Origin: Halomonas sp.
Lineage (GTDB): Bacteria; Pseudomonadota; Gammaproteobacteria; Pseudomonadales; Halomonadaceae
Assembly (NCBI RefSeq): GCF_034520545.1
Contig: NZ_JAXHNN010000009.1
Span: 298,236-322,235 of the forward strand
Direction of reading: 5' to 3'
Length of the DNA: 24,000 bases
Shown: in pieces, positions 1 through 24,000 of the stretch
Layout of the letters: the number at the start of each line of letters is the position of its first letter
Numbering within the stretch: the first letter of the stretch is position 1
Program-made: the position numbers and the translations under genes
The notes under the pieces: generated by a model
Database searches by the model: none
The model's input: the letters and a program-made list of their open reading frames with translations, nothing else
What the model was told of the DNA's origin: nothing

Positions 1-45
1 GGCAGCCGAAGAGATCGCGGAAGAGCTCTCTTGATGGGGGGAATC

Positions 46-308
46 ATGTGCGGCCGTTTCGCCCTCTACAGTGACTTCCCCAGCCTGGCAGCATCCCTCA
101 AGCTGCCGCTTGCCGAGGGTGAGCTGACGCCTCGCTATAACGTTGCGCCGGGCACCTGGATCAGTGCGGTGCGCCGGAACGATGAGAGCGGCGAGCTGTG
201 CCTAGACGCGCTATGGTGAGGCTACCGAACCCTGGGTCGACGACAAGGCGCCGCAGCCCACTACCCATGAGGCGCTATGACGGGGAACCCCTGTGGTTTC
301 CCGGTATC
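46..308 (+). pseudogene. SRAP/YedK-family (SOS response-associated peptidase) gene remnant, frame-broken and truncated by an IS insertion
   Basis: From the ATG at 46 the frame reads MCGRFALYSDF...LTPRYNVAPGT. This has the Cys2 nucleophile position and the RYNVAPG block typical of SRAP proteins, but it stops at 219. A different frame at 276-308 reads YDGEPLWFPGI, resembling the SRAP DGxPxxFAGLW block, and runs straight into the IS inverted repeat at 308. Confidence 0.7.
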
Positions 309-1371
309 CTAAGACCTGATTAGCAATGATCGTCAGCCCGGTTTGCCCTGATGACGACAAAACCATACTGTACATGTATATAGCTTTCAGGCGGAGGATG
401 ACGTCATGGCCATGAACCCCATCCAGTTTCAGCCCGGCCTGTCGATGCCCGAGTTTTTCGAGCGCTATGGGACCGAAGCGCAGTGTACGGCGGTGTTGGA
501 GCAGACGCGCTGGCCGGACGGCTTTCGCTGCCCGCGCTGCGAAGGCACGTCCTGTTCCCGGGTGCGCCGGCGGCACCATACGCTATACCAGTGCCGTGCC
601 TGCCGTCACCAGACCTCGCTGATCGCCGGCACCCTGATGCAGGGCACCAAGCTGCCGCTGACCACCTGGTTCCTGGCGATCCACCTCATCAGCCAGGCCA
701 AGACCGGGCTGTCGTCGCTGGCCCTCAAGCGTGACCTCGGGGTGAGCTACCCGACAGCCTGGCTCATCCACCACAAGGTGATGGAGGCGATGGCGGAGCG
801 CGAGGCGCGCTACGTCCTCGACGGTCCGGTCCAGGTCGACGATGCCTACCTGGGCGGCGAACGCCGCGGCGGCAAGGCCGGGCGCGGATCGGAGAACAAG
901 GTGCCTTTCGTGGCCGCCGTCTCGCTCAACGAAGCGGGCCATCCGCGCTACGTCAGGCTCACCCCCGTGGCGGCCTTCAGCCGTGAGGCGATCGCCGAGT
1001 GGGCCAAGACGACGCTGCGACCTGGCAGCACGGTCTACTCCGATGGCCTGGCCTGCTTCGGTGCCGTCACCAGCGTCGACTGTACGCATCAGCCCACCGT
1101 CATCGCGGGACGCAAACCCCAGGACGTGCCCGAGTTTCACTGGATCAATACCGTCCTCGGTAATCTCAAGACCAGCCTCTCAGGGGCGTACCATGCCTTC
1201 GGTTTTCAGAAATATGCGGCGCGCTATCTGGCCGCGTTCAGCTATCGCTTCAACCGCCGCTTCGACCTCAGGGAGCTGCCGACCCGGCTGCTCATCGCCG
1301 CGGTACGCTGCAAGCCGCGGCCCCAGCGGGTGATTCGGTCGGCTGAGCTTCATTGCTAATCAGGTCCTAAG
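308..1371 (+). mobile_element. IS1595-family insertion sequence, apparently complete
   Basis: Terminal inverted repeats CCTAAGACCTGATTAGCAATG (308-328) and CATTGCTAATCAGGTCCTAAG (1351-1371) are 19/21 complementary and bracket a single transposase ORF. The element interrupts the SRAP reading frame. The exact outer ends and the target duplication are not resolved. Confidence 0.8.
406..1359 (+). CDS. IS1595-family (ISXO2-like) DDE transposase with N-terminal zinc-ribbon
   Basis: The ORF is 317 aa. The N-terminal Cys pairs (FRCPRCEGTSC ... YQCRACRHQTS) are followed by a DDE-type core (VQVDDAYLGG, TVYSDGLACF, AARYLAAFSYRFNRR) typical of ISXO2-like transposases. The stop codon lies inside the right IR. 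Confidence 0.85.
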   Translation: MAMNPIQFQPGLSMPEFFERYGTEAQCTAVLEQTRWPDGFRCPRCEGTSCSRVRRRHHTLYQCRACRHQTSLIAGTLMQGTKLPLTTWFLAIHLISQAKTGLSSLALKRDLGVSYPTAWLIHHKVMEAMAEREARYVLDGPVQVDDAYLGGERRGGKAGRGSENKVPFVAAVSLNEAGHPRYVRLTPVAAFSREAIAEWAKTTLRPGSTVYSDGLACFGAVTSVDCTHQPTVIAGRKPQDVPEFHWINTVLGNLKTSLSGAYHAFGFQKYAARYLAAFSYRFNRRFDLRELPTRLLIAAVRCKPRPQRVIRSAELHC

Positions 1372-1599
1372 AAGAGTCCGCCCATGGCGTCGCCAAGAGG
1401 ATCACAAACTCACATCGGAGCCATTCAAACGGAGAGATTATGACCCAAGGACGCTTCATTCTGACTTGTTAATAAATGGCGTCCAAAACGCTTTCTGATC
1501 ATTTGATAAATAATCAGCACTGACCGAAAATTAAAACAATGTCTCGCAATCGTAAGTTAAAAACTTTTATGCATAATTGAAAATATATTGAGGTTTTAC

Positions 1600-2292
1600 A
1601 TGAATTTAATATCTAGAAGGTCGTGGGTCGGATTGCTTTTTTCTCTTTTGCTCAGCACAAGTCTGCAAGTCAGTTCCGATAGCTTGTCAGAAGGAGCTCA
1701 CCTTTATAAGGCTGGCCAGTATCAAAAAGCCTTGTCTGCATGGGAGAAAGCTGCAGAAAACGGAAGTGCCGAAGCAAAGTATAACATTGCCAACATGTAT
1801 TATTTTGGAAAAGGTGTAGAGAAAAATAAGGAGCTGGCTGCATTATGGTATCAGAGAGCGGCGAGTGATGGTCATGCTGCTTCACAGTTTTTTGCCGCCG
1901 AACAACTGTATCACGGTGATGGGGTGAGCATGGATCGGAAAAAAGCGGTGAATTATCTTCGGCAGGCCGCAGAAAATGGGTTCACGAAAGCACAAACAAA
2001 TCTTGCAAATATTTATTTGTCAGGAGTTGGGGTTCCGCAAAACTATTCCGAGGCAGTTAAGTGGTATAAATCTGCTGCTCAGCAAGGTGATGCAGATGCA
2101 CAATATAATTTAAGCAACATGTATGCTCAAGGGCTAGGCGTCGAGGAAGATTATGTTTTTGCATATGTCCTGGCAAGCCTTTCTGCTGCACAAGGCAATG
2201 AAAGTGCAAAATTTAATCGCGAAATAATCGCAAATCTTTTAACCCCGGAGCAGCTGGAGACAGCACAACAGATCGCAGCTTCACTCTATTAA
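1600..2292 (+). CDS. Secreted Sel1-like repeat (SLR/TPR-like) protein
   Basis: The ATG at 1600 is preceded by GAGG. An N-terminal signal-like segment (MNLISRRSWVGLLFSLLLSTSLQVSS) is followed by about five Sel1 repeats, for example AEAKYNIANMYYFGKGVEKNKELAALWYQRAA and AQTNLANIYLSGVGVPQNYSEAVKWYKSAA. The gene is markedly AT-rich relative to its neighbours. The track ORF starts at a TTG at 1588, which I consider less likely. Confidence 0.85.
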   Translation: MNLISRRSWVGLLFSLLLSTSLQVSSDSLSEGAHLYKAGQYQKALSAWEKAAENGSAEAKYNIANMYYFGKGVEKNKELAALWYQRAASDGHAASQFFAAEQLYHGDGVSMDRKKAVNYLRQAAENGFTKAQTNLANIYLSGVGVPQNYSEAVKWYKSAAQQGDADAQYNLSNMYAQGLGVEEDYVFAYVLASLSAAQGNESAKFNREIIANLLTPEQLETAQQIAASLY

Positions 2293-2442
2293 TGCTCGGG
2301 CCTTCATGAAACTGAAACGCGATGAGTCGATTGCCTCAAAGGAGGCATCATCGTAACGAACCGCAATGGCGATCTTTTTTGGCGCGGGTTCGGCTGAGCA
2401 AGTAGGCTAAGTGCCATAAGAACCATGCAGGAGGGAGCAAAC

Positions 2443-2574
2443 ATGGCGGACTGCAGGGAAGCGCCGTTCCAGCAGGACATCATCGAGGCCATGACGGCCC
2501 ACGGCTGGAAGGCCGGCCCGGCCAGCGGCTATGACCGCGCCTCCGCGCTCTACACCGAAGACCTGCTCGGCTAA
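2443..2574 (+). pseudogene. hsdR: Type I restriction enzyme R subunit (HsdR) N-terminal stub, 43 codons
   Basis: The stub reads MADCREAPFQQDIIEAMTAHGWKAGPASGYDRASALYTEDLLG then stop, preceded by GAGGGAG. The pattern (E..FQ..II..M...GW......YDR..AL...DL) is the usual extreme N-terminus of HsdR proteins. Nothing of the helicase/nuclease body follows. Confidence 0.6.
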
Positions 2575-3069
2575 GTGCGCGAAGCCGTCCGTCAGCACGC
2601 CGCCAGGGCAGGGAAGAAGCTGCGTCGTCAGGGAAGCGTCACCAGTGCAGTGATGGTCTTCGCGCGCACCATACCCTTCCAGCTCGACCAGCCCCAGTAC
2701 CGCAAAATCGTTGTCGTCCCGCTGCTTCGTCCCACCGACGACACCCGCGAGATCGCTCACGCCGCCGGTCTTGGCCTCGAGACCATCTTCGCCAAGGGCT
2801 ACCGCCACCAGAAGGCCGGCATGATGCTGCACGACCTCACAGCCGATACCAGCCGCCAGCTCTCCCTGGACGAGACGACGAAGAGCGAGGCCGACCGGCA
2901 GCGCAGCCGACGTCTGATTGCAACCGTCGACAAGCTCAACCGATAGCTGGGCCGCGACACCGTCAGGCTAGGTTTGCCGAGACAAGGCAACGGTTGGGCG
3001 CTACGATGTGAGCGTAGGACACCCAAGTACACGATTCGGTGGGAGGAGCTGGTCAGGGTAAGAGGATGA
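2575..3069 (+). pseudogene. umuC: umuC (Y-family DNA polymerase V) 3' remnant with an in-frame stop
   Basis: REAVRQHAARAGKKLRRQGSVTSAVMVFARTIPF...PTDDTREIAHAAGLGLETIFAKGYRHQKAGMMLHDL...QLSLDETTKSEADRQRSRRLIATVDKLNR aligns by eye with the C-terminal third of the intact UmuC at 7731-9005 (IRQYAQRSAEKLRAQDSLARAVYVF...PTDDSRDILHAASQALETIYRPGYRFMKAGVMLVDL...). After an in-frame TAG at 2944-2946 the same frame continues LGRDTVRLG...RCERRTPKYTIRWEELVRV. This matches the UmuC tail GRGTVTFG...RCANRTPRWTTRWDELPKI. Confidence 0.85.
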
Positions 3070-3432
3070 GGCGCTGGATGGGGGTGATCGATGTAAAGCC
3101 AACATTTCGGGAAATGCAGAAGGGGTGCGGATCTTGGATATACAGCCTAATTTTAATCTAAAATTATTTATATTCAGTAGGTTGACGTAATTTTAGCAGG
3201 CAATATTTTCCAGCCAACGTGCTGGCATTTTCCACCAATCATAGAACACGCTGTCTAACTACTACGCTTTATTTGGCATTGGCCGTCACGCAAAATTTGC
3301 AGTGTGATGCCTGTCATCTACAAATGAGTGTCCAATGATCCGCAGTCCTGTCTATGGCCGCTATTTCGGCACGGCATAAAGCCTTTGTCGGCGCCCGAAC
3401 CTCGTCTACTTTGCATAGTGTAAGGCGGATAC

Positions 3433-4881
3433 ATGAACGAAAATTATGATTTTGAAAAACTGAAGATAAAGAGGCTTTGCTACCAGTGTATCGGTGAACA
3501 GTACTTGAAAGACGAGGTGCAACAAAAGGGCCAAAGAGGACGTTGCTCCTACTGCAGTCGTAGCGTTCGGTCCTACACAATTGGGGCCATTGCAGAGCGC
3601 GTTGAGACGGCATTCGAACAGCATTTCAGGCGGACCTCAGACCAACCCACGGCCTGGCAGCAGTCTCTGTTGTCGGATCGGGAGTCAAGCTATGACTGGG
3701 AGCGCGATGGTGAGCCAGTCATTTGGGCGATCGCAAATGCCGCAGACATTCCGGAGCCTGCGGCAGAGGATATCCAGGTTATATTGGACGACCAGTACGC
3801 CGATTTCGATGCCGCAGCGATGGGCGAAGAAAGTGAATTCTGTTCGGAGTCCTACTACGAGGAAAAGGGATCCAGTGATGATGTGTGGCAAGAGGAGTGG
3901 CGCGATTTTGAACGTTCATTGAAGACTGAGGCGCGCTTCTTCAGTCGGACCGCAGCAGGGCATCTGGCGTCGGTCTTTGGCGGAATCGATGGAATGTATG
4001 CGACCGACGGCAGACCGCTGGTTATTGATGCGGGAGCTCAGACAAATCTGTCCACTATCTACAGAGCGCGCGTCTTTCAGTCTGAAAAAATGTTGCAAGA
4101 GGCGATTTGCCGCCCGGACCTTCATATTGGCCCCCCACCAGCAGTTCTAGCGACCGCTGGGCGAATGAATGCACGAGGTATATCAGTCTTCTATGGCGCA
4201 ACAGATCCAGGGGTGGCGATTGCCGAGGTCAGGCCGCCGGTGGGAAGCCAAGTGGCGGTCGCGCGCTTTGAGATCATCCGTCCCATTCGACTGCTGGATC
4301 TCACTGCCCTTAGAGCAGTGGCTGAGGTCGGCAGTATCTTTGATCCCGGGTGGGCCGCTCGACTTGAGCGCGCGACATTCCTGCGCTCCCTAAGCCAGCG
4401 TATTGCTAGGCCCGTCATGCCGGACGATGAGGCCTTGGAGTATCTCCCTACACAGGCAATCGCTGATTTTTTGGCAACAGAAAACGATCCTGTGCTCGAT
4501 GGCATTATTTTTCCATCTGTCCAGGCGACAGGTGACTTTTTGAACGTTGTCCTATTCCACAAGGCAGCGCGAGTTGAAGCGATGGATATCCCAAAGGGAG
4601 CTGATATCGAGGCGAGTACAGGCCATATGAGTGAGGACGGCTGGGAAGTGGATTACTTAGTAAGCGAACGTCTTTCGCCCAACAGTTCATCAAAGGAAGA
4701 ACACGAAGGGGACCAATTGCCCGGTCTAGACGAATTCGTCGTCAGTGCATGGCAAGCTGGCAATATTGATCTCCGAGATGTGACGTTGCGGAACGACCTT
4801 GAGAGCGTAAAAGTGCACATCGTGCGTTGGGTTCAATACCAGTGTAATGAGTACGACGTAAAGCGATATCGGTGGAATTAA
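3433..4881 (+). CDS. Large stand-alone RES-domain protein with N-terminal four-Cys domain (HEPN/RES-NTD1-like)
   Basis: The ORF is 482 aa. The N-terminus has CYQC(16-19)...CSYC(38-41). The C-terminal half carries the RES triad in its usual contexts: GRMNARGISVFYGA (R244), VAIAEVRP (E265) and DGIIFPSVQ...NVVLF (S362). An acidic linker lies between the two halves. I see no credible Xre/antitoxin ORF next to it. Confidence 0.8.
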   Translation: MNENYDFEKLKIKRLCYQCIGEQYLKDEVQQKGQRGRCSYCSRSVRSYTIGAIAERVETAFEQHFRRTSDQPTAWQQSLLSDRESSYDWERDGEPVIWAIANAADIPEPAAEDIQVILDDQYADFDAAAMGEESEFCSESYYEEKGSSDDVWQEEWRDFERSLKTEARFFSRTAAGHLASVFGGIDGMYATDGRPLVIDAGAQTNLSTIYRARVFQSEKMLQEAICRPDLHIGPPPAVLATAGRMNARGISVFYGATDPGVAIAEVRPPVGSQVAVARFEIIRPIRLLDLTALRAVAEVGSIFDPGWAARLERATFLRSLSQRIARPVMPDDEALEYLPTQAIADFLATENDPVLDGIIFPSVQATGDFLNVVLFHKAARVEAMDIPKGADIEASTGHMSEDGWEVDYLVSERLSPNSSSKEEHEGDQLPGLDEFVVSAWQAGNIDLRDVTLRNDLESVKVHIVRWVQYQCNEYDVKRYRWN

Positions 4882-4939
4882 AGCGATGTCGATTTAATAA
4901 TCCACTGAATTTCATAAAAAAAACAGCACCTGAGGTGTC

Positions 4940-5322
4940 CAGGGCTCCAGAGTATTCCCCCATGAACACCTGTGCCGGTGTCCGGTAGCCGAGCCGCTTT
5001 CGGGGGCGGTCATTCAGCTTTTTCACCATCCTTCGCACCTCGGCATCGGTGACCTGCCGGGAACGTCCCCATAGCCTCACCTGGCGCCCCGGCGCCGAGA
5101 GCAAGCTTGATTGGTTGGTTGGTTGGCTTGGCGCCATTGGCTATGGCGTTGTCGTACTGCCACTTCACCAAGAGTGGTCATGGAAACCTTTGTCTCACTG
5201 ACAGTGGCCCTCAATCGAAGTGCCTCGCGCACCAGCTCCCCGAAGGACGCTCCCGGGTGGGTGTTCGGATTATAAATGGCACGGACATAGTGGATCTTTT
5301 TGTAGGCCGGACGACGAGCCAT
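4940..5322 (-). pseudogene. IS30-family transposase remnant (internally deleted, frameshifted)
   Basis: One minus frame reads VTDAEVRRMVKKLNDRPRKRLGYRTPAQVF, the conserved IS30-family C-terminus (LNxRPRKxLGxxTPxxVF). Another frame starting at the ATG at 5322 reads MARRPAYKK...GASFGELVREALRLRATVSE, which resembles the IS30 N-terminal HTH (GxSxxEIARxLxRSxSTISRE). The catalytic core between them is missing. The frame switch coincides with a (TTGG)4 tract. Confidence 0.5.
5110..5125. repeat. (TTGG)4 tetranucleotide microsatellite inside the IS30 remnant
   Basis: TTGGTTGGTTGGTTGG is read directly from the sequence. On the minus strand it encodes PTNQPTNQ, at the point where two IS30-like reading frames overlap. 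Confidence 0.9.
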
Positions 5323-5357
5323 GAGCTTTTCCTGAGTCGAACGTAGGCATTCTTTGT

Positions 5358-7042
5358 CCTGAATCCGTGAAGCTCGTGCCGACACTTTCCCTATCACCGC
5401 CAGCAAGTATTTTTTGATCACCTGATTCGAAAATTGCGGGGTGATTGAGCGCGATGTCACCGAAAATGCCCGTTCCGAACGGTACAGATAGCCCGGCTTT
5501 TCCGGCTTTTTCACCCACCAGGCACGGCCGGTCTGGCGATTGCGCGTCGCTCGGAAGTGCCTGTGGATAAAGTGTCTTCGGACGGCGGTCAACATGGCGA
5601 GCCTCGCGGGTAACGTAGGCGGCTTCGCAGGGTGTTCAACACCGTCATGCGCCCGATGTCCTGCCCGAAGTCGAGGATGATTTGCCGCGCCTTGTGAATC
5701 ACCAGAGCCGCTCGATGCACCAATTCCTGCAACACAGTCCGTATCCTTCGTCGCTTAGCCGGGTGGCGGACCGGGCTCAGCTCACCGGTCATGCCCAGCT
5801 GCCCCATCAGGCGCAAGATGTTGTAGGCCAGTTGGGCGAGATGCAGGATCAGGTCGTTGGTGGCGAACTTGCCCGAGGGCAGCCGCTCCAGGTCGAGATC
5901 GGTCTTGATCTCGCTGTGGAACTGCTCGTGGGTGGCATGCGCCTGGTAGCGCTTGATCACCGCCTCCGGCGCCTCGTCCAGGCTGGTCCACCAGCCTTCC
6001 AGCTCATAGTCCGGTTCGAGTAGCAGTTGACCATCGCGATCGGCGGTGCGCTCCACCAGACGCATCACGCGCTTGACGACGTATTCGACCTTGTTGTCGT
6101 CGCGGATCGAGACGGTCTGGGTCCACAGCGCCTGGCGCTTGCCAGGGCGCAGCTCTTGCCAATAGTCAGCCGCTACCGCTAGCCAGGTGTCCTGATCGGC
6201 CTTGGCCGAGTCGCGTGGGTTCCATTTGATGAGGTAATCCAGCCGGCGGCCCGCATCGGCAAACGCCTGGCGGTGCCGTTCGATAAGGGCCAGGTGCGCC
6301 TGGCTGTCGAAGCCACTGTCCTCGCGCAGCAGGATCGGTTGCTCGGTCAGGTCCTGGGCGCGGGGTAGCACCCGCTCCAGGAAGGCGTTGCTCTCCTTCA
6401 TGGTGTGCTGCTTGCCGGGGCGCAGCTCCAGGCCCAGGCACCAGCCTTCGTTGCCCAGATAAGCGGCGATCGGGGTGTAGCCATCGACCTTCTGGTAGGT
6501 CCGCGAGACGCCTTCCTTCTTCGAGTTGCTGTTGTCCATGACGAAGGTGTCGATATCCAAGCAGACATGGCCCTTCTCGGCGCTGATGGGCACCTCCGCC
6601 AGCGACAGCAGCGTGGTGGACCAGGTGGCGGTGCGCGCCTGCAGGTCTTGGGCGGCGAGCTTCTCCATCCGCTGACGCAGCGTCGCGGTGCTCGGCACCT
6701 TCTGTAGGGTCAGCAGTTGCTGGAAGGGCTTGTCACGGCGAAAGTTCTCAATAGCGTCATAGTCGCTCATGCCCAAACACAGCAGGCCCAGGTAGCTCTT
6801 GATCACGTCGCTGGTACGCATGCCCAGCGTGGTGGGGAAGCGTCCGTCGATGCTGTCGACGCCGGCGATCTCGAGGCACTGCCCGATAATCGACAGCCCG
6901 GCATGGCTGGTGAGGGTGCGGCGACTGGCGCGGAACTTGACGTTGGGCATGGAAATGTCCGGGTGAACGGCGACAATCGATATATTGCCATGCGCATCAG
7001 GGGGTTAGAAGCGATTTGAGGTGCCGATTTCACGGATTCAGG
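5358..7042 (-). mobile_element. IS1380-family insertion sequence, complete (1685 bp) with a 5-bp target duplication
   Basis: Perfect 14-bp terminal inverted repeats CCTGAATCCGTGAA (5358-5371) and TTCACGGATTCAGG (7029-7042), with further partial complementarity inward. They are flanked by direct TTTGT at 5353-5357 and 7043-7047. A single transposase ORF lies inside. Confidence 0.85.
5589..6950 (-). CDS. IS1380-family DDE transposase
   Basis: The ORF is 453 aa. It reads MPNVKFRASRRTLTSHAGLSIIGQCLE..., LREDSGFDS, and YQAHATHEQFHSEIKTDLDLERLPSGKFATNDLILHLAQLAYNIL. The last block is characteristic of IS1380-type transposases as I remember them. Confidence 0.75.
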   Translation of the reverse strand: MPNVKFRASRRTLTSHAGLSIIGQCLEIAGVDSIDGRFPTTLGMRTSDVIKSYLGLLCLGMSDYDAIENFRRDKPFQQLLTLQKVPSTATLRQRMEKLAAQDLQARTATWSTTLLSLAEVPISAEKGHVCLDIDTFVMDNSNSKKEGVSRTYQKVDGYTPIAAYLGNEGWCLGLELRPGKQHTMKESNAFLERVLPRAQDLTEQPILLREDSGFDSQAHLALIERHRQAFADAGRRLDYLIKWNPRDSAKADQDTWLAVAADYWQELRPGKRQALWTQTVSIRDDNKVEYVVKRVMRLVERTADRDGQLLLEPDYELEGWWTSLDEAPEAVIKRYQAHATHEQFHSEIKTDLDLERLPSGKFATNDLILHLAQLAYNILRLMGQLGMTGELSPVRHPAKRRRIRTVLQELVHRAALVIHKARQIILDFGQDIGRMTVLNTLRSRLRYPRGSPC

Positions 7043-7110
7043 TTTGTATACGACTAAATAGCCCAGCGTCTAGAAAGAGCACATCATCTAAATCCATTGC
7101 GGGTCTAACT

Positions 7111-7557
7111 CGCCGGTCTAGCCTTGCAGCCCTGCGCCTGTACGGGCGCCCCGAGATCTTCAACAGCGACCAGGGTGCTCAGTTCACGGCCGAGGCGTTT
7201 ACGGGTGTGCTGAAGCACGAGGGCATCACGATCAGCATGGATGGCCGAGGCCGTGCCTTCGACAACATCTTCGTCGAGCGCCTGTGGCGAACGGTGAAGT
7301 ACGAGGACGTCTACCTCAAGGGCTATGCGACTCCGGTGGAACTGACGCTCGGGTTGACGGAATACTTCGCGTTCTACAATGACGAGCGCCCTCACCAAGC
7401 GCTGGCGAACGAGACACCGGACACAGTCTACCGGGCTCGGCAGGGCGGAGGCGCACTAATCGTGGACAAGTACGGACCGGGGGCGATACCGACCGGTGAC
7501 TCAGTGGGACCAAGACAGCGCTGTTCAGCTGCGAATGAGGCTCAGGTCATTGCTTAA
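7111..7557 (+). pseudogene. IS3-family transposase OrfB (rve integrase core) 3' fragment
   Basis: The fragment reads RPEIFNSDQGAQFTAEAFTGVLKHEGITISMDGRGRAFDNIFVERLWRTVKYEDVYL...FYNDERPHQALANETPDTVY, the C-terminal half of an IS3-family integrase domain. Everything upstream, including OrfA and the first catalytic Asp, is absent and replaced by IS30/IS1380 sequence. A possible element end (...TCCATTTCA) lies near 7596. Confidence 0.8.
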
Positions 7558-7730
7558 ACTCATGCACTTTCTGTCTTGACGGTGGGGTCCATTTCAATTC
7601 TCGAGGTCGAAAGATAGCAGCGTAAACTATTGATTAACCTGAAAACGCCTTTTAAAAATTGTCACTCCAAACGTGATGATGCAGGCCGAAGCCGATGACA
7701 TGGATGGCAGTCTGCTATGCGAGTGAGGGG

Positions 7731-9005
7731 TCAGCGTATCTTAGGCAACTCGTCCCAGCGGGTCGTCCAGCGCGGTGTCCGGTTGGCACAGCGCAGATGC
7801 CAGGCAGCTCCAGGCGAGGGACGGCCGAAGGTCACGGTGCCACGTCCCATCCGGCCATTGAGGCTATCGAGGGTCGCCATAAGGTGGTCATTACGCTCTC
7901 GGTCGGCTCGGCTCTCCGTGGTATCCAGCAGCGAGAGCTGTTGCCGGTTGGCATCCACCAGGTCGACCAGCATCACTCCCGCCTTCATGAAGCGATAGCC
8001 TGGTCGGTAGATGGTTTCGAGGGCCTGACTGGCGGCATGCAGGATGTCTCGACTGTCATCGGTGGGCTGCGGCAGTTCCACGATCGCGCTGGGTGAATAT
8101 TGCGGCAGGTCAGGCCGGTGTCGGTTGGTTTTGAGGAATACGTAGACGGCACGCGCCAGGCTGTCCTGGGCACGCAGCTTCTCGGCACTGCGCTGGGCAT
8201 ACTGACGGATCGCCTGATGGATCTCCTGCCGTTTGTCGGTCAGTCGGCCGAAGGAGCGCGAGGTCATGATCCGCTGACGCGCCTGCCCCGGATCGTTCAT
8301 CTCGATGCAGGGAATGCCCTTCAGCTCGAGGCAAGTACGTTCCAGGGTCACCGAGAACCGCTCGCGAATCTGCTTGGGGTCCGCCTGGGCCAGGTCCCAT
8401 GCCGACTGGATGTCCAGCAGCTCAAGGCGCTCCACCAGCCGACGTCCCACACCCCAGACGTCACCCAACGAAATCTGCTTCAGCAACGCCTCGCACTCGG
8501 CGCTGCCGGTTCTCAGCATGCAGACGCCGCCAAAAGCGGGCATCTTCTTGGCCGCCCGGTTGGCCAGCTTGGCCAGCGTACGGGTCGGGGCAATGCCCAC
8601 GCTGACCGGGATATGCGTGAAGCGCCGTACCTTGGTGAACAGTTCCTGCGCATGGCCATGCATCTGATCGACGGTGAAGCTATCGAAACGCACGAACATC
8701 TCGTCGATCGAGTAAGGCTCGACCCCGGCAGAGAACTCCTCCAGCACCTGCTGCACCCGTGAGGACATGTCGCCGTAGAGCTCGTAGTTGGACGACAGCA
8801 GTTCGATCCGCTGACGCCGCTGCAGTGGACGCAGCTCGAAGGCCGGGGTGCCCATCTCCACGCCCAAGGCCTTCAGCTCGTTGGAACGCGCGATCACGCA
8901 GCCATCGTTATTGGACATGACCCCCACGGGCACGCCCTCCAGCCGAGGCTGGAAGGCGCGCTCGCAGCTGACATAGAAGTTGTTGCAGTCGATAAGCCCG
9001 ATCAT
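7731..9005 (-). CDS. umuC: DNA polymerase V catalytic subunit UmuC (Y-family translesion polymerase)
   Basis: The ORF is 424 aa. It begins MIGLIDCNNFYVSCERAFQP..., contains SNNDGCVIARSNE and SIDEMF, and has the UmuC-type C-terminal region. It sits immediately downstream of a umuD-like gene. Confidence 0.95.
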   Translation of the reverse strand: MIGLIDCNNFYVSCERAFQPRLEGVPVGVMSNNDGCVIARSNELKALGVEMGTPAFELRPLQRRQRIELLSSNYELYGDMSSRVQQVLEEFSAGVEPYSIDEMFVRFDSFTVDQMHGHAQELFTKVRRFTHIPVSVGIAPTRTLAKLANRAAKKMPAFGGVCMLRTGSAECEALLKQISLGDVWGVGRRLVERLELLDIQSAWDLAQADPKQIRERFSVTLERTCLELKGIPCIEMNDPGQARQRIMTSRSFGRLTDKRQEIHQAIRQYAQRSAEKLRAQDSLARAVYVFLKTNRHRPDLPQYSPSAIVELPQPTDDSRDILHAASQALETIYRPGYRFMKAGVMLVDLVDANRQQLSLLDTTESRADRERNDHLMATLDSLNGRMGRGTVTFGRPSPGAAWHLRCANRTPRWTTRWDELPKIR

Positions 9006-9010
9006 GACCC

Positions 9011-9049
9011 GCTATTCCCTGCTATTCCCTGCTATTCCCCGCTATACCG
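9011..9049. repeat. 10-bp tandem repeat (GCTATTCCCT x3 plus a degenerate fourth) filling the umuD-umuC intergenic gap
   Basis: The four units are GCTATTCCCT (9011-9020), GCTATTCCCT (9021-9030), GCTATTCCCC (9031-9040) and GCTATACCG (9041-9049). In the gene sense this is AGGGAATAGC repeated between the umuD stop (9042-9044) and the umuC ATG (9005). Confidence 0.9.
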
Positions 9050-9482
9050 AATACTCATGCACCACCGCCTTCACCACGCCCCAGGCCTGGCACTCCAGGT
9101 CTGCGGCGGGGATGGGGGGATAGGTAGGATTACCCGAGGTCAGGTAGGGCCGGTTGCCCAACAGTTCATAGCGTTTAACCACCAGTTCCCCTTCCACCGA
9201 GGCCACCAGAATGTGTCCCGGTCGAGGCTCGATGGCACTGTCGACCACCAGCAGATCGCCTGCGCCGATACCCAGCGCCTCCATGCTGTCACCGGTCACC
9301 GTCATTAAGAAGGTCGATGCCGGGCGCTTCACCAGACGTTCGTTGAGATCCAGGGTGCGCCCCTCGTAGTCCTGGGCGGGGCTGGGAAAGCCCGACAGCC
9401 CCGCTCGTGTCAGTGGCAAGGGAAAGGGAAGCGGCAGTGACGGCGGCTCCGGGTGAGCCAGGATCAAGGGGTCATGCGGCAT
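9042..9482 (-). CDS. umuD: UmuD-like S24 self-cleaving peptidase (polymerase V accessory subunit)
   Basis: The ORF is 146 aa. GFPSPAQDY...LDLNERL aligns with E. coli UmuD CGFPSPAADY...IDLNQLL. The Ser nucleophile context VTGDSMEALGI and the Lys context GELVVKRYEL are both present. AGGAG lies 6 nt upstream of the ATG. Confidence 0.9.
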   Translation of the reverse strand: MPHDPLILAHPEPPSLPLPFPLPLTRAGLSGFPSPAQDYEGRTLDLNERLVKRPASTFLMTVTGDSMEALGIGAGDLLVVDSAIEPRPGHILVASVEGELVVKRYELLGNRPYLTSGNPTYPPIPAADLECQAWGVVKAVVHEYSV

Positions 9483-9498
9483 GGTGGGCTCCTATCGA

Positions 9499-9518
9499 TA
9501 CCTGATATATATACAGTA
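9499..9518. promoter_or_regulatory. LexA (SOS) box-like palindrome upstream of umuD
   Basis: The site is TACCTGATATATATACAGTA. The right half is identical to the E. coli-type consensus TACTGTATATATATACAGTA. The left half is offset by one base, giving CTG-N9-CAG instead of CTG-N10-CAG. It sits 17 nt upstream of the umuD start. Confidence 0.55.
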
Positions 9519-9769
9519 ACAGACAAGGCACCATGCCTGCCAAGCCCACAACGCCACGAAGGTAGCAAGCATCCTCAGGATGATGCTGCTAACCTGACTG
9601 AGGTACTGAGATAGCAAGGGAGTGCGAAATAGCGGCCAATTATTATCAATCGATGACCCGGATACAGGTACCGGTTGTATATCAGCTCACGACACAAAGC
9701 TGACATGCCGGAAATGGCAGCATGCACGTCCAGTCGTGCTAGCCAATTTTCTTATGGGGGTAAAATAGT

Positions 9770-11554
9770 TTGTGGTCAGATACAGAATCCGAAAAGGACT
9801 ACCTTAATTTTGGGGAAGTCTCACAGCTCGCAGTCGACATTCTTACAGCGGATGGCATGTTACCGGTCTCCGTTGGCGTTTTCGGTAACTGGGGTGCTGG
9901 GAAATCCTCCCTTTTGAAACTGATTGAGCAGGAGCTAGATCAGGATGAGAAGGACTGGATTGTTATCAAGTTCGATGCCTGGCTGTACCAGGGGTATGAC
10001 GATGCTCGGGCAGCCCTCCTGGAGGTTATCGCAACGGCACTGACCGAAGCCGCGGATGGAAACGCGAGTCTGACCACGAAAACCAAGAAACTCCTTGCCC
10101 GAGTCGATGGATTCAGGGCCATGGGGTTGCTGGCTGAGGGCGCAGCCCTGTTCGCCGGCATTCCCACCGGTGGCTTTTTCGCCAGAAGTGTTGGTGCCCT
10201 GGGTAATGCCGCTGACGGTATCGAGAATCAGGAAGAGTACGAAAATCTAGGCAATACGGTCAAGGAGGCGAAAGAGCAGGCTGGTGGCCTGTTGAAGCCC
10301 GAGACGAACAAAAGCCCGCCTCAGCAGATTGATGCTTTCCGTAAGGAATACGGGGAAATCCTGGAAGAACTTGGTGTGCCGCTAGTGGTGGTTATCGACA
10401 ACCTTGATCGCTGCCTCCCGACCAACGCCATCCATACGCTTGAAGCCATTCGGCTGTTCCTGTTCTTGACGAATACAGCCTTTATCATAGCGGCCGATGA
10501 AGAAATGATCCGTTCCTCGGTGGCCGATTACTTTAAAGGGGCATCAGACCGGCACCAGATAGACTACCTGGATAAACTGATTCAGGTCCCCATCCGAGTG
10601 CCCAAGGCTGGCGTGCGGGAAATCCGCTCCTACCTGTTCATGTTGTATGCCATCGACCACCGCCTGCCCGAAAAAATACTCGAAAAGCTCCGGGACGGTT
10701 TGGAGAAGGCCTTGCAGCAGTCTTGGAAAGACGATCCAATCACTCGTCAGGATGCCTTGGTGCTGACTGGAGAGTCGGAGGATAGCACCCTAGCCAGGGC
10801 GTTTTCCCGGGCAGACCGCATTGCGCCGGTGCTGGCCAACTCCCCTATTATCCACGGCAACCCGCGGATCGTGAAACGGTTGTTAAATGTCGTTAAAATG
10901 CGCTCACAGATTGCACGGCGCCGCTCAATGCCTTTGGACGAGGCTATCATCACCAAGCTGGTGATCTTTGAGCGATGCGTTGGTGTGAAGGCAACAGCTG
11001 ACTTCTACCGTTTGGTGGACGCCGAACAGGGAACGCCCACGCTGCTCAAGCAGCTGGAGGAAGGGGATGGCCAGATACCCGCTGACGCCCCAAAGACATG
11101 GACGGATAACCCGACCACTATATCCTTCATTAGCGAGTGGGCTCAACTCGAACCTCGTCTTAGTGGGGTCGACCTAAGGGCCGCGATTTACCTGTCTCGG
11201 GAAACCATGCCGATTGGCGCCTATGTGGTGGGGCTGTCCCCTGTAGGGCGGGAAATTCTGGATGTGCTGGTGGATACAAAGAATACCAGCTCGCCGACAG
11301 CGGAAAAGCTTTTGAACACCCTTCCTCTGGAAGAGCAAATACCAGTAATGGAAGGAGTTATAAGCCACCTGAGACAGGCTTCCGACTGGTCTCGAAAGCC
11401 CAAAGGATTTGCAGGAGCGTGCCTGCTGGCCCGCCATTCGGCCGACGCGGCCAAGATCCTAGTTCGGTATCTGCAAGAGCTGGAGCTGGGCGATAAGCCT
11501 CCAGCGTGGATGACTACACTTTTAAAAGAAGAGCAATGGCATAAGGATGCTTAA
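9770..11554 (+). CDS. qatA: KAP-family P-loop NTPase (QatA-like)
   Basis: The ORF is 594 aa and starts at a TTG, the only start available after the in-frame stop at 9761. It has Walker A GNWGAGKSS (9884-9910) and FDAWLYQGYDD. A hydrophobic insert (MGLLAEGAALFAGIPTGGFFARSVGAL) lies between Walker A and the Walker B-like VVVIDNLDRCLP, which is the KAP-family hallmark. Confidence 0.85.
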   Translation: MWSDTESEKDYLNFGEVSQLAVDILTADGMLPVSVGVFGNWGAGKSSLLKLIEQELDQDEKDWIVIKFDAWLYQGYDDARAALLEVIATALTEAADGNASLTTKTKKLLARVDGFRAMGLLAEGAALFAGIPTGGFFARSVGALGNAADGIENQEEYENLGNTVKEAKEQAGGLLKPETNKSPPQQIDAFRKEYGEILEELGVPLVVVIDNLDRCLPTNAIHTLEAIRLFLFLTNTAFIIAADEEMIRSSVADYFKGASDRHQIDYLDKLIQVPIRVPKAGVREIRSYLFMLYAIDHRLPEKILEKLRDGLEKALQQSWKDDPITRQDALVLTGESEDSTLARAFSRADRIAPVLANSPIIHGNPRIVKRLLNVVKMRSQIARRRSMPLDEAIITKLVIFERCVGVKATADFYRLVDAEQGTPTLLKQLEEGDGQIPADAPKTWTDNPTTISFISEWAQLEPRLSGVDLRAAIYLSRETMPIGAYVVGLSPVGREILDVLVDTKNTSSPTAEKLLNTLPLEEQIPVMEGVISHLRQASDWSRKPKGFAGACLLARHSADAAKILVRYLQELELGDKPPAWMTTLLKEEQWHKDA

Positions 11555-12306
11555 TGGGGACTTCGCAATCGAGTACCGGCCCGGGGAGCGGTTCACCACT
11601 GATACCGCCATGGGCGGATGACCAACCACAACAACCACTGCCACAACCACAGACTAGTAGGTTCGCTCCATTTCGAAAATCTTTAGGTAGTGCTGTATCT
11701 AGCGGCAACCGAGATGATTTTAGGAAAGCTATTGGCCACTACGCTCGCAAGGCCAGCGGTGGAGGTGGGAGTGCGGCCAGGAGGATGGGGAGTGTTACCC
11801 AGGCCGGAGCCGGACTTTTTGGCACTCTGATTGGAGCTACTGCAGGCCCAGGAGAGGCCAGCGTCGATCTTGGCAGTTTGGCTGGCCTCCCATGCGAGCA
11901 GGCAATTTCCGCTATTACCCAGGCTCTGACTACAGATGACGGGGATTCGGATAAGATCCGAGCAGCCATGAATCATGCTCTGGTTGAAGCGCTGGATGGC
12001 GTGGAGACCTTTGATCCTCAATGCATCACCGACGATGTGATTGTTGATACCATGATTGGGTATTTGTCTGAAAGTATCTTCTTGCAGATGATAATGGACT
12101 CAGGCAAGGCCTGGAACAAAGCGGATACCCCCGGCCAAGCGATGCGAGCGGAAACGGAACTCCGTGAACTGGTTAAGGTTGTAGTCGATAAATTTATGGC
12201 CCCCAAACTTTCCGGCAATGTGAGAGCCGTTAACCGACAGCAAATGGCTCAAATTGAACGTCAATCCATTATCGATGCATGGAAGGAATGGGAGGCTTAC
12301 CAGTGA
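11554..12306 (+). CDS. qatB: Hypothetical protein in the QatB position (MG start, P/Q- and G-rich N-terminal third, helical C-terminal part)
   Basis: The ORF is 250 aa. Its ATG overlaps the upstream stop (TAATG at 11552-11556). The sequence reads MGTSQSSTGPGSGSPLIPPWADDQPQQPLPQPQ...ASGGGGSAARRMG. I recognise no catalytic motif. The assignment rests on position and operon context only. Confidence 0.65.
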   Translation: MGTSQSSTGPGSGSPLIPPWADDQPQQPLPQPQTSRFAPFRKSLGSAVSSGNRDDFRKAIGHYARKASGGGGSAARRMGSVTQAGAGLFGTLIGATAGPGEASVDLGSLAGLPCEQAISAITQALTTDDGDSDKIRAAMNHALVEALDGVETFDPQCITDDVIVDTMIGYLSESIFLQMIMDSGKAWNKADTPGQAMRAETELRELVKVVVDKFMAPKLSGNVRAVNRQQMAQIERQSIIDAWKEWEAYQ

Positions 12307-13607
12307 CACAATTAATATTCCATCACAACCATCAACATCTCCCACCTGCCAGTGACGACGTATTGCCCGTTCAACTTTATGGATTAATCGGGAAGGGACG
12401 AGGTGACATATCAGTAATCGGGAATCCGGTCATCGACAAGATAAAGCGCCTGGGGGTGCAAATCCCTAGCCAGGCTATGGATTTCCTGACGATTGCACTT
12501 GCGGTAACTGCCGCAGATACCTTTGTTCGCCGGGCGGATGCTGAAGATGGCTGGACCCGTCGACTTTCCCTCCATCTACCACTCCATGAACCAGCTCGAT
12601 GGCTGCCACTGACAAAGGATCTGGAGCGAGCACTGCACTTCCTGAGTGGAGATATCTGGAGCTTCAATTTCCAAAAAGGTGGATACCCACCTCCTGAACC
12701 TTATTGCTGGCCTGATCGACACAGACGTATTTCACTCAAAGGATTAGATTGTGTATGTCTGTTCTCCGGTGGCATGGATTCGGCGATTGGAGCGATTGAT
12801 CTACTGGCGCAAGGGCGTGCCCCATTGTTGGTGAGCCACTGCTATAAAGGTGATAAGAAACATCAGGACCAAGTTGCTAAAGTGCTCGAGGGGCATTATT
12901 CCCGTTTTGAGATCAACGCAGATCCACACCTGTATACAAGAAAAACAGACATCACAATGCGGACGAGAAGTCTTAATTTCCTTGCGTTTGCAGCTGTCGG
13001 CGCCTGTGCTGTACGCGCTGTATCCCAACAAGAGAATATCGACCTATTCGTGCCCGAGAATGGTTTTATCTCGTTGAATGCCCCATTGACTCCCAGACGC
13101 ACCGGTACGCTGAGTACGCGAACCACTCATCCACACTTTATCAAAAGTATCCAAGGGATTCTTGATGCGGCGGATATCCCTTGCAGAATCATTAATCCTT
13201 ACCAGTTTAAAACCAAAGGGCAGATGGCTGCTGAGTGCAAAAACAGACAGTTGCTAGAGGATGTTGTAGATAGTACGGTGTCCTGCAGCCATTGGAAACG
13301 AAAAAAAATGCAGTGTGGTATATGCGTTCCCTGCGTCATTCGCAGAGCTGCGCTTCATGCAGGAAGAATTAGTGATACCAGCTCATATAGGTTTGAAACC
13401 GTAGCTGATGTGTTAAATAAGACTGACCGTAGGGATGACATTCAGGCTTTGCGCATTGCGGTTACACAGAAAGCAACGCGGAACCCAGGGCCATGGATAG
13501 CAGATAGCGGCCCACTTCCCGTTGCGACATTCGAAGATTTTCAGAAAGTCTTTTTGGATGGCCTTTACGAGATTGAGGTTTTCCTGAAAGCCGAGGCCGC
13601 TTTGTGA
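12303..13607 (+). CDS. qatC: QueC-like PP-loop ATPase with N-terminal extension (QatC-like)
   Basis: It has the PP-loop LFSGGMDS (SGGMDS at 12765-12782), the block VPENGFISLN, and a C-terminal Cys cluster CSHWKRKKMQCGICVPCVIRRAAL like the QueC zinc site. About 150 residues precede the PP-loop. The preferred start is the GTG at 12303, with GGGAGG 7 nt upstream and a GTGA overlap with the qatB stop. Alternative ATGs lie at 12279 and 12288. Confidence 0.85.
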   Translation: MTQLIFHHNHQHLPPASDDVLPVQLYGLIGKGRGDISVIGNPVIDKIKRLGVQIPSQAMDFLTIALAVTAADTFVRRADAEDGWTRRLSLHLPLHEPARWLPLTKDLERALHFLSGDIWSFNFQKGGYPPPEPYCWPDRHRRISLKGLDCVCLFSGGMDSAIGAIDLLAQGRAPLLVSHCYKGDKKHQDQVAKVLEGHYSRFEINADPHLYTRKTDITMRTRSLNFLAFAAVGACAVRAVSQQENIDLFVPENGFISLNAPLTPRRTGTLSTRTTHPHFIKSIQGILDAADIPCRIINPYQFKTKGQMAAECKNRQLLEDVVDSTVSCSHWKRKKMQCGICVPCVIRRAALHAGRISDTSSYRFETVADVLNKTDRRDDIQALRIAVTQKATRNPGPWIADSGPLPVATFEDFQKVFLDGLYEIEVFLKAEAAL

Positions 13608-14341
13608 ACATCGATATGCATTGTCACCTCGATCTGTATCCGGAGCCATTCAAAGTGGCCGAGGAATGCAAAAAACGGGGTACATACGTACTGTCAGTAA
13701 CTACTACGCCCAAAGCCTGGGATGGGACCTGCAGGCTTGCTAAGGGCTGCTCACGCATTCGTACAGCGTTGGGCTTGCATCCACAAATCGCGCACCAAAG
13801 ATCACATGAGCTGGAGTTATTCGATGCGCTACTCTCAGATGCGAAGTATGTGGGAGAGATAGGGCTCGATGGGGGAAAAGGCTTTAAGGACCATTGGCAA
13901 GTGCAGCTGAAGGTATTCCGACACATACTTAATAGTGTGAATAGTGCCGGTGGTAGAGTCATGACGATACACAGTCGATCAAGCGCAGCGTCCGTGTTGG
14001 ATTTCCTCCCGGGTGTTGATGGTGTTCCGATACTTCATTGGTTTACGGGAACGCCGAGTCAACTGAGAAAAGCTATAGACATGGGGTGTTGGTTTTCCAT
14101 TAACCCATCTATGCTAGAAACGAAAAAGGGCTATAACCTTGTTGCAATGATGCCAAAAGAGCGAATTTTGACAGAAACTGATGGCCCATTTACAACCCTT
14201 TCGGGAAACACTCTATTTCCGTGGGACGCGAGCTTAGTGATTCTGAAGGTGGCATCCATCTGGAAGTGTGACATAAGCGAAGCAGAAAAAATAATAGATA
14301 ACAACTTTAAGCGGCTTTTGGTGAAGGACCATTTTTGCTAA
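13604..14341 (+). CDS. qatD: TatD-family metal-dependent hydrolase/nuclease (QatD-like)
   Basis: The ORF is 245 aa. It reads NIDMHCHLD (HxH), GEIGLDG, MTIHSRS, ILHWFTG and LTETDGPF, the TatD/amidohydrolase metal-ligand series. The GTG start overlaps the qatC stop (GTGA at 13604-13607). An alternative ATG lies at 13616. Confidence 0.9.
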   Translation: MNIDMHCHLDLYPEPFKVAEECKKRGTYVLSVTTTPKAWDGTCRLAKGCSRIRTALGLHPQIAHQRSHELELFDALLSDAKYVGEIGLDGGKGFKDHWQVQLKVFRHILNSVNSAGGRVMTIHSRSSAASVLDFLPGVDGVPILHWFTGTPSQLRKAIDMGCWFSINPSMLETKKGYNLVAMMPKERILTETDGPFTTLSGNTLFPWDASLVILKVASIWKCDISEAEKIIDNNFKRLLVKDHFC

Positions 14342-14445
14342 AAAGGCCGTGAACGCGGACGCATATTTCGTTCGATTTTCTCAAAAATATACGCCAGTTG
14401 GGGGTGGTGTTTACGCATGCAGTATCGGATAAGCAGGGAGACTTG

Positions 14446-14919
14446 ATGATCAAGACTGTAATACTATCGGTTAGGACCCCACAGTGGGCGAACGAAGACA
14501 GCACCGCCATTAACTGCTTGGTGAGAACTAACACTCTCCACCAGGAGGTGCCGTTTACTGCCACGCCTTATGACTCGGAGGCTCATGGGCGGGAGATTTT
14601 CGCGAGATGTCTTGCCGGTGAGTTTGGCGAAATTGCTCCGATGGAACCCAAGCATCAGCAACAGCCCCTATCACAACTCGAGCTTCCTTCGGAGTACCAC
14701 CTCCTAGAGAGGTTCCTTCTCGAGGCCAATCGAGAGAACAGCCATAAGTCTTTTCGCAGCGCTGTCATCGTTTGGGCCTCCTTACTCGATAACATTCTCG
14801 ATGAGATGCTGGAGGTCGAGGCATTGCGCGCTTCAGCTTCAGGAGAGGCTGTAGGTAAGCCACCGCGCACCCTCGATGCCCGGATCAAGCGAGCCCTTGA
14901 CGCAGGTTTAATCTCCTGA
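14446..14919 (+). CDS. Hypothetical two-part protein; the C-terminal half resembles an MtlR-type helical domain and looks truncated
   Basis: The ATG at 14446 is preceded by GGGAGA. The N-terminal ~65 aa (MIKTVILSVRTPQWANEDSTAINCLV...VPFTATPYDSEAHGREIFARCLAGEFGEIAP) recalls a small domain I associate with phage tail-fibre-assembly-like proteins, from weak memory. The C-terminal part (HKSFRSAVIVWASLLDNILDEML...ARIKRALDAGLIS) resembles the start of a mannitol-repressor-like/abortive-infection helical domain, but it ends before the usual RN.FAH-type motif. Confidence 0.45.
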   Translation: MIKTVILSVRTPQWANEDSTAINCLVRTNTLHQEVPFTATPYDSEAHGREIFARCLAGEFGEIAPMEPKHQQQPLSQLELPSEYHLLERFLLEANRENSHKSFRSAVIVWASLLDNILDEMLEVEALRASASGEAVGKPPRTLDARIKRALDAGLIS

Positions 14920-15004
14920 ATTCAAGCAATAAGCGCAGCATTTGGTTCACATAAGTTTGGTGCTGCATGAGAACTTTCCGATTGTCAGCTTCTGGCCGGA
15001 AGCG

Positions 15005-15034
15005 GCCCTGCCCGCTGAATATGGCAGGCAGGGC
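15005..15034 (-). terminator. GC-rich hairpin just downstream of the MvaT-like gene
   Basis: GCCCTGCC (15005-15012) pairs with GGCAGGGC (15027-15034), 10 nt past the stop at 15044. There is no clear U-tract on either strand, so function as an intrinsic terminator is uncertain. Confidence 0.35.
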
Positions 15035-15043
15035 TCGGAACGG

Positions 15044-15418
15044 TTAGTCTTCCGTCCTCACCAACCAGCCTTCCACTGTCTCGGAACCGTACTCATCCTT
15101 CCAGGCTTTCAAGGTCTTCTGATTGCCGCCCCGCGTTTCCACCACCTCTCCAGTATTCGGGTTCTTGTAGATCTTCAGCTTGCGCTTGGCGCGACCTGAG
15201 CCTGTGCTGCCGCTGGAGCCTTTACTGGTGCTCTGTGTTGGATCCAATAGCTTGATGACGTCGGCGGCGGACTTGTCGAATTCGCGCATCAGGGTCTCGA
15301 GGTGGTTCTTGAAGTCCAACTCGGACTTGAGGCGCTCATCGTTCTCCATCTTCTTCAGCTCTTCCTGAAGCTGCTTGAGCTGTTCTTCTTTCTGCAGGTA
15401 GGTATTGAGAAATGACAC
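15044..15418 (-). CDS. MvaT/MvaU-type H-NS-family nucleoid-associated protein (xenogeneic silencer)
   Basis: The ORF is 124 aa from the GTG at 15418, with AGGAG 8 nt upstream. (M)SFLNTYLQKEEQLKQLQEELKKMENDERLKSELDFKNHLETLMREF...RAKRKLKIYKNPNTGEVVETRGGNQKTLKAWKDEYG closely parallels Pseudomonas MvaT as I remember it (...YKNPHNGEVIETKGGNHKTLKEWK...). Confidence 0.85.
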   Translation of the reverse strand: MSFLNTYLQKEEQLKQLQEELKKMENDERLKSELDFKNHLETLMREFDKSAADVIKLLDPTQSTSKGSSGSTGSGRAKRKLKIYKNPNTGEVVETRGGNQKTLKAWKDEYGSETVEGWLVRTED

Positions 15419-15719
15419 GGGCTGACTCCTCTGATTACGGTCGGCATCGATTATGGAGGCAACTCTCTCACAGTTCAATCAGTAGGGAGTGACAGTGTTG
15501 TAGATACGCCTCCGCAGTCACCTGCAGTCTATTCTTAGCGGATACGTCTAGCCTGTTGAGTCAGTTGTTTCTGCGCCCACCATGGAAGTCTTTACCACCG
15601 GCAAACAGTCGCTCATCTAGCGTGCGACAGTCGATGTCTTGCAAAAAAAGAGAGTGCGAAAGATACCGGTGCCGCCCCGAGGGCAGCACCGGAATTTATG
15701 CCGTGATGCTGGATAAGGG

Positions 15720-16217
15720 CTACACGAATCCCCGCTCCGCCAACGACACGCAGCTCTCTCCTCCTACCACGACATGGTCGATGACCCGAACCTCGATCAG
15801 TCCCAGCGCTTCCTTGAGGCGCTGGGTGATGCGCAGGTCGGCATCGCTAGGCTCGGGATCTCCCGAGGGGTGGTTGTGGACCAGGATGACCGCGGCGGCA
15901 TTGTGTGCCAGGGCGCGCTTGACCACTTCCCGGGGGTAGACGCTGGCCGAGTCGATGGTGCCTCGGAACAGCGTCTCGAAGTGGATCACGCGGTGCTGGT
16001 TATCCAGGAAGAGCGCGCTGAACACCTCGTGCTCGTAGCCCTGGAAAAGCACTTGCAGGTACTCGAAGGCCAGCGTGGGTTGGGTCAACTTGCGCCCTCT
16101 GGCCAGTTTTCGCCGGGCGAAGCCACGAGCGATGCTTATCAGTTCGGCCTCGGTGATCGGTGAAGTGATGTGGTAGGTACCGGCGACCTCGCCGGCGCTC
16201 AGTTTGCGATGGTTCAT
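15720..16217 (-). CDS. radC: RadC-like JAB/MPN-domain protein (short, mobile-element type)
   Basis: The ORF is 165 aa. It has HEVFSALFLDNQHRVI...ASVYPREVVKRALAHNAAAVILVHNHPSGDPEPSDADLRITQRL, which carries the JAMM motif HxHPSG..xPSxxD. The SD GGAGAG lies directly after the upstream gene's stop. Confidence 0.9.
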   Translation of the reverse strand: MNHRKLSAGEVAGTYHITSPITEAELISIARGFARRKLARGRKLTQPTLAFEYLQVLFQGYEHEVFSALFLDNQHRVIHFETLFRGTIDSASVYPREVVKRALAHNAAAVILVHNHPSGDPEPSDADLRITQRLKEALGLIEVRVIDHVVVGGESCVSLAERGFV

Positions 16218-16228
16218 GGGGTCTCTCC

Positions 16229-16840
16229 TCAGGCGGCCATGACCAGGGTCATGCGACGCTCCAGTTCTGCATAGAACGCCTCGACGCGCTCGGCGATGGT
16301 GTTGATCAGGGCGTCATCCCGATAGACGCGCGTGACGAACAACGGCAGGCCCGGCCAGTAGCTGACGAAATCCAGCCATTCCCGTTCGCTGACCCACAGG
16401 CCGCCCTGGCATTGCGCCACGTGTTCCTGGGGGAGCACCCCCTCGAGCAACAGCTCGACCTGGTACTTGGGCAGCTTGGTCTTGATCTCCACCAGGCCGC
16501 GGCTGTCCACCAGGCAGTCGGGGGAGTAGCCCACGCCGTGGTTGAGGATGATGCCGACCTGCTCCAGACGCGGCTGGCCGCTGGACTCGTAATAGAGGTA
16601 GCGGGCCACGGATTCGAGTTCGTGGCCGCGCTGGGTATGGGCATTGCCCGAAAAGGCATCCGAGGGCTCGCCGGTGATGCGCTCGCCGATCAGTTGGTGC
16701 ATGTAGCTGAAGGCCCCGGCGCCGAAGCCGCCCGGCCCCTTGCCTTTGACCAGCAAGGTCTTGAGCTCGGACATGGTAACGATGCCCAGACGCGCGGCAT
16801 GCCATTCGGGCGTGCCCTGTTCCAGTGTCAGGATCTGCAT
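16229..16840 (-). CDS. YqaJ-type viral recombinase exonuclease (lambda Exo-like, PD-(D/E)xK)
   Basis: The ATG at 16840 is preceded by AGGAGAG. MQILTLEQGTPEWHAARLGIVTMSELKTLL... and GYSPDCLVDSRGLVEIKT (D...E-x-K) are typical YqaJ features. The track ORF begins 13 codons further upstream. Confidence 0.85.
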   Translation of the reverse strand: MQILTLEQGTPEWHAARLGIVTMSELKTLLVKGKGPGGFGAGAFSYMHQLIGERITGEPSDAFSGNAHTQRGHELESVARYLYYESSGQPRLEQVGIILNHGVGYSPDCLVDSRGLVEIKTKLPKYQVELLLEGVLPQEHVAQCQGGLWVSEREWLDFVSYWPGLPLFVTRVYRDDALINTIAERVEAFYAELERRMTLVMAA

Positions 16841-16869
16841 GGTGCTCTCTCCTGGATGTTGGGTATGAC

Positions 16870-16919
16870 GACACGGCATAGCGGCGAGGGAAGGCCCCTC
16901 GCCGGTCTATGCGGGTGTC
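16870..16919. repeat. Long imperfect palindrome / hairpin between the ERF and YqaJ genes
   Basis: The core stem GGCGAGGG (16883-16890) pairs with CCCTCGCC (16896-16903). The outer arms GACACGGCATAGC and GTCTATGCGGGTGTC are partly complementary. It carries the motif CACGGCATAGC, which recurs at 18081-18091 (reverse orientation) and 19122-19132. Confidence 0.7.
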
Positions 16920-16989
16920 ATGGATGGTTGGGTGGATGATGGAAGTACTGAAGGAGGCGAAGTCGGGACCGCTCAGTGACGGGACCCGG

Positions 16990-17805
16990 TCAGTGCTGTG
17001 GACGATTGGGCTGAACCCGCCTCTGCAGGGAGGCGCGCAGCTTGTCGAAGTCGTCGCGTGGGACTTGCTCGGCCTGGCCGTACTTGCCGACGAACCATTC
17101 CTGGGTGGCCGGGGGACAGGCGGCGATCAGCTGGTTGATCTGCCCCGCCTGGAAGGGCGTGACCAGTTTCACCGGTGCGGCGGCCTGGCCGTTGTCGTCC
17201 TGGCCGCGGGTGGTGATGTTGAGCAAGGCGCACAGCACATAGCGCTTGCCGTAGCTGGTGGAAGAGCCGAAGGCCTGCACGGCATTCTTGCTGCCGCTGG
17301 TATCGGCCGGCAGCAGCATGCTGGTCTCCTCGCGGTGGCCGTCCTGGTGCATCAAGACACCGGTGATCTGGATACCGCGTTCCTGGGTCTGGATCCGAAA
17401 GCTCACCGCGAAGCCGTGTTTCTGCATGATCGGCCGCACGGTATCGACGATATCCTCCAGGGTGGCGTAGGCGCCGTTGTTGCCCTGGCCACGCTCGGCA
17501 ATGCTGGGTAGTTCGGTCTGCATGGCCGCCATGGCGGCGCTGTAGGCCATCAGTGCCTGGCGATCCAGCACGCGCTCCTGCATCTGCAACAGGCGCTCCA
17601 TCTTGTCGATGTCGACCTCGGGATTGAGAGCGGCCCGTTCGATCACCTGGATGATCGCCGTGCTCTCGTTCAGCGAAGAGGCAGGCGAAGGAACCGCCGC
17701 CGTCCTGCTGACGGCGGTCTGTCGGGGCTTCGTTGCCTGGCCATTGGCCTGGCTTTGTTGGGAATGGGGACGTTGGGACTGCTCGGAATGAATGGGGGTT
17801 GTCAT
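16990..17805 (-). CDS. ERF-superfamily single-strand annealing protein (recombinase)
   Basis: The ORF is 271 aa with AAGGAG upstream. After a low-complexity S/Q-rich N-terminus comes GAYATLEDIVDTVRPIMQKHGFAVSF...GVLMHQDGHRE...AVQAFGSSTSYGKRYVLCALLNI. This is the pattern of P22 Erf-like proteins (Y-A-x-L..I...V.P.L...G; Q..GS..TY.RRY). It is paired with a YqaJ exonuclease gene. Confidence 0.75.
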   Translation of the reverse strand: MTTPIHSEQSQRPHSQQSQANGQATKPRQTAVSRTAAVPSPASSLNESTAIIQVIERAALNPEVDIDKMERLLQMQERVLDRQALMAYSAAMAAMQTELPSIAERGQGNNGAYATLEDIVDTVRPIMQKHGFAVSFRIQTQERGIQITGVLMHQDGHREETSMLLPADTSGSKNAVQAFGSSTSYGKRYVLCALLNITTRGQDDNGQAAAPVKLVTPFQAGQINQLIAACPPATQEWFVGKYGQAEQVPRDDFDKLRASLQRRVQPNRPQH

Positions 17806-17850
17806 GGTAGTTCTCCTTACCGGTCGTGAGAGAGCGTGTAAGAGTGAGGG

Positions 17851-18036
17851 TTAGCGATAGCGATCGATGACGTCCTGGAGCTGGTCGGCGGGGACTGGCT
17901 CCAGCGACACGACCACGTGGAAGACCCGGCCATGGGCCAGCACGTGGGTCTGGGTTTGACGTTCGCCGGCCTCGAGCAGCTGGCGAGCCAGCTGGGTCAA
18001 GACGCGGCAGGTCTCGAGCGAGAGTGGTGGTGGCAT
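17851..18036 (-). CDS. Small hypothetical protein (61 aa)
   Basis: The ATG at 18036 has GGAGG 5 nt upstream. The gene sits in the same-strand array between the DUF932 and ERF genes. I recognise no motif. Confidence 0.5.
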   Translation of the reverse strand: MPPPLSLETCRVLTQLARQLLEAGERQTQTHVLAHGRVFHVVVSLEPVPADQLQDVIDRYR

Positions 18037-18058
18037 CAGAACCTCCAGACACGACAAC

Positions 18059-18080
18059 GCCCGGCCTGGAGGGGCCGGGC
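18059..18080 (-). terminator. GC-rich hairpin downstream of the DUF932 gene
   Basis: GCCCGGCC (18059-18066) pairs with GGCCGGGC (18073-18080) around a 6-nt loop, about 40 nt past the stop at 18120. On the minus strand it is followed by GUUGUCGUGU, which is only moderately U-rich. Confidence 0.45.
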
Positions 18081-18119
18081 GCTATGCCGTGAACGAGATG
18101 GGTGGATTAACGGAATGGA

Positions 18120-19088
18120 TCAGGCCACCAGCGCCATGGCCGAGGCCAGGGCCTTGTCCTTGAGACTAGCCCCCTGACCGAACCAGGCGGAGTCCATGCG
18201 ATAGTCGTTGCTGCGCGCGCGTTTCTCGTGATCCACGTACTCGGTCACCGCGTTGAGCAAGCCCCAGGCGGTACCCTGAGCGGTACACAGCTGCGAGCCC
18301 CGCCCTTCGCCGTGATAGAGCGACTGCACCCGGTTCAGCGCCCGCACGTTGGGTAGCCTGGCGGGATCGTCCAGCGTTTCGTCGGTATTGCAGATCACCG
18401 ACTGGAAGTACGCCTTGGCTTCGGACTGGCTGACCTTGCGCTCGGCCAGGGTCTTGAGCCGATACATGAAGTCGTCCCACTGGGCGACCGAGATCCCCAG
18501 TTGCTGCTTGACCCGCCGTGCATCGAACTCGGTGCTGTGCGGGACCCTTACTCCCTGGCTCATGCCGTCCACGGCAATGGTCAGGGTGTTGTTGCAGACC
18601 ACCCGCACCGAGGTGGGGGTGGCGACGGTGGCCAGGGATCCGTCACAGGACGTGGCCAGCAGCAGGTAGGCGTTGACCTGATCCTGGCCTTTCAAGGCAC
18701 TCCCCAGCCCGCTGCGAGCCAGCGCCCAGAACTTGCGCCCACCCTTGAGCACCCCGGCGGTCTCCAATTCATAACCGGCGTATTCGGTAAGATCACGGTA
18801 GAACTCCAGCACCTCTTCGGGCTGGACCACCTTGTAACGACGCGAGACCACCGACAGCGGGGCCCGGGTGTCGGAGCGGTAGAGCACCTTCTGTTCAGGG
18901 AAGGAATAGATGCTGCCGAGATGCCCTGCCCCATCGGCGATGAAGCGCACCGGCGCCTCTTCGATGGACCAGTCCATACCGGCCTGTTGCCGCCAGACCT
19001 CCAGCGGTTGATGACGCGAGAGTTGTTGCCCCAGGCCGTGCCAGGGGGTGACGCCGACATACGCCATCTGTTCGAGTTGATGGGCCAT
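18120..19088 (-). CDS. DUF932-family protein (phage/plasmid-like protein, TIGR03299 type)
   Basis: The ATG at 19088 is preceded by AGGAG. MAHQLEQMAYVGVTPWHGLGQQL...WSIEEAPV...YKVVQPEEVLEFY...GGRKFWALA is the standard DUF932 opening. This family is common in integrative and conjugative elements. Confidence 0.85.
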   Translation of the reverse strand: MAHQLEQMAYVGVTPWHGLGQQLSRHQPLEVWRQQAGMDWSIEEAPVRFIADGAGHLGSIYSFPEQKVLYRSDTRAPLSVVSRRYKVVQPEEVLEFYRDLTEYAGYELETAGVLKGGRKFWALARSGLGSALKGQDQVNAYLLLATSCDGSLATVATPTSVRVVCNNTLTIAVDGMSQGVRVPHSTEFDARRVKQQLGISVAQWDDFMYRLKTLAERKVSQSEAKAYFQSVICNTDETLDDPARLPNVRALNRVQSLYHGEGRGSQLCTAQGTAWGLLNAVTEYVDHEKRARSNDYRMDSAWFGQGASLKDKALASAMALVA

Positions 19089-19278
19089 AAGAAAGATCTC
19101 CTGAATAGGGCGTGCCTGCACCACGGCATAACGGCCCGCACTGCCAGGCAGGCAGGCGGACCGAGGGGGTGATGTCAGGATAGCCGGAAGGTTGAGTTAC
19201 CAACGGAAGTGAAGGAACAAGAAGCGAAGCAAGAGGCGACCGAGGACGCCGGGAGCGAGGTGTACACCGACAACGCGA

Positions 19279-19653
19279 TCAGTGCTCGGTGTCAGGGGGT
19301 GGTAGCCGAAGGATGGGCATTTCGGCCAGCGGCAGCCGGAAGGTGTGGCCACAGGCGCGACACTCGAGGTTGTCGAGCACCTTGGCATCCAGCTCGTCAC
19401 CGAGCCGGGCCCCGGCGATACCACCCGCGGTACCCCCGACCAGGGCACCGAACAGCGCACCGGCCAGGCTACCCACGGAAGCACCGACCGGACCAGCGAC
19501 GAAACCCACCGTGGCACCGGCCTTGGCGCCGCTCAGCGCGCCCATGGCCCCGGTGGTGCCGCCCGAGAGCACGCCGGTGGTGGTGCCCACCGAACGCCCC
19601 AGTTGACGGGGCACAAGCTGCGACGAGGCGCAGCGCGGACAGGTAGCAGACAT
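19279..19653 (-). CDS. Zinc-ribbon protein split by a long glycine-zipper segment
   Basis: The ORF is 124 aa from the ATG at 19653, with AGGAG upstream. MSATCPRCASS ... CRACGHTF form two CxxC pairs. They flank about 70 residues of G/A/T/V-rich GxxxG-type repeats (GTTTGVLSGGTTGAMGALSGAKAGATVGFVAGPVGASVGSLAGALFGALVGGTAGGIAGARLG). Confidence 0.65.
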   Translation of the reverse strand: MSATCPRCASSQLVPRQLGRSVGTTTGVLSGGTTGAMGALSGAKAGATVGFVAGPVGASVGSLAGALFGALVGGTAGGIAGARLGDELDAKVLDNLECRACGHTFRLPLAEMPILRLPPPDTEH

Positions 19654-20019
19654 GAGGATCTCCTGAATGAAGTGGAAAGGACGAAACCCTATGGCGGGTC
19701 TTCCCTCAAGTAATACGGGGCTGACGTTTTTTTGAATCGAATCGTAGGGATTATCGGCTCCAGGAGTGTTTTCTATTGGCAATCGTTTATCCGCCAGCCC
19801 AGTATACAAAAAATAACAAAAACACTAAGGAATCCAGAATAGTCCGACAAAGTCCACAGTATTCCAGCTATCACAGGCAGCAGGATTTTGGCCAGTAGAT
19901 GCGCTTGCGAGCGCTGCCTGACCTGCCTAATATCAGCTCCGTAGCGCACGCCAAGAAGGGCAAAGCGCTGCGACGGAAACAAGGACTACCACTCTCCAAA
20001 AATTCCAGGAGGAATGAAG

Positions 20020-20415
20020 ATGGATTACGATTTACCTGAAGATGCGCTGCTTGAGCGCAAGCGGCTTGCTGAAGAAGCCAATGCTGAAAAAGCCAATGCC
20101 GATGAATTCGATGTCGATGCCGATGAATTCGATGTCGATGCCGATGAATTCGATGCCGAAGAGTTCGATGTTGGAGAAATGCAAATGGATGACGATCTTA
20201 GTGACGACGCACGTCTTGAGCGCGAGCAACTGGACGAAGAAGTTGGTTCTGAAGAGCAGGACATACAGCATGAAGAAGATTTAGAGGAAAACAGATCGCG
20301 GCGAGCGAAAGAGTATTGCGCCATATATGGTGTTATGCCGGAAAATGATCCTGATCTAGAAGGAGAAGATACAGAGCTAGACGAGGAAGAAGAGGAGGAT
20401 CTGGTCGATACATAA
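20020..20415 (+). CDS. Hyper-acidic repeat protein (possible DNA mimic / anti-restriction factor)
   Basis: The ORF is 131 aa from the ATG at 20020, with AGGAGG ending 7 nt upstream. The track start at 20014 is too close to the SD. By my count 57 residues are D or E and about 11 are K or R. It contains DADEFDV DADEFDV DADEFDA EEFDV repeats and an internal duplication (LPEDALLERKRLAEEA / LSDDARLEREQLDEEV). Confidence 0.7.
   Translation: MDYDLPEDALLERKRLAEEANAEKANADEFDVDADEFDVDADEFDAEEFDVGEMQMDDDLSDDARLEREQLDEEVGSEEQDIQHEEDLEENRSRRAKEYCAIYGVMPENDPDLEGEDTELDEEEEEDLVDT
20098..20172 (+). repeat. 21-bp tandem repeat (GCCGATGAATTCGATGTCGAT x ~3.5) inside the acidic-protein gene
   Basis: Units lie at 20098-20118, 20119-20139 and 20140-20160 (variant), with a partial unit to about 20172. 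Each full unit contains an EcoRI site (GAATTC) and encodes ADEFDVD. Confidence 0.9.
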
Positions 20416-20429
20416 ACCGAACCTAAAGC

Positions 20430-21227
20430 CTGAGGAATCCCCACGAATATTGGCTATCCGTTGCATAAGGCCTGCTCCCTGACCTCCTCCTGAATGCATA
20501 CTTGAAGCGTTTTCCAGGAGGGCCAGGGGGCAGTACTGACACGATGACGCCGCAACCACTCCAGGCCCAGTCGCCACACGGAGAGCACGTTCCGATGCCG
20601 AATACTGTTGCTCTGGTAGCGCTGCTGTTGACCGCTGTCACGGACCTGCAGGCCGGCTATCATCACCGCGACATTGGCCAGCATGGCGATCAGTAGCAGG
20701 ATTTCGATTCGCTTGCCCTGCCGCGACTGATGCATGCCGAAGCCCAGTCCGAATAATGGGCTCTTGACGTCGCGGAAGCCTTCTTCAATCTGCATGCGCT
20801 GCCGGTAGATGGCCACCAACTTGTCTGCCAGCGTCGAGCGTGCCGGCAGATTGCTGACCAACACCCAAGGCTCCTTCTGGCGCCGAGCGATCGCGCGGCT
20901 CCCGCTGTCCTGGGAGACCAGCCCGCGCTTATTGCGATGTTTTCGCCCCTGTGGTGGCCGATGGTAGAGCACCATGTAGGTGGTGAGCGGGTTGCTCTCG
21001 GCGATCTGGACGGCGCCCAGTGCGCGCGATTCCGAGGTCGCTTGCGGAAACAGATCTGCCACGGGCTGCCACTCATGCCCCGGTATCTGGCAGCGAGTTG
21101 GACTGCGTACCCGGCCAACGTAGTACCAGCCTCGTGCCTCGACCGCCTGAAACCAGGGATTGCGAAAGCCTGCATCGGTGACCAGGATCGGCGTCGCGTT
21201 GTTGCGGCATTGGGCAGGCAGGTTGTC
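20430..21227 (-). mobile_element. IS10-like (IS4 family) element remnant: one terminal repeat plus the C-terminal two-thirds of the transposase
   Basis: The end sequence CTGAGGAATCCCCACGAATATTGG (from 20430) matches the IS10 termini as I recall them (CTGATGAATCCCCTAATGATTTTGG / CTGAGAGATCCCCTCATAATTTCC). The protein from TPILVTDAGFRNPWFQAVEARGWYYVGRVRS to the end parallels IS10 transposase (IIVSDAGFKVPWYKSVEKLGWYWLSRVRG...) and includes the YREK signature YRQRMQIEEGFRDVK. The N-terminal third, with the first catalytic Asp, is missing. Confidence 0.8.
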
Positions 21228-21659
21228 GGCAACGCTGCTCAGTAACGCCTGAGACATGTCACAGGCCTCCTCGACTACGTTGTCCAAGTTGCCGCTCTGC
21301 ACCGCCAGAAAGGCTCTGAATGACTTAATAGCCTCCTTGCCATGGCCGAGGACGGCGAAGAGCACCGGCTCCTGCTTGCGCTGCATGTCGAGAAACACCG
21401 TGACATAGCGATGACCCCGTTGTGTGGCCGTCTCGTCCACGCCGACGGTGGTCACACTGGAGAGATCCAACTCACCCAACATGTGGCCCACGTAGTGGTG
21501 CACGATGCGCCACAGGCGCTTGTCGAAAATCTCCAACTGCCGGGAGACTACCAGCACCGGCATCTCATTGACCAACGCCATGGCGGCCTGTTCGAACAGC
21601 GGGGTGAAGTCGCGGCGGGCCTCGTCCGGGACGCTACACCTGAGGCGGCGTGGCCGCCT
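21228..21659 (-). pseudogene. ISL3-family transposase internal fragment, read through in frame into the IS10-like fragment
   Basis: The fragment reads RDFTPLFEQAAMALVNEMPVLVVSRQL...VGVDETATQRGHRYVTVFLDMQRK...GHGKEAIKSFRAFL...VEEACDMSQALLSSVADNLPAQ. This follows the ISL3 pattern (GIDEfa.rKGh.Y.Tv..D...; ...v.mDM...Y......~P.A). It lacks the zinc-finger N-terminus and everything after the DM motif. The 375-aa track ORF 20454-21581 is therefore a chimera. Confidence 0.7.
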
Positions 21660-22013
21660 GCCCTATGCCGATGCGGGACTCCGGCATCGCCGGATAAATT
21701 TCTACTGGCCAGCCGGTATTACATGAGACTCCTGCCAGGCGGTTCACGCCTTGGGGGATCAGGCCTCAGCGGGAGTCAGCCAGTCGGCTCGGTGTTGCGT
21801 TAATTTCGCGCGGTGGATGTATCCCAACCTCCATGACAGAGGGGGCGGAACAGTTGTTTGACTTTTGGCTAGCGGTAACGCTCTGACGGGGATGAAAGTA
21901 CAGATAAGCCAGCATCTCAGTGTCCTTGAATAAACACATACGTCAATTCGGTTATATCCTATGTAGCAAAGCGTAGGGTATGAGCCGTTGATAGAAAGGT
22001 CTAGCAAGTATCG

Positions 22014-22040
22014 AAGCGGGAACAGTCCCGCTTATTATAT
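22014..22040 (+). terminator. Orphan stem-loop with a U-rich tail in the ORF-free AT-rich tract
   Basis: AAGCGGGA (22014-22021) pairs with TCCCGCTT (22026-22033) around the loop ACAG. It is followed by ATTATAT. No plus-strand ORF lies upstream of it. Confidence 0.4.
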
Positions 22041-22170
22041 CGTGATAATTTGCATTTAACTTCAGAGCTAATAAAATCAACGGGAAGGCTTTTAGGTAAT
22101 AGTGGTTTTATTTCGATAAGCAAGGTAACAAATGCAATAACTTATTAGTTGCTTTAGGATACGTTAGTAT

Positions 22171-22310
22171 TACCTATAGAACAATAGAACTATAACGCTA
22201 AGAGCAATAGAGCAATAGAGCAATACAGAGCACATACCTAATATCAATAAAGGAGAGTACCAATACAATATACACTAATATCAAAGCAATGTATCCAGTG
22301 TCAATAGATG
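22171..22310. repeat. Cluster of CAATA(G) motifs including an 8-bp tandem array
   Basis: AGCAATAG (22203-22210), AGCAATAG (22211-22218) and AGCAATAC (22219-22226) are in tandem. Further copies nearby are ACAATAGA, TCAATAAA, CCAATACAATATA, GCAATGTA and TCAATAGA, about 10 copies within roughly 140 bp. Confidence 0.8.
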
Positions 22311-22690
22311 CAAATTACAGTAATGCCAGAATGACTCAAGCTAGAAAGACGCTATTGCTAATCACTGGGCTTTACGGATGCTAAGGCATGGAACACCTTA
22401 AGTGTGCAATGCCTGTATCTCAATCTACCAGTAGGCAAGTGACTATTGTGTATCTTGATACAGCAAGGGGAATGTTCGATAGTTTATCTTATTAATACAG
22501 ATGTCCCGTGACGCCAAGCAGTCGGCGCTACTAAAGTGCGCCGAGTCTGACAGGAGTATGTCTCCGTAATTTCATTCTAGCATGAGTTAGCGGTTGTTGA
22601 TGGAAGCCTGGTTTTATTGGTTTCTTGTTTTTCGTGTTCTCTTCTCGCCCTGATGGGGCGATGAGAGCGGGTTAGAGATTTAGGAGATTG

Positions 22691-23398
22691 ATGATGATAA
22701 ACGATCGGTGTATGAACCGTAACTTGACGCCAATTACTGCGCCGGAGTATTCCCCCGAACCAGGGGTCGTGTTACCGATCTTGACGCAGGAAGGGCCGGT
22801 TGCAAAGGAGTATCTGGATATTATTTATCGTGTGACCTGGCAGGCGGTCGACGAGTACCGGCGTGTGTTGGTGTGCCGGTTCGACCTGACCTTGCCGCAT
22901 GGCGTGCCGTTGCCTGATGACGCCTACTCGAATCAGCCGCTACAGCGCTGCTTGGCCTCCTTTCAGGCCAAGGTGGATCAAGATCGCCTGCGTCGACAGA
23001 GTCCGCATGCCTGTCGGGTGCGTTACGTGGTAGCCCGTGAGATCAGCTCAGACGGCATGCCCCACTTCCACCTGATGCTGTTCTTCAACCTGCATGCCTA
23101 CAATACGCCGGGGACGGTGGATTACGAGGGTCGCAACCTCTTTGTCATGCTCTGTGAAGCTTGGGCGAGCGCACTGAGGGTGCCTGTCGAGACGGCGCGG
23201 CCTGGTGTACAGCTGTGTCGGGGACGCTTAGTGGAACAGGCGGGCTGGCATGGGCCGATGTATACCCACTACTACCTCGAGCCGGGTAACCACTACGCGG
23301 CCCTTCCGGCGATGTTCCTCCGCGGCAGCTACCTGTGCAAGCTCTACAGTAAGCGCTTCGGGGATGGTCACCGTGCTTTCTTGCACAGCCACCGATAA
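22691..23398 (+). CDS. YagK/YfjJ-family protein (inovirus Gp2-like domain)
   Basis: The start is the ATG at 22691 or 22694, after TAGGAG. RVLVCRFDLTLPHG...FQAKVDQDRLRR...VRYVVAREISSDGMPHFHLMLFFN...GSYLCKLYSKRFGDGHRAF follows the pattern of E. coli cryptic-prophage YagK/YfjJ proteins (R.DLR.P...; Y.W.RE....G.HYH..L..N; SYL.K...K..G.G.R.F). Confidence 0.8.
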   Translation: MMINDRCMNRNLTPITAPEYSPEPGVVLPILTQEGPVAKEYLDIIYRVTWQAVDEYRRVLVCRFDLTLPHGVPLPDDAYSNQPLQRCLASFQAKVDQDRLRRQSPHACRVRYVVAREISSDGMPHFHLMLFFNLHAYNTPGTVDYEGRNLFVMLCEAWASALRVPVETARPGVQLCRGRLVEQAGWHGPMYTHYYLEPGNHYAALPAMFLRGSYLCKLYSKRFGDGHRAFLHSHR

Positions 23399-23755
23399 TC
23401 GATCGCTGTGACTTTTCTTGCTTTCTGCTATCCCGATTCTCTGTGAGCGGTGCCCTACACGCCTCTACCTTGGTTTTCTGCTGGGTCGTGCTGCGACATG
23501 GTCTACCACCTTGATTTCAATGGCCGGGATCTTTCATTTGTCGCCATACTGTCAACGATTCCTCGGCGTTGACCAATTTGCCTCCTCCGCTTGCAGGTCG
23601 TGAAGGAAGCCTTCAGCGCATCAGAGGTTGTTGGTAGTGCGACAGTGATCCATGGTAGGCAACTTATCCTTACGCTTAATCAGGAGATATTAAATATAGC
23701 CCGAGGCGATCATCCGTATTTACTACATGAATTTTACTTTTACATGGCAGGCAAG

Positions 23756-24000
23756 CTATCGATCCAGATTTAGATCGTTAGAATCATAGGGTTCATCGGT
23801 GTTGTTACAAAAATGGCGAACCGCTTCGACAATGCTAATGGCAACCAACTGTTGGTGTTCCTCCCCTGCCAAGATCACCTCTTCACTTCGATTGACTATA
23901 ACGCCTGCCTCTAAAAGAACAGCAGGCATAATCGCGCTCTTTAGTACCACCAAATCATCAAAACGGTAAATTCCAAGGTTTGAATTCAAAAGGGGGCGAT
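23756..24000 (-). CDS. N-acetylmuramoyl-L-alanine amidase (Amidase_3 type), 3' end only; the gene continues beyond the window
   Basis: The C-terminal sequence ...LVVLKSAIMPAVLLEAGVIVNRSEEVILAGEEHQQLVAISIVEAVRHF matches the AmiA/B/C-type motif (l.vL.....PavLvE.gfisN..Ee..L......q..iA.ai...i). The reading frame is open to position 24000. Confidence 0.7.
   Translation of the reverse strand, partial: RPLLNSNLGIYRFDDLVVLKSAIMPAVLLEAGVIVNRSEEVILAGEEHQQLVAISIVEAVRHFCNNTDEPYDSNDLNLDR

Follow-up and report, generated by a model that had tools for sequence, protein, structure and literature searches.

QatABCD is a known four-gene bacterial anti-phage system, reportedly introduced by Gao et al. in 2020 and known from E. 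coli NCTC9009 and P. aeruginosa. Catalogued since that year, the family was dissected structurally in 2025-2026. Crystal structures of QatBC from E. coli and P. aeruginosa are available (PDB 9vlk/9vll and 9zee/9zef), and QatB Gly2 is located in the active site of QatC (PMC13639016, PMC13376578). In P. aeruginosa QatB, either G2D or deletion of residues 16-22 abolishes defense (PMC13279940). On the QatC side, the S156A/S161A mutant (PMC13279940, PMC13639016) and the TTAA and TTYD mutants of the TxT pair (PMC13279940) are dead, and the 4CA zinc-cysteine mutant is impaired (PMC13639016). [quoted passage not shown] Since QatC catalysis has yet to be reconstituted in vitro and CDG is not turned over (PMC13279940, PMC13639016, PMC13376578), and since so little of the NDG peptide is seen, modification of QatB by QatC is probable rather than proven. 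QatD acts both as a 3'-5' ssDNA exonuclease and as an AP endonuclease and is inhibited by NTPs (PMC13434339), and QatA binds DNA and appears as a heptamer or octamer in mass photometry (PMC13279940).

Positions 9770-14341 of the Halomonas DNA analyzed here (24,000 nucleotides in all, hereafter the window) encode such a system. This assignment, which an earlier note had made from gene composition, is fully supported at the sequence level by profile matches, residue signatures, and conserved synteny. PADLOC assigns all four proteins to Qat only, with matches that are full-length or nearly so and E-values from 0 to 4e-95: QatA (PDLC02210, 1028 bits, 1-593/593), QatB (PDLC02212, 389 bits, 1-249/248), QatC (440 bits), and QatD (316 bits). 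Among the NCBIfam equivalog models, QatC (410 bits against 280) and QatD (332 against 230) exceed the curated cut-offs, and QatA (392.7 against 600) and QatB (92.2 against 100) fall short. All four proteins also match Pfam families: KAP_NTPase for QatA (188 bits), QueC for QatC, TatD_DNase for QatD (155 bits), and PF28083 QatB, which is precomputed for a protein identical to Halomonas QatB. The earlier note had named three of these families correctly and left gene 2 as "unknown"; that gene is qatB. Sequence searches detect PDB homologs of QatB (9vll_A, 2e-13; 9zee_A, 5e-6), QatC (9zee_B, 4.6e-63; 9vlk_A, 4.1e-58), and QatD (9xsn_A, 2.6e-74). The analysis establishes the identity of the locus, its intactness, the retention of all functionally tested residues, and the conservation of synteny and coupling. 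The locus is very probably an intact QatABCD operon that was acquired horizontally, belongs to a compact sub-clade, and resides in a mobile island rich in IS elements within a Halomonadaceae genome; its most likely mechanism is carried over from its homologs. It is an ordinary further orthologue of the family.

Each biochemical step envisaged for the Halomonas copy is drawn by homology from other Qat systems. The four genes would be translated as one coupled unit. QatB would shed Met1 and pair 1:1 with QatC, and its flexible tail would deliver Gly2 into the PP-loop active site. With ATP, QatC may adenylate a carboxylate first substrate, either 7-carboxy-7-deazaguanine or a related molecule, and QatB is probably the protein substrate, modified at Gly2. 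Modified QatB, within the QatBC core, would block the phage. The same tail may tether QatD, a two-metal 3'-5' ssDNA exonuclease/AP endonuclease that would be restrained by cellular NTP levels, and QatB can be viewed as a hub that binds QatD as well as QatC. QatA, as a ring-forming, DNA-binding KAP NTPase, would broaden the phage range. The earlier note had considered the QueC-like chemistry, the TatD target, and the trigger all unresolved. The QatBC structures, the NDG peptide, and the QatD assays have overtaken the first two of these points.

A linear scheme had been proposed instead, in which QatA is a sensor or switch that gates modification by QatC, and QatD, as the only effector nuclease, kills phage or cell. 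Coupled translation and near-constant co-inheritance are consistent with this scheme, as full ABCD sets make up 98% of Qat clusters (PMC13434339) and are found at 56/56 related loci. It can also draw on the DNA binding of QatA, on the weaker defense of QatD nuclease mutants (PMC13639016), and on the original E. coli study, which, as cited in PMC13376578, found that active-site mutations of QatA and QatD lower defense. Published genetics and binding data nevertheless contradict the scheme and leave it unlikely. QatB and QatC suffice for protection against lambda-vir (PMC13279940, PMC13639016, PMC13376578), and deletion of QatA or QatD merely narrows the phage range without rendering cells fully susceptible (PMC13279940). 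[quoted passage not shown] These studies show QatBC to be the core of Qat defense.

The layout of the operon is conserved. All four genes lie on the forward strand: qatA (9770-11554, 594 aa, TTG start), qatB (11554-12306, 250 aa), qatC (12303-13607, 434 aa), and qatD (13604-14341, 245 aa). They are joined by the strings TAATG (11552-11556), GTGA (12303-12306), and GTGA (13604-13607), which give overlaps of 1, 4, and 4 nt at exactly the positions first reported. Across 56 related loci, from Proteobacteria to cyanobacteria, the order A-B-C-D on one strand is kept without exception, and most of these loci are full length, with junctions of the -1/-4/-4 type. The projected distance is -1 at the first junction in 34/56, -4 at the second in 39/56, and -4 at the third in 32/56. 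As the same distances recur, the overlaps are not due to chance. For qatC, an in-frame ATG at 12279 would extend the protein to 442 aa. GTG 12303 is the better candidate start, since it is preceded by GGGAGG at -12 to -7, the proteins predicted by gene callers in most relatives have 434 aa, and the PADLOC alignment begins at residue 9 of the 442-aa ORF.

A hairpin with a T-rich tail (14356..14384, forward strand), found by consensus scan 15 nt past the qatD stop codon, probably marks where the operon ends; terminator-like sites are no more numerous in the region than in shuffled sequence, and it is position that singles out this one. Similarity to other Qat loci stops after qatD, and the downstream genes are different in every locus. 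The flanks as a whole vary from one locus to the next, so the four genes constitute the complete unit. The ORF downstream of qatD is a truncated DUF4145 gene outside the Qat system. Upstream, qatA is separated from the divergent umuD by 287 bp (9483..9769), the expected location of the qat promoter. The TTG start has a ribosome-binding site, GGGGG, at -14 to -10, and the upstream DNA of related loci cannot be aligned farther than ~20 nt before qatA.

The surroundings bear the marks of a mobile, IS-rich island. The cassette sits between umuDC and the truncated DUF4145 gene, and profile searches of the ORFs place transposases or their fragments at 406-1359, 5589-6950, 7021-7557, and 20454-21581, and a RES/HEPN_RES_NTD1 protein at 3433-4881. 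The IS debris and RES gene described in the earlier note are thus present. The hsdR stub that was also described is not found by Pfam or NCBIfam searches of the ORFs, nor by tblastn searches using two probes for type I/III R subunits. The description of a defense island was overstated, as none of the neighboring genes has a meaningful match to any PADLOC defense profile. The cassette is, as observed before, more AT-rich than its flanks, with GC contents of 0.546 (qatA), 0.531 (qatB), 0.489 (qatC), and 0.473 (qatD) compared with 0.63 in umuDC and 0.61-0.65 in the flanks. This low GC, together with the resemblance of the DNA to a Shewanella conjugative plasmid (76% identity), argues for horizontal acquisition.

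An acquired cassette could also be a silent passenger, either repressed by MvaT or promoterless, and of no use to its Halomonas host. Consistent with this notion, a protein with an MvaT_DBD domain, an MvaT-type xenogeneic silencer, is encoded at 15044-15478, 700 nt downstream of the AT-rich cassette, and no sigma-70-like promoter is recognized in 9483-9769, where the DNA is not conserved across loci. Expression in the native host is for these two reasons not assured. The neighbors are moreover decayed, with the DUF4145 gene cut short and fragments of umuC, rve, and IS30-like type. The qat genes themselves, however, are free of frameshifts, full length compared with more than 50 homologs, and in possession of every catalytic residue, and neither their ribosome-binding sites nor their coupling overlaps are disrupted. 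The promoter search was a simple E. coli-type consensus scan that could miss Halomonas promoters. Silence of the cassette accordingly seems improbable.

The components themselves resemble their characterized counterparts in the elements that matter for function. QatB begins MGTSQSS...SPLIPPWADD and consists of the N-terminal MGTS, a Gly/Pro/Ser-rich tail of ~68 residues that includes PPWADD, and a helical domain. Tail residues M1, G2, T3, S4, Q5, S6, G9, G11, S14, P15, L16, P18, W20, A21, and D22 are invariant in 15 members of the sub-clade. QatD is predicted from sequence to be a type II (HxH) metal-dependent nuclease of the TatD family, with the motifs HCH, GEIGLD, IHSR, HWF, and ETDGP. The full series of TatD metal ligands had been recognized previously, and motif scanning and alignment to A. 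baumannii QatD (9xsn_A) confirm it. Active-site residues H6, H8, H59, E85, D89, H123, H145, E191, and D193 align with H8/H10/H60/E86/D90/H124/H148/E194/D196 of the A. baumannii enzyme, so that every residue named in PMC13434339 is matched.

QatA carries the Walker A motif GNWGAGKS at residue 39 (G39-S46), with the lysine at K45 as previously numbered, and the Walker B-like VVVIDNLDR at 206. The hydrophobic insert ascribed to the protein is only partly borne out. Between the Walker motifs (residues ~100-200), a single segment, LLAEGAALFAGIPTGGFFA, is moderately hydrophobic; its Kyte-Doolittle mean over 19 residues is 1.36, which is below the level acceptable for a predicted transmembrane helix. 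This insert is a low-confidence region in the AlphaFold model (AF2, mean pLDDT 66.7), and the C-terminal half (~390-590) is modeled as all-helical with pLDDT of ~80-90. The best fold matches of the model are to heptameric RdrA of RADAR, but these are weak (TM ~0.25, 10-12% identity). RdrA also forms heptameric rings, in line with the oligomers reported for QatA. The RdrB adenosine deaminase of RADAR has no counterpart at the Halomonas locus, however, and QatA belongs to Pfam KAP_NTPase. A stand-alone exclusion protein of the PifA type was rejected as well, as the PifA profile covers only residues 6-287 with 95 bits, far below the QatA score, and related genes always have qatBCD directly after them. 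A protein from a Halomonas sp. MAG, annotated at 565 aa, is 100% identical to QatA across 95% of its length.

QatC is a QueC-family PP-loop enzyme extended at both termini. Numbered on the 434-aa protein, SGGMDS begins at residue 155, in agreement with the PP-loop, Cys cluster, and N-terminal extension of ~150 residues noted earlier; T272/T274 and the zinc site C328-x9-C338-G-x-C341-x2-C344 follow. The cluster-2 QatC motifs defined in PMC13329287 are all found and align to 9zee_B and 9vlk_A. That gene 3 is instead a canonical preQ0/queuosine housekeeping QueC, or belongs to a system of the Dpd type for 7-deazaguanine modification of DNA, with gene 4 a general TatD repair nuclease, has a negligible chance of being correct and is already contradicted by profile and motif tests: although Pfam QueC gives a match of 39.6 bits to the C-terminal portion of the domain and the TatD_DNase match spans the full length of QatD, the TIGR00364 QueC model yields only 25.6 bits (cut-off 150.3), the QueC motifs YxQxHxxE, VPxRN, and YPDC are absent in a motif scan, T/T replaces the CDG-binding Y/D pair, E. 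coli QatC does not complement a queC deletion (PMC13329287), and, as the earlier note had also observed, queD, queE, folE, and tgt domains are missing from every sizeable ORF of the window, where dpdA is not found either.

Compared with the E. coli NCTC9009 and P. aeruginosa systems, the Halomonas copy shares all four components, their order, and the coupling of translation. The shared features include the MGTS and P..W tail of QatB, the HxH-type QatD, the KAP NTPase QatA, and, in QatC, SGGxDS, TxT-HP, the Cys4 zinc site, and both extensions. The Halomonas proteins are more compact, with QatB at 250 aa compared with 282-287 aa and QatC at 434 aa compared with 465-466 aa in the crystallized pairs as deposited. 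Its QatC zinc loop is C-x9-C rather than the C-x19-C of the published signature (PMC13329287), the D(x)4R(x)7WxR motif is shorter by one residue, and Thr occupies the position equivalent to the interface-loop residue L273 of P. aeruginosa. The core of QatB is only weakly similar to the crystallized E. coli and P. aeruginosa proteins, as the E-values above indicate.

A more distant parallel is found in the Cap9-CdnD deazaguanylation of type IV CBASS, where the QueC-family PP-loop active site of Cap9 takes the Met-cleaved Gly2 N-terminus of its partner CdnD, as in QatBC (PMC13279940, PMC13376578). The N-terminal motifs are also similar, MGTS in QatB and MGGS in type IV CBASS. QatC nonetheless differs from Cap9 in having Thr/Thr in place of the CDG-binding Tyr/Asp and in its large extensions (PMC13279940), and QatB is unrelated to CD-NTases (PMC13279940, PMC13376578). 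The locus was rejected as a type IV CBASS, as the scanned ORFs of the window contain no CD-NTase, Cap10/TGT-like protein, or cyclic-nucleotide effector.

The nearest relatives form the compact sub-clade (PADLOC models PDLC02210 and PDLC02212), which includes the loci on the Shewanella sp. ANA-3 plasmid NC_008573 and in Ectopseudomonas mendocina CP011508. Its members have protein lengths of 594/250/434/~241 aa, near the 594/250/434/245 aa of the Halomonas copy, and most have the same overlaps. Identity to the Halomonas proteins is 80-91% for QatA, 79-88% for QatB, 71-80% for QatC, and 64-80% for QatD. The invariant QatB tail is shared, and the insertion site and neighboring genes differ from those of the Halomonas locus. 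The sub-clade is common, with relatives present in 244 of 5426 complete E. coli genomes. In the RefSeq annotation of compact sub-clade loci, only qatC and qatD are given Qat names.

The four same-strand ORFs described in the earlier note are recovered by our ORF calls as qatA (9770-11554, +; 594 aa, TTG start), qatB (11554-12306, +; 250 aa), qatC (12279 or 12303 to 13607, +; 442 or 434 aa) and qatD (13604-14341, +; 245 aa). The products match the PADLOC profiles for QatA (PDLC02210, 1028 bits over 593 of 593 positions), QatB (PDLC02212, 389 bits), QatC (PDLC02214, 440 bits) and QatD (PDLC02215, 316 bits). QatC (410 bits against a cut-off of 280) and QatD (332 bits against 230) also pass their NCBIfam equivalogs, whereas QatA (392.7 bits against a cut-off of 600) and QatB (92.2 bits against 100) fail theirs. 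Pfam detects KAP_NTPase, a partial QueC and TatD_DNase. A sequence search of the PDB links QatC to 9zee_B (4.6e-63) and 9vlk_A (4.1e-58), QatB to 9vll_A (2e-13) and 9zee_A (5e-6), and QatD to A. baumannii QatD (9xsn_A, 2.6e-74); QatA has no match in this search. Taken together, the PADLOC, NCBIfam, Pfam and PDB matches identify the locus, at the level of sequence, as a bona fide Qat system. With all four PADLOC profiles matched and the QatC and QatD cut-offs passed, its earlier naming as QatABCD was correct.

The genes overlap as TAATG (11552-11556), GTGA (12303-12306) and GTGA (13604-13607), exactly as the earlier note had read them. GTG 12303, with GGGAGG at -12 to -7, is a more likely start of qatC than ATG 12279, which lacks a Shine-Dalgarno sequence. 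The resulting 434-aa protein is the gene-caller choice in most relatives, and the first position that aligns to the PADLOC QatC profile is residue 9 of the 442-aa ORF. The cassette is AT-rich, as previously remarked, with GC contents of 0.546 (qatA), 0.531 (qatB), 0.489 (qatC) and 0.473 (qatD), compared with 0.63 for the adjoining umuDC genes and 0.61-0.65 in the farther flanks. No sigma-70-like promoter was matched upstream of qatA within 9483-9769, and no conserved promoter or regulatory DNA emerged 5' of this gene, as the upstream regions of six loci are unalignable past about 20 nt.

Residue-level comparison with published functional data reveals no sign of inactivation in any Qat component. 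QatB begins with MGTSQSSTGPGSGSPLIPPWADD, and residues M1, G2, T3, S4, Q5, S6, G9, G11, S14, P15, L16, P18, W20, A21 and D22 of this tail are invariant among 15 members of the compact sub-clade. The MGTS and Pro/Trp segment is essential in P. aeruginosa and E. coli, as judged from the G2D substitution, tail deletions and N-terminal tagging (PMC13279940, PMC13639016). QatC (434-aa numbering) contains SGGMDS at 155, the Thr-x-Thr pair T272/T274 followed by HP, the PENG, RTRSLNF, DIWSFNF and PYQFKTK segments, a D...R...WxR motif, and D60 as the equivalent of the published D63. The canonical QueC motifs YxQxHxxE, VPxRN and YPDC are absent from it. Its zinc cysteines are C328, C338, C341 and C344, with C-x9-CGxCxxC spacing, whereas a C-x19 spacing has been described for the QatC cluster (PMC13329287). 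QatD carries H6, H8, H59, E85, D89, H123, H145, E191 and D193, which align one to one with A. baumannii H8, H10, H60, E86, D90, H124, H148, E194 and D196.

In QatA, the Walker A lysine is K45, as the earlier note gave, and the other motifs quoted from the cassette are all present. The hydrophobic insert proposed between Walker A and Walker B stands only in part: a moderately hydrophobic stretch exists (residues 120-138), but its Kyte-Doolittle mean is only 1.36. Given that this is the hydropathy maximum of the insert, and that a published homolog was handled in solution, a membrane insert is doubtful and the case for a transmembrane helix unconvincing. Once purified, that homolog bound single- and double-stranded DNA and formed a heptamer or octamer (PMC13279940). 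The AlphaFold (AF2) model of QatA has a mean pLDDT of 66.7, with values of 80-90 in the C-terminal helical half and the lowest confidence in the insert. A fold search of the PDB with this model returns the heptameric RdrA ring of RADAR as the best, though weak, matches (E 1.5e-4, TM ~0.25), which is no more than consistent with a ring ATPase. The whole chain also weakly matches ORC/Cdc6-type ATPases, and the search finds no specific homologue of the C-terminal domain despite its confident model.

The mechanism that we would propose is drawn at every step from homologs. QatB and QatC would form a 1:1 complex in which QatB, having lost Met1, places Gly2 in the PP-loop active site of QatC beside the α-phosphate of ATP, as in homologs (PMC13639016, PMC13376578). 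By analogy with Cap9-CdnD of type IV CBASS, QatC would then activate a carboxylate substrate by adenylation and attach it to the amine of Gly2. The QatB tail may also bind QatD, as reported for a homolog (PMC13639016). A characterised QatD combines Mg-dependent 3'-5' exonuclease activity on ssDNA with Ca-dependent AP endonuclease activity and is inhibited by millimolar NTPs (PMC13434339). Homologous QatBC suffices for defence against lambda-vir, and published genetics contradict the linear scheme advanced earlier, in which a sensor acts through a modification step on a nuclease. The accompanying statement that the chemistry and the target were unresolved predates five publications of 2026 and is outdated. 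A refuting condition set in the same note, that gene 3 is the only queC and is needed for queuosine synthesis, is answered at the family level, as E. coli QatC fails to complement a queC deletion (PMC13329287).

The identity of the carboxylate bears on one further reading, namely that the compact sub-clade conjugates something other than 7-carboxy-7-deazaguanine (CDG) to Gly2 of QatB. Three groups saw no ATP turnover that depends on CDG, and QatC has Thr/Thr in place of the Tyr/Asp pair that binds CDG (PMC13279940, PMC13639016, PMC13376578). This Thr-x-Thr pocket and the repeated failure of CDG in vitro leave a non-CDG conjugate possible for the whole family. The sub-clade has a C-x9 zinc loop of canonical length, a 250-aa QatB with an invariant MGTSQSS-GPGGGSPLxPPWADD tail, and a QatA that falls below the NCBIfam threshold; we regard a distinct substrate in it as rather unlikely. 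Were it true, infection could be signalled by the first substrate itself. A compact QatBC pair, if smaller and better behaved, might allow reconstitution of the QatC reaction and could be a useful alternative for that purpose.

The locus belongs to a sub-clade that has PADLOC models of its own and differs from the E. coli and P. aeruginosa systems of known crystal structure. Its differences from characterised Qat representatives are quantitative, consisting of compact proteins and a shorter zinc loop, and these features are common to hundreds of database sequences. The locus adds an orthologue to a family that is already known, catalogued and characterised by structures. A 6.4-kb Logan contig carries the identical cassette, and QatA and ORF5 (the ORF 3' of qatD) are 100% identical over the aligned lengths to Halomonas sp. 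MAG proteins. In species-representative genomes, the closest QatB relatives (87%) occur in the Halomonadaceae genera Franzmannia and Vreelandella. These matches make a host from the Halomonadaceae likely. A scan of these genomes with QatC as a single protein gave 77 pattern matches, none of them confirmed; repeated with a QatB alignment, it gave 47 loci. The related loci, 56 in number, are spread over Gamma- and Alphaproteobacteria, Neisseria, Haemophilus, cyanobacteria, Leptospira, Desulfuromonadales and one Limisphaerales MAG.

All 56 keep the A-B-C-D order on one strand. The projected distances at the successive junctions are -1, -4 and -4 in 34, 39 and 32, respectively, of the 56 loci with all four genes, so tight coupling of the qat genes is a conserved trait of the family. 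The flanking genes vary in every locus (AbiEii, NERD, HipA, TIR, integrases, transporters), and the mobile unit is essentially the four coding sequences alone. Five copies in the comparative set are disrupted or decayed (L029, L031, L047, L057 and L020, the last with a QatA match that lacks the first 29 residues), and two more loci, L032 and L039, are cut by contig ends. In L029, from Candidatus Electrothrix laxa, an insertion of about 2 kb separates qatB from qatC (6654-8808 of that locus). L031 and L047 have a partial or interrupted QatA, and several genes are truncated in L057, from an uncultured Neisseria MAG.

Among 5426 complete E. coli genomes, 244 contain a full-length relative at ~70% DNA identity. 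RefSeq names qatC and qatD there, but gives QatA the label 'P-loop NTPase fold protein' and leaves QatB a 'hypothetical protein'. On Shewanella sp. ANA-3 plasmid NC_008573 (locus L001, 6931-7542), the QatB start is set about 47 codons late, which yields 203 aa and removes the MGTS N-terminus; too-late QatB starts have been remarked on before (PMC13279940). The sub-clade is thus common, yet generic or hypothetical in standard annotation, which gives its recognition a modest practical value. Our literature search found no experimental work on the compact sub-clade. Beyond correct annotation, the significance of one more Halomonas-type orthologue of a PADLOC- and NCBIfam-catalogued family is small.

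The surroundings of the cassette are a mobile-element landscape. A PADLOC scan of ten flanking proteins gave no meaningful match to other defence systems, the only hit being to PtuA, a Sel1/TPR match of 23 bits that had no qualifying stretch. Neither domain scans of the ORFs nor tblastn with two restriction R-subunit probes located the hsdR stub reported earlier in the window; a remnant that is very short or divergent could escape both.

Upstream of qatA and divergent from it lies umuD (9042-9482, -), paired with a complete umuC (7731-9005, -; 424 aa). About 5 kb from the latter is a umuC-related IMS_C fragment (2575-2946, +; 123 aa), and the two umuC sequences suggest a umuDC module that was duplicated or rearranged and broken by IS activity. 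A perfect 15-bp palindrome, CTGATATATATACAG, resembles an SOS (LexA) box at 9502-9516, although its spacing is CTG-N9-CAG rather than the usual N10. We assign it, if to anything, to umuDC, since, within the intergenic region that umuD and qatA share, it is 20 nt upstream of the umuD start codon and 254 nt away from that of qatA. LexA control of qat was rejected, as this sole SOS-box-like element has N9 spacing and sits at umuD.

Farther upstream are an rve fragment, a DDE transposase, an IS30-like fragment, a Sel1-repeat protein and an IS1595 transposase. The 482-aa product of 3433-4881 (+) has a C-terminal RES domain and a weak HEPN_RES_NTD1 match (24.8 bits; Pfam cut-off 27.4); neither PADLOC nor NCBIfam matched it, and no Xre-type antitoxin partner was evident alongside. 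The stop-free segment 4882-5588 (-), ending in VRRMVKKLNDRPRKRLGYRTPAQVFMGEY, presumably resembles the C-terminus of IS30-family transposases. It is probably IS debris, and the two ORFs called within it have no Pfam, NCBIfam or PADLOC match. A frame at ~45-220 (+), starting with MCGRFALYSDFPSLAASLKLPLAEGELTPRYNVAPGT, looks like the N-terminal end of an SOS-response-associated peptidase (SRAP/YedK, with Cys2 as the catalytic residue), and appears to be cut off by the IS1595 transposase element at 406-1359.

On the other side, ORF5 (14398/14446-14919, +; 157-173 aa) is a C-terminally truncated DUF4145-family gene. Its homologs are ~237 aa long with PF13643, of which the copy here lacks ~80 C-terminal residues; the ORF itself has no PADLOC, Pfam or NCBIfam match. 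A Halomonas sp. MAG has an identical 157-aa version. No other Qat locus contains ORF5, which is therefore not a fifth Qat gene. An MvaT-type xenogeneic silencer encoded ~700 nt past the cassette (15044-15478, -; MvaT_DBD 78 bits) could silence the acquired AT-rich Qat DNA. Beyond it are RadC, a YqaJ-like recombinase, DUF932, another transposase and a YagK/YfjJ protein. Between the DUF932/glycine-zipper genes and the transposase, a highly acidic frame at ~19900-20440 (+) contains tandem DEFDVDA-type repeats (NADEFDVDADEFDVDADEFDAEEFDVGEM). The 3' edge of the window carries part of an N-acetylmuramoyl-L-alanine amidase (23756-23989, -; AmiA/B/C-like C-terminal portion, E 2e-7), where the core chromosome may resume.
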